Virus record (IMG/VR): IMGVR_UViG_3300049846_002130
Coordinates: 119,529 to 183,528 of that record
Length of the DNA stretch: 64,000 bases
Source: a virus
Strand: one strand, 5' to 3'
In this document: in pieces, positions 1 through 64,000 of the stretch
Position numbering within the stretch: position 1 is the stretch's first letter
Layout: each line of letters begins with the position of its first letter
Notes under the pieces: model-generated
What the model saw: only the letters and a program-made list of their open reading frames with translations
What the model was told of the DNA's origin: nothing
The model's database searches: none
Position numbers and translations under genes: made by a program

Positions 1-38
1 CTAACAAAGCTTTCTGTAGGTTTGAGTAAACAAATGGG

Positions 39-305
39 TTATTTAAATCCCATTTGTTCATATATATACTCCAACACATCTGCCCCATCAGGGGCATTGA
101 TAAGCTCATCTATATCTATAGATATACCTATCGAATAGCAGATAGGACAAATATTACTTATATCGTCTCTAGTTGCTTTATAGCCACATTCTAATTCTGA
201 ACATATAAAGTACTTAGAAGCCAATTCCTGGTTTTCTGCTAGGGGTGGCTTTAGATTTTCTACTAATGACAAATTCTTCATCCTTAGCAATATGTTTCTG
301 TACAA
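39..305 (-). CDS. small Cys-rich (Zn-ribbon-like) hypothetical protein
   Basis: ORF track; CxxxxC...CxxC pattern. Confidence 0.5.
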   Translation of the reverse strand: MYRNILLRMKNLSLVENLKPPLAENQELASKYFICSELECGYKATRDDISNICPICYSIGISIDIDELINAPDGADVLEYIYEQMGFK

Positions 306-1518
306 GAAGTAGTTTTAAGTTTTTTTCTATTGTTCTTATACTGTCGTGAGTTAGTAGATTACTAATATCTAAGTCATTAGTAATAGTGTCTGAAATAGAT
401 AATTCTTTAGAAATCTTTGGAATAAGTTTGTTTTTTATAAGTTCCTTAAGCTCTTCAGTAGAATAGTTTCTGAAATGAACTTCGGTTAATCGATCTCTAA
501 ACGGCTTAGATAGTTTAGTATTGTCATTACTTGTAAATATAAAGGTAATGTTAGAAACATCAATAGGTTGATTTATATAAGCATCTACCCAATTGGTATT
601 CTGGCTTGGATCTAATAAACTTAAAAAGCTATTTTGTACTTCCGTGGAGCTTTTATCTATCTCGTCACATACAAGAATTGGGTTTAAGCATTTGGTATTA
701 ATTAGTTCTTGAACTATAATTCCTGGAGAACTATTTGTATACGTTCTTAGGAAGCCAGAAACATAATTTTTATCAGTCTTATCTCCGAGACTAAACACTC
801 TCATTGGAGTTTCTAGTAGCTTTGCTAAATCATATGCAAACGTAGTTTTACCTACACCAGGAGGCCCACTAAATAATAATGGTGGAAGGCCAGGCTTATC
901 TAAGAAATAAGAGTAGCGTATGGTTAAGTACAACATAAGCTGATCTTCTTTTGATAAAGGTAAGACTTCTATAAGATTTTTTATCTCTCCAATAGCATAT
1001 TTTAAAGGTAGAGTTGTTTTAGGGATTTGGTCTAGGTACTGAATATAATTATTTAGATTATTATATTCAGTAGATCCAGGAACGAGTTTAGATAAACTGG
1101 ACTTTAAAGAAAGCAACTTATTTGTTTTTTCTAAAAGAAACATAAGTGCTTCTTGAGAAGATAGCTCAAGATATTTTGCTCTTTCCTCTAAAGATGTCAG
1201 TATTAGTTCTGCTTTGCTATCTAATTCTTCAGTTGAAAAGCAATTAAGTGCATTAGCTTCTAGGGGCTCTGCAGAAATTGGTTCATATATATTACTTGTA
1301 TAGTCTCTACAGAATATTTTAGATGTTGGTACAAATCTAATATTAGAGTCTTCAGGAAAAGCAGAGCCTATATAACCTATAGTAAGTAGTTTGTCTTTAT
1401 ATGTAATTAGAACTACTGCTTCATATGGTTCTTGCGAATAGGGCTCAATATTAATTAATTTAAAACTTTGTAAGTATATAGGAATATGTACTTGTAATGG
1501 GACTATATGTATTCTCAT
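214..1518 (-). CDS. Lon-like AAA+ ATPase lacking the protease domain
   Basis: Walker A GPPGVGKT, Walker B VCDEIDK, Lon-type GFLRTYTNSSPGIIV and LLDPSQN motifs; ends KPGIGF right after the AAA module. Confidence 0.85.
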   Translation of the reverse strand: MRIHIVPLQVHIPIYLQSFKLINIEPYSQEPYEAVVLITYKDKLLTIGYIGSAFPEDSNIRFVPTSKIFCRDYTSNIYEPISAEPLEANALNCFSTEELDSKAELILTSLEERAKYLELSSQEALMFLLEKTNKLLSLKSSLSKLVPGSTEYNNLNNYIQYLDQIPKTTLPLKYAIGEIKNLIEVLPLSKEDQLMLYLTIRYSYFLDKPGLPPLLFSGPPGVGKTTFAYDLAKLLETPMRVFSLGDKTDKNYVSGFLRTYTNSSPGIIVQELINTKCLNPILVCDEIDKSSTEVQNSFLSLLDPSQNTNWVDAYINQPIDVSNITFIFTSNDNTKLSKPFRDRLTEVHFRNYSTEELKELIKNKLIPKISKELSISDTITNDLDISNLLTHDSIRTIEKNLKLLLVQKHIAKDEEFVISRKSKATPSRKPGIGF

Positions 1519-1522
1519 TTAG

Positions 1523-1792
1523 TTATGATTTAACTAGACGAGTTACGAAAGCTTGAACAAGATCTTGTATTTCTTTTCTTAATAAATCACTGTCTTGTTT
1601 AGCTAACCTTCGCTCTTCCTTCTCCTCTTTTAAAAGACTATTCAGAAACTGAACTTCTTTTTGTGTATTTGTTGGAAACCATTTGGCTCTTATATAATGA
1701 TATAAGAGTATGCCTACTGTGCTTTGACCAATAAAAGAAAATAATACTGTGACTGTAAACCAAAAGGTTACAAAGCTATCACTCAATATCAT
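1523..1792 (-). CDS. small membrane protein with coiled-coil tail
   Basis: N-terminal hydrophobic helix, charged C-terminus. Confidence 0.55.
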   Translation of the reverse strand: MILSDSFVTFWFTVTVLFSFIGQSTVGILLYHYIRAKWFPTNTQKEVQFLNSLLKEEKEERRLAKQDSDLLRKEIQDLVQAFVTRLVKS

Positions 1793-2012
1793 CTTTTTTC
1801 TTTAGTTGACGTTTGGCTGGTTGAGGCTCTAACTTCGATTCTGACTTTGGTTCAGGAGTTGGTTTGCTATCAACACTAATCAATGCTTCTAGCCTTTTAA
1901 CGCTTTGCTCCAAAACTTCAATTCGGCTTCTTAAAAGCTTAATTTGTTTTGCCTGATGTATTGCTGTCATCAGCTCTTGACTCATAGCTCCTCCACGATA
2001 CTTATTGCCCAC
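1779..2012 (-). CDS. hypothetical protein
   Basis: ORF tightly packed in the operon; likely start MSQELM after GGAG. Confidence 0.5.
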   Translation of the reverse strand: MGNKYRGGAMSQELMTAIHQAKQIKLLRSRIEVLEQSVKRLEALISVDSKPTPEPKSESKLEPQPAKRQLKKKDDIE

Positions 2013-2584
2013 GCAATGTCTTCTACCAGAGTACTTCTCTTACTAGGATTTCTAAGAATATAGCTTGGATGATATGTAGTCAAGACCAATATATCTTGTA
2101 TAGTAAATCTTTGACTAGCAAAGGCTCCAAATCGATCTATTCTTGCTAGGCGACATAATGTATCAGCTGCCACACGGCCCAGTCCAAGTATGAACTTAGG
2201 TTTAACCAACTGTATTTGTTTTACAAGAAAAGGCTGACAAGCTAGTTGTTCTTCAAGCAAAGGGGTTCTGTTATAAGGTGGCCGATGTTTAACTACATTG
2301 GTAACAAATGTCTTATGTCTTTTGTTATCCCACCCAGCTTCAGTCAAGACTTGCTGAAGTAGCTGACCGGCGGGCCCGACAAGGGGCACGCCGAAGCCGT
2401 CATCATAAAGCTCTGGATTACTTTCTACCTCACCAGGAGCCTCAGCACAGATAAATAGCTCAGCAGAGCTATGGCCCTCTCCAGGCACCGGAAGCCATGG
2501 GCTAGAGTGATCGGTATTTAATATACAGCCTGTGCACTGCTTAATTTGGGTTCGAAGACTCTGTAGTGAGTAAGGCTCTGACAT
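1982..2584 (-). CDS. udg: uracil-DNA glycosylase family 4 (Fe-S type)
   Basis: CxxC, EAPG, GPAGQLL, TNVVKHRPP.NR.P, YHPSYILR motifs. Confidence 0.9.
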   Translation of the reverse strand: MSEPYSLQSLRTQIKQCTGCILNTDHSSPWLPVPGEGHSSAELFICAEAPGEVESNPELYDDGFGVPLVGPAGQLLQQVLTEAGWDNKRHKTFVTNVVKHRPPYNRTPLLEEQLACQPFLVKQIQLVKPKFILGLGRVAADTLCRLARIDRFGAFASQRFTIQDILVLTTYHPSYILRNPSKRSTLVEDIAWAISIVEEL

Positions 2585-3404
2585 GGTTAGGAACCTCTAA
2601 CGAATAACGATTAGCATATTTAAGTATGCGTTGAGAGACTATATCTAGATGACGAGATATTATCTTATGTCTTGGTAAGGAGAACATATCTAGTTGTTCT
2701 TGAGTTAAGGAAAGCTTACTATCAATAATATCTAAAATAGTTGCATCAGAGACTATTACTGTTTTTAGAATAGAGTCGTTAAATACAATAGCTACTTGAG
2801 CATGAGTAATATCAAAAGAAGCTAGATATCTAATTACATCTTTATAAAAACATTCAGCATCTAAATCTAGTACATATTGAGCCGAGAGGGGAATCTGATT
2901 GACAACTTTACTAAGTGAGTAAGTGGCCAACCTTTCTATTACATACCCTCGATGTTTAGTAAATCTTGTATAGGATCTTAATAGGTTGCTTAAGATTACA
3001 GCTGCAGGGTTACAATTAACTATTTGTATACCATTTATATATATATTAGGTAAGGTTGGTTGAAAGTTAAAATCTATAACCGGAACTTTTGTATACGAGG
3101 GAAATGGATTATTAACGACGGAATGCTCTTTTCGAAACTCTTCATAAGCTGGTGAGGCTCTATCTAAATAAATATCTAGATCCTGAGTATAAGTATAAGT
3201 AGGGCCTAGGCCTAAGCTTAATAAAAGATATGTTAATGCTGCGCCACCACAAATTGCCCACTGTCCAGATTGATATTTAGATTTCTGTAGGGTCTCAAAT
3301 ACATTAGAACCTAATATAGCTAATTCTGATTTAATGTTTTCAGGAACCGGATTACAAGAAAATGTTTGCACATATTTCTCAATGTCTCCTATTGAGTATT
3401 TCAT
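2541..3404 (-). CDS. Pol-beta-superfamily nucleotidyltransferase, CCA-adding/poly(A) polymerase-like
   Basis: GGA...DLD catalytic signature; LRSYTRF..HRGY resembles R..RF...G; FDIT motif. Confidence 0.6.
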   Translation of the reverse strand: MKYSIGDIEKYVQTFSCNPVPENIKSELAILGSNVFETLQKSKYQSGQWAICGGAALTYLLLSLGLGPTYTYTQDLDIYLDRASPAYEEFRKEHSVVNNPFPSYTKVPVIDFNFQPTLPNIYINGIQIVNCNPAAVILSNLLRSYTRFTKHRGYVIERLATYSLSKVVNQIPLSAQYVLDLDAECFYKDVIRYLASFDITHAQVAIVFNDSILKTVIVSDATILDIIDSKLSLTQEQLDMFSLPRHKIISRHLDIVSQRILKYANRYSLEVPNHVRALLTTESSNPN

Positions 3405-3598
3405 GAATCCATCTCCTTTCTTCTAGAGTCTAGATAGCCTTGTATGCCTAACCAGAGCATAGTAATCATCATCCAGCTATTAGCATCTATATAACGAGTA
3501 AAGAGTGCAATAGTAGCAATAGTCCAAGCTATAAATTTCCTACTATTTGCCTTATTAACAAAATTTTCTATGTGTTGGCAAAGTTTATCAAGTGTCAT
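3401..3598 (-). CDS. small two-TM membrane protein (holin-like)
   Basis: SRKFI followed by two short hydrophobic helices. Confidence 0.45.
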   Translation of the reverse strand: MTLDKLCQHIENFVNKANSRKFIAWTIATIALFTRYIDANSWMMITMLWLGIQGYLDSRRKEMDS

Positions 3599-3615
3599 AA
3601 ATAATATGAGAGCGC

Positions 3616-4086
3616 CTATTCAGCGCTCTCATCCTCCCATAAAGATGGAATCTGCTGTAAAGCTAGATCCCTAATTGTACGAATATATTCCTGTATAGCA
3701 AGAATATCTTTAACCACATAAATCTTTTCTAAGAAGTCTCGTCCAGATACAGTAGGTATTTGGGAAATCCTCATTGCCTTTTTAGTAATGAAGTCATCTT
3801 CATCTAAACTCAAGAAGTAATTAAATTCGTTGAGTGTATGATGGGCTTCATATGGACTAACTTCATGTAGCTTGTTATAGAGTTTAGCTACAAGGGTTGC
3901 CATCGGTCCGCAAGGTAAAAGTTTAGTAGTAAGAGTAAAACTACCAATAGCTATTCTTCTAAACAAATCAGCATAGGGTAATAGAATTGCAAATAAAGCA
4001 TCGTCAACATTCTGACTAGTAGCATTATCTAAATCTTTGTTCTCTAGGTTTGGATTATAGGCAATAGCCTCTGGTTTCAGTTTCAT
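3616..4086 (-). CDS. hypothetical protein
   Basis: ORF track; GGAGG RBS upstream. Confidence 0.6.
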   Translation of the reverse strand: MKLKPEAIAYNPNLENKDLDNATSQNVDDALFAILLPYADLFRRIAIGSFTLTTKLLPCGPMATLVAKLYNKLHEVSPYEAHHTLNEFNYFLSLDEDDFITKKAMRISQIPTVSGRDFLEKIYVVKDILAIQEYIRTIRDLALQQIPSLWEDESAE

Positions 4087-4129
4087 TATCAGCCTCCAAT
4101 AAGAATGAGTCTAACAAATTAGGTTAGCT

Positions 4130-4238
4130 TAGAAAAGACAAACTTTATAGTGCCTGCCACAGGATACTGTCTAACCCAGTATTGATAGAGTTGAACTATC
4201 CACTTATACGTACAAGGTATTAAATGTAATCTTTTCTA
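4130..4238 (-). ncRNA. Y RNA (YrlA-like) candidate
   Basis: terminal stem TAGAAAAGA/TCTTTTCTA, inner stem TATAAGTG/CACTATA, then in order a T-arm (GATAG TTCAACT CTATC), a loop-closed acceptor-like stem and a GG-containing D-like hairpin; Ro60 gene in the window. Confidence 0.6.
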
Positions 4239-4263
4239 CATTTAAACTCAAACTTATTATAGG

Positions 4264-4337
4264 TGGGTAAGGCATCGAGTTCAACGATGCTTTCTACTAG
4301 CTACAAGCTAATCTGGATTGTCTTCTTACACATACCC
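4264..4337 (-). tRNA. atypical tRNA-like RNA (nominal anticodon TGT)
   Basis: acceptor GGGTATG/CTTACCC, anticodon arm ATTAG CTTGTAG CTAGT, T-arm GCATCG TTGAACT CGATGC, no clear D-stem. Confidence 0.5.
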
Positions 4338-4344
4338 AAGTAAT

Positions 4345-4424
4345 TGGAGAGACTAGATTTGAACTAGTGAACCTTTTGGGAACGGTTTTACAGACCGCAT
4401 GCTTTAGCCTCTTGCATACTCTCC
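4345..4424 (-). tRNA. tRNA-Tyr(GTA)
   Basis: cloverleaf; loop CTGTAAA, long variable arm, T-loop TTCAAAT. Confidence 0.85.
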
Positions 4425-4430
4425 AAAAAA

Positions 4431-4566
4431 ACTAGTGTAGATAGATGCTCGGCTCAGCGAATAAACACCTTAAGTGATCAGACAAAAAGTTAATCATTCT
4501 TTTCAGCTTTGCTACAGGATGATCTTCCCAGCTGTAATTTCTTCTACCAACAGCTTTTTACACTAG
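4431..4566. ncRNA. structured RNA candidate of unknown class
   Basis: closing stem CTAGTGTA/TACACTAG with internal hairpins, between two tRNAs. Confidence 0.4.
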
Positions 4567-4587
4567 AGCCCGGTACCAGGCTTTTAA

Positions 4588-4661
4588 TGGCCAAGGTAGG
4601 AGTCGAACCTACGACGCATAGCTCTTCGGGCTATCGCTCATACCAACTGAGCTACTCGGCC
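4588..4661 (-). tRNA. tRNA-Phe(GAA), C at position 33
   Basis: GGCCGAG/CTTGGCC acceptor; loop CCGAAGA; canonical D and T arms. Confidence 0.85.
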
Positions 4662-4758
4662 TAAGGTGTAGATAACAATTTAAACAACTTATTAGTTTAA
4701 TTCCAATTATAAATGTAAAGTTGTTAGCATTTATCTACAAGATAGATTTATCTAGAAA

Positions 4759-4941
4759 CTAAAAGACTTTTTTGGCTTTAGTATAAGCAAAACCCTTTTT
4801 GCCTATACGAGTAGTAACTTGGCCTTTAGAGTTTAGACCTACTCTCGCACCAGGGATACCAATACTAGTGGATATACCTGTTTTACTAATTGTAATGTTT
4901 ATTGGACCTACTTTGAAGGTCTTAGATGCAGAGAGTTTCAT
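4759..4941 (-). CDS. DUF4236-like small basic protein
   Basis: KTFKVGPINITISKTGISTSIGIPGARV pattern. Confidence 0.65.
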   Translation of the reverse strand: MKLSASKTFKVGPINITISKTGISTSIGIPGARVGLNSKGQVTTRIGKKGFAYTKAKKVF

Positions 4942-4957
4942 TACTCCTCCAATAGTA

Positions 4958-5581
4958 CTAGATTAATCTAGAGCCTACCTTATTTTCAACTGCAGCAGAA
5001 CGATCAGCATCTGTAAAGAAGTTGTCGCCACTAACCTTATCTTCAGCCCAGCCATCGATAATATTTAGCAGCGAATTCAATGCTGCTTCAAAGTTATGAG
5101 CTGTGTTGCTCATCTGCAATGTTTTGCCTGGTTTGATACCTAGCTTAGTAGAATATTCGATAGCTTTCTTATCTGTACCCATAAAAAGCCAATCCCACCG
5201 CAGCGCAGTTTCCATTGTTCGAATACGCTCGCAAATGTTTTTGGCTGTACCAGAATCATAGTGACCATCTTGTCCATCAGTGAATACGATGGAAAGTACT
5301 TTATCTGTAGGCTGAAATCCTGTTGAAGTATTTAAACTATCTAAAAATTTAGATAGTGATCCACAAATATCAGTATCACTACCGTTTGCTGAATAGCTTC
5401 TACGAAGGTCAGCAACAGAAACATATTCGTTTCCAATATAGCCGGAGAAAGTTCTGGCATATAACTGGACATCCTTCTTATCTAGTAAAAGCTGTAGCCT
5501 ATCTAGAAAAGAGCGTAGTGTATGTTTATGGCTTGCCATCGAGCCTGAATCATCTAATAATAATGCTAATTTCTTTTGCAT
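4958..5581 (-). CDS. von Willebrand factor A domain protein
   Basis: MIDAS LLDDSGSM; FTDG; FMG. Confidence 0.85.
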   Translation of the reverse strand: MQKKLALLLDDSGSMASHKHTLRSFLDRLQLLLDKKDVQLYARTFSGYIGNEYVSVADLRRSYSANGSDTDICGSLSKFLDSLNTSTGFQPTDKVLSIVFTDGQDGHYDSGTAKNICERIRTMETALRWDWLFMGTDKKAIEYSTKLGIKPGKTLQMSNTAHNFEAALNSLLNIIDGWAEDKVSGDNFFTDADRSAAVENKVGSRLI

Positions 5582-5740
5582 GTAAGTCTCCTATGCAATG
5601 CCTTCGTTAGAAGGCTTATATTTTAGTACAAAGCCTAGCCAAGGCGACCATTAGGTCGCCTCCCAGCCCCAGGGTTAGGGACTATATAAACTTATTCATA
5701 ATTTATCAGGCTGACTATTTTTTTAATATAATTTTTAAAA

Positions 5741-6736
5741 TTACCAGCCCCAATCGCCCATTAAATTACCAACACTGTAATCGCTCACCCTCCCCTCAAA
5801 GAAATTTTTCAAACTATCTCCACTCATAATCCAGTCTAACCAGGGTAGTGGATTTGTTTCTATTTCATAGTTTGCTTTAAGGCCAAGCATTTGAAGCCTA
5901 CGATCAGCAATATATCTTATATATACTTTCATTTCTTCTGGTGTTAGGCCTTCAATTGGTCCCATAGCAAAAGCTTTATCTATAATAATATCTTCAACTT
6001 CTACAGCTTGACGGTACATACTGTAGATATATTTTTTAAATTCATTACTAATAATTTGGGGGTGCTCTTCGCAGAACTTTTTAAATAGCCAGCTCATGCC
6101 TTGTAGATGTAGTGTTTCGTCCCTAATAGACCATTCAACTACAGTGCACATGCCCTTCATCTTACCAAAGCGTTGGTAGTTCATTAACATGGCAAAGGCA
6201 CTAAAGAGGCTCATGCCTTCATTGCATACTGTATGAGCTAGCTGATAAGCCATAGTCTTTATTTCTGCTTCTCTTATAGACGCTTCATTAGGAAAGGCTC
6301 CTACAGAATGATAATCAGACATAAGATCTACTTTGTGTTTCATATCTTTATCAGATAAAAAAGCACCGTACTCAGATTCATCCATACCTAATGTATCGTT
6401 TAACAACGCATATGCTCGCTGATGAATTGCTTCGCGAGAAGCGAAGCTCATGAGCATTTGTCGTATCTCATGACTTCTAAAGAACGGAATGAATCTGTCA
6501 CAGTAGTTAGAGGCGACCTGCACATCAGTCTGAGTAAACAGCCGCAGAATTTCCGTTATATGGTTCTTCTCTGCAGGGGTTAGGATTCCAGTTTTCCATT
6601 GTTTAATATCTTCTTGAAGTTCTGCTTCCCATTCACCCCACGCAGCGCGATCTGACTGAATGGCAAAGTCAATTGCTTCTGGATATTTAAATGGCTTATA
6701 TGTTTGGCTATAATGTTCTAAGCTCATAGTTAACAC
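5741..6736 (-). CDS. nrdB: ribonucleotide reductase class Ia beta subunit
   Basis: EAIHQRAY, EGMSLFSAF, WSIRDETLH di-iron ligands; NFFE tail. Confidence 0.95.
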   Translation of the reverse strand: MLTMSLEHYSQTYKPFKYPEAIDFAIQSDRAAWGEWEAELQEDIKQWKTGILTPAEKNHITEILRLFTQTDVQVASNYCDRFIPFFRSHEIRQMLMSFASREAIHQRAYALLNDTLGMDESEYGAFLSDKDMKHKVDLMSDYHSVGAFPNEASIREAEIKTMAYQLAHTVCNEGMSLFSAFAMLMNYQRFGKMKGMCTVVEWSIRDETLHLQGMSWLFKKFCEEHPQIISNEFKKYIYSMYRQAVEVEDIIIDKAFAMGPIEGLTPEEMKVYIRYIADRRLQMLGLKANYEIETNPLPWLDWIMSGDSLKNFFEGRVSDYSVGNLMGDWGW

Positions 6737-6969
6737 AGTCCACTAACAAGAATAGGCTTGTAACCAACACTTGTATGAAAAGTACGCAATTCTCCAGAAG
6801 GTGCTTTTGCTAACAAACAGAAAGAACCATCTCTTGGATCTATTGATAGACCAACTAATGTCCATGATTGATCATATATTTTAAATGTAGTACCTAGTTG
6901 CAAGCTTGTTACAAAATTTTGTGTAATTATTTTTTCCATAATTTTTCCTACGCATGGCAAGCCATGCAT
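6730..6969 (-). CDS. hypothetical protein
   Basis: ORF between nrdA and nrdB. Confidence 0.45.
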   Translation of the reverse strand: MHGLPCVGKIMEKIITQNFVTSLQLGTTFKIYDQSWTLVGLSIDPRDGSFCLLAKAPSGELRTFHTSVGYKPILVSGLC

Positions 6970-8717
6970 TCGTCTTCATCTTTAGCCATATAATCTTTAA
7001 GAGCTACTCGCTGTATTTTATTAGCTACTTTATCAGCCTGAACAGTAGAACTAGTTCTGTAGTAGTACAAGCCTTTAACCCCAGATTTCCAGGCTTTAAG
7101 ATGGACCTTATTAACATAAGCCCTATCTACATTTGCTGGAAAGAATAGATTAACTGACTGACCCTGACATATATAATGTTGTCTGTCAGCAGCATGTTGA
7201 ACTACCCATTCTTGGTTTAGCTCAAAAGCTGTTTTATATATGTGTTTTTCATGCTCATCTAATTCTTGTAAATGTTGTACTGACCCATTACTAAGAATAA
7301 TGGAATTCCATATTTCATCTAATTTGCTACTACTATAACCTTTAGAGATAAGTAGAGCTTCTAGATGCTTGTTCTTAACTAGCCAACTACCCACACGGGT
7401 TCTATGTGTGTAGGCATTAGACTTATTAGGTTCAATACTGGGGCTGGTATTGGCAATGATAGATGTATTGGCGTTAGGCGCTATAGCTAATAGATGTGCA
7501 TTACGTCTGCCTGTACCTATTCCACCTGGATACTCTCCACGTTCTAAAGCTAATTGCTTAGTAGATTTAATAGCTTCCTGTTGAATATGAGAACTCATAT
7601 TATGATTAACTATAGAAGCTATTGCAGACTCCCATGGAATACCATTCTTTTGTAAATAAGAATGAAATCCCATCAGACCTAAGCCTAACGAACGTTCATT
7701 TATAGCTGCTTTAATAGCAGAGCTTAGCTCTACAGGGGCATGGCTAATAAAGATATCTATTACATTATCTAGTAATCTAATAGCATCTTGAACAATTAAT
7801 GTATCTTTCCAATCATCATAGTGTTCCGCAACTAATGAGCTTAAACAACAGACAGCTGTATAATTGTTGTCTGTTGGAAGCTCAATCTCAATGCACAGAT
7901 TTGAACCTCTGATTTTTAGGCCTTGGTCTTTAAGTGTTTGTGGCAATGCTTTATTAGCTGTATCAATAAAGTGTAAATAAGGCTCTCCAGTTCTAGCTCT
8001 GGTTTCTAATATCTTATGCCAAAGCTGACGAGCATTAATTTGTTCTTTAACTTCATTGTTGTGTGGATCAATTAAATTAAACAAGGAATCGTTTTGAACA
8101 CAATGCATAAACTCATCTGTAATATTAATAGCATTGTGTAGATTAAAACACTTTCTGTTTTCGTCACCACCAGTTGGAACTCTTATATTTAAGAACTCAA
8201 CAATATCTGGGTGTGATATATCTAGATATGCAGCATAAGAGCCGCGCCGGCTGCCTTTCTGATGGTAGGCAGTCATATCGGCATCAACTGTTTTTAAGAA
8301 TGGAATGGGCCCTGGCGACTTCTTGCTAACAGCACGAATGTCAGACCAATGGCCTCCGACACCGCCACCCTTAACAGAAAGCCAACGTAGCTCAGAGCTA
8401 TGGCTAATTAAAGAATGGAGATTATCGTCCACATAGGTTAAGTAACAACTAATTGGTAAGCCCTGCCAAGGCTCACCAGGAGCGGGGGCATTACTAAGAA
8501 CGGGAGTAGAGAACATAAGCCAGTTCTTGCTTACATAATCATAAATACGTTGTGCAAATTGTAGATCGCCAGCACAATAGGCAACTGCTGCCCTGGCATA
8601 CGCTTCTTGTGGAGAAGACTCTGTTGGTAGTAAATAATGTTCTTTTAGGAGAGACATACCAAAATCTGTGATAAGACCATCTCTCGATAGATCAATCTCT
8701 ATCCCGTAAACTTTCAT
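6948..8717 (-). CDS. nrdA: ribonucleotide reductase class Ia alpha subunit (no ATP cone)
   Basis: STPVLSN, PISCY, SNLCIE, IAPNAN, GLYYYR, C-terminal CMAC. Confidence 0.95.
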   Translation of the reverse strand: MKVYGIEIDLSRDGLITDFGMSLLKEHYLLPTESSPQEAYARAAVAYCAGDLQFAQRIYDYVSKNWLMFSTPVLSNAPAPGEPWQGLPISCYLTYVDDNLHSLISHSSELRWLSVKGGGVGGHWSDIRAVSKKSPGPIPFLKTVDADMTAYHQKGSRRGSYAAYLDISHPDIVEFLNIRVPTGGDENRKCFNLHNAINITDEFMHCVQNDSLFNLIDPHNNEVKEQINARQLWHKILETRARTGEPYLHFIDTANKALPQTLKDQGLKIRGSNLCIEIELPTDNNYTAVCCLSSLVAEHYDDWKDTLIVQDAIRLLDNVIDIFISHAPVELSSAIKAAINERSLGLGLMGFHSYLQKNGIPWESAIASIVNHNMSSHIQQEAIKSTKQLALERGEYPGGIGTGRRNAHLLAIAPNANTSIIANTSPSIEPNKSNAYTHRTRVGSWLVKNKHLEALLISKGYSSSKLDEIWNSIILSNGSVQHLQELDEHEKHIYKTAFELNQEWVVQHAADRQHYICQGQSVNLFFPANVDRAYVNKVHLKAWKSGVKGLYYYRTSSTVQADKVANKIQRVALKDYMAKDEDECMACHA

Positions 8718-8890
8718 AACTAACTCCTAAAGTTCCTTTTGTGGGACCCATTGCCCAAGGAATGTAGAAGTCAGTTTATCTAACGGAATAGAGGGAATGT
8801 AAGTATTGAAATTATTATATAGTATTTTAAATAAAGGTAGATTATTACATAGCAATTTTACTTTGGTTTATAGCTTACAGTAAGCTAGAA

Positions 8891-9400
8891 CTAGTTAGAT
8901 GAACCAAGACAAGCCTCACCCCTTAGAGAATCTTTTGTAAGGGCTTGATATTCAGAGTCACTAACTAATTGTAGTGGGAGAGTAGGTGTACAGACTAACT
9001 GAAAGCAGGTCTTCTCACCAGCTGCAAAAGGATAAGGTCTATCGGAGAGATTAATACAGTTAATAAAGAGTTCACCTTTATAACCTGGATCTACTACTCC
9101 TGCACGAACCTTAAGTGGAGTCTTACGAATAGAACCTCGCTCAAGGATTAGACCCTGGCTATTAGGTGGCAAAGCTATTTTAATACCAGTTGGTATTAGG
9201 GTTCGAGTAGTTTCGAACTCCCATTGGTCACGGAAGACCTCCCTATAAGCCTCTGTTGTTAGTAATGGTGGAACAACAAGATCTTTTATACAGTAAAGAT
9301 CTAACCCAATAGATGTACCTTCATATGCAGGCTGATAGTCTTTAAGATCTATTTTTACTTTTTCTTTAAATTCTTGTGTAACTGTAAATTTAACTAACAA
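8891..9400 (-). CDS. dut: trimeric dUTPase
   Basis: GLDL, IPTG, ERGS, GVVDPGYKGE, RG...GSS motifs. Confidence 0.85.
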   Translation of the reverse strand: MLVKFTVTQEFKEKVKIDLKDYQPAYEGTSIGLDLYCIKDLVVPPLLTTEAYREVFRDQWEFETTRTLIPTGIKIALPPNSQGLILERGSIRKTPLKVRAGVVDPGYKGELFINCINLSDRPYPFAAGEKTCFQLVCTPTLPLQLVSDSEYQALTKDSLRGEACLGSSN

Positions 9401-9827
9401 TATCTACCTCTATTAAATCAGCTTGTTGTTGATAATAAGCTTTCATATGAGCCTTCCATTTTATTAAATCTTGCTCATACTTAACTAAGCGCTTATTATA
9501 CTTGAGTAATTTCTCACTATAAGCTTCTTTATCTTTAACATATTGAATCATCTGTTGATCATAGTTTGGATTAGAAACTTCTTCTGACTCTATTTTAACG
9601 CACCATCGGTTATAATAGTCTTTTGTAATTTTATAACCATGTTCTTTAGCTATATCTTTAAGGTGTTCTAAAAATTTATCATAACTTCTTCTGATTTCTA
9701 AATTAAGAGAACGATAATGAAGGGTAAATAATTCTTCGTTTCTTAGTGTAACAGTTGCTAGTGGTTCAACTGGAACACTAGGAAGTCTGGGCTTGGTAGG
9801 CTTAGGTTTGGGTTCGAACTCTTTCAT
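9390..9827 (-). CDS. hypothetical coiled-coil protein
   Basis: ORF track. Confidence 0.55.
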   Translation of the reverse strand: MKEFEPKPKPTKPRLPSVPVEPLATVTLRNEELFTLHYRSLNLEIRRSYDKFLEHLKDIAKEHGYKITKDYYNRWCVKIESEEVSNPNYDQQMIQYVKDKEAYSEKLLKYNKRLVKYEQDLIKWKAHMKAYYQQQADLIEVDIVS

Positions 9828-9859
9828 TTAATCTCCCAAAACATAAAGATACGCCGTTT

Positions 9860-11257
9860 CTAGCGTATCTTTATGTTTTTAATTGTATCTACTAGAGATG
9901 TGCTATCAGAGGCAAATCTAATAACAGCATTAATTAGCTGTGTATTAAGTCCCGACATGTTTAAGGTATTGTCATCTGAGACGGGGACACAAGGTTTAAA
10001 TTCTAGATCCCAGAATACAACTTTACCTTTAATTTTACCTTGCTCTCTTAAGTCAGCATATACTTCTTTAACAGAGGTACTAGTTTGATTTTCTACCCAG
10101 GTTTCATTGTCAGATAAAATAATTGTTAAATCTGTTTCTGGTTGAATAGCTTCCAAAGCAGCAGTTACTCGAGTGCTACCACCAACAGAGAATAAGGTTC
10201 TAATTGAAGTTGAGAATAGTTGCTCTTTAGTTATTGTCTCTTCAATCTCAGTATTAAAGGTAGTTATAGTTGTTTTATCTGTAGCCATATATCTAGCCAA
10301 CCACAAAGCTTTGTCAATGTATTGATGCCTATACATACTTGTAGAAACATCAATAAAGATTTGTATATTTAAATCTGATGATAAAGCAGGAGTGTACTTT
10401 ATTGACTCATTAAGAGCTTGCTCAAATACTGGGCTATAATTAATATTGCGCCAAGTAATTACTAAAGATTCAAGATCTTTACGAAGTGTAGTTGCATCGA
10501 CATCTAGTAATTTACTATCTGTTAGCTCTTTATTATGACTACTAAACTGATTATAGAATTTTCTAATTTGTGTCCAAGTGCTTCGTGTAATTAGATCATC
10601 CTTTTGCTTATCACTCATTTTGTTCCAATGATTGAGAAGCAAAATGCCCGGAGCATATCTTGGTAGTCTATCTGTTAACTCACCAGATAAGAACATTTTA
10701 TATTCATTTAGAAACAATGGATATTCTTTTGTTCTTTTAAATAACCATGAAAAATAATCAACGTGTGTCGAAGGCGGATTGGGATGTGTAAGAGAAATTA
10801 AGTCTTTTAATGTTGGAGTTCCATAATCTTGCGCAAATAAAACTTCTGGTTCTGTCTGTACTAAAAATTCTTTAATATAGTTTTTAGCTGCAGATCCAAG
10901 AGATCTAATACCAATTTCTCCACCTCTAACTAGTTGAACAAACTTTTTAATCATTCCAAGATTGTCTAGTATATATGGGACTGTTTCATTGAATAGCTCT
11001 GGCTCTTTTCTTACTAATAGTAAGATAAGAAGAACAATTGGTGTATCCTTCATCCCAGCTTGAGTTCTTGCATAGATAGCTGTCTGTGCAATATATTCTG
11101 AATCGCATCTATTTGCTGTATCTAATAGCTGCTGTAAATTAGCAGTAGAACGAGTCTTGGAAGTTAAAATAGCTGTTGTTGCAATTTTTGCTAATAATTC
11201 TTCTGGAGTCATTATATCCATAATTCCACCAGCAGAATTTCTTATATGTCCGTCCAT
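9860..11257 (-). CDS. Ro60/TROVE-domain RNA-binding protein with C-terminal vWA domain
   Basis: N-terminal NSAGG..TPEELLAKIATT, AIYAR..GMKDTP, LISLTHP; vWA DVSTSM...GGST...SDNETW. Confidence 0.85.
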   Translation of the reverse strand: MDGHIRNSAGGIMDIMTPEELLAKIATTAILTSKTRSTANLQQLLDTANRCDSEYIAQTAIYARTQAGMKDTPIVLLILLLVRKEPELFNETVPYILDNLGMIKKFVQLVRGGEIGIRSLGSAAKNYIKEFLVQTEPEVLFAQDYGTPTLKDLISLTHPNPPSTHVDYFSWLFKRTKEYPLFLNEYKMFLSGELTDRLPRYAPGILLLNHWNKMSDKQKDDLITRSTWTQIRKFYNQFSSHNKELTDSKLLDVDATTLRKDLESLVITWRNINYSPVFEQALNESIKYTPALSSDLNIQIFIDVSTSMYRHQYIDKALWLARYMATDKTTITTFNTEIEETITKEQLFSTSIRTLFSVGGSTRVTAALEAIQPETDLTIILSDNETWVENQTSTSVKEVYADLREQGKIKGKVVFWDLEFKPCVPVSDDNTLNMSGLNTQLINAVIRFASDSTSLVDTIKNIKIR

Positions 11258-11406
11258 TTGTCCTCCGCTTGCATTTGATTAATCAATTAAGTAATATCTT
11301 TTTGCTGACTAAATCAACCATGGGGTTGCATTATTAAAGAATGTGGGGTCAGGTCGAAATCATAACAAAGGCGTCATAAGACGCCTAAATTCGATTGGGA
11401 GTTTAA

Positions 11407-12813
11407 ATGACTGGATGGATAAAAAGAGAGTTCGCTGCCGATGATTTTGGTCCCGGTATAAGAACTAAAGTTACCGCAAGTGCTCAAGTAGAGCCTAATC
11501 GGGTTGTATTGGTATCTTCTACTAATACTGCAGCCCATGCCTCTGTTTACGCACATGAATTTGGTGAGTGTACTGGCGTTTGTGTAGCTAAAAGTACAGT
11601 TAATCCTTCTGAGGCTTTCTATGTAGCTACATCTGGCGATGTAGATATAGATGCTATTGATGAGATATCTGCTGGCTCTCCTGTAAAAGTTTACAGTGCT
11701 GGTAAGGTCGGGCCCGCTCTTAGAAAGAGTGATGTTCTGGCTACAAGAGGTTCCTCTTTTGGAGCCGGGTTTACAAATCAGCCAGCTAACGATGGTATTG
11801 AAGTAGTTAGCTCTAGTGCTCTTGATGTTCAATATCTAGATCTTTATGGAACTACTCATGGCACTACTACTCTAGTACGCGAGAGAATACATCTTACTGG
11901 TACTTCTGTTGTAAGCACAGTTAAAACTAACTGGGGCAGACTACTTGGTGCTTTAATACCTCGTGGGCTAGGAAGAAATGCTGTGGGCACTATTACTATT
12001 CGAGAAGCATCTGGTAATGCCACTATTACTACAATTGTCCCAACTGCTCGTAGCAGTGGCATAGTCTTAGTTAGCTCTGCTAACAGACCAATGTTTGGTT
12101 TGCCAGGTGTCGTTGTGGGTTCAGAACCCAGCACAAGAATAGTTGGTCTTATTGGTACAGCTCTTGATAACTCTACTGCTGTTCTAGAAGCAGTAGCTTT
12201 AGCTGGAACAGATCTTGTTTCTTTAACGGAGTCACTGGCTAGTATCACAGCTTTATTAATTGGTGATATTGATGATACTACTGTTGTAGATATCAAGCTT
12301 CATCCACATTATGATATCTCTACTATAGTAGGAGTAGCTTTAGCTGATGCTGAACCAGCAACTAAAGTTCCTGTTAATTTAATCCATAGAGAGCGTAATC
12401 GTGAACTTGAAGGTGCTGAAGCAGCACGGACTTACTCTGTAACTGTTACTGGTGGAGTTATAGCTGACAGCTATACAACTCCAGTATCAATACTACCACC
12501 ACCTCCTAGTGGTAAGTCTTACCTTGTTGAAAGAGTAAAGGCTTCTTGGGAATATGGTTCAGCTCCTATGGTTTCTGGTAGCTTTACAGATATTGGGTTT
12601 GCTTTTACTAGCTCTGGAACACTAGTAAGTTCTTTAGTTCCATTAGCAGTACTTGAGGGTACAAGTGATTACACTAAAGTACATACTCTCGGTACTAGTG
12701 TTTTAGTGAACGAAGGTCTAGAGCTTGTTGCTGCTGGTGATGATGCTACCGATGGTGGAACAGATAATAGTTTAACACTTACAATTGTCTATAGAATTGT
12801 TTCTATAATGTAA
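11407..12813 (+). CDS. probable virion protein with N-terminal DUF2190-like (capsid decoration) region
   Basis: GV.VA...V.TSG.V......ISAGSPV pattern; beta-rich G/S/T/V composition. Confidence 0.55.
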   Translation: MTGWIKREFAADDFGPGIRTKVTASAQVEPNRVVLVSSTNTAAHASVYAHEFGECTGVCVAKSTVNPSEAFYVATSGDVDIDAIDEISAGSPVKVYSAGKVGPALRKSDVLATRGSSFGAGFTNQPANDGIEVVSSSALDVQYLDLYGTTHGTTTLVRERIHLTGTSVVSTVKTNWGRLLGALIPRGLGRNAVGTITIREASGNATITTIVPTARSSGIVLVSSANRPMFGLPGVVVGSEPSTRIVGLIGTALDNSTAVLEAVALAGTDLVSLTESLASITALLIGDIDDTTVVDIKLHPHYDISTIVGVALADAEPATKVPVNLIHRERNRELEGAEAARTYSVTVTGGVIADSYTTPVSILPPPPSGKSYLVERVKASWEYGSAPMVSGSFTDIGFAFTSSGTLVSSLVPLAVLEGTSDYTKVHTLGTSVLVNEGLELVAAGDDATDGGTDNSLTLTIVYRIVSIM

Positions 12814-12835
12814 GACTAAACTTAGTAATAGATAT

Positions 12836-12863
12836 AAAAAGAGGGCCTTATGGCCCTCTTTTT
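12836..12863. terminator. bidirectional intrinsic terminator
   Basis: AAAAAGAGGGCC-TTAT-GGCCCTCTTTTT between convergent genes. Confidence 0.8.
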
Positions 12864-13918
12864 ATATACTTAAATTGAGCTGTTCCAGTAGTTTGATAAC
12901 TTAAAAATTCAGAATAGATACTATTAGTCACAACATCATAAATCCAATCGTTAACTATTATCGTCACATTATCTATTAGATAGTAAACCTCAATAGTATC
13001 TGCTACTGGGAAATAAGATAAGTAATAATTATCGTCTTCCAGATAGGTAAAGTTCTCAGCAATATCATCTAAGGTTGGGGTCCAGTCTGGAGAGTTGATA
13101 TCTATTATTTTACTACTTTGTCCATAGGCTTCAGATAGCTCAATATAGGCTTCTCCTATAAGATTCTCTGGATCTCCATATGGTGCACTAGTTGTAACAA
13201 TAGAATGAATATCTAAGCTCATTCTGGAGTCTCGCTCGTCGTCCATTAGGTTTCTAACAATGTTAGGTGGAACAGATGTATGATCATCTTCATCTGAAAT
13301 TATGATTAATTCTAATGGAACTAGTGGTCTATAATATTGTTGTGTGGCTGACAGTTCCATAGTTAAGGCAATACCCTGTTCGTTTCCTGAGCCTGTAGTC
13401 CCTACTAATAGTAGGTCCCTTAGTAGGATATCTGCTTCTTCAACCAGTGGTGTTAATATTGTATAACCCTGACTCATTTCTAGTTGATATTTAGGAGTAA
13501 AACTAAACACACCAACTCTAAAATCTATATCACTTCCTATTAAGGGATCTATTATAGACACACTATTAACAGAAATTAATTTTTGATTATCATTCATAGA
13601 ACAAGAGTCGTCTACTAAAAAGAATAAATCCATTTTTTTAGTTTTATTGACGACTATGTTCTCGACTATATATTCTGTAAAGTCTATCGTCTGAACACTA
13701 GTTGGCAGTACAGGCTCTGATACTCTAGAAATATTATTTTCAATACAGCCTACAGGCGAACTAGTTACTAAAAGAAACAGTAAGAATATTATGAAGTTCT
13801 TCTTCAGTAAACTCTGAAGGAGATAATTCGTTAATGTCTTCGACTCTGAAAGCTGCTGCATTTTTATGGCCTCCACCACCATATAGTTTAGCAAGTTCAG
13901 ATACGTCGAGGCCACCAT
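12848..13918 (-). CDS. vWA-domain exported/lipoprotein
   Basis: hydrophobic segment then Cys; LVDDSCSM MIDAS; ISDEDD; true start probably internal. Confidence 0.7.
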   Translation of the reverse strand: MVASTYLNLLNYMVVEAIKMQQLSESKTLTNYLLQSLLKKNFIIFLLFLLVTSSPVGCIENNISRVSEPVLPTSVQTIDFTEYIVENIVVNKTKKMDLFFLVDDSCSMNDNQKLISVNSVSIIDPLIGSDIDFRVGVFSFTPKYQLEMSQGYTILTPLVEEADILLRDLLLVGTTGSGNEQGIALTMELSATQQYYRPLVPLELIIISDEDDHTSVPPNIVRNLMDDERDSRMSLDIHSIVTTSAPYGDPENLIGEAYIELSEAYGQSSKIIDINSPDWTPTLDDIAENFTYLEDDNYYLSYFPVADTIEVYYLIDNVTIIVNDWIYDVVTNSIYSEFLSYQTTGTAQFKYIKRGP

Positions 13919-14840
13919 CTTTTGATGAACGTAAAGATATATTCCACCCTTTCCCAGTACAGTAATAAATAGCAGCTGTCTTAAGCTTATTAGCTTCTGC
14001 TAAATTACTACCTAATTCCGACTGATAAAAATTACAGTTAATAGCAGGTATAACATAGTTGCTTATTAATAGTTTATGTACCTTGTTAGGAGATCCAAGT
14101 ATACCTATTACTTTGTTGTGGTAGCGAAGATAAGATTTACCTTCAGCTACACATTCATCATAATGATCAGTAAGCCTTGCTGATATTTTATCCCACTCAG
14201 GAAAGGTACGCCTATACATCTCTATAACTAATAAGAGTTCTTTTGCATTTGGAACTTTCCATTTCCAAATATCTCGATCTTCAATAAGATCAATAAGTAA
14301 CGGGCGACCTACACCAAGCTCATCTTTACAAAACCAGTCCCAAACAATACCTGCTCCGGATCTGTTCATATCAAAATATGTATATGGCAGATCTCCACAT
14401 TCCTTTTGTGCAGAGATATGATGATCGAGTACAAGTACTTCATCAAAATGATCGGCACATGTAATCAACATATCTCTGTGTGGACAAATATCTGCAAAGA
14501 GAATCTTTTGAGCACCAGATTCTTTTAGAAGTTTTTTGGTTGCTTCAAATTTGTGATCTTCTCTGATAAAACGAATTTTAGTATCTAGTAAACTACATTC
14601 TAAATATTCTAAATCACCATCTGCATCTAACATGCTAGCTATATTTTTAGCACCAAGCTTCTTTATATAGTGATAGTAACCCCATGCTGCTCCAAATCCA
14701 TCAGGACACGGGGCGTGGAATACAATAACGTCATAAAAAAGTAAATCAAGCTTTGCAATAGCTATAGCTAATTTTTGAGCTTTAGGTAATAAATTACTAG
14801 GTATAAAATTTTTACTTTCTATCATGTGGATCAATTCCAA
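13761..14840 (-). CDS. DHH/DHHA1 phosphoesterase
   Basis: H.PC.DG, FADI, LDHH, SLRS, GGGGH..AAAF. Confidence 0.9.
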   Translation of the reverse strand: MELIHMIESKNFIPSNLLPKAQKLAIAIAKLDLLFYDVIVFHAPCPDGFGAAWGYYHYIKKLGAKNIASMLDADGDLEYLECSLLDTKIRFIREDHKFEATKKLLKESGAQKILFADICPHRDMLITCADHFDEVLVLDHHISAQKECGDLPYTYFDMNRSGAGIVWDWFCKDELGVGRPLLIDLIEDRDIWKWKVPNAKELLLVIEMYRRTFPEWDKISARLTDHYDECVAEGKSYLRYHNKVIGILGSPNKVHKLLISNYVIPAINCNFYQSELGSNLAEANKLKTAAIYYCTGKGWNISLRSSKDGGLDVSELAKLYGGGGHKNAAAFRVEDINELSPSEFTEEELHNILTVSFSN

Positions 14841-15042
14841 AAGCTATAGCAAATATTACTAGTACCGAGCTTATTACTTCAAAACCAATAGGAAGCAAAG
14901 CTAAAACAAGTACAGTATAATGTCTAGCTGTTAATGTTTGTGGCTTAGAATAGAGCCAAGCTCCTAGAACAGCCAATCTAGATACACAAAACCAAGTTAT
15001 GTAGGCTATAGCTACATAGATTAACCATGTAAGTCCTATCAT
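14812..15042 (-). CDS. small membrane protein
   Basis: two hydrophobic helices. Confidence 0.55.
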   Translation of the reverse strand: MIGLTWLIYVAIAYITWFCVSRLAVLGAWLYSKPQTLTARHYTVLVLALLPIGFEVISSVLVIFAIAFGIDPHDRK

Positions 15043-15049
15043 TTAACTC

Positions 15050-15400
15050 TTATTCCTTTGTAATAGCAACCAGCTTTTTACCATCTCTGATGATTACATT
15101 ATCTTTAACAGGAGATAAGCTAGCTTTTACTATTTTTCGCATATACTCAGCTCGAAACTCACTAATAGCTTTTGCTATATGGTTTGGCACAGGTTCATCT
15201 GTTGTCTTATACCACCAAGTAATTCCCTCACCATAAACTCGATAAGTATCGCCGAACCTATCAGTAATGCTAGCTTCATATGAATTGCCATTAACATGAA
15301 AATCATTAACAACAATTGTTGCTTGCTTTCGTCGATTCCATAAGAACGCTGTTAATCCAGAGCCAAGAGCTAACACGCCAGTAGCTATATATTTAGTCAT
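15050..15400 (-). CDS. hypothetical protein with N-terminal TM
   Basis: ORF track. Confidence 0.55.
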   Translation of the reverse strand: MTKYIATGVLALGSGLTAFLWNRRKQATIVVNDFHVNGNSYEASITDRFGDTYRVYGEGITWWYKTTDEPVPNHIAKAISEFRAEYMRKIVKASLSPVKDNVIIRDGKKLVAITKE

Positions 15401-15697
15401 TTATACTCCTGGTATACTCCTAATAATTTTAGAGTCTTTAATTAGGCCCCATCTATAACCAACCTTGTCTGGTATAGCCCAGGTTATTTCTGCTCCTTGT
15501 CGGGCTTCTTGTGCATATACACTAGTTTTTGTTTGATCTTTATTCTGTTCTATAAACTTAATGTTACCAAACTGTATAAATCTACAGCCAGTATTAGGAG
15601 CTGTCTGAACATTATAAATTTTAGAATTAATTTTTATACCAGAATGTTTTGAATGCAGTACTTTATGAATTGTTAAAATTTGATGTTCTGTTAGCAT
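15401..15697 (-). CDS. hypothetical protein
   Basis: ORF track, abutting neighbours. Confidence 0.55.
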   Translation of the reverse strand: MLTEHQILTIHKVLHSKHSGIKINSKIYNVQTAPNTGCRFIQFGNIKFIEQNKDQTKTSVYAQEARQGAEITWAIPDKVGYRWGLIKDSKIIRSIPGV

Positions 15698-16380
15698 TAA
15701 AGTTTAATTATAATTGCTGTTTGATTATCAGTAGATAAAGAGTCAAGTTGGTCTAAGTTTTCCTTAGTAAAAGGAAGTAGACTTAGTTCTTCTGGGCCAA
15801 ACCCATCAAGTCCATCAGAATATATAGCTAGATAGTCGTAGTTATTTTGATCAAGCTTAATAGTTTTTACTTCAGTAAGGATATCATTATATCCATTAGA
15901 ACCTAAACAATTAATTAGCCGACCATCTGGAAGCTCATGGGGGTTTGTTTGATATTTAGTATCACCATATATAGATAGATATGAATCTCCAATATGAAGA
16001 TAGGTAACTTTATCGTCACTAACTAGAGCTAAAATTAGTGTAGCTCCTCTAAAATCACCATGACTATTAACTACATAATGAATTACTTTTGCTAAGTCTT
16101 TTAAGTAGCTTTCTAAAGCTTTATCATCGACATAGTTAAAGCTATCAGTAGCCATATCAACTACTTGAATTACTTCTTGAGAAGCTTTATCTCCATTTGG
16201 ATGACCGCCCATTCCGTCAGAGACAGCAATTAAGAGTTTATCGTCCAGTTCTTTAACTAAATAACTATCTTCTTGATAATCTCTCATATGTTGGCGATAG
16301 CAAATGTCTATTTGTTTGTTTTTTAACTTTAAAGATTCTATATGATCATTTTTATTAAAGCTAGTTAACTTCATAGCCAT
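15697..16380 (-). CDS. PP2C-family protein phosphatase
   Basis: QEDS, VSDGMGGH, ATL, HIGDS, YSDGL, DNQT. Confidence 0.9.
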   Translation of the reverse strand: MAMKLTSFNKNDHIESLKLKNKQIDICYRQHMRDYQEDSYLVKELDDKLLIAVSDGMGGHPNGDKASQEVIQVVDMATDSFNYVDDKALESYLKDLAKVIHYVVNSHGDFRGATLILALVSDDKVTYLHIGDSYLSIYGDTKYQTNPHELPDGRLINCLGSNGYNDILTEVKTIKLDQNNYDYLAIYSDGLDGFGPEELSLLPFTKENLDQLDSLSTDNQTAIIIKL

Positions 16381-16552
16381 ATAAGTCCTATGTCTGTTGT
16401 CTTGTCAAATAGAGACACTGATACTTGTAAGCCAGTAAGTTCCTGAGCTGCATTATAGACAACAAAAAACTGAAGTCCCACACCCCATAGGTCAAGCATT
16501 TGATGTCGATCTATCTTTATAGATGGAATAAATCCCATAAGTTCTCCAATAA

Positions 16553-16575
16553 TTAGGGGGCTAAGTGCCCCCTAA
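16553..16575 (-). terminator. intrinsic terminator hairpin
   Basis: TTAGGGGG...CCCCCTAA immediately downstream of 16577..16777. Confidence 0.6.
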
Positions 16576-16576
16576 A

Positions 16577-16777
16577 TTACTTCAATCCTTCAAAGTCTTC
16601 ATCGGTTTTAGTACTAGGTTCTGTCTTAGAGGTTCGTCTCCTCTTCATTTTTTCTGCAGCAGCAGCAAAGCCTTTTTCTAGTCCCCGTTCAAGGCCCTTG
16701 GCAGCTCCAGCCGCCACTAGATGTACAGCTGTAGCTTCTACAGCCTTAATTAAAAACTTTCCTATTGCATTACTCAT
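16577..16777 (-). CDS. hypothetical protein
   Basis: ORF with GGAG RBS. Confidence 0.55.
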   Translation of the reverse strand: MSNAIGKFLIKAVEATAVHLVAAGAAKGLERGLEKGFAAAAEKMKRRRTSKTEPSTKTDEDFEGLK

Positions 16778-16913
16778 TATTTTTCTCCTGAAGCTGTTTT
16801 AAAGATACCTGTCTTTTCACTAACCTTTCTCATAGCTAAAGCACCCGCTGTAAAACAAAATCCGGTAAGTGCTGCTCCGGTTATTTCTAAAGCAACAAGC
16901 ATAAGTAGTTTTT

Positions 16914-17279
16914 TCATGCAACTCCTCCGTTAATAACAGACGGAAGAAACTGTAAAGAATAGGTTTTCCATTTCTTTGCTTCTTCTATCTGTCCATCTTC
17001 TTCGTATAAATAAATCTGATAATTAATATACCTAATAGGATCTACAACTAAACCAGTCACTCTCATTTTTATTTTAAGTTTATCTTCTTTGGCATGCAGA
17101 ATGGTTCCTGGTTGAACTATTTGAAACTTATGAGTAAATACGGGAAGCTTTTTCTTTGGAGCTATAAGTCCTTCTACTATTACTTCCCAACTATTAGTTA
17201 GTATAGGTTTAACTAACCTAACACAGTAGGTAATTTGTTCATACTCATATGTAAGCATCATACTGGGTATATATTTCAT
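16914..17279 (-). CDS. hypothetical protein
   Basis: ORF track. Confidence 0.5.
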   Translation of the reverse strand: MKYIPSMMLTYEYEQITYCVRLVKPILTNSWEVIVEGLIAPKKKLPVFTHKFQIVQPGTILHAKEDKLKIKMRVTGLVVDPIRYINYQIYLYEEDGQIEEAKKWKTYSLQFLPSVINGGVA

Positions 17280-17280
17280 A

Positions 17281-17523
17281 TTAACTTAATTCTACTTTAC
17301 TAACAACTATAGTCTGCTTGTTGGTTCCACCGACGGTGGCGACTCCCCCAATCTTTTGTCCATAAACTCGCACCTGTGCTTCTTTGTTAGTCAAAACTAC
17401 TTGATCTAATATAGTTTTTACTGTTGGGTCAGCAGCAAGGTTATAGGTAAGAGTGGGGGTCACAAGCTCATACTTACCAGGACCAATATCCTGGTAAGTG
17501 AGTGTACCTAATATGCTAATCAT
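17281..17523 (-). CDS. hypothetical OB-fold-like small protein
   Basis: GTLTYQDIGPGKYEL...V.V.G pattern; coupled to the protease gene. Confidence 0.5.
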   Translation of the reverse strand: MISILGTLTYQDIGPGKYELVTPTLTYNLAADPTVKTILDQVVLTNKEAQVRVYGQKIGGVATVGGTNKQTIVVSKVELS

Positions 17524-19211
17524 TATACTTCTCCATTCTTGTTTTGGAACTCAGCCACTACTACCATAAGTAGCGCTGTACAAATGGCGCTTATAGCAAT
17601 CCAGGCTCTAGAACCAATACTGTCTAGAAACCAGACAGGATTGAACTGAAGTAAGGCATCAGCTGCCAAATAAGTTGTCATACCTGCAAGTAGACCTAAT
17701 ACAGCGGTTCTAGTTCTACGAAATGGAGTCAATGTAAAGACAGCTGGAAGAGCAATAAGCGGACTTAACCAAAGTGGAAAACCACTAGCACCAGGACCGA
17801 ACATTAGGTCTGGTAAGTCAAATATATGGAACGTGCCTGGAACAGCACCTGTCCACTTAAGTGGTAGAAGATTAAGTGGTGCAAGAGCACCTGCCCAAAG
17901 GCCAGTCCACAAACTAGTTTGAACAGAAAACTTATTAGAAAACGAGTATGTCTTTGAGACCAATCCTACCAGTAGAACACTAAGTAAAGCAATAAGTGTT
18001 GTTTGCTTAATTGGAGGAGAACTTACTGGAAGGTCTGCAATAGCGGACTTACCACCTCGATGCTTAAGTACAGCGTCCTTAAGGTTGATAATACCAGCAC
18101 CTACCTCAACTGACTTTGGACCATGAGCTGTACTTGTAAGTAATGGAGTGACCTCTTTTGGAGCAATACCTTCACTTAGTAAAACTGCTACAGCACCTGC
18201 AACATGTGGGGTAGCCATAGAGGTACCCTGCCACTCTAGGAACTGTTCAGTTCTATTACCAGGATTTGTTAGCTGCCAGACACCTCCACCTGGAAAATTC
18301 TTATTTCCACCAGGCGCAGCCAAGACTAGGTCCGCACCATAGCTCGAGTAATACGAACGCTTATGGTCAGGGCCAGTCGCACCGACGCTAATAACGTCGG
18401 GGTATAGGGCTGGGTAGCCCATACAGCCTTCGCAGCCATCATTACCAGCGGCAGCAACAACTACAACATTATGGTCTACAGCATACTTTACTGCATCACG
18501 TATAACCTTGCTGGGTGTCGGGCCACCAAGACTCATGCTGATAACACCAGCACCCTGATCTGTTGCCCAACGAATACCACCAGCAATCCAGTCATTATAT
18601 CCAAATCCAGCATCAGAAAGTACCTTTACTGGCAATACTTTGACATGACGAGCAACGCCAACACCACTAATACCATTATCTACAACCTCACCAATAGTGG
18701 AGGCACAATGAGTACCATGACCATGCATATCGGTTAGCTTTTCGCCAGTAAAAGACTTGCCCTTTAGAATACGCTCTGGATCCATATCACTAGTCTTAGT
18801 GAATCCAGTATCTAGTACAGCAACAATGATACCTTCTCCACCTTTGGTATTGGTCCAAGCCCAAGGAGCATCAATCTCACCCATATGCCATTGCTTATTA
18901 AACTCTGGATCATTTGGCTTTAAGTCTGGCTCATCGGTAGCTACCAACATTCCAGTAATTACATACTGAATTCTTGGCTCAACAGATGTAACATTGGCCT
19001 GGCTTTCAAAGAAAGCTAAGCCTTCTGAAAGATTGCTAACTTCAACAATAGCAATAGACTCATCTACAAGAGACTCGTCTGCCCAATCTGCAGAAATAAT
19101 GTTTGAGCCAACAAGATTGTGTAGTTCAGTTGTTGAAGTATTGTCTACAAAGTCGACAACAAGAGTACTTGCATTAGCTACTGTTAACAAACTAAGTAAT
19201 ACTGGTATCAT
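17523..19211 (-). CDS. S8 subtilisin-like serine protease with signal peptide and C-terminal TM helices
   Basis: triad motifs VAVLDTG, HGHGTHCA, GTSMATPHVA; AAAGN; hydrophobic C-terminus. Confidence 0.9.
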   Translation of the reverse strand: MIPVLLSLLTVANASTLVVDFVDNTSTTELHNLVGSNIISADWADESLVDESIAIVEVSNLSEGLAFFESQANVTSVEPRIQYVITGMLVATDEPDLKPNDPEFNKQWHMGEIDAPWAWTNTKGGEGIIVAVLDTGFTKTSDMDPERILKGKSFTGEKLTDMHGHGTHCASTIGEVVDNGISGVGVARHVKVLPVKVLSDAGFGYNDWIAGGIRWATDQGAGVISMSLGGPTPSKVIRDAVKYAVDHNVVVVAAAGNDGCEGCMGYPALYPDVISVGATGPDHKRSYYSSYGADLVLAAPGGNKNFPGGGVWQLTNPGNRTEQFLEWQGTSMATPHVAGAVAVLLSEGIAPKEVTPLLTSTAHGPKSVEVGAGIINLKDAVLKHRGGKSAIADLPVSSPPIKQTTLIALLSVLLVGLVSKTYSFSNKFSVQTSLWTGLWAGALAPLNLLPLKWTGAVPGTFHIFDLPDLMFGPGASGFPLWLSPLIALPAVFTLTPFRRTRTAVLGLLAGMTTYLAADALLQFNPVWFLDSIGSRAWIAISAICTALLMVVVAEFQNKNGEV

Positions 19212-19304
19212 TCTTTCTCCTGGTTACCTATCCATAGCTGCCGTCAGGCAGCACCTACTTCTTGACTACTTTCAAATACAACTATATAATTAACTTAATT
19301 TAAA

Positions 19305-20489
19305 ATGCAGACTACGAAACAAATTATTACTTATAATCTTTCTTCTACTTTTGAAGAGCAGGAGCTGATCAAACTAGCTTCACCTCTTCGATTGGTTAAT
19401 ATATCTGCTGAAATTACTGATGGCTCTGGTACCTTTAGTATAGAGATTAGAGAACGATCTGGTACGGTAAATCCGACATATATACCAGTTTCGTATACTG
19501 CTATATCGGAACTTAATGAATATCCCGATGTAGATATATTCCCTTTTAGTTCTAATAATAGAAATATTATTTGGATTGCTCTTAAAAAAGATTCTGGAAC
19601 TATTAATACTCTTAGAGTTAATCTTCGGTTTAATTATGGTCCAGAAACTGATGTGCTAGATGTTTCTAGAGGTGGTACGGGGCAAAGTAATGTTGTTGAT
19701 GCTTTAAATGCTTTATTACCCTCACAGACTGGTAACGCAGGCTTTTATTTATCAACAGATGGTATTAATGCTTTATGGGCTCCCGTAGCCGGGGGTGGGG
19801 GTCCTGGTATCTCTGATGGTGACAAAGGAGATATAACTGTTAGTGGCAGCGGATTAGTTTGGACTATAGATAATAGTACTATTACAAACTCAAAGTTAGC
19901 TGATATGTCGGCCAGTACTTTAAAGGGCAATAATACTGGTAGTTCTGGGGCACCATTAGATTTAACCACCACACAAGTAAAATCAATGTTGGCTATTACT
20001 GAAAGTGATGTAGCTAATCTTACTTCTGATCTTGCAGCAAAAGCTCCTTTAGCTAGTCCGACATTTACAGGAACAGTTGTTTTACCAACAAATACATCTA
20101 TTGGTAGTGTAAGCTCTACAGAAATTAGCTATATAGATGGTGTAACTAGCAGTATTCAAACACAACTAGATAGTAAATCTAGTATAGGTCATACACATGT
20201 TGTTGCAAACATTACTGATTATACTAGTAGTACAAACTCATTAATTTCTACAGCTATAACAGCACATGCAGGAGCAGCCGATCCACATACTGGATATCAA
20301 CTAGAATCTGAAAAAAATGCTACTAGTGGTTATGCTGGACTTGATAGTTCAACCTTAGTTCCAGTAGCCTTATTGGGTACCGGAACAGCTAATTCGTCTA
20401 AGTTTTTACGTGGTGATCGTGTTTGGGCCACGCCAGCAGGTGGTGGTGGCGGAACAATAAATTCATATTTCCCCTCAGGCTGGGGATAG
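19305..20489 (+). CDS. tail fibre-like virion protein
   Basis: DGDKGDITV, KAPLASPTFTG, HTH motifs seen in phage fibre proteins. Confidence 0.6.
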   Translation: MQTTKQIITYNLSSTFEEQELIKLASPLRLVNISAEITDGSGTFSIEIRERSGTVNPTYIPVSYTAISELNEYPDVDIFPFSSNNRNIIWIALKKDSGTINTLRVNLRFNYGPETDVLDVSRGGTGQSNVVDALNALLPSQTGNAGFYLSTDGINALWAPVAGGGGPGISDGDKGDITVSGSGLVWTIDNSTITNSKLADMSASTLKGNNTGSSGAPLDLTTTQVKSMLAITESDVANLTSDLAAKAPLASPTFTGTVVLPTNTSIGSVSSTEISYIDGVTSSIQTQLDSKSSIGHTHVVANITDYTSSTNSLISTAITAHAGAADPHTGYQLESEKNATSGYAGLDSSTLVPVALLGTGTANSSKFLRGDRVWATPAGGGGGTINSYFPSGWG

Positions 20490-20497
20490 GAGCTTAA

Positions 20498-20929
20498 ATG
20501 GCTAAGACAACTACTTTTTCAAACGACTTAGTTGCATTAATTTTTAATGCAACAGCAATAGCTAACATTGCAGACAATGCTGCGTCGTCTCCAATAACCA
20601 TATTGTATGTTAGTCTACATACCTCCAGTCCTGGAGTTGGTGGAAACCAAACAACTAATGAGACTGCATATACTAACTATGCTAGGGTTGCTGTAAACAG
20701 AAACTCTGGAGGTTGGACAGTTGCTAGCGGCAGCGCAGCAAACACTGCGCTAATTCAGTTTCCAACTTGTGGTGCTTCTGGTAGTACAGTCACTCATGTT
20801 GGTATTGGAACCGCATCATCTGGTACCGGAAAGCTTTTGTATTCTGGAGCACTCTCAGCAAGCTTAGGTGTCTCTACAAACATACAGCCACAGTTTAGTG
20901 CAAGTGCTCTAACTACTACGGAATCATAA
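20498..20929 (+). CDS. probable phage tail/virion protein
   Basis: LYVSLHT..PG, E..YTNYARVAV, QFP.C motif family. Confidence 0.65.
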   Translation: MAKTTTFSNDLVALIFNATAIANIADNAASSPITILYVSLHTSSPGVGGNQTTNETAYTNYARVAVNRNSGGWTVASGSAANTALIQFPTCGASGSTVTHVGIGTASSGTGKLLYSGALSASLGVSTNIQPQFSASALTTTES

Positions 20930-21060
20930 TGCTAATCTGTGGAGATTGTAAGCAACCTGTAGTAATTAAGGATAATGTAATTGTTAGAAGTTGTAATCAT
21001 ACAGGTTCAATAATTGCTAACTTAACTGCAAAAGTAAAAGCACATGGCAATCTTAAATGA
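20929..21060 (+). CDS. 43-aa Cys-containing protein (MLICGDCKQP...)
   Basis: read manually; start overlaps upstream TAA, stop overlaps downstream ATG. Confidence 0.55.
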   Translation: MLICGDCKQPVVIKDNVIVRSCNHTGSIIANLTAKVKAHGNLK

Positions 21061-21908
21061 GTTTTAGAAGTTATAGAGATATTTATCTAGCAATAGAAGC
21101 TGGACAATATAATGTAAATACTTTTGCTAAAACTCAGTCACAAGTTAATACAGCTGCTATTGGTGTTGATTTATCTATGGCACCTGGTAATCCAAAGGCC
21201 AATTATTATATTGGTGATCCCCTAACTGCAACAACATTAACAGCTGGGGGTTTGACTCCAGCTAATGCTGTATCTCCATATAAAAAATATTTATATAGGC
21301 TTGGCATAGCAATGCCAACTAACGCAAACGGTAACTTAACAACATTTTATCTTTGTGACTACTTACTATTTTATTCGTTTATAGATATGAGTGATACATC
21401 TGAACAGGTGTTGGATAACACTATTAGTCTTCCTCGCTATACAACAGGTGAGGGAGTCCAGATGGCAGCTGTATTATTACAAACTCAAACCGGTGGAGTA
21501 ACCTTTTCTGTAAAGTATGTTAATTCTGATGGAACTACTAATAGAACTACACCAACTATTACCTGTAACACTTCAACAGCAGCTACCTGTATACTTAACA
21601 GTAATACTACTGGGACAACACCTGGTTTGTTTATGCCATTACAAATAGGAGATAAAGGTGTAAGAAGTATTACTTCTATAACATTTGATACAGCAGATAT
21701 AGGAGTAATGGCTTTAATTTTAGTTAAGCCAATAGCGACTTTAAATTACCATAGTAACGCAGCCTATGCAGAGACAGAATATCTTAGAGCTGGAAGCTCT
21801 TTGCCTGAAATTAAAGACGGAGCTTATCTAAACTTAATAGCTTGGGGTGGAGCCGGAAGCTGGGTAGGGTCTCCATTCACAGGAATGATCGAAACTATTT
21901 GGGGTTAA
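21057..21908 (+). CDS. probable virion protein
   Basis: paralogous to the next gene (LPRYT.G..V, PL..GD.GV..I). Confidence 0.6.
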   Translation: MSFRSYRDIYLAIEAGQYNVNTFAKTQSQVNTAAIGVDLSMAPGNPKANYYIGDPLTATTLTAGGLTPANAVSPYKKYLYRLGIAMPTNANGNLTTFYLCDYLLFYSFIDMSDTSEQVLDNTISLPRYTTGEGVQMAAVLLQTQTGGVTFSVKYVNSDGTTNRTTPTITCNTSTAATCILNSNTTGTTPGLFMPLQIGDKGVRSITSITFDTADIGVMALILVKPIATLNYHSNAAYAETEYLRAGSSLPEIKDGAYLNLIAWGGAGSWVGSPFTGMIETIWG

Positions 21909-21909
21909 A

Positions 21910-23064
21910 ATGCCAGGATTTACATCACAAGATGATATGATTAGTGAGATCTCTACTTTTGGTAAGACTTATAGAAATGATTGGAATAAATCTTTCTTAC
22001 CAACAACAGCAGCAGTAGCTGGTGAATGGCACTGTTTGGCAAGATCGCAGGGAAGTCCAACTGCTGATGCCCTTTATAATACTGGAACTAACTTGGCTTT
22101 TCAACCAGTTACAGATGCAACAGCTAATAATAGTTCATTTGTTCATGGTGGAGATGTAACTACTGATTATAAACACTTGTTAAGTGCTTCTGCTGTAGCT
22201 GCTACTGGTACAATTGTGCCATTTTATTTAATGTTAGTTGATCTAATTGGGTTTTATCGGGTAACTTCTGTTACTACGACAACACCACAATCTTTAACAA
22301 ATACATTAAGTGTTACTAATAACTTTACTGCAGATGCTTCTACAGATGTATGTACACATACATTTTATAATTTATTAGCTTATACAAGAGTAAGATTAAC
22401 TACAACAGTTACTCTTCCTGCTGGTTTAGCAACAGCTACAGACTACTATGTAATTAAGCTAACAGACACTACTTGTAAGTTGGCTTCATCATATGCCAAT
22501 GCTGTTGCTGGTACAGCAATAAATATTACTGATGCGGGTACAGGAACCCATACAATCAATACTTTGCTTCCTCGTTATACTAACGGAGCTAGAGTCCGCC
22601 CCTTTATGTGGAACACAAATGCTACCCCAATGGGAGCAGCAACACCCAACTTAAGTATTGGGTATACTAATGCTGCTCAGACAGGTAGCCGTGCCACACC
22701 AACAACCTTACCTATTGGAAAGACTGCTGCTGCTAATGGGCTCGTATTATATTCTGGAAACGGTTCTGGTAAATATGGACCCTTTATGCCTTTACAGGCG
22801 GGTGATACTGGTGTTGCCCAAGTAGATACGGTAACAATATCTGTTTCTTATGTATCTGGAGAGTTTTCTATAGGTTTAGCAGTACCACTTATGGCACTAC
22901 CTGCAACTACTTTAGGTGTAGCAACTGAAAGAGAATTTGTTAATCAATTTCCGTCATTACCTCGTATTTATGATGGTGCAAATCTACAGTTATTAATGTA
23001 TTCAGGTGCTAACACAGCTACGAGTACCCCAATGATGGGTCATCTTGAGTTTGCCTGGGGATAA
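21910..23064 (+). CDS. probable virion protein
   Basis: MPGFTSQDD..., LPRYTNG, PLQAGDTGV, SLPRIYDGA; inserted fibre-like segment. Confidence 0.6.
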   Translation: MPGFTSQDDMISEISTFGKTYRNDWNKSFLPTTAAVAGEWHCLARSQGSPTADALYNTGTNLAFQPVTDATANNSSFVHGGDVTTDYKHLLSASAVAATGTIVPFYLMLVDLIGFYRVTSVTTTTPQSLTNTLSVTNNFTADASTDVCTHTFYNLLAYTRVRLTTTVTLPAGLATATDYYVIKLTDTTCKLASSYANAVAGTAINITDAGTGTHTINTLLPRYTNGARVRPFMWNTNATPMGAATPNLSIGYTNAAQTGSRATPTTLPIGKTAAANGLVLYSGNGSGKYGPFMPLQAGDTGVAQVDTVTISVSYVSGEFSIGLAVPLMALPATTLGVATEREFVNQFPSLPRIYDGANLQLLMYSGANTATSTPMMGHLEFAWG

Positions 23065-23067
23065 TAA

Positions 23068-23961
23068 TTGCTTTTAAAGAATAAGAACACATTAGCTGGT
23101 CAGCCAGTTAGATATATAACTGGTAGCTTAGGTCACTTTCCAGAAAGCTTCTGGTCTGGTCCGACAAGAAGTCGGACAGCAATGAGTTCTATTTCTGCTG
23201 TACCTAATGGATACAACGATTCTCTTGCCTTAATCTTACCTCGTAGTACTAATGGTATAAGTTCCTATAATCAAATAATTGGGGACTCTGCTATTAGTGC
23301 TACACTAATAGCAGGGGCTCCTATAGTTGCTGCTGTTACTGGTAATGGAGATATTACTACAGCTGTAATTAGTTATATTACTGAGGGCGAAATAGCAGCT
23401 ACTCTTACCGGTAGCGGAGATATAGTTGGAACTCTTTCCTATATTACTCATTCAGATCTTGTAGCGGCCCTTACTGGAGACTCTAGTATTGTTGCAACTT
23501 TAACTGAAGGCAGAGTATTAGAAGCTGTACTTACAGGCGATAATACAATAACTGCAACTTTAATTGGTACATATCCAATTAGTTCTTCTATTGTAGGAAA
23601 TGGAGATATAGTAAGTGATCTACTCGGAATAGGCTATATGATTGTTACCATACCTGGTAGTAGTAGCACATCAGTAGGAGCTACTGATGTGCCAGCCTAT
23701 ATAGGTGCCACAATAACTGCAGCTGGAGAGACACTAACAACAACAAATGTTGCTTCTGCCGTATGGAGTGCTGTAGTCGAAGCTGGGTTCACTTACGAAC
23801 AAGCTATAGAAATACTACTTGCTGTAGCTGCCGGCAAAACAACAATAGTCGATCTAGGTGGAGGTGATGCTACTGTCACCTTTAGAGACCTAGATGATGT
23901 TGTTGATAGGGTAGTAGCAGATATGTCTGGTAGTGAGCGAACTAATGTAACTATTAGTTAG
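23068..23961 (+). CDS. probable virion protein with A.LTG repeats
   Basis: repeated (A/G)xLTG(D/S)xxI motifs; cassette context. Confidence 0.55.
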   Translation: MLLKNKNTLAGQPVRYITGSLGHFPESFWSGPTRSRTAMSSISAVPNGYNDSLALILPRSTNGISSYNQIIGDSAISATLIAGAPIVAAVTGNGDITTAVISYITEGEIAATLTGSGDIVGTLSYITHSDLVAALTGDSSIVATLTEGRVLEAVLTGDNTITATLIGTYPISSSIVGNGDIVSDLLGIGYMIVTIPGSSSTSVGATDVPAYIGATITAAGETLTTTNVASAVWSAVVEAGFTYEQAIEILLAVAAGKTTIVDLGGGDATVTFRDLDDVVDRVVADMSGSERTNVTIS

Positions 23962-24182
23962 AATAAGAAATTATCTAACTTATTTGCAGATAAAGTCTTA
24001 ATTTGATTCAAGATCTTATCTAGTTCTTCAATAGATTGAAATGATTTGGACCCTAAATAGGCTCTATGTCTTGCCCAAGATGGAAATCCCCATACATATA
24101 TTCTATTAGATTCTATCCGTATTGCTAGATTTTTAGCTTCAATTATAGAGTATAAATCAGCTAAACCAATCATCTGATCCAA
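23958..24182 (-). CDS. hypothetical protein
   Basis: coupled to the mnmA stop. Confidence 0.5.
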   Translation of the reverse strand: MDQMIGLADLYSIIEAKNLAIRIESNRIYVWGFPSWARHRAYLGSKSFQSIEELDKILNQIKTLSANKLDNFLF

Positions 24183-25225
24183 CCTCCGCCAATTACTTGG
24201 CCTTGTCTATAAACAACTGCTGCCTGTCCAGGTGTAACTACTGTTGGCGTTTCTATATGTATTGTTTTAGAACCATATACATCGTCTAAAGATATGGTTT
24301 TAACTGGAATACTATTCTTCCTATAGCGAATAACAACTTCAATATCGTTGGTTGGAGTGGGCTCTTCCCAACTAATCCAACCATCTACTCTAAAGCTAGT
24401 AACAGCATTAGCATCTCTAATGTCAGATACATATACTGTACTTGTATCCTTATCTATACGAGTAACAAACAACGGATTATTGCTTTGTGTAATATTTAAT
24501 CCACGACGTTGGCCAATAGTAAAGTTATGAAGACCATTATGCTTTCCTAAAGTGTTTCCATTCTCATGCTTAATTAAACCACTAGTACCAGAAAGATAAG
24601 TTACTATCTGCTTTTCTAAAAATTCTTTATGGGTACCATTAGGAGCAAAGCATAAATTTTGACTTTCTTGCTTATCTGCAATTGGTAAATCAAGCTCCTT
24701 AGCTAAAGCTCTTACATTTTCCTTAGTTAAAGTAGCTAGTGGAAAAAGAATTTTAGATCTAAACAATGGATCTATTGGGAATAGAAAATAAGATTGATCC
24801 TTATTACTATCAAAAGCTTTATAAAGCTTATTGTCAATTAGCTGAGCATAGTGTCCAGTCGCGACATAATCATATCCAAGCGTCTGTGCCAACTCAATAA
24901 GCAAATTGAACTTAAGAATGCCATTGCAATGAGTACACGGAATAGGAGTGCGGCCATTAAAGTATTCCTCCACAAAATTCTGAAGTACAAACTTCTTAAA
25001 GTGTGCTCGGTAATCTGTTACGAAGTATGGTATGTTAAGCTCACTACAAACTATATTGGCATCAATAGCATCTTGTTGTCCACAACAAGACTTTGATATA
25101 ACTTCTTTAACTTCGTCATGGAGCTTCATATGAACTCCAAGTACATCATGGCCATCTCTCTTGAGTAAAGCAGCAGCAACACTGCTGTCAACACCGCCTG
25201 ACATTGCTACTAAAACTTTAGACAT
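24170..25225 (-). CDS. mnmA: tRNA-specific 2-thiouridylase
   Basis: AMSGGVDSSV, CC, TPIPCTHCN, ATGHYA, KDQSYFL, ESQNLCF, TIGQRRG, TPGQAAV. Confidence 0.95.
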   Translation of the reverse strand: MSKVLVAMSGGVDSSVAAALLKRDGHDVLGVHMKLHDEVKEVISKSCCGQQDAIDANIVCSELNIPYFVTDYRAHFKKFVLQNFVEEYFNGRTPIPCTHCNGILKFNLLIELAQTLGYDYVATGHYAQLIDNKLYKAFDSNKDQSYFLFPIDPLFRSKILFPLATLTKENVRALAKELDLPIADKQESQNLCFAPNGTHKEFLEKQIVTYLSGTSGLIKHENGNTLGKHNGLHNFTIGQRRGLNITQSNNPLFVTRIDKDTSTVYVSDIRDANAVTSFRVDGWISWEEPTPTNDIEVVIRYRKNSIPVKTISLDDVYGSKTIHIETPTVVTPGQAAVVYRQGQVIGGGWIR

Positions 25226-25249
25226 AAAGATTCTCCTAGAGGTTAATTA

Positions 25250-26944
25250 ATGACTGGTGCTTTTAAACCTGGGGCTACATCCGGAACAACAGTAAGTGTC
25301 GAAGAACTTCCAGATACCTTAGGCCAGAGTACAATGGCTGGTAGCCTATCAGTTGTTATTGCAAGTGATCAAACTCCAATACCAATCTCTGGAAGTATTA
25401 CAGCTACCAATCCTAGTGTGGGTCTTACGGGTGATCCAGTTCCCACTTCCGCTACTTTTATTGGTGGAGAGAATGAATTTGGAGATCTATACGGTCCTAG
25501 AGTTTTTGATTTAGACTATTTAGGACCTGCTGAGTGGAACTTAGGTGTCAACCTTAGATTTGGTGCAGACGGAGGAAGTGTCGAAGCTGGTACAGCTCTA
25601 GATCCTATTCGTATTGACCCTACCGGAACCACTGCTCAACCTATTACTGATAATGGGGGAAGCCTTACTATAGATAGCTCTCAACTGCCCCCGGTCTTAG
25701 GATCAACAACTTCAGCTAATAGTTTGTCTGTTGTTCTTGCTAGCGATCATGGATTTGTTTTTGTTCATGATGGGGGCGGGTCTTTATCTGTAGATGATGG
25801 TGGGGGCTCCCTAACTGTAGACGGTACAGTTACAGCTAATATAGGTACTGCAGGTGGACTAGCTCTTAATACAACTCTTACTAATGGAACTCAAAAATCT
25901 ATTGTTCGTAGTGGAGATAAAGGTTCATCTGTTTCTGCAGATATAACATCAACCCCTCAAAGTGTTGATCATGAGGCTCTTGATATTCAATTATATCATT
26001 CTGGAACAGCTATAGATCCCACACAAATCAGAGCACTAACAGCTTCAGATATAGTAACTGCAGAGGTTAGTAGCTGGCTTGGAAGTACAGCTCCTACTGT
26101 TGGTCAAAAGTCTATGGCCAATTCAGTTCCAGTTGTTCTAGCTAGTGATCAAAGTACAATTGTAGTTTCTGGAACCGTTACTGCAAGTAACCCAAGTGTT
26201 GGTACTAATAATACTGCTGCCCCAGGTTCCTCTACACAGATAGGTGGGACTGATGGAACTAATCTTCAATCTGCTAGAGTTTTTGATTTGGATTCAGGTG
26301 GCGGAACCCAATATGTTATTGGGGTTGGATTACGCAAAGCAGCTTCAGGTGGTTCTGTTGAAGCAGGAACCTCAACAGATCCTTTAAGGACAGATCCTAC
26401 TGGAACAACTGCTCAACCCGTAACAGATAATGGTAGTTCTATTACTGTAGATGCACCTGTAGGAACCCCTGTAGCTGTTCGTCTTTCTGATGGAGCTGCT
26501 TTCTATGATGGAACGAAGACTGGTCAACTACCAACAGCTCTTGTTGGAGGGCGACTCGACACTAATATCGGAGCTTGGCTAGGCTCTACAACGCCCACAG
26601 TCGGTCAGAAGACTATGACAGATAGTCTTCCTGTTGTATTAGCTAGCAACCAATCTTCTCTTCAGGTAAACTTTCAGTCTTCAAGTAGTAGTGTAAGTAG
26701 TGTTGCTGCTAGTGCAACTAGTGTCACACTACTTGCCTCTAATTCCTCTAGGAAAGGAGCCAGCATTTATAACGATAGTACTAAGAATCTTTACATTAAG
26801 CTAGGATCTACAGCTTCTAGTACAAGCTTTAGTATATTACTTAATAATGGTGGTTATTATGAAGTACCCTTTGGATATACTGGAGTTATAGATGGTATTT
26901 GGAATATTGCATCAGGTAATGCTAGAATTACGGAGTTAACATAA
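25250..26944 (+). CDS. repetitive virion/tail-associated protein
   Basis: internal duplications; C-terminal RKGASIYN...LYIKLG...YYEVPFGYTG domain. Confidence 0.6.
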   Translation: MTGAFKPGATSGTTVSVEELPDTLGQSTMAGSLSVVIASDQTPIPISGSITATNPSVGLTGDPVPTSATFIGGENEFGDLYGPRVFDLDYLGPAEWNLGVNLRFGADGGSVEAGTALDPIRIDPTGTTAQPITDNGGSLTIDSSQLPPVLGSTTSANSLSVVLASDHGFVFVHDGGGSLSVDDGGGSLTVDGTVTANIGTAGGLALNTTLTNGTQKSIVRSGDKGSSVSADITSTPQSVDHEALDIQLYHSGTAIDPTQIRALTASDIVTAEVSSWLGSTAPTVGQKSMANSVPVVLASDQSTIVVSGTVTASNPSVGTNNTAAPGSSTQIGGTDGTNLQSARVFDLDSGGGTQYVIGVGLRKAASGGSVEAGTSTDPLRTDPTGTTAQPVTDNGSSITVDAPVGTPVAVRLSDGAAFYDGTKTGQLPTALVGGRLDTNIGAWLGSTTPTVGQKTMTDSLPVVLASNQSSLQVNFQSSSSSVSSVAASATSVTLLASNSSRKGASIYNDSTKNLYIKLGSTASSTSFSILLNNGGYYEVPFGYTGVIDGIWNIASGNARITELT

Positions 26945-26945
26945 G

Positions 26946-29900
26946 ATGTCTAGCACTAATAAAGCAGTAATATTATTAGATAGTACCGATGATATTCTTG
27001 TAGGCCAACGGGTATCTGCCGATAGCATTCCTGTTACAGTTGCATCTGATCAACCTGCTATTGCTGTTAGTATGTCTACATCTCCTTTACCAACAGGAGC
27101 TGCAACTGAAGCTACACTTAGCTCTTTATTAACATCATCACAATTACTTGATGATGTTATTTATACGGCTGGAACAAGTACTTATACAGAAGCAGCTAGT
27201 AAAGGCTCTCTAATTCTAGGTATTAGAAGAGATGCTGATACTTCATTAGTAGACACTACTAATGAGATGGCTCCGTTACAAGTAGATGCAAATGGTAGAC
27301 TAAAAGTTGAAGCTTTTTCTGGAGAGACATTACCAGTATCTCTTACATCTACAACTATAACTGGGACAGTAGCAGTAACCAAGTCTGGGACATGGACCTT
27401 AGATGCTAATTCTGGTGTAGATATTGGTGATGTTACAATTAATAATGCTTCTGGAGCTGGTGCTGTAAATATACAAGATGGTGGCAATTCAATTACTGTA
27501 GACGGAACAATTGCTGCTACTCAATCTGGAACATGGTCAACCAGAACACAAGATGGTTCTGGTAATAATATAACTTCTGCATCTAGAGGTTCTGAAAGAG
27601 CTTTATCTGTTCAGATAGTTGACGGTTCTGGCACACAAATAACCTCATTTGGTGGAGGAACACAATATACAGAAGATATTGCTGCTGCTGCTGATCCTAT
27701 TGGCAATATGCTACTTGTCGTACGAGCAGATTCTCTTGCATCAATAACAGATTCTGATGGCGATAATTTAGCATTAAGAGCAACCAATAAAGGTGAGTTA
27801 TACGTAAAGCAAACCGATGCTATTCCGGTAACTGATAATGCTGGTAGTTTAACTGTAGACAATGGAGGTACTTTTGCGGTTCAAGAAAGTGGAGCTGCAC
27901 TAACTTCACTCCAACTTATAGATGATATTGTTGGTACAGCTGGCTCTGCTATTACAAGTAAAGCTGGTGTTGTAGCTGGTAGTGATGGAACAACTACAAG
28001 AATCATTTCTACAACAGCAACTGGAATAGTAAAAGTAGATTTGTCTGGAACCAATGCTAATAGTACGGCTGTTAAAGTAGATGGCTCTTCTTTTACTCAA
28101 CCAGTTAGTGGTACGGTCACTGCTAATTTGGCTGCTGGAACTAACAATATTGGTGATGTTGATGTTTTAACAGTTCCTGCTCCTTTATCAACAACTGGTA
28201 ATGGAACAGCAGCAACGGCTTTACGGGTTACTGTAGCTTCTGATTCTACAGGTGTTTTAGCTGTTACAGATAATGGTGGAAGCCTCACTGTAGATGGTAC
28301 TGTGGCTGCCACCCAGTCTGGGACATGGAATATTACCAATATTTCTGGAACGGTATCACTACCAACAGGAGCAGCTACACTATCTGAACAACAAACACAA
28401 ACAACTTCTTTGCAATTACTTGATGATGTTGTTGTTGTTGATAATGCTGCTTTTACTGATGGGACAACAAAACTTTCTATGGCTGGCTACATCTACGACG
28501 ATGTAGCTGGAACAGCATTATCTGAAAACGATGCTGCTGCAGCTAGAATCAATAGTAATAGAGCATTAGTTAATACTATTGAAGATGGTGCAACTAGAGG
28601 CAGATACGCGACAGTTACTGCTTCAAATGCTATCAAAGTAGATGGTTCGGCAGTAACACAGCCAATATCTGCTTCCTCTTTGCCATTGCCTACTGGTGCC
28701 GCAACCGAAACAACTCTAACTGGTGTATTAACAACATCGGCCTTTCAGGCAAGAGTAAATACTCTCGGCCAGAAGACTATGGCTAACTCAACACCAGTCG
28801 TCGTCGCTTCTGACCAGACTGCGATACCCTCATCGCAGTCTGGAGCTTGGACAGTCACTGCTAACGCAGGCACCAATCTGAATACGTCTGCTCTAGCTTT
28901 AGAATCTGGTGGTAATCTAGCCTCGGTTGTTACAAATACAACTAACATTCCTAATGTTATAGGTACAGCTGCTTCAGCAATTCCATCTAAACTTATTCAA
29001 GTAGGCGGTAGCGATGGTACAAATGCTAGAGCAATTAGAACAAACACATCTGGTCAGCTAGATATTCGGCCGCTAACAAACGCTGATGTTGTTAAGTCTC
29101 AGCTTCAAGATAATGCTGGAAATGGTTTAACTAGTAACAGTACTACCTATACTGCAAAGTTTGCTTTAGATGAAAACTTGCTAGGTACTTTAGGCACTGC
29201 TTTTTCAACTCCTGGTAAGGTAGATATTAAGGGTGCTGACGGAGATGTCTTTGTCAGACAAGCAACAGCTTCAAACCTTAATGCAACAGTTGTTGGCACA
29301 GGAACTTTTGCCGTCCAAGCAGCTCAAAGCGGTACCTGGACAGTTCAGCCAGGTAATACAGCCAATACAACAGCATGGCTTGTTACTGGAACCGGCGGCA
29401 CCTTCCCAGTAACTGATTCTGGTGGTTCTTTAACTGTAGATAATAATGGAACATTTGCAGTTCAAGCATCTATTGCTGCTGGAGCTACAAGTATTGCAAA
29501 GGCCGAAGACGTTGCAAGTGCTAATGCAGATGTTGGTGTCCCTGCTATGGCAGTGCGTAAAGCTGTCCCAGCTAATACATCTGATACAGATGGCGACTAT
29601 GAAATGCTACAACTTAACCGTGGACGTTTATGGACTACGGCTACAGTTGATGCTTTACCTGCTCATGCATATGATATTTTTGGCAAAATAAGAATCTCTG
29701 AGCAATTTAATGATGTTGAGGTACAGTTCCATAGAGACTCACCGGCAAATCTTGTAACAATTACTGCTGCTGGTACGCCTAATGGAACAGCCGACAACAC
29801 CACTGTACCTGGTTTAATGCAAATGGCAACAGGTACGGGAACAACTGGTGAAATTAAAGCAGTTACAAAAGATTCGGTTATCTATCGTTCGGGTGCTGAA

Positions 29901-31379
29901 GTATTTTGTATGTTTACGGCTGCCTGGCTTGATGGAGGAGTAGCTACTTCCTTCCAAAGAATCGGACTATATGATACAAGTAATGGATTCTTTATTGGCT
30001 ATGAGAATACTACCTTTGGAGTAACTACTAGAACTGGTGCTGTAGACACACAGGTTGCTAAAGCATCATGGTCTGTTGACACTCTTACTGGAGCATCAAC
30101 AAGTAAGTTCACACGTAATGGTACACCGGAAGCAATAGACTTAACAAAGCTAAATGTATTTCGTGTTAGATATGGATGGCTTGGCTCGGCGCCCATTAGA
30201 TGGGAAGTACTTTCTCCAGATGGAGAATGGGTTTTATTTCATCAAACTCTTCAGCCTAACCTCAGTGCTTCGCCCTCAGTACAATCTACTGATCTTCCGA
30301 TAACAGCTCACTTAGCTAAGACAGCTGGCGCTACTTCTTTAAGATTAAATACTGCTTGCTGGGGAGCAGGAATTAATTATTCAGATGTAGATTTTGCTGC
30401 CTCCGCTACACTTGCTACAGCTGCTAATAGTGCTGTTAACTTTAATACACTTGGAGTTGCTTCTCTTCGTATCCGAATTGGAACAACAACAACTGGAACA
30501 ATTGCTTTAGAGGCAACTGTTGATGGCACAAACTGGATAACACATCCAAACTGCTATCTAACAAATGCTGCTGGCTCTGGTGAAACACAGGTCACAAGTA
30601 CCATTACCCCTACCTCAGGTAATGCTTATCGATTAGATGCTACTGGATTTCGTGGAGTTCGAGCTAGAACAGCAACAACATTAGGAGCAAGTGTTGTTAT
30701 AGCATATCTACAAGATACCCATGTATCGATAGCTACGGTAATTGGTGACAAAGCTAATAACTCAGCTGCACCTGGTTCAACAAATGTTGGAGCTCTAGTA
30801 GCTGTAGCTAATGCTAGCGTACCAACTTTTACCGAAGGCAATATAGTTGCGTTATCGTCTAACCTTTCTGGAGCAGTAAGAACAGTACCCTTTGAAGTTG
30901 CAACATACTCAGCAACAAACGTTAATTATACTGTTGCTAGCTCAGCAACAGATATTTTTACTATTACTGGCTCTGGTTCTAAAACAGTTAGAGTCCGCAG
31001 AATGGGTATGTCTGGTATACAGACTACTGCTGGCCAGGGTACAGTAATATTGTTAAAGAGATCAACTGCAAACACAGGTGGTACAGCCACAACTTGTACA
31101 AATGTGCCTTATGATTCTACTAGTGCTGCAGCTACAGCTGTTGTTAGAGCCTATACAGCTAATCCAACAACTGGAACATTAGTTGGTAACCTTTATGCAG
31201 ACCGGTTATTTATAGGTACAGCTACCTCTAATAGCGATAGAGGTATTTGGGAATTTAATTGTTTAAAGGCTCAGCCCCTAGTTCTTAGAGGAACAGGTGA
31301 GGTATTATCTATCAACTTAAATGGTATTACCGCTAGTGGTAATGTCATTAATGCTTGGGTTGAGTGGACAGAAGAATGA
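26946..31379 (+). CDS. large repetitive virion/tail-associated protein (1477 aa)
   Basis: repeated TDNxGSLTVD, LPTGAATE, VVASDQ modules; T/A/G/S-rich. Confidence 0.65.
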   Translation: MSSTNKAVILLDSTDDILVGQRVSADSIPVTVASDQPAIAVSMSTSPLPTGAATEATLSSLLTSSQLLDDVIYTAGTSTYTEAASKGSLILGIRRDADTSLVDTTNEMAPLQVDANGRLKVEAFSGETLPVSLTSTTITGTVAVTKSGTWTLDANSGVDIGDVTINNASGAGAVNIQDGGNSITVDGTIAATQSGTWSTRTQDGSGNNITSASRGSERALSVQIVDGSGTQITSFGGGTQYTEDIAAAADPIGNMLLVVRADSLASITDSDGDNLALRATNKGELYVKQTDAIPVTDNAGSLTVDNGGTFAVQESGAALTSLQLIDDIVGTAGSAITSKAGVVAGSDGTTTRIISTTATGIVKVDLSGTNANSTAVKVDGSSFTQPVSGTVTANLAAGTNNIGDVDVLTVPAPLSTTGNGTAATALRVTVASDSTGVLAVTDNGGSLTVDGTVAATQSGTWNITNISGTVSLPTGAATLSEQQTQTTSLQLLDDVVVVDNAAFTDGTTKLSMAGYIYDDVAGTALSENDAAAARINSNRALVNTIEDGATRGRYATVTASNAIKVDGSAVTQPISASSLPLPTGAATETTLTGVLTTSAFQARVNTLGQKTMANSTPVVVASDQTAIPSSQSGAWTVTANAGTNLNTSALALESGGNLASVVTNTTNIPNVIGTAASAIPSKLIQVGGSDGTNARAIRTNTSGQLDIRPLTNADVVKSQLQDNAGNGLTSNSTTYTAKFALDENLLGTLGTAFSTPGKVDIKGADGDVFVRQATASNLNATVVGTGTFAVQAAQSGTWTVQPGNTANTTAWLVTGTGGTFPVTDSGGSLTVDNNGTFAVQASIAAGATSIAKAEDVASANADVGVPAMAVRKAVPANTSDTDGDYEMLQLNRGRLWTTATVDALPAHAYDIFGKIRISEQFNDVEVQFHRDSPANLVTITAAGTPNGTADNTTVPGLMQMATGTGTTGEIKAVTKDSVIYRSGAEVFCMFTAAWLDGGVATSFQRIGLYDTSNGFFIGYENTTFGVTTRTGAVDTQVAKASWSVDTLTGASTSKFTRNGTPEAIDLTKLNVFRVRYGWLGSAPIRWEVLSPDGEWVLFHQTLQPNLSASPSVQSTDLPITAHLAKTAGATSLRLNTACWGAGINYSDVDFAASATLATAANSAVNFNTLGVASLRIRIGTTTTGTIALEATVDGTNWITHPNCYLTNAAGSGETQVTSTITPTSGNAYRLDATGFRGVRARTATTLGASVVIAYLQDTHVSIATVIGDKANNSAAPGSTNVGALVAVANASVPTFTEGNIVALSSNLSGAVRTVPFEVATYSATNVNYTVASSATDIFTITGSGSKTVRVRRMGMSGIQTTAGQGTVILLKRSTANTGGTATTCTNVPYDSTSAAATAVVRAYTANPTTGTLVGNLYADRLFIGTATSNSDRGIWEFNCLKAQPLVLRGTGEVLSINLNGITASGNVINAWVEWTEE

Positions 31380-32266
31380 GGAGTCATCGTATGCAACTTA
31401 CTACTAAAACTTTGGTTCAAACTGATGGTGGACAATCAGTAACACGGACATGGTATGTACATGTACCTTCGCAAGGCTCTACGGGCCGTCCAGTAATTTT
31501 CTTCTTCCATGGCCATGGAGGTAGTGGCCTTGGAATGTCAGGTAACTCCAATATGGATTACTATGCTAACAAAGGTTATGTACTGGTTTACCCAGATGGA
31601 CTACCTTTTGTAGATGGTAAGCTAGGTTGGAGAACCTTAGCAACTCCACAATATAACACTGGTCTTGATCAAAACTTTGTTGAGCTAATGATAGCTGAAC
31701 TAACTTCATCGCCCTATAATTGTGATGCTAGTAAAATCTATTGTTCTGGATTCTCGAATGGAACAGATGTTTGTTGGCAAATGTACACACAAAGGTCAGA
31801 TTTAATTCGAGGATTCTCTACATTTGGTAGAGGTATTGATCAAGAATTTGTTGGATTGACTCCAGCTATTCTTCGTCCCTGGTCAACTACAATTGGTCAG
31901 CAAGACGATTCTTGGGATGGTCATAAAGACCCACCGGAGAATAATGCTTGGGGTGCATTAGAGACTAGAGACTACGTATGTGGGCTTAATAACCGCACTA
32001 CAGTAGCTACACCGCCCGCAGGCACTGCAGCCGGTAGTCCTCCAAATCCATCTACTGGTACAAAACTTACTGTATTTAACTACAATACAGTAGCAACCTC
32101 TGGACAACCTTCTGCTCAGGTCTCAGCAGGTACTGTGTCTCAGGTTACACAACCAGCTCTGCATAGATGGTTCGCTAAGCTTCCTGCTTGGCCCGATAAC
32201 TTCTATGCCACATCTTATACAATAACCTTCTTCAAGACATATGCTGGATTACCAGCAGAGCTATAG
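31364..32266 (+). CDS. PHB depolymerase/LpqC-type alpha/beta-hydrolase esterase
   Basis: FFHGHGGSG, LVYPDG, IYCSGFSNG nucleophile elbow; likely start MQLTT. Confidence 0.8.
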   Translation: MDRRMRSHRMQLTTKTLVQTDGGQSVTRTWYVHVPSQGSTGRPVIFFFHGHGGSGLGMSGNSNMDYYANKGYVLVYPDGLPFVDGKLGWRTLATPQYNTGLDQNFVELMIAELTSSPYNCDASKIYCSGFSNGTDVCWQMYTQRSDLIRGFSTFGRGIDQEFVGLTPAILRPWSTTIGQQDDSWDGHKDPPENNAWGALETRDYVCGLNNRTTVATPPAGTAAGSPPNPSTGTKLTVFNYNTVATSGQPSAQVSAGTVSQVTQPALHRWFAKLPAWPDNFYATSYTITFFKTYAGLPAEL

Positions 32267-32275
32267 GATTAACAG

Positions 32276-32593
32276 ATGGGTGTTTCTGCTTTTAAACCAT
32301 CATCTAATGATGGAGACTCTCTTGCAGTAGAGGAACAGTTCTCAAGAGCTTATATCTCTACTGGTGCTACTACAACTATTAAGTCTGGTGCTGGACTACT
32401 TCATACAATAACTATTGGTGAAACAGCAGCAGGTGCTATTACAGTATATGATAATACTGCCGGAAGTGGAACAATAATTGCTGTATTTAAAGCATCTATT
32501 GCAGAACAAACGTTTGTACTGGATGTATTGTTTACTACTGGTCTTACGATAGTAACAGCAGCTGGTTCTAAACTAACTGTTAGCTATAGATAA
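32276..32593 (+). CDS. small probable virion protein
   Basis: KSGAGLLHTI.I...VYDNT...GLTIVT pattern. Confidence 0.6.
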   Translation: MGVSAFKPSSNDGDSLAVEEQFSRAYISTGATTTIKSGAGLLHTITIGETAAGAITVYDNTAGSGTIIAVFKASIAEQTFVLDVLFTTGLTIVTAAGSKLTVSYR

Positions 32594-32598
32594 TTCTT

Positions 32599-33096
32599 CT
32601 ACCCGAAGATTAAAAAACGGTCTTCGGGTAGAATTCTATCTAGCACTTGCTTTACGTCTTCCCAATTAAGTCCACCATTACCGCAACCGGGCTTAGGCAA
32701 AGCCACTATTTTATTTTTAGTTGTGGTTCTTAACTGGGAAGCACTAAGAGCAATTCTCTCTAAGCTAGACTTGCCCATCCACCCAGGGAATGTACCCTGG
32801 GTGTTTTTGTTTTTATACCGAGGTAACAGCTCTTCATAAGGAGATATCTTATTTTTAGTAGGAAAGCTCCATATTTCAGTCCTGCCATCTTGAGCTATTT
32901 TACATGGTTGATTATTACCTTGTAACAATAACGTACCTAAAACCTGAGCACAATCCGGATAACGAGCTTTTGCTTCAGCTGCAATACCTCGCCCCATAAT
33001 AGCTTCGCCTTTTGAATTAGTACAGAGATTGGTTGTGATACATAAAATATCAACACTGTCGATAGTATTCCAAATATCATCATGTTGGATTAGCAT
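32599..33096 (-). CDS. macro domain (ADP-ribose hydrolase-like) protein
   Basis: N..G..MGRGIA, FPTK, ALPKPGCGNGGL.W. Confidence 0.85.
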   Translation of the reverse strand: MLIQHDDIWNTIDSVDILCITTNLCTNSKGEAIMGRGIAAEAKARYPDCAQVLGTLLLQGNNQPCKIAQDGRTEIWSFPTKNKISPYEELLPRYKNKNTQGTFPGWMGKSSLERIALSASQLRTTTKNKIVALPKPGCGNGGLNWEDVKQVLDRILPEDRFLIFG

Positions 33097-33883
33097 TTAA
33101 TTTCTCCATATACCAATCTCTAACGATAAGACTCAACAAATCTCTATATAATTCGGGTAACTCTAGTATAGCTAGATTGTTATAAACATAGTTATATACA
33201 GTGCTCTTAAGTTCAATAATGTTTGAAGTATCTAGATAATAATTAGCTTTGTTTAGACCAGTCTGGATAGCCACTATATCTTTTAGTTCTGGTATGTCAG
33301 TAAAAACAAAAGTTTTAACTACTTTATTATCTTTAATAAAACTAATTGTATTATTGTCACACTTATTAATAAAAATGTTCTTAATAAGAAAATTAAATTC
33401 TTCAATCATCTTGATTAAGATTATTTGTTTGGTTTTGATTTTCTCATTTGTAAGTGTAATACCATGCTGATCGTAAAATCTTGATATACCATCTTCTGTT
33501 ATGAGTTTATTAAGTTCACATGGATAGTTAACAGGAATTATTAAGAATGGATACTTCTTGTTAGGTCCAGCTTCTATATAAACACCAGGAAGTTTATTAG
33601 TATCAGAAGGTAGTCTAATACATATGTTATAAGAATCTTTACTAACCTGTAAGGTAAATTTTATCTCTCTATTGTCTATATCTAACTTAAATCTAGAGGA
33701 TAAACAATCTAGCCAATCTCTCTCTGTATCTTCTATAGTATTAGTTGGTTCAGAGCTTTCGTTATTTAATGTGCTTGCTAATAATAAGCTTAACAAACTA
33801 AGGCTACCAACTTTTAGAAGAGTGGAAGAGCCTGTCTTTGTTTTAAGATTGTTTTTAGTCTTAATCTTAGGTTTTGTTTTCAT
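33080..33883 (-). CDS. hypothetical protein, Lys-rich N-terminus plus TM anchor
   Basis: ORF track; shared N-terminal architecture with three other genes. Confidence 0.6.
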   Translation of the reverse strand: MKTKPKIKTKNNLKTKTGSSTLLKVGSLSLLSLLLASTLNNESSEPTNTIEDTERDWLDCLSSRFKLDIDNREIKFTLQVSKDSYNICIRLPSDTNKLPGVYIEAGPNKKYPFLIIPVNYPCELNKLITEDGISRFYDQHGITLTNEKIKTKQIILIKMIEEFNFLIKNIFINKCDNNTISFIKDNKVVKTFVFTDIPELKDIVAIQTGLNKANYYLDTSNIIELKSTVYNYVYNNLAILELPELYRDLLSLIVRDWYMEKLNANPT

Positions 33884-33896
33884 TATTAGCCGGTGG

Positions 33897-34628
33897 TTAA
33901 AATGGTATTAAGGGATCAATAGTAATAGATTTAAACTTCTCTAATATAATCCTTGCTGGTTCTTGGTTATGAGCAACGATACATTCTGAGAAGACAAACA
34001 GCCTTGTCAGCTCATCTATCGTAGGAAGGTTTTGACAATTAATTACTTTGTTTCCTATTACAATTTGAATGTTTTGCCCTTTACGAGAAATTGAGTAAGC
34101 TTTGTTATTAAGCTGTCCAGTTACTGATTTAAACGATTCATATTCTTTAACTGAAATAATAGTATGCTCATACTTGGTTTCTGGTTGATCATATGGATCT
34201 ATAGACTTTCCATAAGCTTGTAATTCTTTTATTATTGCTTCTACGTCTACTGGAAAATCAAAGCAAAGCCTAAAATCTTTTGCATCTAATGCAAGCCACC
34301 TATTATCTTCCCAGTCATTCCACAAGAAAAGAATCATTCCTGTTTCTTGATCAATAATTCTAATATCTATTTCAGACATAACTATATTAAACTTCTTACC
34401 ATAAATATCAATTATTTTTACATAAGAAAAGGGATCTTCTGCTGAGCCTGTTTCATCAATCCAAAAGCCAGGTAATGGCTTAATAATACTAGGAGTTGGT
34501 AGTGAAAGAGTTATAAGACTAGCTAAACCTAATATAGACAAAAGAGCAAAAGAGTTTTTTGTACTATTAGTTTTAGTTAAAGACTTTGCTTTACTTTTTG
34601 GTTTAATCTTGTTTTTAGCTCTTTGCAT
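33897..34628 (-). CDS. hypothetical protein, Lys-rich N-terminus plus TM anchor
   Basis: start reset to MQRAK (GGAG RBS) because the longer ORF overlaps tRNA-Ser. Confidence 0.6.
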   Translation of the reverse strand: MQRAKNKIKPKSKAKSLTKTNSTKNSFALLSILGLASLITLSLPTPSIIKPLPGFWIDETGSAEDPFSYVKIIDIYGKKFNIVMSEIDIRIIDQETGMILFLWNDWEDNRWLALDAKDFRLCFDFPVDVEAIIKELQAYGKSIDPYDQPETKYEHTIISVKEYESFKSVTGQLNNKAYSISRKGQNIQIVIGNKVINCQNLPTIDELTRLFVFSECIVAHNQEPARIILEKFKSITIDPLIPF

Positions 34629-34645
34629 TATTTCTCCAATAAAAG

Positions 34646-34735
34646 CGGAAGGCTGAGGACTCGAACCCCATACGGCTTTACCCGTACCCAAGCTTTCAAG
34701 GCTTGTCGCCGCCCATCGCAGCTGCTTAACCTTCC
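34646..34735 (-). tRNA. tRNA-Ser(TGA)
   Basis: GGAAGGT/GCCTTCC, G73, loop CTTGAAA, long variable arm. Confidence 0.85.
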
Positions 34736-34740
34736 AATAT

Positions 34741-34826
34741 TAGACCTAATAGGACTCGAACCCCCGGAAGTTATTAACTTCAGTGCTTTTCAAGAGCACC
34801 ATCTTAAACCACTTGATCACAATCCC
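34741..34826 (-). tRNA. chimeric/pseudo tRNA-Ser(TGA)-like gene with a foreign 3' end
   Basis: D, anticodon and variable arms intact, but acceptor GGGATTG vs TAGGTCT and T-stem GGGGG vs CCTAT pair poorly. Confidence 0.65.
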
Positions 34827-34831
34827 AGTTA

Positions 34832-35209
34832 TTAACAAATATTATCGGGTAATGAAATTATATTAGCATGCAATTTCATGTGACAGTTTGCGCATAAGCA
34901 AATACACTTAGCCAATTCAGCTTTAAGCTTTAAAGCTGAATAGCTTCCCTTGGCATTACCGATATTAAAATCTTTTTCGTTTGGATCTAGATGATGAGCA
35001 ACTAAACAAACGAATTCTTTTTCTGGACAGAGATTGCATCCGTTGGACTTAAAGTCATTAATTATAAGTTTGTTTCGAATAGCATATTTTTCTCTATTTT
35101 TGTTATTACGAATTTTCATTTTTTGATTATATATAGAATCAGTATGATATCTATTATTATAGTATTCTCTATTATATTCTTTCCGCTTTTCTTTATCTTT
35201 ACTAGGCAT
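34832..35209 (-). CDS. HNH endonuclease-like protein
   Basis: CxxC...HHLDP..KDF...ELAKC..LCANCH. Confidence 0.8.
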   Translation of the reverse strand: MPSKDKEKRKEYNREYYNNRYHTDSIYNQKMKIRNNKNREKYAIRNKLIINDFKSNGCNLCPEKEFVCLVAHHLDPNEKDFNIGNAKGSYSALKLKAELAKCICLCANCHMKLHANIISLPDNIC

Positions 35210-35278
35210 AAAAACTCCTAGTAAAGATTGTATAGAAGACTTAATTTTAAGTCAAGAATATCAAACTATAAGTCTAAG

Positions 35279-35352
35279 TGAGAGAGCAGGGATTTGAACC
35301 TTGGACCACTTGCTTAACAGGCACAATGCTCTACCACCTGAGCTATAGGTCT
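35279..35352 (-). tRNA. chimeric/pseudo tRNA-Asn(GTT)-like gene with a foreign 3' end
   Basis: D-arm and loop CTGTTAA present; acceptor AGACCTA vs CTCTCTC does not pair. Confidence 0.65.
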
Positions 35353-35355
35353 ATG

Positions 35356-35429
35356 CGGGCCCTCCTGGACTTGAACCAGGGTATCGCAGCTTAACAGGCT
35401 GCTGCCTTTACCGACTTGGCGAAGGGCCC
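35356..35429 (-). tRNA. tRNA-Asn(GTT)
   Basis: fully paired cloverleaf GGGCCCT/AGGGCCC, G73. Confidence 0.9.
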
Positions 35430-37549
35430 TCTAGTTTAGTACTAAACTTTAATTTTTCTTGATCTCTAGTTACATAGATTATGTCATTGGCTACATATAT
35501 ACCACCTATGACTTCATTAGATAGTGGATCAAGTAAGTAGTTATTAATTGCTCGCTTTAGTGGACGTCCACCAAAAGCAGGGTCATAACCTTTATCAACA
35601 AGTAGTTCCTTAGCTTCAGGAGTTATTATTAGCTTAAGTTCTTTATCTGCTAATTGTTTTTGTACTTTATGTAAGTGAATATCTAGTATCTTACTTATAT
35701 CGGATTTAGTAAGTGGATCAAATATTACTTTACTATCGATTCTATTTAGAATCTCAGGCTTAATAGCTTTAAGTAATTCAGCTTCAACAGCAGCTGTAGC
35801 TTTTTCTCTGTTACCTGCAGCTTCAAATATTTTTACAGAGCCAATATTTGAAGTCATGATGATAACAGTATTCTTAAAGTCTACGCTCCGGCCACGACTA
35901 TCAGTTAGCCTGCCTTCATCTAATAGTTGTAAGAAAACATTAAAGACATCTGGGTGCGCCTTCTCTATTTCATCAAATAGAACCACAGAGTATGGTCTAC
36001 GCAATACTGCCTCAGTTAGCTGGCCACCTTCATCATGACCAGCATAACCTGGAGGTGAACCTAGTAATCTACTAACAGTATGCTTTTCCATATACTCTGA
36101 CATATCGATACGAACAATGGCGTTCTCATCATCAAATAAGAACTCAGCCAAAGCCTTTGCTAGCTCAGTCTTGCCAACACCAGTCGGTCCTAAAAACAAG
36201 AAACTACCTGTCGGCCGGTTAGCATCTTGAAGGCCAGCACGGGCTCGTCGGACAGCCTTAGATAAGGCCACAATGGCTTCGTGTTGCCCAATAACTCGTT
36301 TATGGAGATTATCTTCCATATGCAAAAGCTTCTGAGATTCGCTTTGCTTTAGTTTGTTAACCTTGATGCCTGTCCACTGACCAATAACCTTTGCTATGTC
36401 GTCATAGGAAAGAGCATCCGAAAGAAGTGGTTTCTCACCTTGAACATTAGCTAGATTATTGTTTAGATTCAATAATGTTTGTTCAGCTTCAATCAGAGTA
36501 CTATATCTAATCTTGCTGGCTTGTTCATAATCACCATTAGTTTCAGACTCTTCGGCAATAAGAAAAAGTTCTTCTATGAGTTCTTTTTGAGAAGCAATCT
36601 CATCCAAGATAGTTCTCTCTTGAGACCACTGAAGCTTTAGGTTTGCAAGATCATCTTCTTTTGTTCTAAGCAAGGCTTTAAGCTTATTGTAAGCAGTTAC
36701 ATTACGATCACTTCTTATAGCTACTTCATTAACCCTAAGAGATATAACTTCTCTTTCTAGTAAATCAATCTCATGAGGCTTACTTTCAGATGTAGTCTTT
36801 AATAAGCTACAAGCTTCATCAAGTAAGTCAATAGCTTTATCTGGAAGATTTCGTTCAGTTAAGTACCTGTTGCTTAAAGTAGCTGCAGCTATTAAAGCAG
36901 AATCATTAATCTGAATACCATGATAGGTTTCGAACTTCTCTTTTAGGCCTCGTAGGATTTGCAGGGTTACATCAACACTTGGAGCATTAATAAATACTGC
37001 CTGGAATCTACGATCTAATGTTTTATTCTTTTCGAAGGTCTTCTTATATTCATCAATACTAGTTGTACCAATCACCCTAAGGTTGCTTCTAGATAGACTA
37101 TCCTCAAGCATACTGCTTGCATCAACTCCACCCTCAGACTTACCAGCACCAACAATATTATGAATATTATCTAGAAAAAGAATTAAGTCATCGCTCCTAG
37201 ATTCTAATTCTCTAAGAAGTTTAAGTAGTCGTTCTTCGAATTCACCTCTATAACTAGCCCCAGCTAGAAGACTAGCTATATCTAGGGATAGAATTTTTTT
37301 ATTCTTTAGATATTCTGGGACATCCTCAACTACAATTCTTTGAGCAAGGCCATAAACTATAGTGGTCTTACCTACACCAGAAGCTCCTATTAAAATAGGA
37401 TTATTCTTAGATCTACGAGTAAGAATCTGAATAACTCTTCGAATCTCTTCATCTCTACCAATTGTGGGATCAAGTAAATCTTCTTCAGCTAAAGCTGTAA
37501 TATTCTTACAGTAGCGAGCAACAATATCTTCCTTAGCTGACTTGGTCAT
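35408..37549 (-). CDS. clpB: ClpB-like AAA+ disaggregase lacking the N-terminal domain
   Basis: LDP.IGRDEEIRR, two NBDs, coiled-coil middle domain, GPTGVGKTE, DEIEKAH; start reset to MTKSAK because the longer ORF overlaps tRNA-Ser. Confidence 0.9.
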   Translation of the reverse strand: MTKSAKEDIVARYCKNITALAEEDLLDPTIGRDEEIRRVIQILTRRSKNNPILIGASGVGKTTIVYGLAQRIVVEDVPEYLKNKKILSLDIASLLAGASYRGEFEERLLKLLRELESRSDDLILFLDNIHNIVGAGKSEGGVDASSMLEDSLSRSNLRVIGTTSIDEYKKTFEKNKTLDRRFQAVFINAPSVDVTLQILRGLKEKFETYHGIQINDSALIAAATLSNRYLTERNLPDKAIDLLDEACSLLKTTSESKPHEIDLLEREVISLRVNEVAIRSDRNVTAYNKLKALLRTKEDDLANLKLQWSQERTILDEIASQKELIEELFLIAEESETNGDYEQASKIRYSTLIEAEQTLLNLNNNLANVQGEKPLLSDALSYDDIAKVIGQWTGIKVNKLKQSESQKLLHMEDNLHKRVIGQHEAIVALSKAVRRARAGLQDANRPTGSFLFLGPTGVGKTELAKALAEFLFDDENAIVRIDMSEYMEKHTVSRLLGSPPGYAGHDEGGQLTEAVLRRPYSVVLFDEIEKAHPDVFNVFLQLLDEGRLTDSRGRSVDFKNTVIIMTSNIGSVKIFEAAGNREKATAAVEAELLKAIKPEILNRIDSKVIFDPLTKSDISKILDIHLHKVQKQLADKELKLIITPEAKELLVDKGYDPAFGGRPLKRAINNYLLDPLSNEVIGGIYVANDIIYVTRDQEKLKFSTKLEGPSPSR

Positions 37550-37581
37550 ATGCACTCCAATCAATATAAGCTTATTATAAA

Positions 37582-37665
37582 CGGAGCCGGCAGGATTCGA
37601 ACCTACGATAGTGTTACTATGGTTGTTTAGCAAACAACTGGTTTAAGCCACTCACCCACAGCTCC
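37582..37665 (-). tRNA. tRNA-Ser(GCT)
   Basis: cloverleaf with loop TTGCTAA and long variable arm, G73. Confidence 0.9.
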
Positions 37666-37672
37666 AATGAGA

Positions 37673-38122
37673 CTAGCTTTTCTTTGAATCTCTAATCTCC
37701 ACATATATCCTGGCGACTACCTTTGCAGAAAGCCTGTCTACAGCATCTTTATATGCTACTGCTGTCCACTTATCTTTAATATGAGTGGAAAGATCTTCTA
37801 TTGATCCACTTTTATATACCTCGTTATCATCTATAACTACATGCTTAAAACTATTACTATCTCTATCATAATAATAGTCTGTATAACTATACTGCTTAGG
37901 TAGTACCTGTAATCTATCTTCTAGAAATCCATAGTAAAATAGTTCATCAAAGAGTTTACGTTCTTTTTGTTCCTTAGTTTCTGCTAACTCTGTGTTAGCA
38001 GCCCACAATAAACCAACAAGGCTAGCAAAGCCCAAGATTTTAGTTGCAGAGTTTACTTTTTGTTCATTCTTAACTAACAATTTGGTTTCTTGCTTAGCTT
38101 TAGGTTTTAAATTGTTACCCAA
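37673..38122 (-). CDS. hypothetical protein, Lys-rich N-terminus plus TM anchor
   Basis: ORF track. Confidence 0.6.
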   Translation of the reverse strand: MGNNLKPKAKQETKLLVKNEQKVNSATKILGFASLVGLLWAANTELAETKEQKERKLFDELFYYGFLEDRLQVLPKQYSYTDYYYDRDSNSFKHVVIDDNEVYKSGSIEDLSTHIKDKWTAVAYKDAVDRLSAKVVARIYVEIRDSKKS

Positions 38123-38490
38123 TTATCACCATTAATCCATTTGTTTAGATACTCTTCTGGAAAAACAGAATTATCAGAATTTAGCTCTACAAATGGGTCT
38201 GCTTTAGAACTTTGAGTTAATAGCTTATATTTACTTCCTGATGCAGTTGTTACGATACCGTCTTCATATGAAACAATGGGGCCTGTAACTGTCCATCTTG
38301 CAGGAGGCCGACTTCCATCAGCTTCCTCCTCAACCCATCCAGTAAGACACCAGATCTTAAGATTTGGATCAGTATAGGCTTTCTTAGGAAGCAAAGACCA
38401 CTGACTAAGTGTTCTTCTTCTAGGAGAGTCTTTCGTATCAAAATGTAAGGTTACATTTTGAGTAACTAGTGCAATTAAGTTAGGATCCAT
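38107..38490 (-). CDS. hypothetical phage protein
   Basis: TGPIV...IVTTASGSKYKL pattern. Confidence 0.6.
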   Translation of the reverse strand: MDPNLIALVTQNVTLHFDTKDSPRRRTLSQWSLLPKKAYTDPNLKIWCLTGWVEEEADGSRPPARWTVTGPIVSYEDGIVTTASGSKYKLLTQSSKADPFVELNSDNSVFPEEYLNKWINGDNWVTI

Positions 38491-39788
38491 TAGCTAATCT
38501 CCTCTATATCTATTACATCCTGTTCTTTAGCAATACCTTCAAGGTGTTTAAAGACAAAGCCTTTGTGTTTAAATATTGTACCGAACATATTTGGATGTTC
38601 GACTCTAATACAAACACCTTCAATAGGATGTCTATTATCAATAGGATCTGGTCCATCTGATAGCTGGTGACTAAGTTCCAATAAAGCTTCTTTAGTATCT
38701 AGCTTAAATCTTGTTAGCTCGGGGACATGTTTAAGTCCTAGTTCTTTACACCTAGCTTTAATCTGATCCCAAGATAGTTCTGTTATAGCTCCGTCAGTAT
38801 CACAACTAGTAATTCTATAAACATAAAGTTCATATTGGCCTTCAGAAAGACCATATGAATAAGTAATTGTAGGTGGATAAATCCGGGCTAAAGCTTTTCT
38901 TATATCATCTTTATCTCTTATTAAAGAATGCTGAGCCATGATTGGTTTATTATGCATCCAACCAACTAATTCGTAATATAGAACTTCACCTTTATGAAGA
39001 CTGAGTTTACTGCCTATTGCTTGTCGCCAAGCTCTGTCTCCAAAGTCGGTCTCAATAAGTTTTTCTCTTGGATCAAAAGTAACATTACGACTACCAGTAA
39101 CATGCTTCCAATCACTTTTGGTTTTAAGTACAAATGGAATCTTAAAGAAAGCTAATAACCAATTAATAGCAAGCTTCCAGAACCAAGGTTTTCTTTCAAC
39201 CAAAACATGACCGGTTCTACCACTAGTTCCGTGTAGTTTTTGAGTAATAATTATATCTGCTTGATCTGGAATAGTACTTAAATAATAGCTAAGTTGTTTA
39301 GTGTCATAATGCTTAGGAAGCATTATGATTTCTTTAAGCTTCGTTTTTACTTTGTTTGGCTTCTTTATCAAAGAGGTTGTAGCTTTAGAGAAATATTTAT
39401 TACAAACAAGTTGATTGTTAATTATAGTAAAGGTTTGACCTTCTTTTAGTTCAGCTAAATTAGTACCCGTCCAGCTAAGTTTATCTAGCTCAAGCCAAAT
39501 ACCTTCTGATCTAACTCCTCGAATAGTAATACATTTTATTCTTCGATTAGCTTCGAAGTAACCGTTGGCTTCAGGGTCTTTGTTTTCACCTTTACCACGT
39601 CGGTAAAGATTATTGTGATAACACATCTCATGGCTAAGCTCCCCATCGGAGGGGAAATAAATACCAAGCTGACCATCTTTAACTACATTAGAAACCACAA
39701 CTTCATTACCTAAGCAAGAACCTATTAAAAGTCTACTTGCATTAGGATGTGGTTTTGTTTTTATTCTGGTAATAATTGCTTCATACAT
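38490..39788 (-). CDS. ATP-dependent RNA ligase, DRB0094/Rnl5-like
   Basis: N-terminal OB-like HPNASRL...GIYFP.D; motif I QKLHGTS; YELVG; EGVCIR; FKHK. Confidence 0.8.
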   Translation of the reverse strand: MYEAIITRIKTKPHPNASRLLIGSCLGNEVVVSNVVKDGQLGIYFPSDGELSHEMCYHNNLYRRGKGENKDPEANGYFEANRRIKCITIRGVRSEGIWLELDKLSWTGTNLAELKEGQTFTIINNQLVCNKYFSKATTSLIKKPNKVKTKLKEIIMLPKHYDTKQLSYYLSTIPDQADIIITQKLHGTSGRTGHVLVERKPWFWKLAINWLLAFFKIPFVLKTKSDWKHVTGSRNVTFDPREKLIETDFGDRAWRQAIGSKLSLHKGEVLYYELVGWMHNKPIMAQHSLIRDKDDIRKALARIYPPTITYSYGLSEGQYELYVYRITSCDTDGAITELSWDQIKARCKELGLKHVPELTRFKLDTKEALLELSHQLSDGPDPIDNRHPIEGVCIRVEHPNMFGTIFKHKGFVFKHLEGIAKEQDVIDIEEIS

Positions 39789-39795
39789 AGTGTTC

Positions 39796-41019
39796 TCAAT
39801 TAATTAATTCAGAATTGAACCTGTGCGCCGGCGACCACCAGATCGAGGAAACTATTCGTGGAACCAGACTCTGAAACTTTTCTATTATTAACGTCATAGA
39901 ATGTGTTTCTAATAGCTTAATAAGAAGCATGTTATCAGTTGTACGTAGAATTTTTAAGACTAGTTGTCTTATAGCTTCTTTATCTCTTAGGCTATATTCT
40001 TGCTGCTGGTAACTAACAATAGTTCCTTTAAGTTCAAGATTGATTAAATACTCTTTACCAGACTTCCATCTAAGACCAAGCTGGTCTTTATCTGGCAGGC
40101 TATTAAGCTCTATGATTAAGTTGTCTTCTGTAGAAGGCTTAAACTTATCTTCCTTGGTTACAAGCGTGCTAATTATATTAGCTACAGCTGTAGGACCGCC
40201 ACATTTATCTCTAAGATCTACCCAAGTTTGATTGGTCCATCTAGATATTAAAGCTTCAAGCTTATCTGTATCAGTAGTATAAAAACTAGTAGCACCAGTG
40301 GCTTCTGAATGATTTCTTCTAAGTTTAATTTCATCTTTATAAACAACTAAGTCAAATTTACTATAAAACTTATCAATAGTTTTAAAATCATGTATTAAAT
40401 TTGGGTGAAGAATATTAATAAGTTCTGCTAGAATTTTTTCTACAATCTCTACAGTTCCTACAGTATCTCTTATCTTGGTATAAGTTGGTTCGTTCCATGT
40501 ATTAACCCAAGTACTTAACTGGTTACATAAATCTTTTATACAAATAGCATTTATGTTAATACTTGGAATAGATAATCTACTATAAGTACTTGGGTTACCC
40601 TGAACAAATCCTTGACTAAAAGAGTCTATTCTAAAGTCTACTAAATAGGATTCTCCAAGTTCAGGAATTGCTAGTCTTAAGTATTTGTGATTATATTTTT
40701 CAACCACAGATATTTTTAGGTTATCGGATTTAACTGTAGGTTTATTAGTTATATTAGTATTTTCTGATGAATAAACATTTTTTAATGAATAGATATACGA
40801 TTGGTTTATAGCAGATGCTTTAGTAACTATGTTGTCAGGAGAAGGCTTCTCATCAACAGTAGTAACTTTAGGTTCATCTTCTTTACCTAAAGAACTTAAA
40901 GCTCCTACCAAACCTAAACTTAGAAGTAGCGAACCTAAACCTAAGGCGGGTTTTTGTGTTGTTGGCTTCGTAAGAGTCTTAGTTGAAGACCGTATTTTTT
41001 GTTTAACTGGTGAGGTCAT
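39796..41019 (-). CDS. hypothetical protein, Lys-rich N-terminus plus TM anchor
   Basis: ORF track. Confidence 0.6.
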   Translation of the reverse strand: MTSPVKQKIRSSTKTLTKPTTQKPALGLGSLLLSLGLVGALSSLGKEDEPKVTTVDEKPSPDNIVTKASAINQSYIYSLKNVYSSENTNITNKPTVKSDNLKISVVEKYNHKYLRLAIPELGESYLVDFRIDSFSQGFVQGNPSTYSRLSIPSININAICIKDLCNQLSTWVNTWNEPTYTKIRDTVGTVEIVEKILAELINILHPNLIHDFKTIDKFYSKFDLVVYKDEIKLRRNHSEATGATSFYTTDTDKLEALISRWTNQTWVDLRDKCGGPTAVANIISTLVTKEDKFKPSTEDNLIIELNSLPDKDQLGLRWKSGKEYLINLELKGTIVSYQQQEYSLRDKEAIRQLVLKILRTTDNMLLIKLLETHSMTLIIEKFQSLVPRIVSSIWWSPAHRFNSELIN

Positions 41020-41495
41020 TAGTTACTCTTTATTGTTTTCCACATATAAGATTTAGCAATTTGTATAGCTAACTTTCTTATAGTTGCAATAGAAATAGGT
41101 TTAATTCTTTGAGAGCGTCGTAAAACGCGTATATCTTTGCCTACTAAAAGGATACCCCAATAATTAGGTAAACCTTTTGTAGATAAATCCTTAACAAGCT
41201 CTTCGTCAGAAGAGCCTCTTAAGATATCTTTTTGACAAGCAATATAACAATGTGAAGCAGCTTTTTCATACTTAAGGTATTTTCGCTTTTGTAAATCTTG
41301 TAATAAATCTGCTCGACTTATTTTTGCTTCTATTGCCAATACTTTAAATGGTCTATATTTTGGGCGAGTGCTGATGCCTATAGCATCAGCTATACCCCGC
41401 CCAAAAGCTATCTCATTAATAGCTAAATCTATACCTGGTCTCGTAAGTAACCAGTCTACTAATTTAATTGTTAATTCTCTATGAGTCATTAACAA
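41019..41495 (-). CDS. PD-(D/E)xK nuclease-like (MmcB-like) protein
   Basis: NE...ADAIG...IEAKISRADL..D. Confidence 0.65.
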   Translation of the reverse strand: MLMTHRELTIKLVDWLLTRPGIDLAINEIAFGRGIADAIGISTRPKYRPFKVLAIEAKISRADLLQDLQKRKYLKYEKAASHCYIACQKDILRGSSDEELVKDLSTKGLPNYWGILLVGKDIRVLRRSQRIKPISIATIRKLAIQIAKSYMWKTIKSN

Positions 41496-41496
41496 A

Positions 41497-41685
41497 TTAT
41501 ACCACTGGTTCTACAAAAACCTTTCCAACTTCTTCATATTGTTCTTTGGTTAACTGAAGCTTTACAGCTCTAGCGGAAACATATGCTTCTGATCGAGTGC
41601 TTCTACCTTCGTACTTCTTACGAGTATAAGCAACTGCTGTACGAGCTGCTGCTTTAGCTAAAGTTCTTTTTTGCTTTCTGTTCAT
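41497..41685 (-). CDS. small basic hypothetical protein
   Basis: MNRKQKR start; operon packing. Confidence 0.55.
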   Translation of the reverse strand: MNRKQKRTLAKAAARTAVAYTRKKYEGRSTRSEAYVSARAVKLQLTKEQYEEVGKVFVEPVV

Positions 41686-42374
41686 ATATTTTCCATAGTG
41701 AATTTTATTGGTTGATTTATTAAGTGGCCCGCACTATCTTTAGAACAAGCATTAATTGTGATTATATCTTGATGAAGTAAAACACCCGCTTGTTCATGAA
41801 TATGACCACAAATATGAATCTTGGGTCTAATTAATCTAATTTGCTCTAATAATATCTTAGAACCAATATGGCCATATTTGTCTTCATTTTCTTTGGGAGG
41901 TCTATAGACTTGGTCAGCAAATCCATAAGCTGGTTCATGAGTTACCAATAAATCGCAAGAGCCAAGTTTATAGTGCTTTGGAGTTCTATATGTACCAAAG
42001 AAATGGCTTCCCCAAATGGTTAGATCCCAGTATTTTAAGTACAAAGGGCTATCCATTAATAGTTGAATACCAATTCTTTTACAGGTAGCAGCTATAGCAT
42101 TTGTGTTCTTCTTAAATGCTCTAGCATCATGGTTACCTGGTACATATATCTTATAACATGCGGGTTGCTGAGCCAACCAGTAAAGAAAATCACAAAGCGA
42201 TTCATAACCTTTATTGGTTGCATCACCTGCATGAATTAAAATATCAGTTGGTTCAATTTCTAATTTCTCATGTTCATCATGAGTGTCAGAAATTGCTGTT
42301 AGGTTAACCATTTTCTCATAAGCTGAATAATTGGATTTTTGGTAATAAAATCTGGTTCTTGAGATTCCTGCCAA
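41682..42374 (-). CDS. calcineurin-like metallophosphoesterase
   Basis: SDTH, HAGD, PGNHD, THEP, CGHIHE; likely start MVNLT. Confidence 0.9.
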   Translation of the reverse strand: MAGISRTRFYYQKSNYSAYEKMVNLTAISDTHDEHEKLEIEPTDILIHAGDATNKGYESLCDFLYWLAQQPACYKIYVPGNHDARAFKKNTNAIAATCKRIGIQLLMDSPLYLKYWDLTIWGSHFFGTYRTPKHYKLGSCDLLVTHEPAYGFADQVYRPPKENEDKYGHIGSKILLEQIRLIRPKIHICGHIHEQAGVLLHQDIITINACSKDSAGHLINQPIKFTMENI

Positions 42375-43048
42375 CCTTCGCCTGCTTTTAAGAATAACTT
42401 AATTGGATCAGTATAGTCTGTAGCTAATCTATTCTTTTCTGGTGCGTGTAATATTCTATATACATCCATTACAGTAATGATTAGATTTGCATCGGACAAT
42501 CTTGCAAATTGAGCTGGACCAGCTAGAACTCTTTTACTACCTTTAACTAAGTGAGCTACGGTAATTAAGATAAAATTAGGATTTTCTCGAAGCTTATGTA
42601 ACTCTCGAGCCAGATCTCTAGATTCTTTTATGTTATCGCCAGCCCACTCATTCAGAGTATCTATAGCAGCTACATATATCTTCTTACTGTCAGCACATTC
42701 TTTAACCATTCTTTTAATTCTTGGTAGTACAGCTTCTTTAACACCACCTAAAATATTATGAATATTAGTGCTTCCAACTAGTTTCTGATACTTAATGATT
42801 TTATTTTTGCCTGTCTCAAAGTCAAATAAATCAACTATACAATCAGTATTCTGTGCATAACCACTAAGAATATCTAGTAAAATTAAAGTCTTACCAGAAC
42901 CAGGAACTCCAGATATATTAATCCAGCTACCACCAGGAGTACCAAAATCTTTACCATTTTGCTCTCCAATAATTTTGTCCCAAAACTCTCTATGTGAAGA
43001 AAGTACTGGTGGATGTTTAGCATTCTTTCTTATATCTAGTTCGTTCAT
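42299..43048 (-). CDS. RecA-fold ATPase, RadA/Sms-core-like
   Basis: GVPGSGKT, IDT, AHLVKG, KNR motif. Confidence 0.65.
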   Translation of the reverse strand: MNELDIRKNAKHPPVLSSHREFWDKIIGEQNGKDFGTPGGSWINISGVPGSGKTLILLDILSGYAQNTDCIVDLFDFETGKNKIIKYQKLVGSTNIHNILGGVKEAVLPRIKRMVKECADSKKIYVAAIDTLNEWAGDNIKESRDLARELHKLRENPNFILITVAHLVKGSKRVLAGPAQFARLSDANLIITVMDVYRILHAPEKNRLATDYTDPIKLFLKAGEGWQESQEPDFITKNPIIQLMRKWLT

Positions 43049-43066
43049 AAATATCCCCTAAAAGAT

Positions 43067-43092
43067 AAAGGCTAAGCTTTTGCTTAGCCTTT
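43067..43092 (-). terminator. intrinsic terminator hairpin
   Basis: AAAGGCTAAGC-TTTT-GCTTAGCCTTT. Confidence 0.65.
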
Positions 43093-43123
43093 GAGATTAA
43101 CTAAGACCTAGTCATAGCGCAGG

Positions 43124-43459
43124 TCACTGCGCTGGTTCTACTAGTAAGATCCAATTAAATGGTATACGATATTTAACTTTTGTTTTTGTAGTCGTTGTTA
43201 CTAAACAATTATGAACTACTGCATCGGGTGGAAAAGAATAAATAAACCTAGCAGGATCTTTTCCAAATAAAAGATCACTAATGTGTTCTTTTAAAGAAGA
43301 CGGTTTTTGATACTCAACAATATGAGAATCTATAGGAGTTGTTTTTGAGTCACATCTAATACCTCTAATGGTAACCCATCGACTACTATCATTAGATACA
43401 GTAACATCTTCTAAGAATAACACTTCTTTAGTAGGCAAATAGATAAAAGCATTAGTCAT
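43124..43459 (-). CDS. hypothetical protein
   Basis: ORF track. Confidence 0.55.
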   Translation of the reverse strand: MTNAFIYLPTKEVLFLEDVTVSNDSSRWVTIRGIRCDSKTTPIDSHIVEYQKPSSLKEHISDLLFGKDPARFIYSFPPDAVVHNCLVTTTTKTKVKYRIPFNWILLVEPAQ

Positions 43460-43748
43460 CGTCTATCTCTTCTAGTAGATAATCTAGAATTTTTATGAAT
43501 TCTTTTTGAGTTGGCTCAGGATTAACATCTTTAATTCGTAGTCTATATTGTGGTTGAAACCTAATAATATACTCTCTAAAATTACCAAGACTAATTGAAA
43601 TTTTAATAGGATTTAAATTTATCTTTTGAGTTTTTTCATATAGGAGAGTTGTTTTAGGACCAATAAGCTCTTCTAAAGCTTGTGCCTCAGCTTCCTCTTC
43701 TTTTTTTCTCAAGATAAATGGATTTAGTAATTTAAGTATTCTAATCAT
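43452..43748 (-). CDS. hypothetical protein
   Basis: ORF track. Confidence 0.55.
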   Translation of the reverse strand: MIRILKLLNPFILRKKEEEAEAQALEELIGPKTTLLYEKTQKINLNPIKISISLGNFREYIIRFQPQYRLRIKDVNPEPTQKEFIKILDYLLEEIDDD

Positions 43749-44404
43749 AGATCTACTACAATAGGCTTGTTAAGCTTACGATAGTTTTCATCTAATGATG
43801 CTGCATTAACAGCAATAGTCTTATTATTAGAATACTTATATTGACCATAGCCTTCATGGATATGACCAAAGGCATGAAGATCTATACTTAAGCCTTCTAC
43901 TCTAGATCTTAAAGGTTTACTACCAACATTGTAATCTACTTCACCATCAAACAAATGGTTTACTTGATCGCCAAGACCATAAGGTGGAACATGGGTAAGT
44001 AATATGTTGGTATCATCTGGTATGTGGTCCCAAACGGAATCTTGTTCATTATAGAATGCCCAACCCTTTAGGTCCTTCTGTAGAGGTGAGCCATAGAACT
44101 TAAGAGAATCAATTATAATTGATTCTCTATACAAATAATGACAGTTTTCTGGCAAAGTCTTAAGAAGCTCTCTAAATCGTGGCTTCTGCCTTTCGCAGAA
44201 GAAGTCATGATTACCGGCAATAAATACGATATGTCTAGCTGGTATTGGCTCTTCATGACCGTTGCCTAGCCAATTAAGAAAACCCAAAACTTCACGCTCT
44301 GTTCCGTTCATTGTAAAATCACCAGTATGAATTAAGAAATCACATTCTGGGATATGTAATTTATGTGCTTGGTTATGAGTATCAGAAATAAAAGTTAAAC
44401 GCAT
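43745..44404 (-). CDS. calcineurin-like metallophosphoesterase (paralog of 41682..42374)
   Basis: SDTH, HTGD, AGNHD, THVPP, FGHIHE. Confidence 0.9.
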   Translation of the reverse strand: MRLTFISDTHNQAHKLHIPECDFLIHTGDFTMNGTEREVLGFLNWLGNGHEEPIPARHIVFIAGNHDFFCERQKPRFRELLKTLPENCHYLYRESIIIDSLKFYGSPLQKDLKGWAFYNEQDSVWDHIPDDTNILLTHVPPYGLGDQVNHLFDGEVDYNVGSKPLRSRVEGLSIDLHAFGHIHEGYGQYKYSNNKTIAVNAASLDENYRKLNKPIVVDL

Positions 44405-44405
44405 A

Positions 44406-44900
44406 TTAGTTCTCTATAGTGTTGCAGATAAGAGCCCATCTTGTTGTATAAGAAACACAGCCTTGCTGTTTTGGATTACTCCAATCTACTTTATGATATG
44501 GCCTTTCAAGACCAGGTATGTTAGTTGGGAAGATAAATATCTGGCCAGGATTTTGATTAAACTTTTGGCTATCTACAGTTAACACTGTATGCCATAAATT
44601 TCCATAAAGGCTAACTACTGTAAGTCCTTTATTGTTTAATGGATCTTTGTGTCCAGATACATTTTGTCCTGGCTCATATTTTTGAATAAACCAAGTATTG
44701 AATACTTGTGCGGGAACCAATGAGTTTAAATTTAAAAACTCTTCTTGAATTAGCTTAGGTAACTTATCTAAGGATTTAATCATTTTAAACTGAAAGTTAC
44801 CTAGCCAAGTTGGACAATTTCTATACGAAAGGTTTTCTAACTCACCTATTAAACTTGGTTCAGCTCCATAAGTAAATGGATTGGGTATTCTAATTAGCAA
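44406..44900 (-). CDS. 2OG-Fe(II) oxygenase-like (AlkB-like) protein
   Basis: KYEPG...HKD...H...R pattern. Confidence 0.6.
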   Translation of the reverse strand: MLIRIPNPFTYGAEPSLIGELENLSYRNCPTWLGNFQFKMIKSLDKLPKLIQEEFLNLNSLVPAQVFNTWFIQKYEPGQNVSGHKDPLNNKGLTVVSLYGNLWHTVLTVDSQKFNQNPGQIFIFPTNIPGLERPYHKVDWSNPKQQGCVSYTTRWALICNTIEN

Positions 44901-45090
44901 TTAGAATACCCATAAATATAGCAAATGGTAACTGCCATATTAAAGCTAAGCCCAAAATCTTAAGTTTGGCTTCTATTGAAATTAACTTAGAATCTATATG
45001 GGTTGTAATTCTTCTATAAAAAATAGTCCAAACAAAGAAATTAATTATGGAAAGTATTGCTAAGGTACTACTTAGATTTAATAACGGCAT
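44890..45090 (-). CDS. small membrane protein
   Basis: two hydrophobic helices. Confidence 0.5.
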   Translation of the reverse strand: MPLLNLSSTLAILSIINFFVWTIFYRRITTHIDSKLISIEAKLKILGLALIWQLPFAIFMGILIAN

Positions 45091-45577
45091 TTTGACTCTC
45101 TAAAATTTCTGTTCTTAAATTTAATAGCTCTCTTCTTATAAGCCGGCAATATGTCATTGATCTAAAAGTTGAAGCTAAATAAATATCAACAACTAATCGT
45201 TTTTGAGTAGAAGTTAGATGATCTTCCCAAAAGCCAATAACCTGATGTGCATCGATATTAGATCTTATATAAGTTGTAACAGGAATATGACGAAGAGTTT
45301 CTAGTCTATCAAGGTAGACTAGGGCCTTATCTATGTCTTGAACTCCATTCTTTTGATAGGCTCTTACTGCGTATTTAAAGATATTAAACAGATGTGGACA
45401 AAGTCTCCATGCTTCTGCAACATCATTTACAGAATAGACAGGTAGCTCGTAGTAGCTAGGATTAATAACTGTACGAAGAAAGTCCATAAATAATAAGCTG
45501 GCACTAAGTGCCAGCTCCTCCCTGAGAACCAACAAGCTTCTCAAACATCTCATAGCTATGTCTAGTCCGGGCAGCAC
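45068..45577 (-). CDS. DUF3310-like protein
   Basis: NPSYY...NIFKY..R...KNG..DI.KA..Y; true start probably downstream (MDFLR). Confidence 0.65.
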   Translation of the reverse strand: MLPGLDIAMRCLRSLLVLREELALSASLLFMDFLRTVINPSYYELPVYSVNDVAEAWRLCPHLFNIFKYAVRAYQKNGVQDIDKALVYLDRLETLRHIPVTTYIRSNIDAHQVIGFWEDHLTSTQKRLVVDIYLASTFRSMTYCRLIRRELLNLRTEILESQNAVIKSK

Positions 45578-46262
45578 TTGCAGTCGCCTTATTTACAAGG
45601 CGACTGATAGCTCGGCTTGTACTATCAGTACCATACTTGGGAAGTAAAAAGCTTCGAATAGCCTCAGCAATCTTATTCTCGTCAGCAGGATCCTTAGTAC
45701 GGCCATCTACAAAAGTAATGTTGTTTAGATAAGAGGCAGCCTTATCTGCACCCGCATCAAAAGCTTCTTCTGCTAGATCTGTAAACTTTACTAATACTGG
45801 TGTAGTCATAAATCTACCAAAAGCTGTTGCTCTATGCTGCTTGCGCCGCCACTCTTCTGCAACATGATCCTTACAGAATACAGCTGCCCCATAGACAACG
45901 TATCTTGGATGACCATCAGAAGTAAGAACACCATTACTATATGTTGCTGGAATTTCAGGAGTTAGGCCCCAGACAAGAGTAGTAACACGCTCACCAATAC
46001 GTAATGCTGTATTTACGCTCTTTCTAGCCTCTGTATAGGCTAAAGCTAAGAGGTGATCGTATTCTGCACTTTCTGGGTCTAGATTATCGGCAACAACTTG
46101 CTTGCTGAGCTTCTTAACAGTAGCTACCATCATCTTTTCAAGTCGCTCACGACCAGGATGAAAGTACTTTGTATTTACTCTAACATCTCTAAAAATAGTG
46201 TTAGTTAGAGTAGTATCTAGCTTAACTCGACGATCTACAACAGTCATTTTATTATCCTTCAT
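45504..46262 (-). CDS. hypothetical protein
   Basis: ORF track. Confidence 0.65.
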   Translation of the reverse strand: MKDNKMTVVDRRVKLDTTLTNTIFRDVRVNTKYFHPGRERLEKMMVATVKKLSKQVVADNLDPESAEYDHLLALAYTEARKSVNTALRIGERVTTLVWGLTPEIPATYSNGVLTSDGHPRYVVYGAAVFCKDHVAEEWRRKQHRATAFGRFMTTPVLVKFTDLAEEAFDAGADKAASYLNNITFVDGRTKDPADENKIAEAIRSFLLPKYGTDSTSRAISRLVNKATASAARTRHSYEMFEKLVGSQGGAGT

Positions 46263-46509
46263 AAGCCTTCATCTTAAGAATTTCAATATAGTATGTATGA
46301 AACTGGTCCTTATCCTTATAATGGATGCCAACAGCATGCGTAATTAGGGGATTACCATCTGGACCTAGAACCTTAGTAATATCTTCTCGGTCCTTTAAAC
46401 CCTTATTCCACTCGCTAGTGGTAACCCAATCCAGTTTACCATCGGAATACTTAATCTGCATTAGCTTTACAACATTAAAGCCCTTAAAGCGTTCAAGTAG
46501 TTCAAACAT
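46252..46509 (-). CDS. hypothetical protein
   Basis: ORF track, GAGG RBS. Confidence 0.55.
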   Translation of the reverse strand: MFELLERFKGFNVVKLMQIKYSDGKLDWVTTSEWNKGLKDREDITKVLGPDGNPLITHAVGIHYKDKDQFHTYYIEILKMKAYEG

Positions 46510-46691
46510 TTAAACCTCAACTTCTACAAACGTAGAAGAATCAAATCTAGTCATCTTTCCAGTTACTAAGCAAACAGCGTTATAAGTTAATTCGAAGACA
46601 TATGTATATCCAACAGGATATACCTTAACATAAGTACAGCCATCAACTATAAATTCAGTTGATGGCTGTAAGTCTTCGAAGCGCTTGATAG

Positions 46692-47906
46692 CTAGATGGT
46701 CTTCGTTCTTTCCATTCCTGACCCAGCAGCAGCAAGCGCTCTCTCCCGCTGGCGAGATGTTGAAGGGACAGAGGGCTCTTCGAACTCCTCTTCCTCTTCA
46801 GAAGTCTCTGTCAACTCAAGACTAGCTGCAGCTTGACGATACTCGTCAAGGAATGGTCCAACAAAGTCCAAAATACCATCAGTGAGTAGCGCTGCACCAT
46901 CACCAGCCCAATCGTCGAGTGCAACAGTAGCTACCTTCTCAACGGCAGCCTTATATGGAATTTTATTACTAACATCAAACTGGATAGCAATCAAAGCCAA
47001 AGCTGGTAAAAGTCCTTCGAGAGCCTTCTGTCCAGGGACAGTATGGAAGAATTGTGGAAGGGAGTTACCAAACTTAGCAGTAACCTCTCGAACAAATCGA
47101 CGGTTGATTGAACCAACTACACCACGCTGCGCGCCCTTAAGACCAATATCCTTGATCTTGGCAAACGCATTACCTGCTGGACTTGCCATTTTTACTCCTG
47201 CTGACTTTTTTACTTTAAGTTCTTTGTATAAAGCTTCGATAGTCGAAGAGTCTAGATGTCTATTATGGATTAGCTCTTGATGCAATCTAGAATGATCTGG
47301 ATGTGTAGTATCAAGAGAATCAATAAGCTCTAGCCATCGCTCGAAGGAAATATTGGGGGCATAATTGGAATGAATAAATTTAAGAGTGGCTAAATTAAAA
47401 GCATCTTTGGTTAAACCTACTTCGCTTGTAATTGTACCAACCTTAATTAAATTCCAATCATTCTTATGGGCTTGCTCTGCTATAGAAAGATTTTTTGCTG
47501 TAACAGCAATTCCATTTCTATTAACTTTTGTCTGCATTACCTTACCAATATTTTGACCGCTCGGTAGTTTATATTGGTTTTTAGGTAAAGCATAAATACC
47601 TGAATTGAGTGTTTTAAAAGAGTTTATAATATCTACTTTTGCAGCCACTCTATCTATTTTTTCACTATCACTTCTACTAAGAAATGTTTTTAGGTCTTTA
47701 TGTATCATATAACTCTCTTTTAAAGAAGAGAGTACTGGAGTGATTTCGTGAATAGTAAGATTATTGTCTTTATCAAAAGATACTCTTACATCTAAGTTTA
47801 GTTCACTAAACAAATCTGTGTCCCAATCATCAAAAACAGAATCAATGTCAAACCAGGCTTCATCTGGAAGATCACTGAAATTATTTGATGCTAGGAACTC
47901 TTTCAC
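46692..47906 (-). CDS. hypothetical protein with acidic C-terminal tail
   Basis: 404-aa ORF. Confidence 0.65.
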   Translation of the reverse strand: MKEFLASNNFSDLPDEAWFDIDSVFDDWDTDLFSELNLDVRVSFDKDNNLTIHEITPVLSSLKESYMIHKDLKTFLSRSDSEKIDRVAAKVDIINSFKTLNSGIYALPKNQYKLPSGQNIGKVMQTKVNRNGIAVTAKNLSIAEQAHKNDWNLIKVGTITSEVGLTKDAFNLATLKFIHSNYAPNISFERWLELIDSLDTTHPDHSRLHQELIHNRHLDSSTIEALYKELKVKKSAGVKMASPAGNAFAKIKDIGLKGAQRGVVGSINRRFVREVTAKFGNSLPQFFHTVPGQKALEGLLPALALIAIQFDVSNKIPYKAAVEKVATVALDDWAGDGAALLTDGILDFVGPFLDEYRQAAASLELTETSEEEEEFEEPSVPSTSRQRERALAAAGSGMERTKTI

Positions 47907-48268
47907 GTACCCACTCCATTTTATCGTTTAGGTACTCAATCTTCTTAATGTTACACTGTTGTATGTAACCCATGCAATATTTGCATGGTCTAGAAGGTTT
48001 AGGTTTACCAGCTGGGCTCCATCTATAAATTCTAAGGATATCCCCTGGTCTAGAAGCTAGTAGGGCATGGGTTTCTGCATGCAATTTACACACTTCAATA
48101 GGATTTTGTGTCTCGTCATCTACAACACTATACCTAAATTTGGTATGTGTTTTTGCATTATTGACTGTAATCTTAATTACAGTCTTACCTCTAATTAATA
48201 TGGCTGCAACATGCCATAAACTTGGAGATTGTAAAGCTAGATGACGAGCCCGCTCATAGAGGGCTCAT
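47881..48268 (-). pseudogene. cytidine/dCMP deaminase-family protein with a +1 frameshift after the start
   Basis: HAE and PCKYC zinc motifs; the open frame extends almost to the RBS-preceded ATG at 48268, which is one base out of frame. Confidence 0.7.
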
Positions 48269-48312
48269 TTTATCTCTCCAAACCATACCCTGCGTCAGCA
48301 GGGTAGTAACAT

Positions 48313-48987
48313 TTATTGTCGCTCTTCCAGGGTATATGAAAGATATTTTTCTACTTCTTCTTCAGCTTTAATTAGTTCCCGGTTAGAACTAAGCTCTTTT
48401 TTATAAAATGAACTAGCTGCAATAAAATCAGCTTCTAATTCATGATAATATTCAGGCGTACAGTTTGGAGCATAAGTAGGAAGTAAAGCTATAGCCCCTT
48501 CTTTATTAGTAGGGTCTGAAGGCAAAATCATTTTTTGTGCCTTATAGGCACTAAGAATTTGTCTATCTATATTTTGCTTATGAGTTTTTAGTAAATGAAA
48601 AACACTAAGAGCCTCAAGCGGGTCTACTATAGGATAGTACTTAGAATCTCTATTATTTCTAATTTCTACTTCACCATAGCTTTTATAGAAAGTCTTCTTT
48701 ATTGGATCCCACGAATATAAAGTATAGTTAGTGAATAATAAATTATATGGATCAGACCACCAATCACTTCTTGTCAACCACCATCTTATTGCCATATTAA
48801 AAAGCCAGGCAATAGGATAAAACCATATTGTAATTAGCCATGTAATAGGATGCCAAAGCTTAACAGTTATTTGTTCTGGTAATTCTGTTTCAGCTTTAGA
48901 AATAAGAGTCTCTAAAGCTTCTTGTTGAACAAGAAATAGCTTGGGCTTCTGTAGCATAATTACTCCTTCTGACGTAATTCGGTACAC
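48313..48987 (-). CDS. membrane-anchored hypothetical protein
   Basis: Trp-rich TM segment. Confidence 0.55.
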   Translation of the reverse strand: MYRITSEGVIMLQKPKLFLVQQEALETLISKAETELPEQITVKLWHPITWLITIWFYPIAWLFNMAIRWWLTRSDWWSDPYNLLFTNYTLYSWDPIKKTFYKSYGEVEIRNNRDSKYYPIVDPLEALSVFHLLKTHKQNIDRQILSAYKAQKMILPSDPTNKEGAIALLPTYAPNCTPEYYHELEADFIAASSFYKKELSSNRELIKAEEEVEKYLSYTLEERQ

Positions 48988-49169
48988 CAGTTAGCTAGAG
49001 TCCTAAACTCTTCCTTGGAAACAGTAGCATCCACAAAACACATGTCATGATGTACATATGTAGCATTCTTACTAGGATGAACTGAGACCTGATTACATTG
49101 TCCAAGACCAATAATACTTATAAGTATAAAAAGAGCAAATATAACTAGGTTTCTTATAAGTCTAATCAT
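48960..49169 (-). CDS. small putative lipoprotein
   Basis: signal-like N-terminus with LGQC. Confidence 0.5.
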   Translation of the reverse strand: MIRLIRNLVIFALFILISIIGLGQCNQVSVHPSKNATYVHHDMCFVDATVSKEEFRTLANWCTELRQKE

Positions 49170-49600
49170 TCTTTCACCTTTTCAAATCCTAAAGCACAAT
49201 GATCATATGTAAGATAATCATCTGAACTTGTAGAATAGTTACATGCTATTGAACCACCTTCTAACCAAAGTTTATAGCTTGTCTGGTTATACTCTCCTAA
49301 TAGAAACCATTTAGGATCAGTGGTGTTACGCGCAAGGATGCCAGGCTTTGCAAACTTACTTTTGATTAGTTTATATGGAGGTCCCGGAAAGCTAACTAGT
49401 CTATATCCTCCAAGAATATCAACTTGTTTAATATCAAAGCTTAATGGAAAGCCTGTTTGTAACGAAAAAGCTAAAGTCTTACTTTCTATGTATTTAACAA
49501 AATAAATATTTGTAGGATTACATGAAAGTCTAATCCAATAGCCAAGGTATTGCTCAAGAGGACTTTGAGTCAACTCTGTTGAATAGTAAGGTATTGACAT
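49166..49600 (-). CDS. hypothetical protein (tandem paralog family)
   Basis: shares KPG...WFLL..Y...Y.L pattern with neighbours. Confidence 0.55.
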   Translation of the reverse strand: MSIPYYSTELTQSPLEQYLGYWIRLSCNPTNIYFVKYIESKTLAFSLQTGFPLSFDIKQVDILGGYRLVSFPGPPYKLIKSKFAKPGILARNTTDPKWFLLGEYNQTSYKLWLEGGSIACNYSTSSDDYLTYDHCALGFEKVKE

Positions 49601-49955
49601 GTAAAACTCTTGGAGAGGTTAAAGTTGTAGCTTCAACTACAGTGTTAGGATTAATTCCATAAAGGATATTCTCATAAGATACTATTAAGTAGTATTTATC
49701 TTTACTTATAGCAATATCCCCTGGTTTTAGGCATTCTAGTTTTATTACAGAGGTATAACCTGGAGGATGTCCGAACATCTTAAATATAAATTGATTTTCT
49801 AAGATATTGCTTACTAAAGTAGCGTCTAAGAAGTTTCCATTATCTAAATTAAATAACATATATCTACAATCTGGCATAAACTGAAGTAAATAAATCTTAT
49901 TGGTTAATGGACTTACAAAGTATTTACCAACTAGTCTATGAATTGGGAGCCTCAT
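49554..49955 (-). CDS. hypothetical protein (tandem paralog family)
   Basis: KPGD...YYLIVSY...Y. Confidence 0.55.
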   Translation of the reverse strand: MRLPIHRLVGKYFVSPLTNKIYLLQFMPDCRYMLFNLDNGNFLDATLVSNILENQFIFKMFGHPPGYTSVIKLECLKPGDIAISKDKYYLIVSYENILYGINPNTVVEATTLTSPRVLHVNTLLFNRVDSKSS

Positions 49956-50401
49956 GGTTTTATAACCTCAAGACACTGCAAAGTAACCAAAGCTTCTCTA
50001 ATTAAAGAGAGTGCTGGACTTGGTGGTAGTAAATTAATCATAAGCCCAGTTTTAAGATTAAGAAACTTAGTTGTTCCACCAATTAGACTAAAAGAATAAA
50101 ACATATCTTCGTTAACCATGTAAACATTATTACTTTTAATATTAGGGCACGGATAAACTGCTCTTCTAAAAGAATAAACAGGGGCACATGCATGATAATA
50201 AGAATTAGAGTCTAAGATTTGATTACTTGAAAAGGTACCAGAGGTAATATCTACTACTCCTGGACTTCCATAAAAATTAATAGCTATATACTTCTTATTA
50301 TTAGGAACCGAAACTAATCCTGCTAATGATTCTATAGCACTCTTAACAAAGATAGTATTTTGAGGTAAGCAATATGTAGTTAGTGCTTCTGAAAAAGTCA
50401 T
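49952..50401 (-). CDS. hypothetical protein (possible tandem paralog)
   Basis: similar length and composition; FLNLKTG. Confidence 0.5.
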   Translation of the reverse strand: MTFSEALTTYCLPQNTIFVKSAIESLAGLVSVPNNKKYIAINFYGSPGVVDITSGTFSSNQILDSNSYYHACAPVYSFRRAVYPCPNIKSNNVYMVNEDMFYSFSLIGGTTKFLNLKTGLMINLLPPSPALSLIREALVTLQCLEVIKP

Positions 50402-50402
50402 G

Positions 50403-50834
50403 TCATAACCTATATAAAGTTATATTAGACTTATTTAGAACCTCATACTCAAACTTATCATCAGTTGTATAATATCCTTCAGAAGTACCAGAAAATCTTA
50501 GCTTATATAAGAAATTTTTATAGTTTACTAATAAAAACCATGGGTATACTGGAGTACCTTTTCGTCTAACGATATCTCCAGATGAAAGTTTAGAGCCCTT
50601 ATATTTATTTACTCCATTAACTTTACTTAATGAATCAATATAAATATCTGAGGGTGGATGATAAAACACATTGCCATAAAGCTTAGCTACTGTGCAATCC
50701 TTGGCTTTCCCGGTTACGATATTGACTAATACTAATTTAGATTCTTTAGTTAATGTTGTAAAATAATATAAAGAGTTATCAATCTTTATTATCTTATTAG
50801 AATATCTAGATAGCTGTTCTGTAGATAGCTGCAT
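50403..50834 (-). CDS. hypothetical protein (tandem paralog family)
   Basis: SSGD...WFLLVNY...YKL. Confidence 0.55.
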   Translation of the reverse strand: MQLSTEQLSRYSNKIIKIDNSLYYFTTLTKESKLVLVNIVTGKAKDCTVAKLYGNVFYHPPSDIYIDSLSKVNGVNKYKGSKLSSGDIVRRKGTPVYPWFLLVNYKNFLYKLRFSGTSEGYYTTDDKFEYEVLNKSNITLYRL

Positions 50835-51012
50835 AATATTAATTCCCTTAATTATAGATTAAAAATAACCATAAATGTTGCAGCTACAAAGCTACTAAAA
50901 ATTATCCAAACAATTTCTAGAAGAAGAAACTCTTTTCTAGAAGTACTTAAAAAGCTAATTGCTAGATGACCTAAAGTAAAGGTTATTAGCAGTAACAGTA
51001 AGAATATAATCA

Positions 51013-51441
51013 TTATTGTCCCTTAATTAATTCTTCTCTAATTTTCATTAAGAGTTTTCCTAAGTGGTTATGACCCTTACCTTTACAGATACCCCAAAAG
51101 GTGTCTCCCCAAGTATTACCTTCAATTAATTTTCTACCTTGAGTTGAAATTAATTTAACAGCTAAATCAGAACCTGGCTTAAACTTTTGTCTAAGTAAAT
51201 CTTCCATTACTTTAAGTTTAACAAGTTCCCAATCTAGACGAAGACCAGCTGCGTAACCTAAATGCTTAGCTTGCTTAAATGTAGCAGCTTTACAAATATT
51301 GTCTCGCATTTTGGGATCATCAAATTTAGCAGCCTGATATGCATGTTCAGTAGATGGATAAACAATACCATCTAAGGTAACTGGACAAAACCAAAAATTA
51401 CTTAACCACCTATATTCACCAGAAAAGCTATCTATATTCAT
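51013..51441 (-). CDS. NADAR (YbiA-like) family protein
   Basis: WLSNF, YPSTEHAYQAAKF, KF..., EGNTWGDTFWG, NHLGKLLM. Confidence 0.9.
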   Translation of the reverse strand: MNIDSFSGEYRWLSNFWFCPVTLDGIVYPSTEHAYQAAKFDDPKMRDNICKAATFKQAKHLGYAAGLRLDWELVKLKVMEDLLRQKFKPGSDLAVKLISTQGRKLIEGNTWGDTFWGICKGKGHNHLGKLLMKIREELIKGQ

Positions 51442-51476
51442 TTTAATCTTCTTTATTTAATATAATTAGATTAGAA

Positions 51477-51674
51477 CTAGTTGGCATCTTTAGTAATATT
51501 TTCAAGCTGTTGAACAATTTCACGAATTATAAAATAGCTTTGACGAGCACTGTTTTGAATCTGTCGTGCCATTTCTAAACCAGCCTGACGTGCTTCTTCT
51601 GGAAGTGTAATATAGTTCTTAAGCAGAAGATTTAATGTTTCAAGAGTATCGTCATCAGCCATAGTTGCTCCCAA
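51477..51674 (-). CDS. hypothetical protein
   Basis: ORF track. Confidence 0.45.
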   Translation of the reverse strand: MGATMADDDTLETLNLLLKNYITLPEEARQAGLEMARQIQNSARQSYFIIREIVQQLENITKDAN

Positions 51675-51885
51675 AACTTGAGTAAGCTATCTAAAGTTTT
51701 GACAAAGATGCTAAGAGTTAATTAATCAGTATTCTTAATTTCTTCAGCATCAATTAGATGAGAATCAAGCTCATCTTTTTGTTCTGGTATAGGAATTTCA
51801 GCAATAATGTTATCTACAACCTTCTCTACTAATAATAGTAGTTTACTGGCTAGCCTATTAAGAATAGCTTCTCGATCTTCAGTCA

Positions 51886-52452
51886 TTAAGGCTCCCATAA
51901 CATTAGTTTATCAAGCTCTGTCCAAAGAGCAGCAAGAATTGGTCTATTAGTAGCTCTATATAGAGCTTTTCTAAATGCACCATATTCTTTCTTATACATA
52001 CCATATAAGCTTTTGTTTCTTTTATTAGAGCTAATATCTTCAAGAACACTAATACAGCTTCTAACGTTTGCTATACGATCACAAAGCTTAACGTAAATAG
52101 CATCTTCGGTCTGATTGATCTTCTTGTAGGTATAAACAAACTTCTCTTTACGAGTAGTTAATTCGTTGTTTTGGTCATCATATTCTTCATTTGTAACAGC
52201 TTCAACTAAGCTTGTTACTCCATGTCCAAAGAGTTCTTCTAGTTTAGCAGGAGCGACATTAGTATCTTCTAGTATGTCGTGAAGTACGATAGCTTGTAAT
52301 ATAAACCAATCGTTAATTCCAAACTCAATGGCTACAGAGAGTACTGCAATTAAATGTACCTTATATGGATGTCGACCATATCTACAACCAGCTTTATCGT
52401 GCTCTTCAATAGCAAACTCTAAAGCTCGTTGGACTTCAGAGTAGGTGTCCAT
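51886..52452 (-). CDS. HD-domain (p)ppGpp hydrolase-like (SpoT-HD/Mesh1-like)
   Basis: PY.VHL..V, LHDILEDT, V.AVT, VKLCDRIAN. Confidence 0.85.
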   Translation of the reverse strand: MDTYSEVQRALEFAIEEHDKAGCRYGRHPYKVHLIAVLSVAIEFGINDWFILQAIVLHDILEDTNVAPAKLEELFGHGVTSLVEAVTNEEYDDQNNELTTRKEKFVYTYKKINQTEDAIYVKLCDRIANVRSCISVLEDISSNKRNKSLYGMYKKEYGAFRKALYRATNRPILAALWTELDKLMLWEP

Positions 52453-53096
52453 TAAACTTCTACCTCTCTTTTCCGACTAGTATTCCAATCGTCTAGAATC
52501 TTGCCTCTAACTACTGTATAAATACCCCTATTAGTTTCTAATACAGCAGGAAGCAATGTGTTTCTAACTCGGTTACGATATCCACTGGTTGGATCTCTAT
52601 TGGTAGGATCTTCAAGCCAAGGAATATTATGCTGCTTAGCGTACTCATAAAGATTATGCTTACGAGTTAAAATAAATGGTCGGTAGCAATTAAAAGGGGT
52701 GCTCCATGGCATAAGAGCTGAACGTCCCTGAAGGCAACTCATTAGCCATGTTTCTACCTGATCATCAAGATGATGAGCAAGATAGACTGGTACGCCAAAG
52801 CTTGCAAACCATTCCCGACGATGCTTGCTCCACCAGTGCTCAAGGCTTGTAGACGCATCTAGCTGTTCTGGCATATCATAGATGTCTAAGTGTAGGTCCC
52901 GTGCCTTACAATAGGCACGAACAAACTCCATATAGTCATTTGCTCTCTCAGTATGGTGGTTGACATGCAATACACTTACATCTCTCTCCCGCACTTGAGT
53001 TAAGAAGTGAAGTAGCGACATGCTATCAACACCACCACTAACAGCTACTTTAAGTCTCGAATGCATCTTCCATTTAGGAAGTAGTTCGATAAGCAT
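52452..53096 (-). CDS. tilS: tRNA(Ile)-lysidine synthase, catalytic domain only
   Basis: AVSGGVDSMSLL, HVNH, AHHLDDQVET, RPF, EDPTN, RNRVR. Confidence 0.9.
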   Translation of the reverse strand: MLIELLPKWKMHSRLKVAVSGGVDSMSLLHFLTQVRERDVSVLHVNHHTERANDYMEFVRAYCKARDLHLDIYDMPEQLDASTSLEHWWSKHRREWFASFGVPVYLAHHLDDQVETWLMSCLQGRSALMPWSTPFNCYRPFILTRKHNLYEYAKQHNIPWLEDPTNRDPTSGYRNRVRNTLLPAVLETNRGIYTVVRGKILDDWNTSRKREVEV

Positions 53097-53098
53097 AA

Positions 53099-53302
53099 TT
53101 ATGCTCCTGGTCTAATAAAAGCCTCAGCTGCCATCCATCGTTGCAGATCTGCTAAATCTGGTTTAGGTAAAGACTCTCTTGTATAGGAATAACCCATGAA
53201 AGCATCATCTACATCTATCTCTTTAGTATCTTTTGGGAACCTAAGAATCTCAAACTTATTAATGTTTTTTACTCTTTGGTTTTGCTTAGCAAATCTACGC
53301 AT
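53099..53302 (-). CDS. hypothetical protein
   Basis: ORF track. Confidence 0.5.
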   Translation of the reverse strand: MRRFAKQNQRVKNINKFEILRFPKDTKEIDVDDAFMGYSYTRESLPKPDLADLQRWMAAEAFIRPGA

Positions 53303-53550
53303 GTAAAGCCTTCCTCAATTAAACGTTTATCACAAGAATCTTTATCACTTTCAGTAGAAATACACTTAACTAACCCGAGTAAGTTTCTTCTTTCAAGAGA
53401 ATTTTCCGTAGTTGGAATCCAACTAGTTAATGTTGTATTTAATGCTTGATAAAGCTCTTGGCGGAATTCTGTATCTGCCTCTACTAAAATAGCAAATAGG
53501 TTTTCTATAGTTTCCTCTATAAGTTGTTCTCTTTGTTGCTCAATAGACAT
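53269..53550 (-). CDS. hypothetical protein
   Basis: ORF track. Confidence 0.5.
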   Translation of the reverse strand: MSIEQQREQLIEETIENLFAILVEADTEFRQELYQALNTTLTSWIPTTENSLERRNLLGLVKCISTESDKDSCDKRLIEEGFTCVDLLSKTKE

Positions 53551-53552
53551 AA

Positions 53553-53819
53553 CTAATCTCCTATAGCAGGCCCCTCGTCAGAGGGAGGCTCACAAATTTG
53601 CACATGTCCTCGACCATAGCCAGGAATAAGAGTTCGTTGAAGATTTGAGTCAATAGTTGACTCAAGTTTATTAGGATCATCTCCAAGGAAAGCTCCATAC
53701 CACTTGCCATTGATTTCTTCTTTTAAAATCCAATATTGAGAACAATGAGCAATAAGTTGACCAGGAATCATCATTTCTGGATTAGTCTTATTTGTCTTAC
53801 CTCTTGGCCGCAGATTCAT
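53553..53819 (-). CDS. hypothetical protein
   Basis: ORF track. Confidence 0.55.
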   Translation of the reverse strand: MNLRPRGKTNKTNPEMMIPGQLIAHCSQYWILKEEINGKWYGAFLGDDPNKLESTIDSNLQRTLIPGYGRGHVQICEPPSDEGPAIGD

Positions 53820-54218
53820 TTATCCTCCACGAAGATAAAGATATAGAAACTTAAATAACTCCACGTTATAGTTTCCAAATGGGCCCCTAAAGAGATCTGC
53901 CCAAGTAACCCATGTTACAAGACCTTCATGAGAAGAGCTTGGTGGCGGAAACTTCTCAACTAAGTTTTCTCTAATGGAGAATGCATGAACTAAACATCTC
54001 CCACTATCAGACTTTCTCTGAAAACTAAGATCATAAAAGTCATTTACATCAACTTTAATCTTTGTCTCTTCATAAAACTCTCGTGCAATTGCATCAACTA
54101 AGGCTTCATTGGGTTCAACCATACCCCCAATCAATCCCCACTGATTTGGATCAAACTTACGAGAAATACCTAATACTAGGCCAGATCTTTCTGCTACAGC
54201 AACAACAGCATCTTTCAT
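53820..54218 (-). CDS. NUDIX hydrolase
   Basis: GG.VEPNE....AIAREFYEET Nudix box. Confidence 0.9.
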   Translation of the reverse strand: MKDAVVAVAERSGLVLGISRKFDPNQWGLIGGMVEPNEALVDAIAREFYEETKIKVDVNDFYDLSFQRKSDSGRCLVHAFSIRENLVEKFPPPSSSHEGLVTWVTWADLFRGPFGNYNVELFKFLYLYLRGG

Positions 54219-54222
54219 GGGT

Positions 54223-54426
54223 TCACCTGCTAGAGTTTTTAAGATAATATAAATGTCTTAGAATAAGAAGGGTATACTCTTCTTCTACTTTAGAGATTTG
54301 CTCTCTAATATAGTCTCCGGTATTAAAATACTCATCGTCTGTGAGAGTTCCAGCAATATCTTCACAATGAAGTGCCTTCCAGCATTCATACCAAAACTGA
54401 AGTTCGTTTAAAATAGGTAACTTCAT
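54223..54426 (-). CDS. hypothetical protein
   Basis: ORF track. Confidence 0.5.
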   Translation of the reverse strand: MKLPILNELQFWYECWKALHCEDIAGTLTDDEYFNTGDYIREQISKVEEEYTLLILRHLYYLKNSSR

Positions 54427-54441
54427 TAGCTATTCCTGTTG

Positions 54442-54699
54442 TTAATAGCAACCCAAAGGTTGACCTCTAATTAAGGTTTGCAGTGCATAGTTCTTATATG
54501 CACAAACAACATAATCTGTTTGATTATTGTCTCTAAGTAATGTACAGGGTACAAAGTGATCGTGATTAACATCGTCACTTACACATGTTGTGGCTATACA
54601 TGATGTCCAAAGCTTAGCACAATAAGCTTCAGCATTAAGCTCTGCACTTCGTTGTATCTCTCTAGAAGAGACACAGGCTAATAATACTATTGTAAACAA
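54442..54699 (-). CDS. small Cys-rich putative lipoprotein
   Basis: MFTIVLLAC signal; several Cys. Confidence 0.55.
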   Translation of the reverse strand: MFTIVLLACVSSREIQRSAELNAEAYCAKLWTSCIATTCVSDDVNHDHFVPCTLLRDNNQTDYVVCAYKNYALQTLIRGQPLGCY

Positions 54700-54809
54700 G
54701 ATTTAATTAAAGAAATCTATGATATTAAATGCTATAAATGCGCCAACTAAAAGCCAAGCCCAAGATGGAACTTGCTCAATTAGTTCAACAACTAGATTTT
54801 TCTTTTTCA

Positions 54810-55223
54810 TTAATTAAACCTTGTATCACAAGTAACAAGAACCAAAGCATCATTATTCTGATCAGTAAGAAATATAACCCTTTGAGGTAAATGTCTCTTA
54901 TGCTTTTTAAGCTCGTAATACCGAAGATCTGGTTCTTTAATAAAGCTGTATTTCTTGTTTGCCTGATTAAACAAAGGCTTTAAAAGTTCTTCTTTGTCTT
55001 CGGCTCTAACAATAACTCCAGCTAAGTTATAGCCATAACCTTCAAATACTGCAAAATCAGTAGCTCCCTTAAACCAACGATCGGGATAGGGCGTAGCTAC
55101 GCCTTCAAGGTCATAATAAGTAGCTCCAACCCAAGATTCATCAACCTTGGGTGGATGAGTACAATAATGGTCTAGCTCATTTAAATCCCAAGACGGGAAA
55201 AGCAGTGCAAGCCAAAGTAACAT
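54810..55223 (-). CDS. hypothetical exported protein
   Basis: short hydrophobic N-terminus. Confidence 0.55.
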   Translation of the reverse strand: MLLWLALLFPSWDLNELDHYCTHPPKVDESWVGATYYDLEGVATPYPDRWFKGATDFAVFEGYGYNLAGVIVRAEDKEELLKPLFNQANKKYSFIKEPDLRYYELKKHKRHLPQRVIFLTDQNNDALVLVTCDTRFN

Positions 55224-55235
55224 GATGTCTCCTAT

Positions 55236-55607
55236 TTATTGAAATATAAACTGTTTTGCTAATGAATGCTCTTGTGTAATAGGGTTCCATACCCAAATTC
55301 GTCTTCGTTTAGTTCCTATTAAATGAAAGCCAGTAGGTATATTGCCGGCCCAACCATTTTTCCGAGCCTCTGATACAGATTTAAAGATCTTAGCTTCCAC
55401 AGCTAATTTTTCTAGAGTCTTAGATCTAGAAATTGTTTGAACTTCTGATTCAAATAAAATATTAGCTGTTTCTAATTCTTTTTCATCAGAAATATTAACT
55501 ATCCAATTAAAGTTAGCATCTCGTAGAGATACCTCTTCTAGATTTTCTTCAGCTATAGTCATGGCAATCTCCATAATACGATAATTATCGTGGTAACTAA
55601 AAACCAT
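55236..55607 (-). CDS. hypothetical protein with possible S4-like RNA-binding motif
   Basis: IFKSVSEARKNGW resembles an S4-like helix motif. Confidence 0.45.
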   Translation of the reverse strand: MVFSYHDNYRIMEIAMTIAEENLEEVSLRDANFNWIVNISDEKELETANILFESEVQTISRSKTLEKLAVEAKIFKSVSEARKNGWAGNIPTGFHLIGTKRRRIWVWNPITQEHSLAKQFIFQ

Positions 55608-55704
55608 AATAATTTAGCTGGACCAGTTAATGATATTTCTACTTCTAATATCTTTTTAGTAAATATTAGATAAAGGAATAGCAATAACATGACAAATCCT
55701 TTAG

Positions 55705-55778
55705 TGGAGCCCGAAACTAGAATCCAACTAGTGTCTATTACTTACAAGGTAATTGCTTTAGCACTAAGCTATACGGGC
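55705..55778 (-). tRNA. tRNA-Thr(TGT) with encoded CCA and C19/G56 swap
   Basis: GCCCGTA/TTCGGGC, loop CTTGTAA, D-loop AGTGCTA, T-loop TTGGATT. Confidence 0.85.
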
Positions 55779-55786
55779 TTAATTAA

Positions 55787-55816
55787 GTGGGGGCTGGGAA
55801 GTCTCCCAGCCCCCAC
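55787..55816. terminator. strong GC-rich hairpin
   Basis: GTGGGGGCTGGGA-AGTC-TCCCAGCCCCCAC. Confidence 0.6.
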
Positions 55817-56209
55817 CATGATTTGATAAGTAGTTTACTCTACTGATCTTTGTGTAGTCGAGATCTTACTGATAGTCAATTACAGTCTACTATCCGGGCG
55901 CCGAGCTTTGTACTATGAACAAGCTGTACTTCATAGTCCGATCAAGATTTCTTCAGTTTCCTTACTATCTCTCAGGCTCAATTGCCGACATTGCTTTAGC
56001 GCAAGATTAGAAGTTAAGTTGATATTTCGCGTTGATCTACCAACCTAAAGTTGTTGTCTCTTCCCATTTCTGGGATCTGACTTTTATTATAGAATACTCA
56101 GTAAAAACATAGATAGAATCATTTAATTATAGTTACCTTCATTGATTGAGGGCACCGGGGGCTATGCCCCCACGCACTAGCCTTAAGCCCTGCTAGTAGC
56201 TGCTAGCTA

Positions 56210-56698
56210 TCAAGAGCTAGCAGTAGTCTTGGCAGCCTTAATGGCTGCAAAAAACTCAGTACGGAAGCTGTCAGGTACTGACTTCACTCGCTCCCAGTCT
56301 TCATGACTAAGACCAACATCGTGACAACAAGTGATCCGATTAAGAGCCAAACACCAGGGAATAAAATTATTGGTAGCTGCAGCATAAGCCTTAGCAATAT
56401 CAATCTCCAAAAGCTTATTCTTAGCAGCTCCTTCAAGAACCCTGAGTCGACGAATCTCGCCACGAAGAGCTTCCTTTCTAATAGCCTCTCCATCCATAAG
56501 GGTCTTGATGGCCTCAACAGCATCTCGCTCAGCAGCAGCCTTCCTCTCTGCAGCAGCAGTCTTAAAGGCATCACTTAGCTGAGGAAATGCCTCAGTCTCC
56601 GTATTAGAAGTAACCGTAGTAAGGGCCAGTAAGCCCAAAGTATTGTACGTCATTGGCATATCAGACTCCTTATTGTGCTTTAAGCACAGCGTTCGCAC
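56210..56698 (-). CDS. hypothetical coiled-coil protein
   Basis: ORF track; likely start MPMTY after GGAG. Confidence 0.6.
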   Translation of the reverse strand: MRTLCLKHNKESDMPMTYNTLGLLALTTVTSNTETEAFPQLSDAFKTAAAERKAAAERDAVEAIKTLMDGEAIRKEALRGEIRRLRVLEGAAKNKLLEIDIAKAYAAATNNFIPWCLALNRITCCHDVGLSHEDWERVKSVPDSFRTEFFAAIKAAKTTASS

Positions 56699-56715
56699 TG
56701 CTAAAGTAATTTTAG

Positions 56716-56802
56716 TGGTGAGAGCTAGGGTATTCGAACCCCGAAGCTTTGCTTGCTACAGACATAAGAGTCTGGCTAGACACCTATCTAGCTTAAGCTC
56801 TC
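56716..56802 (-). tRNA. atypical tRNA-like RNA (6-bp D-stem, long variable arm, nominal CTT anticodon, ACCA end)
   Basis: GAGAGCT/AGCTCTC A CCA; GCTAGA/TCTAGC; CAGAC TCTTAT GTCTG; T-loop TTCGAAT. Confidence 0.7.
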
Positions 56803-56809
56803 ATAAATA

Positions 56810-57985
56810 TATGTTTTTGAGTAGGGAATATAACCACCCCGTCTATCGGATTTGCCGTCCTCTTTACAAAGGATAGGCTCCCAGACCCGTTCCGGACTCT
56901 ATGTTGTACCTGACTTTACTAACGTCAATTAATCTGGCCTACAACAATAAAGACCGATTAACCAATGTGGCGGTAGTAAAGCAACTATATTTGGTCTGAG
57001 TTTCACAGACACTTAATACTTGCTAAAGCAAGTACTGGCTCTGACGCTTGGAGGCCAATCCATTTAATACTCATTGGAGCTTACCCTTGAGAGCGGCCCT
57101 AGCAAATATAGTCTAGATTAATTAGCTACTATTAAGCTATTGGATCCTTTAATAACTAATCAACCATATGAGAGGTTTTTATTATCTTCTTTTATTCTAG
57201 ATAACTTAGAGCCTGGGCCAGGCATAAATACCCCGCTTACTACAAAGGTAGTAAGCTTTAATAATTGCAGGAGACCTCTCTTAACCTTGCTAGTGTGCCA
57301 TTTGATATGTAGTTGGCTCTACTTAATATGATTACTATTAAGGCTAGTAACCTTGCCTTTACAGATTCGTTTTATCTGCCTATCTACTTGTCGTCAATAA
57401 GAGTAAAACTAACACGGATGATTCACCGGATAGGTCGATGTCCATCGGGATTAGTTAATTTATCTTATATCCCCTGTGGCTTTAGAAGGCCACATCCCAA
57501 AGGGTCCCAGCAGAGAGTATGAGTCAGGCCGGCTGGATAGGCATTATCCGCAATAAGCTTTAGATATCTCAATATCTAAGGTTGCCGCCTTAGTATCTTG
57601 ATAACTACAGCTTATTAACCCCTTGAAGTACGATTAACTAGCGTACTCTAGGTATAGCTTGAAGGACTATACAGCCTGATGAGCAAATGGAGGTCCAGGA
57701 GTACTAAGTACCAGTAGCTTCTGCTACTACACTTTAATATGTTATTGCCTTCCCGGACCGCAATACATCGTTTTACTTCTTAGATAACAGTAACAATAAA
57801 TAATTTAGAAGCTTATCGATGACTTTATAGCCACTTATCTAGCTACTAGTGTTTTGATAGGAAGATAGACACTACTATCATGCACATTCAATCGTTTCGG
57901 TAGCTAATCCTTATCGATTACTTCATAGACAGGCGCAAGCGTCCTCTACTAGATAGGTATAGATGCATTCCAGCGGGTGTTACCT
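56810..57985. ncRNA. large structured non-coding RNA candidate
   Basis: about 1.15 kb without a convincing ORF, many hairpins, within a tRNA-rich region. Confidence 0.55.
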
Positions 57986-58034
57986 CAAGCGATCAAATTG
58001 AGGCAGACTAAGTCCTATCATCTCAGGCGTCCTG

Positions 58035-58490
58035 TCAAGGACGCTCAATACCAGTAGCATCTCTAAGGTCGGCCCCCTGGAGGTTGGCCCCCTGGAAGTT
58101 GGCCCTCTGGAGGCTGGCCCCTCGGAGGTTGGCCCCCTGGAGGTCAGCCTCCTGGAGGTTGGCCTCCTGGAGGCTGGCCCCTCGGAGGTTGGCCCCCTGG
58201 AGGTTGGCCCCCTGGAAGTTGGCCCTCTGGAGGTTGGCCCTCTGGAGGTTGGCCCCCTGGAGGTTGGCCCCTCGGAGGTCAGCCCCCCGGAGGTCAGCCA
58301 CCAGGAGGTCAGCCCCCTGGAGGTTGGCCCCCCGGAGGTCAGCCCCCCGGAGGTCAGCCCCCTGGAGGTCAGCCCGCTGGGGTGCAGTTCCTTCCTCGAC
58401 AGGATGGGCTTCGAAGCCTTGGCTTCGAAGCCAAGCTTGGTGAGGCCCGTACCAAGGGAAGCGGGCCATGAGGTTGGTATAATCAATCAT
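58035..58490 (-). CDS. pentapeptide repeat protein
   Basis: A(D/N)L(Q/R)G repeats encoded by 15-bp tandem repeats. Confidence 0.9.
   Translation of the reverse strand: MIDYTNLMARFPWYGPHQAWLRSQGFEAHPVEEGTAPQRADLQGADLRGADLRGANLQGADLLVADLRGADLRGANLQGANLQRANLQRANFQGANLQGANLRGASLQEANLQEADLQGANLRGASLQRANFQGANLQGADLRDATGIERP
58070..58375. repeat. 15-bp tandem repeat (GGAGGTTGGCCCCCT-like), coding
   Basis: directly visible; encodes pentapeptide repeats. Confidence 0.85.
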
Positions 58491-58518
58491 AGAATCTCCT
58501 AAAGATATTAATTTCTAG

Positions 58519-58591
58519 TGGATCCGGTGGAAATCGAATCCACCTCAAACGGCTTGCAAGGCTGTTTCGCCCCCTTGGTACATGCGGACCC
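58519..58591 (-). tRNA. tRNA-Cys(GCA), atypical
   Basis: GGGTCCG/CGGATCC, loop CTTGCAA, T-arm GTGGA TTCGATT TCCAC, A73. Confidence 0.75.
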
Positions 58592-58597
58592 ATTAAG

Positions 58598-58669
58598 TAC
58601 TTCCGAGGGTAGTCGAAACCCTGTTGCATGGATGAAAACCATGAGTCCTGACCGCTAGACGACGGAAGC
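58598..58669 (-). tRNA. tRNA-Glu(TTC)
   Basis: loop TTTTCAT, D-arm GTC..GAC, T-arm AGGGT TTCGACT ACCCT. Confidence 0.85.
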
Positions 58670-58748
58670 AAAAGTTAGAAAACCTAGACTATCACAAGTA
58701 CTAGGTTTTTATATTAAGCTCTGATATATAGACTTAATAACTAAATTG

Positions 58749-58823
58749 TTGGGGGATTAGGCTTCGAAACCTAATTATCTAAGCATGTCTTGCTCAAGTT
58801 AGAGTGATCAACCTCTATCCCCA
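58749..58823 (-). tRNA. degenerate tRNA-like element
   Basis: TGGGGAT...TCCCCCA ends, TTAGG TTTCGAAG CCTAA arm; no canonical anticodon loop. Confidence 0.35.
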
Positions 58824-58928
58824 AACTATAGCCATAAAATCACAGCAGTTACTACTAAGGCTACTAAATAACTTAGCAATACACCAAGCACAAAACCAAA
58901 GATAATGGTTAAAAGCTTTTGCATGGCT

Positions 58929-59111
58929 TTAGGAACACCTATTAAAGACAACCTTAGCAAGAGCAAGATCATCATCAGTGGCACAGAACTTAAGAATCAT
59001 AACCTCTGTTCCAGGAAGAAGATCAGCTAAAAGCTTAACTTCATTTTCATGAATAACTAACACTGGATAGATATTAGGAACAAAAGGAGCGACACAGGTA
59101 TCATTAGGCAT
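58929..59111 (-). CDS. hypothetical protein
   Basis: ORF track. Confidence 0.5.
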   Translation of the reverse strand: MPNDTCVAPFVPNIYPVLVIHENEVKLLADLLPGTEVMILKFCATDDDLALAKVVFNRCS

Positions 59112-59114
59112 CTA

Positions 59115-59738
59115 TCACCTCATAGTATCTAGTGGAATATGAAACTTTTGTTTACTATTTGAATTCTTCCAGCAATGGCTAGTTCCACCATCTTTAGGGG
59201 TTGTCGCATCAATACCCCAAGTAAAGGCATAAAGCCTATCAAGGTTCTTACCAACCTGAAGGTTTCGGTAATGAAGTGGAGAAGCTTTATAGTCTTCTGG
59301 TGGATAATGAACGCTAAAGATTGCACCTTTCTCAATTGCCCATGCAATACCAGCCATAGTATTAGCTTGCATCACGTCACTAAATCTACGATGGTAATAA
59401 TTTAAGGTTCCGCCTGGATTTTTATTGAAATCAACAGTCCCGTCATCTACATATCCAGGAATAGAAGACTTTAGAGACCAAAACCAGTTATCCATGTTAT
59501 CAATATGAAACTGACAGGGAGCATGAATCTGCAATGAGGCTGCCTTGCCAGCTAAGAACAAACTAACAGCAAGATGGTCACTAAAAGCAGCACCACCACT
59601 GATTAAGTTTCTTTCAGAAACAGGGGTGTCTGCCAGTAGTACCTGGTCTAGATGATGAAAGCAGTTTACATAGATCTGCTTTGTCCATTTAGTAGCATCT
59701 ACTCCTCTACCTGCACTACCAATAATACCAATAAACAT
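59115..59738 (-). CDS. SLOG-superfamily (YspA/DprA-like nucleotide-binding) protein
   Basis: IGIIGSAGR, ISGGA..SD.LA, RN..V, AF...GGT. Confidence 0.6.
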   Translation of the reverse strand: MFIGIIGSAGRGVDATKWTKQIYVNCFHHLDQVLLADTPVSERNLISGGAAFSDHLAVSLFLAGKAASLQIHAPCQFHIDNMDNWFWSLKSSIPGYVDDGTVDFNKNPGGTLNYYHRRFSDVMQANTMAGIAWAIEKGAIFSVHYPPEDYKASPLHYRNLQVGKNLDRLYAFTWGIDATTPKDGGTSHCWKNSNSKQKFHIPLDTMR

Positions 59739-59939
59739 TGGTCACCTCATTGCAGATAGCTCGTCAGAGCTACTAAGCAACCTAGGTATGAGTCGGATCA
59801 GTCCACTTACGACGATTAGTCCAGTAGTAAGTACTCTGTCTATTAAGACAATGGTTACCTAATAGGCCAAGCCCAATGGTAATAACTGCAACAGCAGCAC
59901 ACCAGACAATGAACATTTTATCTGCAGGCATAAAACCTC

Positions 59940-60671
59940 CTAGAATGAACTACAGTAGGTTCCTTCACTTTGACACCAGAAGTGAGTCCACAAGCGATTG
60001 AATCTAAAGCCATTATTAGTCTTTCGATCAAATAGAACATCCCACTCTCTATTACGATCGGGAGCATAAACTACATTGCCAGTATTCCAATATACACTTC
60101 TGGCTTCCAAATAAGAACCTTCCCAAAGCTGAATGGCACCCCATGCATCTTGAGATACATTATCATAAATAGCTCCATGAATAATGTATAGGTCACTATT
60201 AGTAAGCTCAATAACAGATGTTTCTGGTAAGTAGTTATTAGTGTAGATCGTATCTACAAGTAGTCCTTGACTATCAATTAAAATAGTGGGGTTACTCTGC
60301 CAAGTGACCTCTACATGATTTAACAACAAGTTACTGTCCTGGGCCACAATTTCAGTGTTATAAGCCTTAAGGTTCATTAACTTAAGAGTAGCGTCAGTCA
60401 CTCTAATATAGCCGCTTAAAACAGTATCTGCGTGTCCAGAAATGGTCAAATCATGATCAACTTCAAGATCATAAAATACACCATCACAAAGGACTAGCAT
60501 ATCAGTTTCACTTGCTTGAGACTGAAGATCTCCGTCCCAACAAGTACTGGTAGTAGTATGAATAGTAGGTGTAGTAGAAACTACATTCACTGCTTCATTA
60601 GAGACAGTAGGTTTCTTAGTTACATCAACATCAATTGGAGAATTAGAGCAAGCAATTAACAGCCACATCAT
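59940..60671 (-). CDS. putative lipoprotein with beta-helix-like region
   Basis: MWLLIAC signal; repeating beta/Asn pattern, GGA-like motifs. Confidence 0.6.
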   Translation of the reverse strand: MMWLLIACSNSPIDVDVTKKPTVSNEAVNVVSTTPTIHTTTSTCWDGDLQSQASETDMLVLCDGVFYDLEVDHDLTISGHADTVLSGYIRVTDATLKLMNLKAYNTEIVAQDSNLLLNHVEVTWQSNPTILIDSQGLLVDTIYTNNYLPETSVIELTNSDLYIIHGAIYDNVSQDAWGAIQLWEGSYLEARSVYWNTGNVVYAPDRNREWDVLFDRKTNNGFRFNRLWTHFWCQSEGTYCSSF

Positions 60672-60685
60672 AACCTCCTATTAAA

Positions 60686-60717
60686 TGGTGGGCACGGAGA
60701 GATTCTAACCCCTAACC
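60686..60717 (-). pseudogene. isolated tRNA 3' fragment (T-arm, acceptor strand, ACCA)
   Basis: GGTT AGGGG TTAGAAT CTCTC CGTGCCC A CCA. Confidence 0.6.
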
Positions 60718-60762
60718 ATACAAGTAGTTGAAAATAACTAATTAATTAAGTTAGAATTAGAG

Positions 60763-60836
60763 TGAGAACGACAGGACTCGAACCTGTATAATCCACTTAC
60801 GGTACTTTGATTAGAAGGCAAAGCCGATACGTTCCC
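60763..60836 (-). tRNA. D-armless tRNA-Arg(TCT)-like RNA
   Basis: GGGAACG/CGTTCTC, loop CTTCTAA, T-arm ACAGG TTCGAGT CCTGT; only TATCGG in place of the D-arm. Confidence 0.6.
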
Positions 60837-60845
60837 AGGAGTCTT

Positions 60846-61463
60846 ATGAATTGTTTAAACTGTAATAAGGAAACAACAAATCCTAAATATTGTAGCAAAT
60901 CTTGTTCTGCTAAGATAAACGGAAAGCTATTTCCTAAACGCAAACTTAAAAACTTATGTAGTCGTTGTAAGAATATTAGAGATACTTATACCTCATCCCT
61001 ATGTAAGAGTTGTAGAGCTCAAGGTATTCATATTGGAAATCCAAAAGGAAATTCTAATATTTCTATTGAGCGGCTGAAAAGTATTTCGGTTAATGAAACA
61101 ACTAAAAAATGCCCAAGCTGTAAAGAAATATTGCCGCTTATGCAATTTTATATTCGTCGAGGATTTCGAACTCATTCTTACTGCCGAACATGTGTTTTAA
61201 AACAAACTTCAGATCGGCAAAAGAACTTTAAACTAATGTGCGTTGAATACAAAGGTGGGAAATGTATTTTTTGTGGATATAATCGATGTGTCCAAGCTAT
61301 GGACTTTCATCATTTAGATCCATCTCAAAAAGATTTCGCAGTTTCACAAAGAAAGTCTTTAGCATTTACAGATGTAGTAAGAGCTGAACTAGATAAATGT
61401 GCTTTACTATGTGCTACTTGTCATCGAGAAGTACATGCGGGAGTAATAACTCTTATGCCTTAG
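60846..61463 (+). CDS. HNH endonuclease with N-terminal Zn-finger repeats
   Basis: CxxC repeats; KGGKC..CGY...DFHHLDP..KDF...ELDKC.LLCATCHREVH; start reset to ATG 60846. Confidence 0.85.
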   Translation: MNCLNCNKETTNPKYCSKSCSAKINGKLFPKRKLKNLCSRCKNIRDTYTSSLCKSCRAQGIHIGNPKGNSNISIERLKSISVNETTKKCPSCKEILPLMQFYIRRGFRTHSYCRTCVLKQTSDRQKNFKLMCVEYKGGKCIFCGYNRCVQAMDFHHLDPSQKDFAVSQRKSLAFTDVVRAELDKCALLCATCHREVHAGVITLMP

Positions 61464-61474
61464 GCTACGCGCCC
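61456..61474 (-). pseudogene. isolated tRNA 5' fragment (GGGCGCG TA GCCTAAGGCA)
   Basis: acceptor strand complementary to the fragment at 60686. Confidence 0.55.
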
Positions 61475-61603
61475 TAAAAAGATGGTGTATCTTTATCTTC
61501 TGGATTTATTGGTTTCTTAGGTTGTTCTAGGCTCCACTTCAAAAGTATATAAACCATACAACCTAATAATAAGATAGCTCCTGTAAAAAAATCCATATAG
61601 TAC

Positions 61604-61963
61604 CTAATTAAAAGTAGATTCAACTGCCGTCATTAGTTCTTTAACATTATCAGAACTACCAATAACCTGAAGTTTATTGTTCTTCCAGATCTTAGCTGTC
61701 CAGATAGACTCATTTTTCCATACTAGTCCCATTAGCTCATGACTACCTGCCATGCCATAGGACCAATAGTATTCTGCATGTCTAGTCCAACTAGGAATTG
61801 GTTTGGTAACTGTAACCGGCTTAATAGCTACAAGTGCTTTATTAGCACAAGAAACTGCTGTTACTACCACTACAATATTTGAAATGGTGAACAGAATCAC
61901 GTACAAAAGTACAAATAAATTTAAGTAAGTAAAGGTATTAATAAATGAACTTAAATTACTCAT
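61604..61963 (-). CDS. membrane-anchored hypothetical protein
   Basis: N-terminal TM. Confidence 0.55.
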   Translation of the reverse strand: MSNLSSFINTFTYLNLFVLLYVILFTISNIVVVVTAVSCANKALVAIKPVTVTKPIPSWTRHAEYYWSYGMAGSHELMGLVWKNESIWTAKIWKNNKLQVIGSSDNVKELMTAVESTFN

Positions 61964-61977
61964 TTGTACTCCAAAAG

Positions 61978-62051
61978 TTGAAGCGGCACGACTCGAACGT
62001 GCAATTAGACAGCTTCAAAGGCTGTTACCATACCAATTAGGTGACGCTTCA
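61978..62051 (-). tRNA. tRNA-Gln(TTG)
   Basis: TGAAGCG/CGCTTCA, loop CTTTGAA. Confidence 0.85.
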
Positions 62052-62159
62052 ATAACTAAATTAAGGGCTCGACCTATATTTCAAAGTCGAGCCCATGGAT
62101 CTTATCGCTGTTAAATCCATTTAGAGGTGATTTAAGCGACCTCGTGGTGAGATGATTGG

Positions 62160-62236
62160 TGGTGGGCCCTCGGTGATTTGAACACCGGCCTTCATGCTTA
62201 TGAGGCACGCACTCTAACCAACTGAGTTAAGGGCCC
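62160..62236 (-). tRNA. tRNA-CAT, probably Ile2 (lysidine) type, CCA encoded
   Basis: GGGCCCT TA ACTC..., loop CTCATAA, A73; resembles bacterial tRNA-Ile2 rather than initiator. Confidence 0.85.
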
Positions 62237-62308
62237 ATTAAAATTACATTTTACAAACTTGTTCTAAGTACTATAGCTTTAGTATACTCCTTAAAGGAGC
62301 AGCTATGA

Positions 62309-62557
62309 ATGATCCTGGCGGGCCAAGTACTAGCACTATTCATTACTGGAGCAGTCGAGTATGCCTTGGCTGCCGCATGGACGGAGTCTGTGAGTCGTAA
62401 ACATGCTACTGCATGTGCAGGAATTAGCTTTGTAAACGTTATGATTTGGGGAACTGTTGTTACCTACGTATCTACAGGTGGTTGGCCAGCACTTGTAGCA
62501 CATGCATTAGGTTGTGCAGCTGGTGCTTGGCTTACTGTTAAATATAACAGTAAATAA
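62309..62557 (+). CDS. small three-TM membrane protein
   Basis: hydrophobic helices; GGAG RBS. Confidence 0.6.
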   Translation: MILAGQVLALFITGAVEYALAAAWTESVSRKHATACAGISFVNVMIWGTVVTYVSTGGWPALVAHALGCAAGAWLTVKYNSK

Positions 62558-62558
62558 A

Positions 62559-62881
62559 TGGGCCGTATAGGATTCGAACCTATGACCTCGGGCTTAACGT
62601 CACTGCACTTAGTTTCCTAAGCTACCTTAAAGGCTTGCAGTGCTGGACTATATCATCACCTTCACCTTAAGTGGTCAGGTGCTGTACGTGTAGTCTCTGA
62701 GGACTCTCTGCTAATGCAGGTTGCCTGCTGATTGTCCAATCCATTAAATTTTTACGTTTAGGCACGTATTAATGGCTCTAAGGAGTTTCCAGCATATAGT
62801 ACAGTTCATTTACTATATTTCTATAGTAACGCTCTTATTACACGTTTAAGGCCCTCGCTCTACCAACTGAGCTAACAGCCC
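62559..62881 (-). tRNA. tRNA-Lys(TTT) interrupted by a group I intron
   Basis: exon 1 62881-62848 and exon 2 62597-62559 join into a cloverleaf with loop CTT|TTAA. Confidence 0.85.
62598..62847 (-). mobile_element. group I self-splicing intron (250 nt, no ORF)
   Basis: P TGCTGGAAACTCC, Q AATCAGCAG, R TCAGAGACTAC, S GATATAGTCC, terminal G. Confidence 0.9.
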
Positions 62882-62905
62882 CTAACTACCCTCTCACCGG
62901 TCCCG

Positions 62906-63106
62906 TCAGGGACCGAGATGTGGACCAATTGTGTTAACTACATACCAGCAGAATCCTACAAAAACTATAGCTACTACGGGCACAAACATCGAAATTAAAT
63001 CAGGATATTCATTAATAGATACAGCCATTGCAACAGGAGCCCAAATAATTAATGATACAGCACCAATAATACCACAAATAAGAGCTACTAAAAAAATGAA
63101 TAACAT
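62906..63106 (-). CDS. small two-TM membrane protein
   Basis: hydrophobic helices. Confidence 0.55.
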   Translation of the reverse strand: MLFIFLVALICGIIGAVSLIIWAPVAMAVSINEYPDLISMFVPVVAIVFVGFCWYVVNTIGPHLGP

Positions 63107-63165
63107 TAGTCCTCATTATTACGTAGGTTACTTAGTTTATAACCTGCTAGAGTTAAAATCTCATA

Positions 63166-63357
63166 TCAAGGATCGCCGTGGTATGGAAAAGTGGTGAGTT
63201 GCATGACATGAAAGACATCATACCAAGCGGCAAAAGCCATAACACCAGAAAACATAAACAGAAGCAGATGAATTAATCTATTTTTATTTGAAACTAAAAA
63301 CGAGTAAAGATAACAACAAGTTGCTAATATCCAAAGCAATGTAAGAGCGATATTCAT
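63166..63357 (-). CDS. small two-TM membrane protein
   Basis: hydrophobic helices. Confidence 0.55.
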   Translation of the reverse strand: MNIALTLLWILATCCYLYSFLVSNKNRLIHLLLFMFSGVMAFAAWYDVFHVMQLTTFPYHGDP

Positions 63358-63359
63358 AT

Positions 63360-63539
63360 TTACTCCTGTTCAGTAATAGCTAGCTGACGTTGAGTGCGAC
63401 GATTCTGTCGCTTAGCAAGCTTATGCTTATAGATAGCTGTTCTACCACGCCATGTAGCTGGAGTACCACCAGCCTTAAAATGTTGCTTACGAAGTTCACC
63501 TTTAATGCCTCGTAAGATTTTGTTTTTAAGTTTGGCCAT
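63360..63539 (-). CDS. 59-aa highly basic protein (MAKLKNK...GGTPATWRGR...)
   Basis: read manually; GGAG RBS; below the ORF-track cutoff. Confidence 0.6.
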   Translation of the reverse strand: MAKLKNKILRGIKGELRKQHFKAGGTPATWRGRTAIYKHKLAKRQNRRTQRQLAITEQE

Positions 63540-63784
63540 AGTAACTCCTATTACTTAGATGGTGTCCAATCAGCTATTTAAATAGCTTGTTCATATGAAC
63601 TGCAATCTACACAGATTACCATTTACCTATGATTAGCAATACGAATGATAAGCAATCAGTTGAAAAGGTTCAGTGAAGTTAAGGTAAAGATTGTGGGTTT
63701 TGTAACCAACCCTCCACATTTTCCCTTGAAAACCATTAACGCGGGCTCGAAAGAGCCACGGTAAATCTGAGTATGGATTAAACA

Positions 63785-64000
63785 TTAGTCAATAGCTCCT
63801 TCAAGGTCAGCTCCCTGGAGGTTAGCTCCCTGGAGGTCAGCTCTCTGGAGATCAGTTCTCTGGAGGTTGGCCCCCTGGAGGTCAGCCCCCTGGAGGTAGG
63901 CGTCCCGAAGGTAGGCATCTTGGAGGTTGACATCTTGGAGGTTGGCATTCTGAAGGTAGGCCCACCGGAGGTAGGCCCTCTGGAGGTTAGCCCCCCAGAG
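63785..64000 (-). CDS. pentapeptide repeat protein (5' end outside window)
   Basis: ANLQ/AYLR/ADLQ repeats ending EGAID*. Confidence 0.85.
   Translation of the reverse strand, partial: LWGANLQRAYLRWAYLQNANLQDVNLQDAYLRDAYLQGADLQGANLQRTDLQRADLQGANLQGADLEGAID

Follow-up and report, generated by a model that had tools for sequence, protein, structure and literature searches.

We identified a block of approximately 1.2 kb in the genome of an uncultured phage that is truly non-coding and that runs up to a tRNA-shaped element, and we tentatively interpret it as an untranslated segment of a leftward transcription unit of tRNA and accessory genes that ends at the abutting element. The block (56803-58034, minus strand, with the strand assigned from its context and from a helix containing G-U pairs) is the whole interval between the stop of a pentapeptide-repeat protein gene (58035) and the tRNA-shaped element (56802). 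It contains the stretch 56810-57985 that the initial annotation had put forward as a candidate giant ornate RNA, a description that we treat as a possibility and not as a finding. While the layout and the non-coding nature of the block are observed directly, we infer its transcription, its processing, and any function.

The window, by which we mean the whole 64-kb stretch of DNA analysed here, is the terminal part (119529-183528) of a 183,528-bp IMG/VR virus record. The terminal repeat of the record, 127 bp in length, is an exact overlap, and the assembly is therefore circular. The gene content includes a portal protein, a major head protein, a split DNA polymerase, and a primase-helicase, as well as ribonucleotide reductase, RNA ligase, and Lon-like protease genes. 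Identical sequence has been seen in freshwater and freshwater-sediment metagenomes from two studies, and the sequencing runs that hold the block number three, all of them DNA runs from these two studies; no RNA run is listed as holding it. Contigs of the three runs show zero differences within the block, and the variants among them all fall in the pentapeptide repeats, where they are caused by cross-mapping. As two studies yielded independent contigs with an identical block, it is not an assembly artefact.

The initial annotation had described an otherwise tightly packed genome in which this stretch has only short, non-protein-like ORFs, and both observations hold. Open frames of at least 80 aa cover 93% of the 183,528-bp genome, and the gap without such a frame at this position (1103 nt) is the largest in the genome; other gaps of 0.6-1.0 kb without open frames are also present. 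Across 56803-58034, each of the six frames is interrupted by 25-40 stops of all three types (at least 4 TGA, at least 7 TAG, and at least 11 TAA per frame), so that no reassignment of one or two stop codons opens a frame. The longest stop-to-stop frame is 69 aa, no Shine-Dalgarno-led ORF of at least 15 aa occurs on either strand, and the period-3 score is 0.82, compared with 6-19 in eight genes of the window. Searches of the six frames against Pfam and PHROGs, with stops written as X, gave no match at E<=1, and tblastx comparison of the block with 0.94 Mb of DNA from related phages and with the remainder of its own genome found nothing. A decayed gene, which the initial annotation had named as an alternative, thus leaves no trace in any of these searches, and the tests of stops, periodicity, Shine-Dalgarno sites, and protein families together dispose of alternative genetic codes, small ORFs, and a pseudogene.

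In composition the block is native to its genome, in which it is unique. Its tetranucleotide make-up is genome-typical, with 19% of windows deviating more from the mean, and a recent foreign insertion is rejected on this ground. The G+C content equals the genome mean and is not enriched. The dinucleotide TA is enriched, as expected of DNA that is free of codon constraint.

Directly adjoining the 3' end of the block is the tRNA-shaped element (56716-56802, minus strand), which has a 7-bp acceptor stem and an encoded ACCA; the block ends 0-7 nt short of it. Its cloverleaf has a minimum free energy (MFE) of -34.5 kcal/mol (z -3.35), and its anticodon and T loops are aberrant, at 6 nt each. The element scores 14.9 bits against the tRNA covariance model, under the gathering score of 29, and ARAGORN reports it only when thresholds are relaxed to 85%, giving tRNA-??? 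and the four-base anticodon CUUA. Since the element is non-canonical, RNase P cleavage at this site is an assumption. A tmRNA was rejected: ARAGORN and Rfam are both negative, no GCN-GCN-stop is present on either strand, and the acceptor carries G3-C70 and not G3-U70. A decayed tRNA array was likewise rejected, in that no tRNA model matches the block at E<=10 and ARAGORN at 85% thresholds is silent inside it. The best local alignment between the block and the element spans 17 nt (P about 0.02), and other tRNAs give alignments as good.

The wider neighbourhood is rich in tRNA genes and accessory functions. In reading order, a tRNA-Gln is followed by a 119-aa gene, an HNH gene on the opposite strand, a 243-aa gene, and a conserved 207-aa gene (59115-59738), and then by tRNA-Glu(UUC) (58597-58669, minus strand; called by ARAGORN, Rfam tRNA 54.1 bits), the pentapeptide-repeat gene, the block, the tRNA-shaped element, a 149-aa gene, and tRNA-Thr(UGU) (55705-55778, minus strand; called by ARAGORN, Rfam tRNA 63.1 bits). 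The pentapeptide-repeat protein (58035-58490, minus strand, 151 aa; Pfam PF00805, E 7e-42) is encoded immediately upstream of the block. The 149-aa gene (56210-56659, minus strand) lies downstream of the tRNA-shaped element, with GGAG preceding its ATG, and is an orphan: its product finds only itself among 5.8 billion proteins and has no Pfam or PHROG match, and since it is without relatives it cannot lead to orthologous loci. The region also holds RNA ligase, TilS, odd tRNAs, tRNAs invaded by homing endonucleases, homing endonucleases, and a group I intron (62624-62851; Rfam covariance model, 67.9 bits) 5 kb from the block. The statement in the initial annotation that tRNA genes flank the block is borne out by the abutting element and by tRNA-Glu and tRNA-Thr within 1.1 kb.

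The genes and tRNAs neighbouring the block are all on the minus strand. In a simple consensus scan, the only terminator-like sites of the minus strand were those at 62094-62065 and 55533-55515, and since none lies between 62065 and 55533, that region looks like one transcription unit, a reading for which a consensus-only scan is weak evidence. At the 5' edge of the block we found no convincing promoter, the sole minus-strand promoter-like site being internal; promoter-like sites are no commoner in the block than in shuffled sequence, and a motif search of intergenic DNA did not recover a phage promoter consensus. The earlier guess that the RNA would be encoded on the minus strand agrees with the strand of the neighbours and with a 16-bp helix containing G-U pairs, described below.

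We compared the block with known structured RNAs using cmscan against Rfam 15 (4227 families), with the gathering score on the 64-kb window and with E<=10 and permissive filters on 56500-58200 (1.7 kb). The block has no match at either setting. The families without a match at E<=10 include GOLLD, ROOL, OLE, HEARO, group I and group II introns (Intron_gpI, Intron_gpII, and group-II-D1D4), RNase P, tmRNA, and ribozymes, while the same search does pick up the group I intron at 62624-62851 (67.9 bits). The absence of group I, group II, RNase P, and tmRNA core motifs noted in the initial annotation is in line with the covariance models at E<=10. Its suggestion of membership in the GOLLD/ROOL class is not: the GOLLD, ROOL, and OLE model search that it proposed as a check found nothing in the block, and no Rfam 15 model matches within 56500-58200 even at E<=10. 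In the remaining ORF-free gaps, both of this genome and of its relatives, tRNAs are the only Rfam matches. The block is outside GOLLD, ROOL, OLE, rnaX, and all other Rfam families.

Relatives of the block were sought in several collections. By blastn it has no match in 50,697 phage records (GenBank) or 72,556 plasmids (PLSDB). The closest relatives of the major capsid protein, at 91, 79, and 77% identity, occur only on contigs of 1.4-10.9 kb, and among the wider capsid family (45-57% identity) are complete genomes of 150-206 kb. A capsid alignment led to 70 IMG/VR loci, and the records behind 43 of these were searched with the block, together with five more IMG/VR records to which the Lon-like protease and the 207-aa neighbour had led; blastn of the block against the resulting 10 + 38 records gave nothing above chance. 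Searches by nhmmer and relaxed blastn of two complete related genomes and of the contigs carrying the closest homologues of the 207-aa protein were also negative. Exact 19-20-mers from the best-defined helices had no true match in viral, metagenome (JGI), or genome (GTDB) collections, yielding just three chance matches of 19-21 nt with dissimilar flanks. Because no homologue was recovered in any collection searched, there is no covariation to draw upon.

Homologues of the 207-aa neighbour are 67-70% identical to it, and the sole contig of useful length among them (L184) ends 270 nt beyond the gene. Past the gene, this contig carries a tRNA-His and then a gene on the opposite strand, an order unlike the one found here (67% amino acid identity), and the region therefore turns over quickly. 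Gaps of 0.9-1.2 kb that are free of ORFs and of period-3 signal lie in or beside the tRNA clusters of related phages (major capsid protein 47-57% identical); they are present in each of two complete relatives and in the contig of the closest one. These gaps have no detectable sequence in common with the block or with one another, and in two of the relatives their G+C is below the genome mean, unlike that of the block.

All six hairpins listed in the initial annotation (56994-57010, 57017-57034, 57235-57256, 57475-57494, 57560-57579, and 57713-57728) are present at those positions, and its broader claim of many helices stands in part. Counting perfect stems of at least 6 bp with a loop of 3-10 nt, the block has 10, versus 2.64 +/- 1.63 in dinucleotide shuffles (n=300). 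However, the genome as a whole is hairpin-rich: windows of the same size hold 5.0 +/- 2.5 such stems, and 3.8% of them reach 10. The MFE z of the full-length block is -4.05 on the minus strand and -3.19 on the plus strand, and four coding controls of equal length gave -3.1, -4.4, -5.3, and -3.5, a range within which the minus-strand value lies. Similarly, z-scores in 200-nt windows are the same for the block as for the flanking genes. Local hairpins thus place the block in the upper tail, its global stability is ordinary, and thermodynamics is no discriminator; hairpin counts and folding energies alone cannot tell it from ordinary coding DNA in this genome.

The longest uninterrupted helix of the block (57165-57116) has 16 bp, four of them G-U pairs that restrict it to minus-strand RNA; its length is above that in all 200 shuffles and is reached by 2.9% of genome windows. 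A partition function computed for 58034-56713 of the minus strand assigns pair probabilities above 0.95 to several block helices, from which three domains on that strand are predicted. The domain at 57692-57759 is predicted to consist of an 8-bp G+C-rich closing helix, GGUCCGGG/CCUGGACC, around an AGUAGC/GCUACU hairpin (pair probabilities 0.99-1.00), and that at 57552-57616 to form a long interrupted hairpin of ~22 bp (0.96-1.00; inverted repeat I1) that holds two helices of the initial annotation in alternative pairing. The third, a predicted 195-nt multi-branch domain at 57099-57293 (0.96-0.98), includes the 9-bp hairpin 57235-57256 and the 16-bp helix 57116-57165; a single-sequence covariance model of this domain (R1) found no counterpart over 0.5 Mb of related genomes. 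A long-range closing helix of 10+8 bp, pairing 57934-57910 with 57401-57378, was rejected, since we estimate that chance alone would give roughly one helix of this kind when G-U pairs are allowed. Elsewhere in the block lies a hairpin TACTTGC-N4-GCAAGTA (57016-57035), for which blastn found a near-copy (22 nt, 95% identity) at 18054-18083 of the genome, outside the window, where it forms a perfect 30-bp palindrome within another non-coding gap. The octamer GTTATCTA is found twice in the block, and intergenic DNA shows a mild enrichment of it.

The closest parallel in layout is rnaX of phage T5 (NC_005859, 40848-41566), which is annotated as a 'stable RNA with unknown functions'. Like the block, rnaX is a long ORF-free stretch in a tRNA region and on the tRNA strand, and the 3' ends of the two are placed alike, that of rnaX at 40848 next to a tRNA-Arg (40773-40847) and that of the block at 56803 next to the tRNA-shaped element (56802-56716). 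In contrast, rnaX is shorter (719 nt, or 0.72 kb, versus ~1.2 kb), is preceded by an annotated promoter whereas the block has no evident one, belongs to another phage lineage (Demerecviridae) and habitat, and has matches in 525 phage records whereas the block is found in one genome. Some copies of rnaX also contain an internal tRNA look-alike, and none was found within the block. An nhmmer search with a profile of six diverse rnaX sequences and with single sequences detected no similarity to the block, the best match in the window (E 1.3) lying elsewhere; the block is therefore rnaX-like in layout and not a member of the family.

Two further systems are comparable in part. The tRNA cluster of phage T4 includes two stable RNAs, species 1 and 2 (rnaC/rnaD), that are co-transcribed with the tRNAs and freed by tRNA-processing enzymes. 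These are about 120-140 nt in length with a roughly tRNA-related fold, and the block is ten times longer. In eukaryotes, RNase P generates the 3' end of the long non-coding RNA MALAT1 by cutting at a tRNA-like structure further downstream, mascRNA. This system is from another domain of life and shares no homology with the block, and its analogy to the proposed processing is one of mechanism only.

GOLLD and ROOL RNAs are often found near tRNAs and in prophages (PMC5737381), and the block shares this context of tRNA genes and phage or prophage. It also falls in their size class, ROOL averaging 581 nt and GOLLD being larger. Conversely, the block differs from both in having no covariance-model match at E<=10, no G+C enrichment, and no homologues from which a conserved multistem architecture could be drawn. 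Both RNAs owe their definition to covariation in many genomes and to cryo-EM structures that have been solved (bioRxiv 10.1101/2024.12.08.627333), and the block offers nothing comparable.

Under our preferred reading, leftward transcription would enter from tRNA-Glu and the pentapeptide-repeat gene and read through the block, as suggested by the minus-strand scan, which finds no terminator-like site from 62065 to 55533. RNase P might then cut at the 5' end of the tRNA-shaped element and release a non-coding RNA of ~1.2 kb, which could be either free or the tail of the pentapeptide mRNA and in which a few local domains (57759-57692, 57616-57552, and 57293-57099) would be well defined. In favour of this reading are the non-coding character of the block by all tests, its position as the largest gap of the genome, its native composition, its minus-strand neighbours, and its hairpins, which are in the top 4% of genome windows. 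The T5 rnaX precedent, the frequent placement of GOLLD and ROOL near tRNAs and in prophages, and the ORF-free blocks near the tRNA clusters of relatives point the same way. Against it stand the lack of a homologue, an MFE z of -4.05 that is inside the coding range, the lack of a convincing promoter at the 5' edge, and a G+C content that is not enriched; the blocks of relatives also share no detectable sequence with it or with each other, and gene order around the 207-aa neighbour differs even in the closest relative. A role in the phage-host contest over tRNAs and translation that dominates the region (RNA ligase, TilS, odd tRNAs, and tRNAs invaded by homing endonucleases) would be a guess. 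A bolder and unlikely version of this reading would make the block a new class of phage non-coding RNA of >1 kb, produced from a tRNA operon, matured by RNase P at a built-in, non-canonical tRNA-shaped module at its 3' end with a possible four-base anticodon, and acting in the tRNA/translation contest, with the 0.9-1.2-kb blocks of relatives as its fast-evolving counterparts.

Nearly as likely as the transcription-unit reading is that the block is a functionless spacer or relic, that is, DNA left over in a fast-turnover accessory region, perhaps passively transcribed, with sources that could include, for example, lost genes, a lost intron or homing-endonuclease cassette, or illegitimate recombination. 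Such an origin would suit a block that is an orphan in every collection searched and that lies close to another orphan, the gene at 56210-56659, in a region of homing endonucleases, a group I intron, and aberrant tRNAs where the nearest relative has a different gene order. The folding energy is ordinary for the genome, the enrichment of TA and of stop codons is typical of unconstrained DNA, and the genome tolerates further gaps of 0.6-1.0 kb. Yet a former gene has left no trace in periodicity, Pfam, PHROG, or tblastx, and no decayed tRNA or intron core is recognizable. Useless DNA also tends to be lost from phages, whereas this block is the largest gap; its G+C is not below the genome mean, unlike the gaps in two relatives; its local hairpins are in the top 3-4% of genome windows; and its exact abutment to the tRNA-shaped element recalls rnaX.

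The remaining explanations carry much less weight. A role at the level of DNA, as a replication origin, a packaging or recombination site, or a promoter or operator array, is improbable. The block does contain several palindromes, among them the hairpin at 57016-57035, whose near-copy as a 30-bp palindrome in another gap is operator-like, and two copies of GTTATCTA, but iterons and tandem repeats were not found in it, and the 150-nt tandem repeats of the genome are at the record ends. No AT-rich unwinding element is present (the block reaches at most 67% A+T per 200 nt, versus peaks of 75-79% elsewhere in the genome), the cumulative GC skew has its extremes at 19.3 and 91.5 kb and makes no turn at the block, and the frequency of promoter-like sites does not exceed that of shuffles. 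The origin or promoter array that the initial annotation had listed as an alternative accordingly lacks its expected signs in repeats, A+T content, GC skew, and promoter scan. Hidden coding, in the form of small proteins, another genetic code, or an intron-broken gene, could in principle be served by the adjoining tRNA-shaped element reading UAA or a four-base codon, and one relative has an amber-suppressor-type tRNA; this explanation is nevertheless close to refuted by the stop counts, which no single or double reassignment overcomes, by the period-3 score of 0.82, and by the want of any Shine-Dalgarno-led ORF of at least 15 aa, protein-family signal with stops as X, or intron core. Most improbable of all is that the block is a divergent, missed member of GOLLD, ROOL, OLE, T5 rnaX, a tmRNA-like RNA, RNase P, or an ORF-less group I or II intron. 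Its context in a phage and beside tRNAs suits GOLLD, ROOL, and rnaX, but the Rfam search of 1.7 kb is empty at E<=10 with permissive filters, the six-sequence rnaX profile and single rnaX sequences found no match in the block by nhmmer, and there is neither an ARAGORN tmRNA nor an Ala-Ala-stop tag frame.

Coming from a single uncultured genome and having no homologue in the collections searched, the block adds a candidate and not a discovery. Large phages repeatedly carry long gene-free stretches beside their tRNA genes, as in T5 rnaX, GOLLD, and ROOL. Another case with the same layout and an unrelated sequence suggests that the recurring thing may be the arrangement rather than any one sequence. 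Moreover, this layout offers a simple model, in which RNase P would form the 3' end of the RNA.

ORF-free gaps without three-base periodicity, 0.6-1.2 kb in length, were found in each of three related phages, where they lie inside or beside tRNA clusters. These relatives have capsid proteins 47-57% identical to that of this phage or, in the case of contig L184, a homolog of the conserved 207-aa neighbor with 67% identity. Two such gaps are present in the complete genome G006 (L173:7556-8716 and L173:6548-7117), one in the complete genome G007 (L177:969-1854), and one in L184 (L184:3363-4424). Rfam returned no match to any of these gaps, and comparison among them detected no mutual similarity. 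We also identified two further ORF-free gaps in the same genome as the block, outside the window on the full record (L202, genome 3939-4527 and 5023-6022), which have in common a 182-nt repeat at 84% identity. An Rfam search of this pair was likewise without match, and a tRNA-Leu(UAA) gene lies 2 kb from them.

Adjoining the block is a tRNA-shaped element on the minus strand (window 56716-56802). ARAGORN, run at 85% thresholds, read it as carrying a four-base anticodon, CUUA, in an 8-nt anticodon loop, with its identity unassigned; unlike this reading, the minimum free energy fold gives an anticodon loop and a T loop of 6 nt each. The element scores 14.9 bits against the Rfam tRNA model, and it could be a suppressor, acting by frameshifting or by reading UAA, or else a tRNA mimic that takes no part in decoding. 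A weak tRNA-Ala(UGC)-like element (window 58518-58591, minus strand), separated by 5 nt from tRNA-Glu, was called by ARAGORN under relaxed thresholds, though not at default thresholds, nor by Rfam at the gathering score. On the same strand, a group I intron (window 62624-62851; Rfam 67.9 bits, E 4e-15) is adjoined by tRNA-Met and tRNA-Gln. The 192-kb relative G007 carries 24 tRNAs, among them one with a CUA anticodon (L177:7188-7260) that ARAGORN labels "tRNA-Pyl", and which is therefore predicted to be an amber-suppressor-type tRNA.

The genome has pentapeptide-repeat genes in four locations: 1-940, 13.9 kb, 177.6 kb, and 183.3 kb. The record ends (window 63198-64000 and genome 1-940) contain 150-nt tandem repeats together with several arrays of 15-nt, or pentapeptide, period. 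The 127-bp "terminal repeat" of the record is an exact assembly overlap. Within the pentapeptide-repeat gene next to the block (window 58076-58472), metagenome contigs of other organisms cross-map and produce many apparent variants and joints, which are not to be taken as phage strain variation.

In another non-coding gap of the genome, outside the window, we found a perfect 30-bp palindrome (L202, genome 18054-18083). Its core, TACTTGC-N4-GCAAGTA, is repeated in the block at window 57013-57038, and the 72 nt beside the palindrome (genome 17949-18020) are 83% identical to the related contig L185 (positions 473-544). The palindrome may serve as an operator or represent a conserved regulatory site.

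What the first reader, a model, noticed from the sequence alone, without database searches (positions are those of the whole stretch)
60686..61474. Second split-tRNA/HNH locus, enclosing a D-armless tRNA-Arg-like RNA
Seen: a 5' tRNA fragment GGGCGCG-TA-GCC (61474) and a 3' fragment ending CGTGCCC-ACCA (60686) pair 7/7 across about 790 nt. Between them lie an antisense HNH gene, whose stop codon falls inside the 5' fragment, and a 74-nt RNA with good acceptor, TCT anticodon and T arms but no D-arm. A D-loop-like AGTGGAT sits after the anticodon arm instead. This HNH shares the HHLDP..KDF...EL.KC..LCA.CH motif with the one at 34832. Inference: this HNH family repeatedly invades tRNA genes and brings a replacement tRNA-like module, a possible tRNA-targeting mobile element type.
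Basis: partly seen in the sequence, partly recalled or inferred. Interest (0 to 1): 0.75.

Follow-up and report, generated by a model that had tools for sequence, protein, structure and literature searches.

The report
Nuclease cassette with rewired arginine tRNA
A selfish DNA-cutting-enzyme gene sits inside the wreck of one of this phage's tRNA genes, next to a working-looking arginine tRNA whose core is wired differently from the textbook cloverleaf; this design turns out to be common in phages but is mostly unannotated.

Summary
The 74-nt RNA (60763-60836, minus strand) is not debris. It belongs to a large, almost purely phage-borne class of non-cloverleaf arginine tRNAs. I collected 103 distinct IMG/VR copies, and a Felix O1-type copy matches 263 GenBank phage records. 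A 3-bp helix encloses the anticodon arm and replaces the D stem, and a D-loop-like UAA-N-UGGA segment follows. Covariation strongly supports all four helices. It is the phage's only tRNA-Arg, and AGA is 40% of its Arg codons.

The 205-aa HNH gene (60846-61463, plus strand) is intact. Its relatives lie in phage tRNA clusters. Its N-terminal zinc ribbon is shared with an enzyme encoded antisense in a group I intron of a canonical tRNA-Arg(UCU) gene.

The outer fragments are most likely the decayed halves of a resident tRNA gene, split between positions 26 and 27, not a working split gene. Seven-base complementarity alone is common. However, the 5' relic is 19 nt long and carries both D-stem strands. 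At least four other phage contigs show the same nesting with better-kept halves.

That enzyme and spare tRNA move together is inferred, not shown. Earlier reports of this scan reached the same reading on other genomes; I found no published description.

The parts
61456..61474 (-). 5' relic of the outer (resident) tRNA gene: acceptor 5' strand, U8 A9, both D-stem strands around a 1-nt loop, and A26
   Evidence: Read directly from the sequence. It is identical to the intact metagenomic tRNA in L272 except for a 7-nt D-loop deletion. The HNH stop codon (61461-61463) lies inside it.
60846..61463 (+). Intact free-standing HNH homing-endonuclease gene (205 aa), antisense to the tRNA strand. It has an N-terminal Cys-rich zinc-ribbon module and a C-terminal HNH core
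   Evidence: ORF. It matches phrog_2255 at E 2.3e-32. There are 935 homologues at E<=1e-10. The conserved Cys and His columns are kept. The N-terminus is 59% identical to the intron-encoded enzyme of L005.
60763..60836 (-). Rewired (non-cloverleaf) tRNA-Arg(UCU), 74 nt. In order: acceptor stem, UA, a 3-bp helix that encloses the anticodon arm, a D-loop-like UAAGUGGA segment, T arm, and discriminator A (no encoded CCA)
   Evidence: Rfam tRNA 30.4 bits. Class model R1 gives 73 bits, though this copy was in the training set. The closest relatives are L128, L176 and L192.
60730..60762 (-). AT-rich spacer between the rewired tRNA and the 3' relic. A weak promoter-like site on the plus strand (60728-60757) points toward the HNH gene
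   Evidence: The promoter-like match is 10/12, but the count of such sites is not above shuffles, so it carries little weight.
60686..60729 (-). 3' relic of the outer tRNA gene: an anticodon-arm-like hairpin (5 bp, 6-nt loop), no variable loop, a weak T arm with a degenerate loop, the acceptor 3' strand, and A-CCA
   Evidence: Joined to the 5' relic it is 53/78 identical to the L272 tRNA. Neither Rfam tRNA, R1 nor ARAGORN detects it.

Best explanation
The locus is a homing-endonuclease cassette lodged in a dead tRNA gene.

1. Outer gene. A resident tRNA gene on the minus strand was split between its D arm and its anticodon stem (positions 26/27). Its two ends have since decayed.
2. HNH gene. 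The insert carries an intact HNH nuclease gene, antisense to the tRNAs. Its zinc-ribbon N-terminus is of the type that elsewhere serves enzymes targeting tRNA-Arg genes.
3. Rewired tRNA. Ten bases from the nuclease start codon, and diverging from it, lies a rewired tRNA-Arg(UCU). In this tRNA the strand after U8-A9 pairs with a strand that lies after the anticodon arm. This 3-bp helix takes the place of the D stem and stacks on the anticodon stem. The D-loop nucleotides, including the GG that docks on the T loop and the A that corresponds to the ArgRS identity base A20, follow that helix and run straight into the T arm.

Shown here: the RNA class is real and conserved, and it is almost restricted to phages and to arginine anticodons. 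The nesting of nuclease plus rewired tRNA inside another tRNA gene recurs.

Inferred: the rewired tRNA is charged with arginine and reads AGA, this phage's commonest Arg codon. The nuclease cuts intact tRNA genes in rival genomes, and repair copies the nuclease and the adjacent tRNA into the break. The outer halves have no function.
For: The RNA class is real:
- A motif scan that required only the three loops returned 106 distinct IMG/VR sequences. Of these, 103 have 6-7 of 7 acceptor pairs at a fixed offset.
- On alignment A1, 96.7% of cells are paired. The covariation score is 0.908, against 0.22 in shuffles and at most 0.17 when partners are slid. All three pairs of the new helix change on both sides; pair 12-42 reads GC 45, UA 31, CG 14, AU 13 with none unpaired.
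- RNAalifold recovers the same helix unaided.
- Invariant positions include U8 A9, the CUUCUAA loop, UAA-N-UGGA and GUUCGA.
- Other members carry CCU or ACG anticodons, which are also arginine.

It is phage-borne:
- 263 GenBank phage records match, mostly unannotated.
- Only 18 genuine copies occur in 185,579 prokaryote species genomes.

The phage has use for it:
- It has no other tRNA-Arg.
- AGA is 40% of its Arg codons.

The nuclease:
- It matches phrog_2255 and looks intact.
- Relatives lie in the tRNA clusters of Felix O1, a T5-like phage, fHe-Yen9-04 and VS1.
- Of the 6 closest full-length homologues, 4 lie antisense in tRNA clusters and 2 diverge from a tRNA-Arg(UCU).
- L005 encodes a homologue with the same N-terminal zinc-ribbon module but a different HNH core, antisense in a group I intron in the anticodon loop of a canonical tRNA-Arg.
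- 34 of 136 rewired copies have an HNH gene within 600 nt.

The nesting recurs:
- L187, L155, L183 and L268 have complementary outer acceptor halves around nuclease plus rewired tRNA.
- L211 and L132 have a 5'-truncated canonical tRNA-Arg directly after the rewired gene.

This locus:
- The 5' relic is 19 nt with both D-stem strands.
- The composite relic is 53/78 identical to an intact tRNA with the same termini.
Against: - No RNA or biochemical data exist. Expression, processing and charging of the rewired tRNA, and cleavage by the nuclease, are all untested.
- The window copy has a C-U mismatch at the last pair of the anticodon stem, where its nearest relative L128 has A-U.
- The outer 3' relic is too decayed for any tRNA model to detect.
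- Seven-base complementarity of this kind occurs about 37 times per shuffled genome.
- This phage has no close relatives. The flanking gene finds only itself, so no empty-site allele could be compared.
- Three quarters of rewired tRNA genes have no nuclease nearby, so the tRNA need not be cargo.
- The outer relic here looks Val/Thr-like, not Arg, which weakens a strict 'replacement' reading at this locus.
Confidence: 0.7

Rival explanations
1. An ordinary free-standing homing endonuclease simply sits beside a tRNA gene in a phage tRNA cluster, as in T4 SegB or the Felix O1 and T5 enzymes. The outer 'fragments' are chance complementarity, and no gene was split.
For: - Complementary 7-mers with the same flanks occur 69 times in this genome and about 37 times in shuffles.
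- No tRNA model detects the 3' fragment.
- In L139, L164, L131 and L223 the same divergent nuclease/tRNA pair has no visible outer halves.
Against: - Only about 3e-4 such pairs are expected in the short flanks of the cassette.
- The 5' piece continues into a perfect 4-bp D stem and matches a real tRNA over 19 nt.
- The 3' piece has T-arm-like and anticodon-arm-like hairpins at the right spacing.
- The same nesting has well-kept halves in L187, L155, L183 and L268.
Confidence: 0.2
2. The outer pieces are the two exons of a working split tRNA. The roughly 790 nt between them is removed, by self-splicing or by RNase P/Z cuts around the inner tRNA followed by a phage RNA ligase.
For: - The acceptor strands pair 7/7.
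- The same enzyme family does live in a true group I intron of a tRNA-Arg gene in L005.
- This phage has a group I intron in another tRNA (62624-62851).
- An earlier, unchecked note says the phage encodes an RNA ligase.
Against: - No group I intron signal appears in this locus even at E<=10, nor in the nested loci L187, L183 and L145.
- The joined pieces would have a 1-nt D loop, a 6-nt anticodon loop, no variable loop and a T loop without C56. ARAGORN rejects them at any threshold.
- Most outer halves in other loci have lost their anticodon-stem complementarity.
Confidence: 0.03
3. The 74-nt RNA is a tRNA-Arg pseudogene that lost its D arm through damage by the neighbouring nuclease.
For: - ARAGORN does not call it.
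- Its Rfam score is just above threshold.
- One anticodon-stem pair is mismatched.
Against: - The same architecture occurs in over 100 distinct sequences, with compensatory changes in every helix and invariant loop nucleotides.
- Most copies have no nuclease nearby.
- It is the only tRNA-Arg in a phage that prefers AGA.
Confidence: 0.03

Closest known systems
Phage T4 SegB, and the T5 F-Tfl enzymes: free-standing homing endonucleases in phage tRNA gene clusters (PMC2330249)
   Same: - A small nuclease gene lies between tRNA genes of a lytic phage. In T4 it sits next to tRNA-Arg.
- SegB recognises a conserved tRNA motif in the DNA and drives inheritance of its own tRNA region.
   Different: - SegB is GIY-YIG, not HNH.
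- SegB lies between intact genes.
- Here the enzyme lies inside a broken tRNA gene, next to a non-cloverleaf tRNA.
- Cleavage by this enzyme has not been tested.
Group I intron-encoded homing endonucleases in tRNA anticodon loops (example found here: L005; Rfam RF00028)
   Same: The N-terminal zinc-ribbon module and the antisense orientation are shared with the L005 enzyme, whose HNH core is a different variant. The mobile element occupies a tRNA gene.
   Different: There is no intron RNA at this locus. Function is not restored by splicing; at most, a second tRNA gene compensates.
Metazoan mitochondrial D-armless tRNAs, e.g. mt-tRNA-Ser (PMC7609411)
   Same: The tRNA lacks a conventional D arm but keeps the acceptor, anticodon and T arms.
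   Different: - In mitochondria the D arm is replaced by a short loop 5' of the anticodon arm, and the T-loop/D-loop contacts are lost.
- Here a new helix encloses the anticodon arm.
- Here the D-loop nucleotides (GG, A20-like) are kept but moved to the 3' side.
- The hosts here are bacteriophages.
Canonical bacterial and phage tRNA-Arg(UCU), e.g. E. coli argU
   Same: The anticodon loop and T loop are the same. The nucleotides that serve as ArgRS identity elements (A20-like, C35, U36, purine discriminator in most copies) are present. The codon served is the same.
   Different: The connectivity of the core differs. Standard finders miss it or label it 'OTHER' or 'TERM'.

Membership tests
tRNA (Rfam RF00005) | 7-bp acceptor stem, 5-bp anticodon stem with a 7-nt loop, and a T arm with a GTTCRA loop | tested here: met
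   The acceptor stem pairs 7/7 and the T arm is canonical. The anticodon stem has 4 pairs plus one C-U mismatch.
tRNA (Rfam RF00005) | A D arm between position 9 and the anticodon stem | tested here: not met
   the 15 model positions of the D arm are replaced by 4 nt, and 15 nt are inserted in the variable region.
tRNA (Rfam RF00005) | Score at or above the gathering threshold (29 bits) | tested here: inconclusive
   It scores 30.4 bits in a region-limited search but is not reported in the whole-window gathering search.
Rewired phage tRNA-Arg class (model R1, built here) | A 3-bp helix between positions 11-13 and the strand after the anticodon arm, followed by UAA-N-UGGA, then AUG and the T arm | tested here: met
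   The window copy scores 73 bits, but it was in the training set. The near relatives L128, L176 and L192 share its 74-75-nt form.
Rewired phage tRNA-Arg class (model R1, built here) | Aminoacylation with arginine and use on the ribosome | not testable with these tools
   Only indirect support: the identity-type nucleotides are invariant, and the anticodons are restricted to UCU, CCU and ACG, with one exception.
HNH homing endonuclease (phrog_2255) | HNH core with the conserved His and Cys residues | tested here: met
   E 2.3e-32; invariant Cys and His columns. Pfam PF01844 itself is not hit at E<=0.1, although some homologues carry it.
HNH homing endonuclease (phrog_2255) | Site-specific DNA cleavage and homing; presence/absence polymorphism among close relatives | tested here: inconclusive
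   Presence/absence next to the same tRNA gene is seen among Felix O1-like phages. No close relative of this phage exists to test it here. Cleavage cannot be tested.
Group I intron | Match to the catalytic core (RF00028) | tested here: not met
   There is no match at E<=10 in 60500-61700. Positive controls: 62624-62851 in this window and L005.
Functional split tRNA | Two halves that together give a complete cloverleaf with intact loops | tested here: not met
   the composite has a 1-nt D loop, a 6-nt anticodon loop and no variable loop. ARAGORN does not call it at any threshold.

The most novel reading that the evidence does not exclude
The cassette may be a natural 'cleave and rescue' drive. 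Under this reading:
- The nuclease recognises conserved tRNA motifs at a fixed spacing in canonical tRNA genes, cuts them, and is copied in together with the adjacent tRNA.
- The rewired order of parts (anticodon arm placed before the D-loop segment) is what makes the carried tRNA gene uncuttable, while it keeps every nucleotide that ArgRS and the ribosome need.
- The non-cloverleaf architecture would then have evolved as immunity to homing endonucleases, or to host tRNA-directed nucleases.
Probability: 0.3. Interest if true: 0.9.

Novelty: new variant of a known kind. Interest (0 to 1): 0.78.

Why it matters
- If the rewired RNA is a working tRNA, the cloverleaf connectivity taught as universal outside mitochondria has a widespread exception in phages, including well-studied ones such as Felix O1.
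- Standard annotation misses a tRNA for a codon that matters to phage translation.
- It would give structural biologists a natural test of which tRNA features ArgRS, RNase P, EF-Tu and the ribosome really need.
- The nesting suggests a third way for homing endonucleases to occupy a conserved gene, besides introns and inteins: break the gene and supply a spare.
- For this genome, it explains two puzzling tRNA fragments as a scar and identifies the phage's only arginine tRNA.

Tried and rejected
- Searched for relatives of the flanking 243-aa gene. None in IMG/VR, and only itself among 5.8 billion proteins. No empty-site comparison was therefore possible for this phage.
- Looked at the flanking 207-aa gene. 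It gave one distant locus, L009, without tRNAs, which was not informative.
- Scanned IMG/VR for an intact tRNA with the outer termini: none. The metagenome scan gave one real tRNA, L272, and five chance matches.
- Ran ARAGORN in intron mode on the window. It joined the outer 5' piece to the inner tRNA's 3' end as 'tRNA-Asn(att)' with a mismatched acceptor stem. I rejected this as an artefact.
- Folded the 74-nt RNA as a single sequence. This gave a non-tRNA fold, z = -2.1, which the family covariation supersedes.
- Considered a long variable-arm hairpin as an alternative to the enclosing helix. L018, L031 and others do not support it, while the enclosing helix covaries.
- Searched the L155 nested locus against GenBank phages for a filled/empty pair. 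Only the rewired tRNA matched.
- Searched solved structures with the HNH sequence: nothing significant.
- Ran seven literature searches and read one review of non-canonical tRNAs. None describes a D-armless or rewired tRNA in phages. Absence from the held library is not proof that it is unpublished.

Full report
**Context.** The window is the last 64 kb of a complete 183,528-bp IMG/VR phage genome with direct terminal repeats. It has 36% G+C. Eleven tRNA genes are called by ARAGORN, ten of them on the minus strand of this window, and none is for arginine. The locus is 100% identical in three further contigs from other samples, so it is not a misassembly.

**Observation.**
- The HNH ORF runs 60846-61463 on the plus strand, antisense to the tRNAs.
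- Its stop codon lies within the tRNA-like 5' fragment that starts at 61474 on the minus strand.
- The 74-nt RNA at 60763-60836 begins 10 nt from the HNH start codon and diverges from it.
- The 3' fragment ends with A-CCA at 60686, just before the ribosome-binding site of the next gene.
- Rfam's tRNA model aligns the 74-nt RNA at 30.4 bits, with the D arm deleted and 15 nt inserted before the T arm.

**The inner RNA belongs to a large conserved class.**
- A blastn search with it found a 76%-identical stretch next to an HNH gene in Felix O1-like coliphages. In phage bumzen this is the same kind of RNA, with different stems but the same loops.
- A Felix-type copy matches 263 GenBank phage records. 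These include Felixounavirus, rV5-like, T5-like and jumbo phages, and single Streptomyces and Vibrio phages. Nearly all copies are unannotated; a few are labelled 'tRNA-OTHER', 'tRNA-TERM' or plain 'tRNA'.
Of these, 103 have 6-7 of 7 acceptor pairs at one fixed offset.
- On the 103-sequence alignment, 96.7% of cells form standard pairs. The covariation score is 0.908, against 0.22 for shuffles and at most 0.17 for slid partners.
- The acceptor stem was used to select the sequences. The other three helices were not.

**The new helix and the identity nucleotides.**
- The new helix pairs positions 11-13 with three bases that lie after the anticodon arm. All three pairs change on both sides; the middle pair shows four pair types and is never unpaired.
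- RNAalifold finds the same helix on its own.
- Invariant nucleotides are U8 A9, the CUUCUAA loop, a UAA-N-UGGA segment, an AUG just before the T stem, and GUUCGA.
- From established tRNA knowledge, the GG matches G18 G19, which dock on the T loop. The A after it matches A20, the main ArgRS identity base in E. coli. The A and U flanking the segment could form the 15-48 pair. This mapping is inference.
- Further members found with the model carry CCU or ACG anticodons, which are also arginine. One carries GAU.
- Only 18 genuine copies occur in one genome each of 185,579 prokaryote species, mostly on MAG contigs. The class is therefore essentially phage-borne.
- In this phage AGA is 40% of arginine codons, and there is no other tRNA-Arg.
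- The window copy has one C-U mismatch at the loop-proximal pair of the anticodon stem, where its nearest relative L128 has A-U.

**The nuclease.**
- The protein matches PHROG 2255, 'HNH endonuclease', and keeps the conserved Cys and His columns.
- It has 935 homologues at E<=1e-10 and matches in 468 GenBank phage records.
- Relatives sit tightly between tRNA genes in Felix O1, a T5-like vibriophage, Yersinia phage fHe-Yen9-04 and Vibrio phage VS1. Their ends often overlap a tRNA.
- The genome has three paralogues, and all three lie next to tRNA genes.
- Of the six closest full-length homologues, four lie antisense within tRNA clusters. Two diverge from a tRNA-Arg(UCU), one canonical (L266) and one rewired (L268).
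- A homologue with the same N-terminal zinc-ribbon module but a different HNH core is encoded antisense inside a bona fide group I intron. That intron interrupts the anticodon loop of a canonical tRNA-Arg gene in L005.
- Of 136 rewired tRNA copies, 34 have an HNH gene within 600 nt. These belong to several HNH types and occur in both orientations. The divergent arrangement seen here recurs in at least nine distinct loci.

**The outer fragments.**
- Taken alone, a 7-mer followed by UAG and its complement followed by NCCA within 1.5 kb is common: 69 in this genome, 36.6 in shuffles. The expectation for the short flanks of the cassette is about 3e-4.
- L187 has a clean outer cloverleaf split by a 655-nt insert made of an antisense HNH gene plus a rewired tRNA-Arg.
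- L155 has the 5' half of an argU-like tRNA-Arg, a sense-oriented HNH gene of another type, the rewired tRNA, and then the matching T arm and acceptor strand.
- L183 and L268 show the same pattern.
- L211 and L132 have a 5'-truncated canonical tRNA-Arg(UCU) directly after the rewired gene.
- None of L187, L183 or L145 has a group I intron, and neither does this locus.
- A metagenome scan found one intact tRNA (L272, Val-UAC) with the same termini.
- Against L272, the window's 5' relic is identical over 19 nt apart from a 7-nt D-loop deletion. It therefore contains both D-stem strands and A26.
- The 3' relic (60729-60686) has an anticodon-arm-like hairpin with a 6-nt loop, no variable loop, a weak T arm and the acceptor strand.
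- The composite is 53/78 identical to L272, but ARAGORN does not call it a tRNA at any threshold.
- I read this as a decayed pseudogene split at 26/27, not as a working split gene.

**Mechanism.**
- Shown: the class, its structure, its distribution, the nuclease family's link to tRNA genes, and the recurrent nesting.
- Inferred: the nuclease cuts intact tRNA genes, and repair copies it in with the neighbouring rewired tRNA. That tRNA supplies arginine decoding, and the broken gene decays.
- Because three quarters of rewired genes have no nuclease nearby, the tRNA may be a long-standing phage gene that nucleases exploit, rather than obligate cargo.
- Whether the rewired order of parts confers immunity to the nuclease is an open and attractive hypothesis.

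**Prior knowledge.** The closest published system I could read is T4 SegB (PMC2330249). A 2020 review of non-canonical tRNAs does not mention phages, and seven library searches found no description. Earlier reports of this scan on other genomes reached the same two conclusions. I saw those notes only after my own analysis.

Noticed in passing
window 62560-62890 (-): A tRNA gene is interrupted in its anticodon loop by a group I intron (RF00028, 67.9 bits, 62624-62851). ARAGORN does not call it, and the intron has no ORF.
   Followed up: partly
window 58519-58591 (-): A further tRNA-like sequence lies directly after tRNA-Glu. It has a 7-bp acceptor stem and a T arm and scores 18.5 bits with model R1. 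ARAGORN does not call it, and Rfam does not report it at gathering threshold.
   Followed up: no
window 34645-35429 (-): The first HNH locus holds a 125-aa paralogue in sense orientation, between two low-scoring tRNA-like genes (Rfam 29-30 bits). Each of these lies next to an intact tRNA with the same anticodon. Neither tRNA-like gene is of the rewired class (R1 at most 13 bits).
   Followed up: partly
G000:C1:7940-8580 (outside the window): A third HNH paralogue (plus strand, starting near 8095) diverges from an ordinary tRNA-Leu(UAA) on the minus strand, 71 nt away.
   Followed up: partly
L006 2395-2473 (NC_005282.1 25951-26029): In the Felix O1 RefSeq record the rewired tRNA-Arg is not annotated. 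The annotated start of the HNH ORF45 CDS (26003-26395) overlaps it.
   Followed up: partly
L191 1178-1539; L031 1230-1386: There are tandem arrays of rewired arginine tRNAs with different anticodons: UCU, CCU and ACG in L191, and UCU plus CCU in L031.
   Followed up: partly
L268 1417-1493 (-): One rewired copy has a GAU (Ile-type) anticodon loop. The split outer tRNA around it has the same loop sequence, which suggests an anticodon switch within the class.
   Followed up: no
window 55899 and 55715 (-): A second acceptor-like 7-mer plus UAG lies about 120 nt upstream of tRNA-Thr and is complementary to that tRNA's 3' acceptor strand. It may be another 5' relic or chance.
   Followed up: no

Follow-up and report, generated by a model that had tools for sequence, protein, structure and literature searches.

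A group I intron without an ORF in the anticodon of the only tRNA-Lys(UUU) gene of a tailed phage

The only tRNA-Lys(UUU) gene of a complete tailed-phage genome is interrupted within its anticodon, between U34 and U35, by what several sequence analyses confirm to be a genuine, apparently intact, ORF-less group I intron. We consider it probable that this is a canonical self-splicing, selfish intron belonging to a site-specific mobile family whose other members interrupt tRNA-Lys(UUU) genes of phages and bacteria.

According to Hausner et al. (2014), all phage introns then known lay in protein-coding genes, despite the many tRNA genes that phages carry (PMC3984707). Devoto et al. (2019) described introns in phage tRNAs as previously unreported (PMC6784885), and Lui et al. 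(2021) mentioned in passing, with no details, group I introns in a number of tRNAs of genomes from groundwater (PMC8172020). A full-text literature search, in a body that mostly does not include subscription journals, found no description of such an intron in a phage tRNA of any kind, nor in tRNA-Lys(UUU). Candidate prior-art elements of 22-49 nt are too short for ribozymes and hence do not represent prior art.

Results

The interrupted tRNA-Lys(UUU) gene

Coordinates refer to the window, meaning the whole 64-kb stretch of DNA that was analysed, unless marked as genome coordinates; the window forms the final 64 kb of an IMG/VR virus record of 183,528 bp. A sequence-only reading of this DNA had proposed a group I intron in the anticodon of a phage tRNA-Lys(UUU), placed after U34 because removal of 62598-62847 gives the loop CUU-UUAA (hyphen marking the junction). 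It had also reported P, Q, R and S core elements, a terminal G and the lack of an ORF in the intron. All of this was borne out. The Rfam model RF00028 (Intron_gpI) matches positions 62624-62851 of the minus strand along its full length (1-253) with 67.9 bits (E 4.3e-15), compared with a gathering score of 50 bits, and this is the only group I match in the entire 183.5-kb genome. ARAGORN, run with introns allowed, called tRNA-Lys(ttt) i(35,250) with the same boundaries as the earlier reading. When the exons are joined, ARAGORN draws a 73-nt cloverleaf with a restored 7-nt loop, CUUUUAA, and the anticodon UUU; it is imperfect in one place, the top of the anticodon stem, where A27.G43 is a mismatch. 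The four core elements and the terminal G were all mapped at the predicted place on the minus strand, and an ORF scan of the intron found no ORF of 40 aa or longer. The positions of all features are collected in Table 1.

Table 1. Features of the interrupted tRNA-Lys(UUU) gene, its intron and other phage genes considered here (window coordinates unless marked genome)
Feature	Position	Strand	Basis or remark
tRNA-Lys(UUU), split gene	62559-62881	minus	ARAGORN, introns allowed
tRNA-Lys(UUU) 5' exon, tRNA positions 1-34, ending C32 U33 U34	62848-62881	minus	ARAGORN joined-exon cloverleaf; direct reading
Group I intron, 250 nt, ORF-less, omega-G at 62598	62598-62847	minus	Rfam, ARAGORN, fold, ORF scan
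tRNA-Lys(UUU) 3' exon, starting U35 U36 A37 A38 and running to discriminator A	62559-62597	minus	Direct reading; ARAGORN
Internal guide 5'-UAAGAG-3'	62832-62837	minus	Direct reading; script check
P2 hairpin, 8 bp, GAAA loop	62810-62829	minus	Mapped structure; thermodynamic fold
Catalytic core P3-P8	62645-62804	minus	Mapped structure; covariation in 11 relatives
P3	62799-62804/62682-62687	minus	
P/Q elements: P4 5' strand; P4 3' strand	62789-62794; 62726-62731	minus	
R element CAGAGACUACACG	62687-62699	minus	
P7 (GACUA/UAGUC)	62691-62695/62646-62650	minus	
P8	62677-62681/62657-62661	minus	
S element GAUAUAGUCC	62645-62654	minus	
P9 three-way element: P9 stem, P9a, P9b with GAAA loop	62601-62642	minus	Mapped structure; fold
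Free-standing HNH endonuclease gene in tRNA cluster, antisense to tRNAs	60846-61463	plus	phrog_2255, E 2.4e-32; weak PF01844; beside tRNA-Gln
Related HNH gene	34832-35209	minus	Beside tRNA-Ser/Asn
Related HNH gene	genome 8094-8588 (L169:1441-1935)	plus	Beside tRNA-Leu(UAA)
MnmA (tRNA 2-thiouridylase)	24170-25225	minus	PF03054, 228 bits
RNA ligase (PF09414; phrog_968) and 465-aa 'RNA-binding protein' family match (phrog_850), as listed	38490-39788 and 9860-11257	minus	

Anatomy and predicted fold of the ribozyme

The internal guide can pair with both exons at the proposed junction. Its GAG faces C32, U33 and U34 of the 5' exon to form P1, with C32-G and U33-A pairs and a wobble between U34 (62848) and G (62834), while its UAA faces UUA of the 3' exon (U35, U36 and A37) to form P10. 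A U.G wobble in P1 is the mark of a group I 5' splice site. The P3/P7 pseudoknot and all core helices from P3 to P8 can be drawn on the phage sequence; P5 with an extended P5a/P5b, as well as P6/P6a, were also drawn, and every drawn helix uses standard pairs. The isolated intron has a computed fold of -69.5 kcal/mol (z = -3.53), a stability equalled by none of 200 shuffled sequences, and this thermodynamic fold recovers P2, P4, P5, P5a, P5b, P6a, P8, P9, P9a and P9b. Judged by the structure drawing and the fold, the intron is without P5abc, P2.1 and P7.1/7.2 and fits a compact intron.

Covariation in the type-A members

Eleven non-identical members sharing the core type of the phage intron (type A, see below) were aligned with MAFFT, and the structure tested on them was drawn from the phage's own sequence. 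Standard pairs occupy 89.7% of cells, and sliding the 3' partners along by 1-3 columns lowers this to 33-46%; these controls are somewhat inflated because the structure derives from one of the aligned sequences and the sequences are related. Both sides have changed in 41 of the 75 pairs, and the covariation score is 0.358 against 0.03-0.11 in the slid versions. None of 500 shuffles matched any observed measure. Covarying pairs make up 5 of 6 in P3, 6 of 7 in P5a, 4 of 5 in P8, 4 of 6 in P9 and 5 of 5 in P9b, with P9 and P9b 100% paired among the 11 members. All four inner pairs of P2 covary, and P7 displays one compensatory exchange of A-U for U-A. Within the Lys family no variation in P1 or P10 can appear, since the search pattern fixed both. 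The pattern of substitutions shows that the predicted ribozyme fold has been maintained by evolution in the type-A members.

A family of introns in tRNA-Lys(UUU) genes

A search with a pattern from the intron core returned 75 viral loci. Two of them (L028 and L046) have an intron about 70% identical to that of the phage; the insertion site and the guide are shared, and the surrounding tRNA-Lys(UUU) body is another one. A second pattern combined the D arm of tRNA-Lys with CUU and the guide (AAUAAGAG). It found interrupted tRNA-Lys genes in viral contigs (L126, L127, L129, L131, L132 and L133), in the bacterial genomes of L138, L162 (Berkelbacteria), L150 (a Sediminibacterium MAG) and L155 (Blastopirellula), and in further metagenome contigs. 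Matches in Nocardioides were discarded as family members, being ordinary tRNA-Thr genes that fit the pattern by chance. A tenth viral member (L030) is a gene truncated at its 5' end. A script fully resolved 39 genes of viral, metagenome and bacterial origin, and in every one CUU is followed by an intron ending in G and then by UUAA. Acceptor and anticodon stems are diverse among these 39 genes, and intron length ranges from 211 to 803 nt. The phage intron is 66-73% identical to its nearest relatives, a distance that speaks against its having been acquired recently from any of the sources sampled. Taken together, the loci suggest that tRNA-Lys(UUU) is a recurrent target of a site-specific mobile intron family in phages and in bacteria of several phyla.

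Two types of core sequence occupy the one Lys site, with the guide and the P9 end common to both. The phage intron is of type A; type B comprises L181, L190, L204, L231, L237, L238 and L240, and its core presumably resembles that of the classical IC3 tRNA introns. The P9 stem, ACCAC/GUGGU, is nearly identical in the two types despite their different cores. The shared guide and P9 stem suggest either common ancestry with divergence of the core or recombination between introns.

In viral contigs the interrupted state is in the minority, with about 10 interrupted genes compared with at least 116 uninterrupted loci that have the same D arm. The gathering score of RF00028 was reached by four (L028, L046, L232 and L251) of the 16 family-related loci searched, the other two sources in that search being HNH loci, and RF00028 is therefore insensitive as a census tool for this family. 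Five introns of 497-584 nt (L126, L131, L198, L206 and L215) have no ORF of 50 aa or longer on either strand; such long ORF-less introns may include the remains of endonuclease genes or additional RNA domains.

The interrupted gene of L150 lies on a contig assigned to the Sediminibacterium MAG, in an 8-kb stretch that also contains about 18 tRNA genes and a tmRNA gene. This array looks like a phage or a mobile tRNA island that was binned with the MAG. Elsewhere, the same MAG has an uninterrupted tRNA-Lys(UUU) gene (L252).

The guide in tRNA-Arg(UCU) and uninterrupted tRNA-Lys genes

A homologous type-B intron (L251; Rfam 54.1 bits) splits a tRNA-Arg(UCU) gene after U34. Its guide is UAGGAG and lies opposite CUU-CUA, so that the first P10 pair is changed on both sides relative to the Lys introns. 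This difference between Arg and Lys guides is a natural compensatory change in P10 and gives the guide model independent support. The split tRNA-Arg(UCU) gene is at 3792-4556 on the minus strand of a 252-kb viral contig; its intron is 690 nt long and has a 156-aa HNH ORF on the antisense strand (4001-4471, plus).

The uninterrupted gene L252 bears on the splice junction. Its central 41 nt, from the D arm to the variable loop, are identical to the ligated exons of L126, L131 and L191, and removal of the intron at the predicted bonds would therefore recreate a natural gene in that lineage. For the phage's own tRNA-Lys, a joined-exon pattern had no viral match to an uninterrupted allele, and the best match to its joined exons among 117 uninterrupted viral tRNA-Lys(UUU) genes listed was 57/73. 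The genomes of L138, L155 and L162 gave no uninterrupted copy by pattern, the pattern being narrow and the genomes possibly incomplete.

Endonucleases of the family and HNH genes of the phage

The introns of L212, L213 and L245 contain ORFs of 160-169 aa that match Pfam PF11645, a PD-(D/E)XK family, with E values of 1e-18 to 3e-20. Their only match among solved structures is PDB 2OST, titled 'putative endonuclease', which we take to be I-Ssp6803I, the homing endonuclease of the cyanobacterial (Synechocystis) tRNA-fMet intron. The presence of these ORFs in relatives indicates that the family includes classical homing introns, of which the phage intron would be an endonuclease-less copy.

The HNH gene that the sequence-only reading had noticed near the intron is indeed there (phrog_2255; Table 1). 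A stretch of 1.1 kb that includes genes for tRNA-Gln and tRNA-Met separates it from the intron. The zinc-finger module at the N terminus of its product shares 59% identity with that of the HNH ORF inside the L251 tRNA-Arg(UCU) intron. The other two related HNH genes of the phage match phrog_3106 and phrog_4234. The three genes, each beside tRNA genes, look like free-standing homing endonucleases that colonise phage tRNA loci. A profile search of the phage genome for HNH_3 (PF13392) gave no match.

A tRNA-like element at 60763-60836 on the minus strand abuts the start of the nearby HNH gene. With 30.4 bits, it scores just above the Rfam tRNA cut-off; its acceptor stem and T arm are good, its variable arm is long and its D arm is poor. 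ARAGORN combined this element with a weak 5' half at 61444-61474 into a tRNA-Asn(att) i(32,625) that encloses the HNH gene. We rejected this call as a split tRNA because of its 3-bp D stem, a mismatch in the acceptor stem and the lack of room for a ribozyme.

The phage genome and its tRNA set

The record is a complete genome of 183,528 bp with terminal repeats and 39.9% G+C. Genes for terminase, portal, major head, tail sheath and primase-helicase proteins identify a tailed phage, and no cultured phage has a terminase more than 29% identical to its own. A ClpB-like protein was uninformative as a marker for placing the phage. Pfam searches of the phage genome found no match to the HK97 capsid and none to Gp23, the latter result being uninformative because the Gp23 control likewise gave none in any genome.

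The genome has 12 tRNA genes, and the split gene is its only tRNA-Lys. Lys UUU, Glu UUC and Gln UUG are all in the set. In well-studied bacteria these three tRNAs are the substrates of MnmA, which the phage encodes, as it does an RNA ligase (Table 1). Two calls for tRNA-Ser(UGA) lie in tandem on the minus strand, at 34645-34735 and 34740-34827. The first of these scores higher with the Rfam tRNA-Sec model (36.3 bits, below the cut-off of 47) than with the general tRNA model.

Discussion

A selfish, self-splicing intron as the preferred reading

The mechanism that we envisage for the phage intron is canonical and of the textbook kind, and we found nothing that points to a new one. In the precursor, the guide UAAGAG would pair with the last exon bases, CUU, to form P1, in which U34.G marks the 5' splice site. 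After attack by guanosine, the guide would align UUA of the 3' exon through P10 while the terminal G (62598) enters the pocket in P7; the exons would then be joined and the loop CUUUUAA restored. Modification of U34 and use of the tRNA would come only after splicing, and modification would have to follow it because U34 is paired in P1 beforehand. The intron is most likely selfish, and harmless because it splices. It was presumably acquired by endonuclease-driven homing, the endonuclease gene having since been lost or never having been present. We infer that the intron does splice, that its history is one of homing and that it has no regulatory role; the selfish and neutral role is our default assumption.

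Two expectations of the sequence-only reading stood in part. It had called tRNA-Lys an unusual host for such an intron, which is true of the literature, where tRNA-Lys is absent from the published hosts that we found, but not of nature, where at least 39 genes are now resolved. It had also proposed that splicing gates Lys decoding. This is trivially so, as the phage-encoded tRNA-Lys has to be spliced before it can work, but a regulatory role looks doubtful, given that the host presumably supplies tRNA-Lys and that the family also occurs in bacteria.

Alternative explanations

Two alternatives question the splicing reaction itself. If the local hairpin ACGU/GCGU served as P1, the 5' cut would come after base six of the intron (62842), and the product would not be a tRNA-Lys. 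The Rfam alignment does put the U.G of the model's splice site at this hairpin, at the 5' end of the intron, and the minimum free energy fold of the isolated intron forms it. However, the hairpin is missing in relatives such as L028, L046 and L138, and, as P1, it would have a 13-nt loop and yield no tRNA. Such a reading also disregards both the six-base match of the guide to CUU-UUA and the covariation between Arg and Lys guides. We reject the hairpin as P1 because of its loss in relatives, its 13-nt loop and the guide match that it ignores, and we regard this splice site as scarcely credible. The ribozyme could instead have decayed, leaving an unspliced precursor and a tRNA-Lys pseudogene; the lack of an endonuclease gene, the A27.G43 mismatch and an identity of merely 66-73% to the nearest relatives would all fit. 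Yet every core helix is intact in the phage copy and the changes relative to other members are compensatory. The Rfam score is well over the cut-off, the copy retains the U.G, the omega-G, P10 and a P7 of standard form, and the exons still form a good cloverleaf. A dead intron is, in our estimate, highly improbable.

Other alternatives concern what the intron does and how it spreads. The presence of MnmA, an RNA ligase and this tRNA set, together with the placing of U34 in P1, makes a counter-defence or timing role conceivable: P1 would hide the U33-U34 region from nucleases of the PrrC or RloC type, and splicing would supply fresh tRNA-Lys at times set by the phage, whose MnmA would then thiolate it. 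It agrees with this idea that the split gene is the phage's only tRNA-Lys and that MnmA is encoded along with exactly its three substrate tRNAs. Against it, this intron family is also at home in the genomes of bacteria from several phyla, and part of its members encode a homing endonuclease, so that selfish homing is a sufficient and simpler reading. Moreover, with its ordinary CUUUUAA loop, the spliced tRNA-Lys would be open to cleavage just as that of the host is. We therefore consider a device of this kind distinctly unlikely. We are just as doubtful that, in an arms race over tRNA-Lys, phage tRNA-Lys(UUU) introns are maintained in a private Lys-decoding pathway in which P1 hides the nuclease site, self-splicing provides new tRNA-Lys in the course of infection, MnmA thiolates U34 and the RNA ligase repairs cleaved copies. 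Collaborative (trans) homing, as suggested by the sequence-only reading, would have the HNH enzyme encoded 1.1 kb away spread the ORF-less intron by cutting tRNA-Lys(UUU) genes that lack an intron, at the insertion site or close to it. The place of its gene within the tRNA cluster and near the intron, the two further related genes that adjoin tRNA genes and the module shared with the HNH inside a tRNA-Arg(UCU) group I intron are all consistent with such a route, and collaborative homing has been documented for two phages (PMC3984707). However, with two tRNA genes between the HNH gene and the intron, the target could be either of these, the Lys gene or none. The endonucleases found within introns of the Lys family are PD-(D/E)XK enzymes, not HNH, and the searched collections held no close relatives of the phage in which co-occurrence could be followed. 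We think trans homing by this enzyme unlikely.

Significance

Together, the locus and its family indicate that classical introns of the self-splicing kind have indeed found their way into the tRNA genes of phages. The family of tRNA-Lys(UUU) group I introns is widespread and apparently undescribed. Its host tRNA is off the published list and yet has been targeted repeatedly, both in phages and across several bacterial phyla, and the family spans two types of ribozyme core as well as PD-(D/E)XK homing endonucleases. Since default tRNA finders miss such split genes, the tRNA sets of phages and MAGs are under-counted. The family also offers a compact natural set of ribozymes for comparative work.

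Comparison with known systems

The closest parallel in position is the tRNA-Leu(UAA) intron of cyanobacteria and plastids, which lies after CUU, between U34 and position 35, is usually ORF-less, has a guide that pairs with anticodon-loop bases and self-splices. The phage intron likewise splits the anticodon after CUU, between U34 and position 35. The two differ in that the former has tRNA-Leu as its host, a guide tuned to UAA and a place in cyanobacterial or plastid chromosomes, whereas the latter is in a tRNA-Lys gene of a phage. The IC3 introns of Azoarcus tRNA-Ile(CAU) and Agrobacterium tRNA-Arg(CCU) are compact and ORF-less, interrupt the anticodon loop and have a three-base exon part of P1 and peripheral GNRA loops. 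They share the compact, ORF-less, anticodon-loop design with the phage intron but reside in other tRNAs and on bacterial chromosomes. Within the Lys family itself, the sequence of the phage's type-A core is unlike that of the type-B core seen in other members.

The Synechocystis tRNA-fMet intron, with I-Ssp6803I, also belongs to group I and interrupts its tRNA in the anticodon loop, and L212, L213 and L245 encode proteins of the same family, PF11645; it differs in its tRNA and insertion site, and the phage copy is without an ORF. All of these bacterial tRNA introns (Leu UAA, fMet, Ile CAU and Arg CCU) reside in chromosomes, whereas the present intron is in a complete tailed-phage genome and has relatives in bacteria. 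Known phage introns such as those of the portal gene of Pseudomonas phage KIL, of large Bacillus phages and of T4 td and nrdB interrupt genes that encode proteins, not tRNAs. The P3-P5 core of the phage intron is 75-81% identical over 66-88 nt to phage protein-gene introns, and an exact 21-mer of the core is present at 51 viral loci, none of them in a tRNA apart from the Lys members.

With respect to mobility, the ORF-less psbA intron of a cyanophage homes with a free-standing endonuclease, according to the work of Zeng, Bonocora and Shub (2009) as cited in PMC3984707. Here, too, an ORF-less intron has a gene for a free-standing endonuclease nearby, an HNH in this phage, but that gene is not adjacent to the interrupted tRNA-Lys gene. 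The Lak megaphages, finally, have 'enigmatic' tRNA introns that are short, partly tRNA-shaped, assigned to no class and variably present or absent (Devoto et al. 2019, PMC6784885). Like the intron described here, these interrupt phage tRNA genes; unlike it, they are not group I, whereas the tRNA-Lys(UUU) intron has the features of a bona fide ribozyme.
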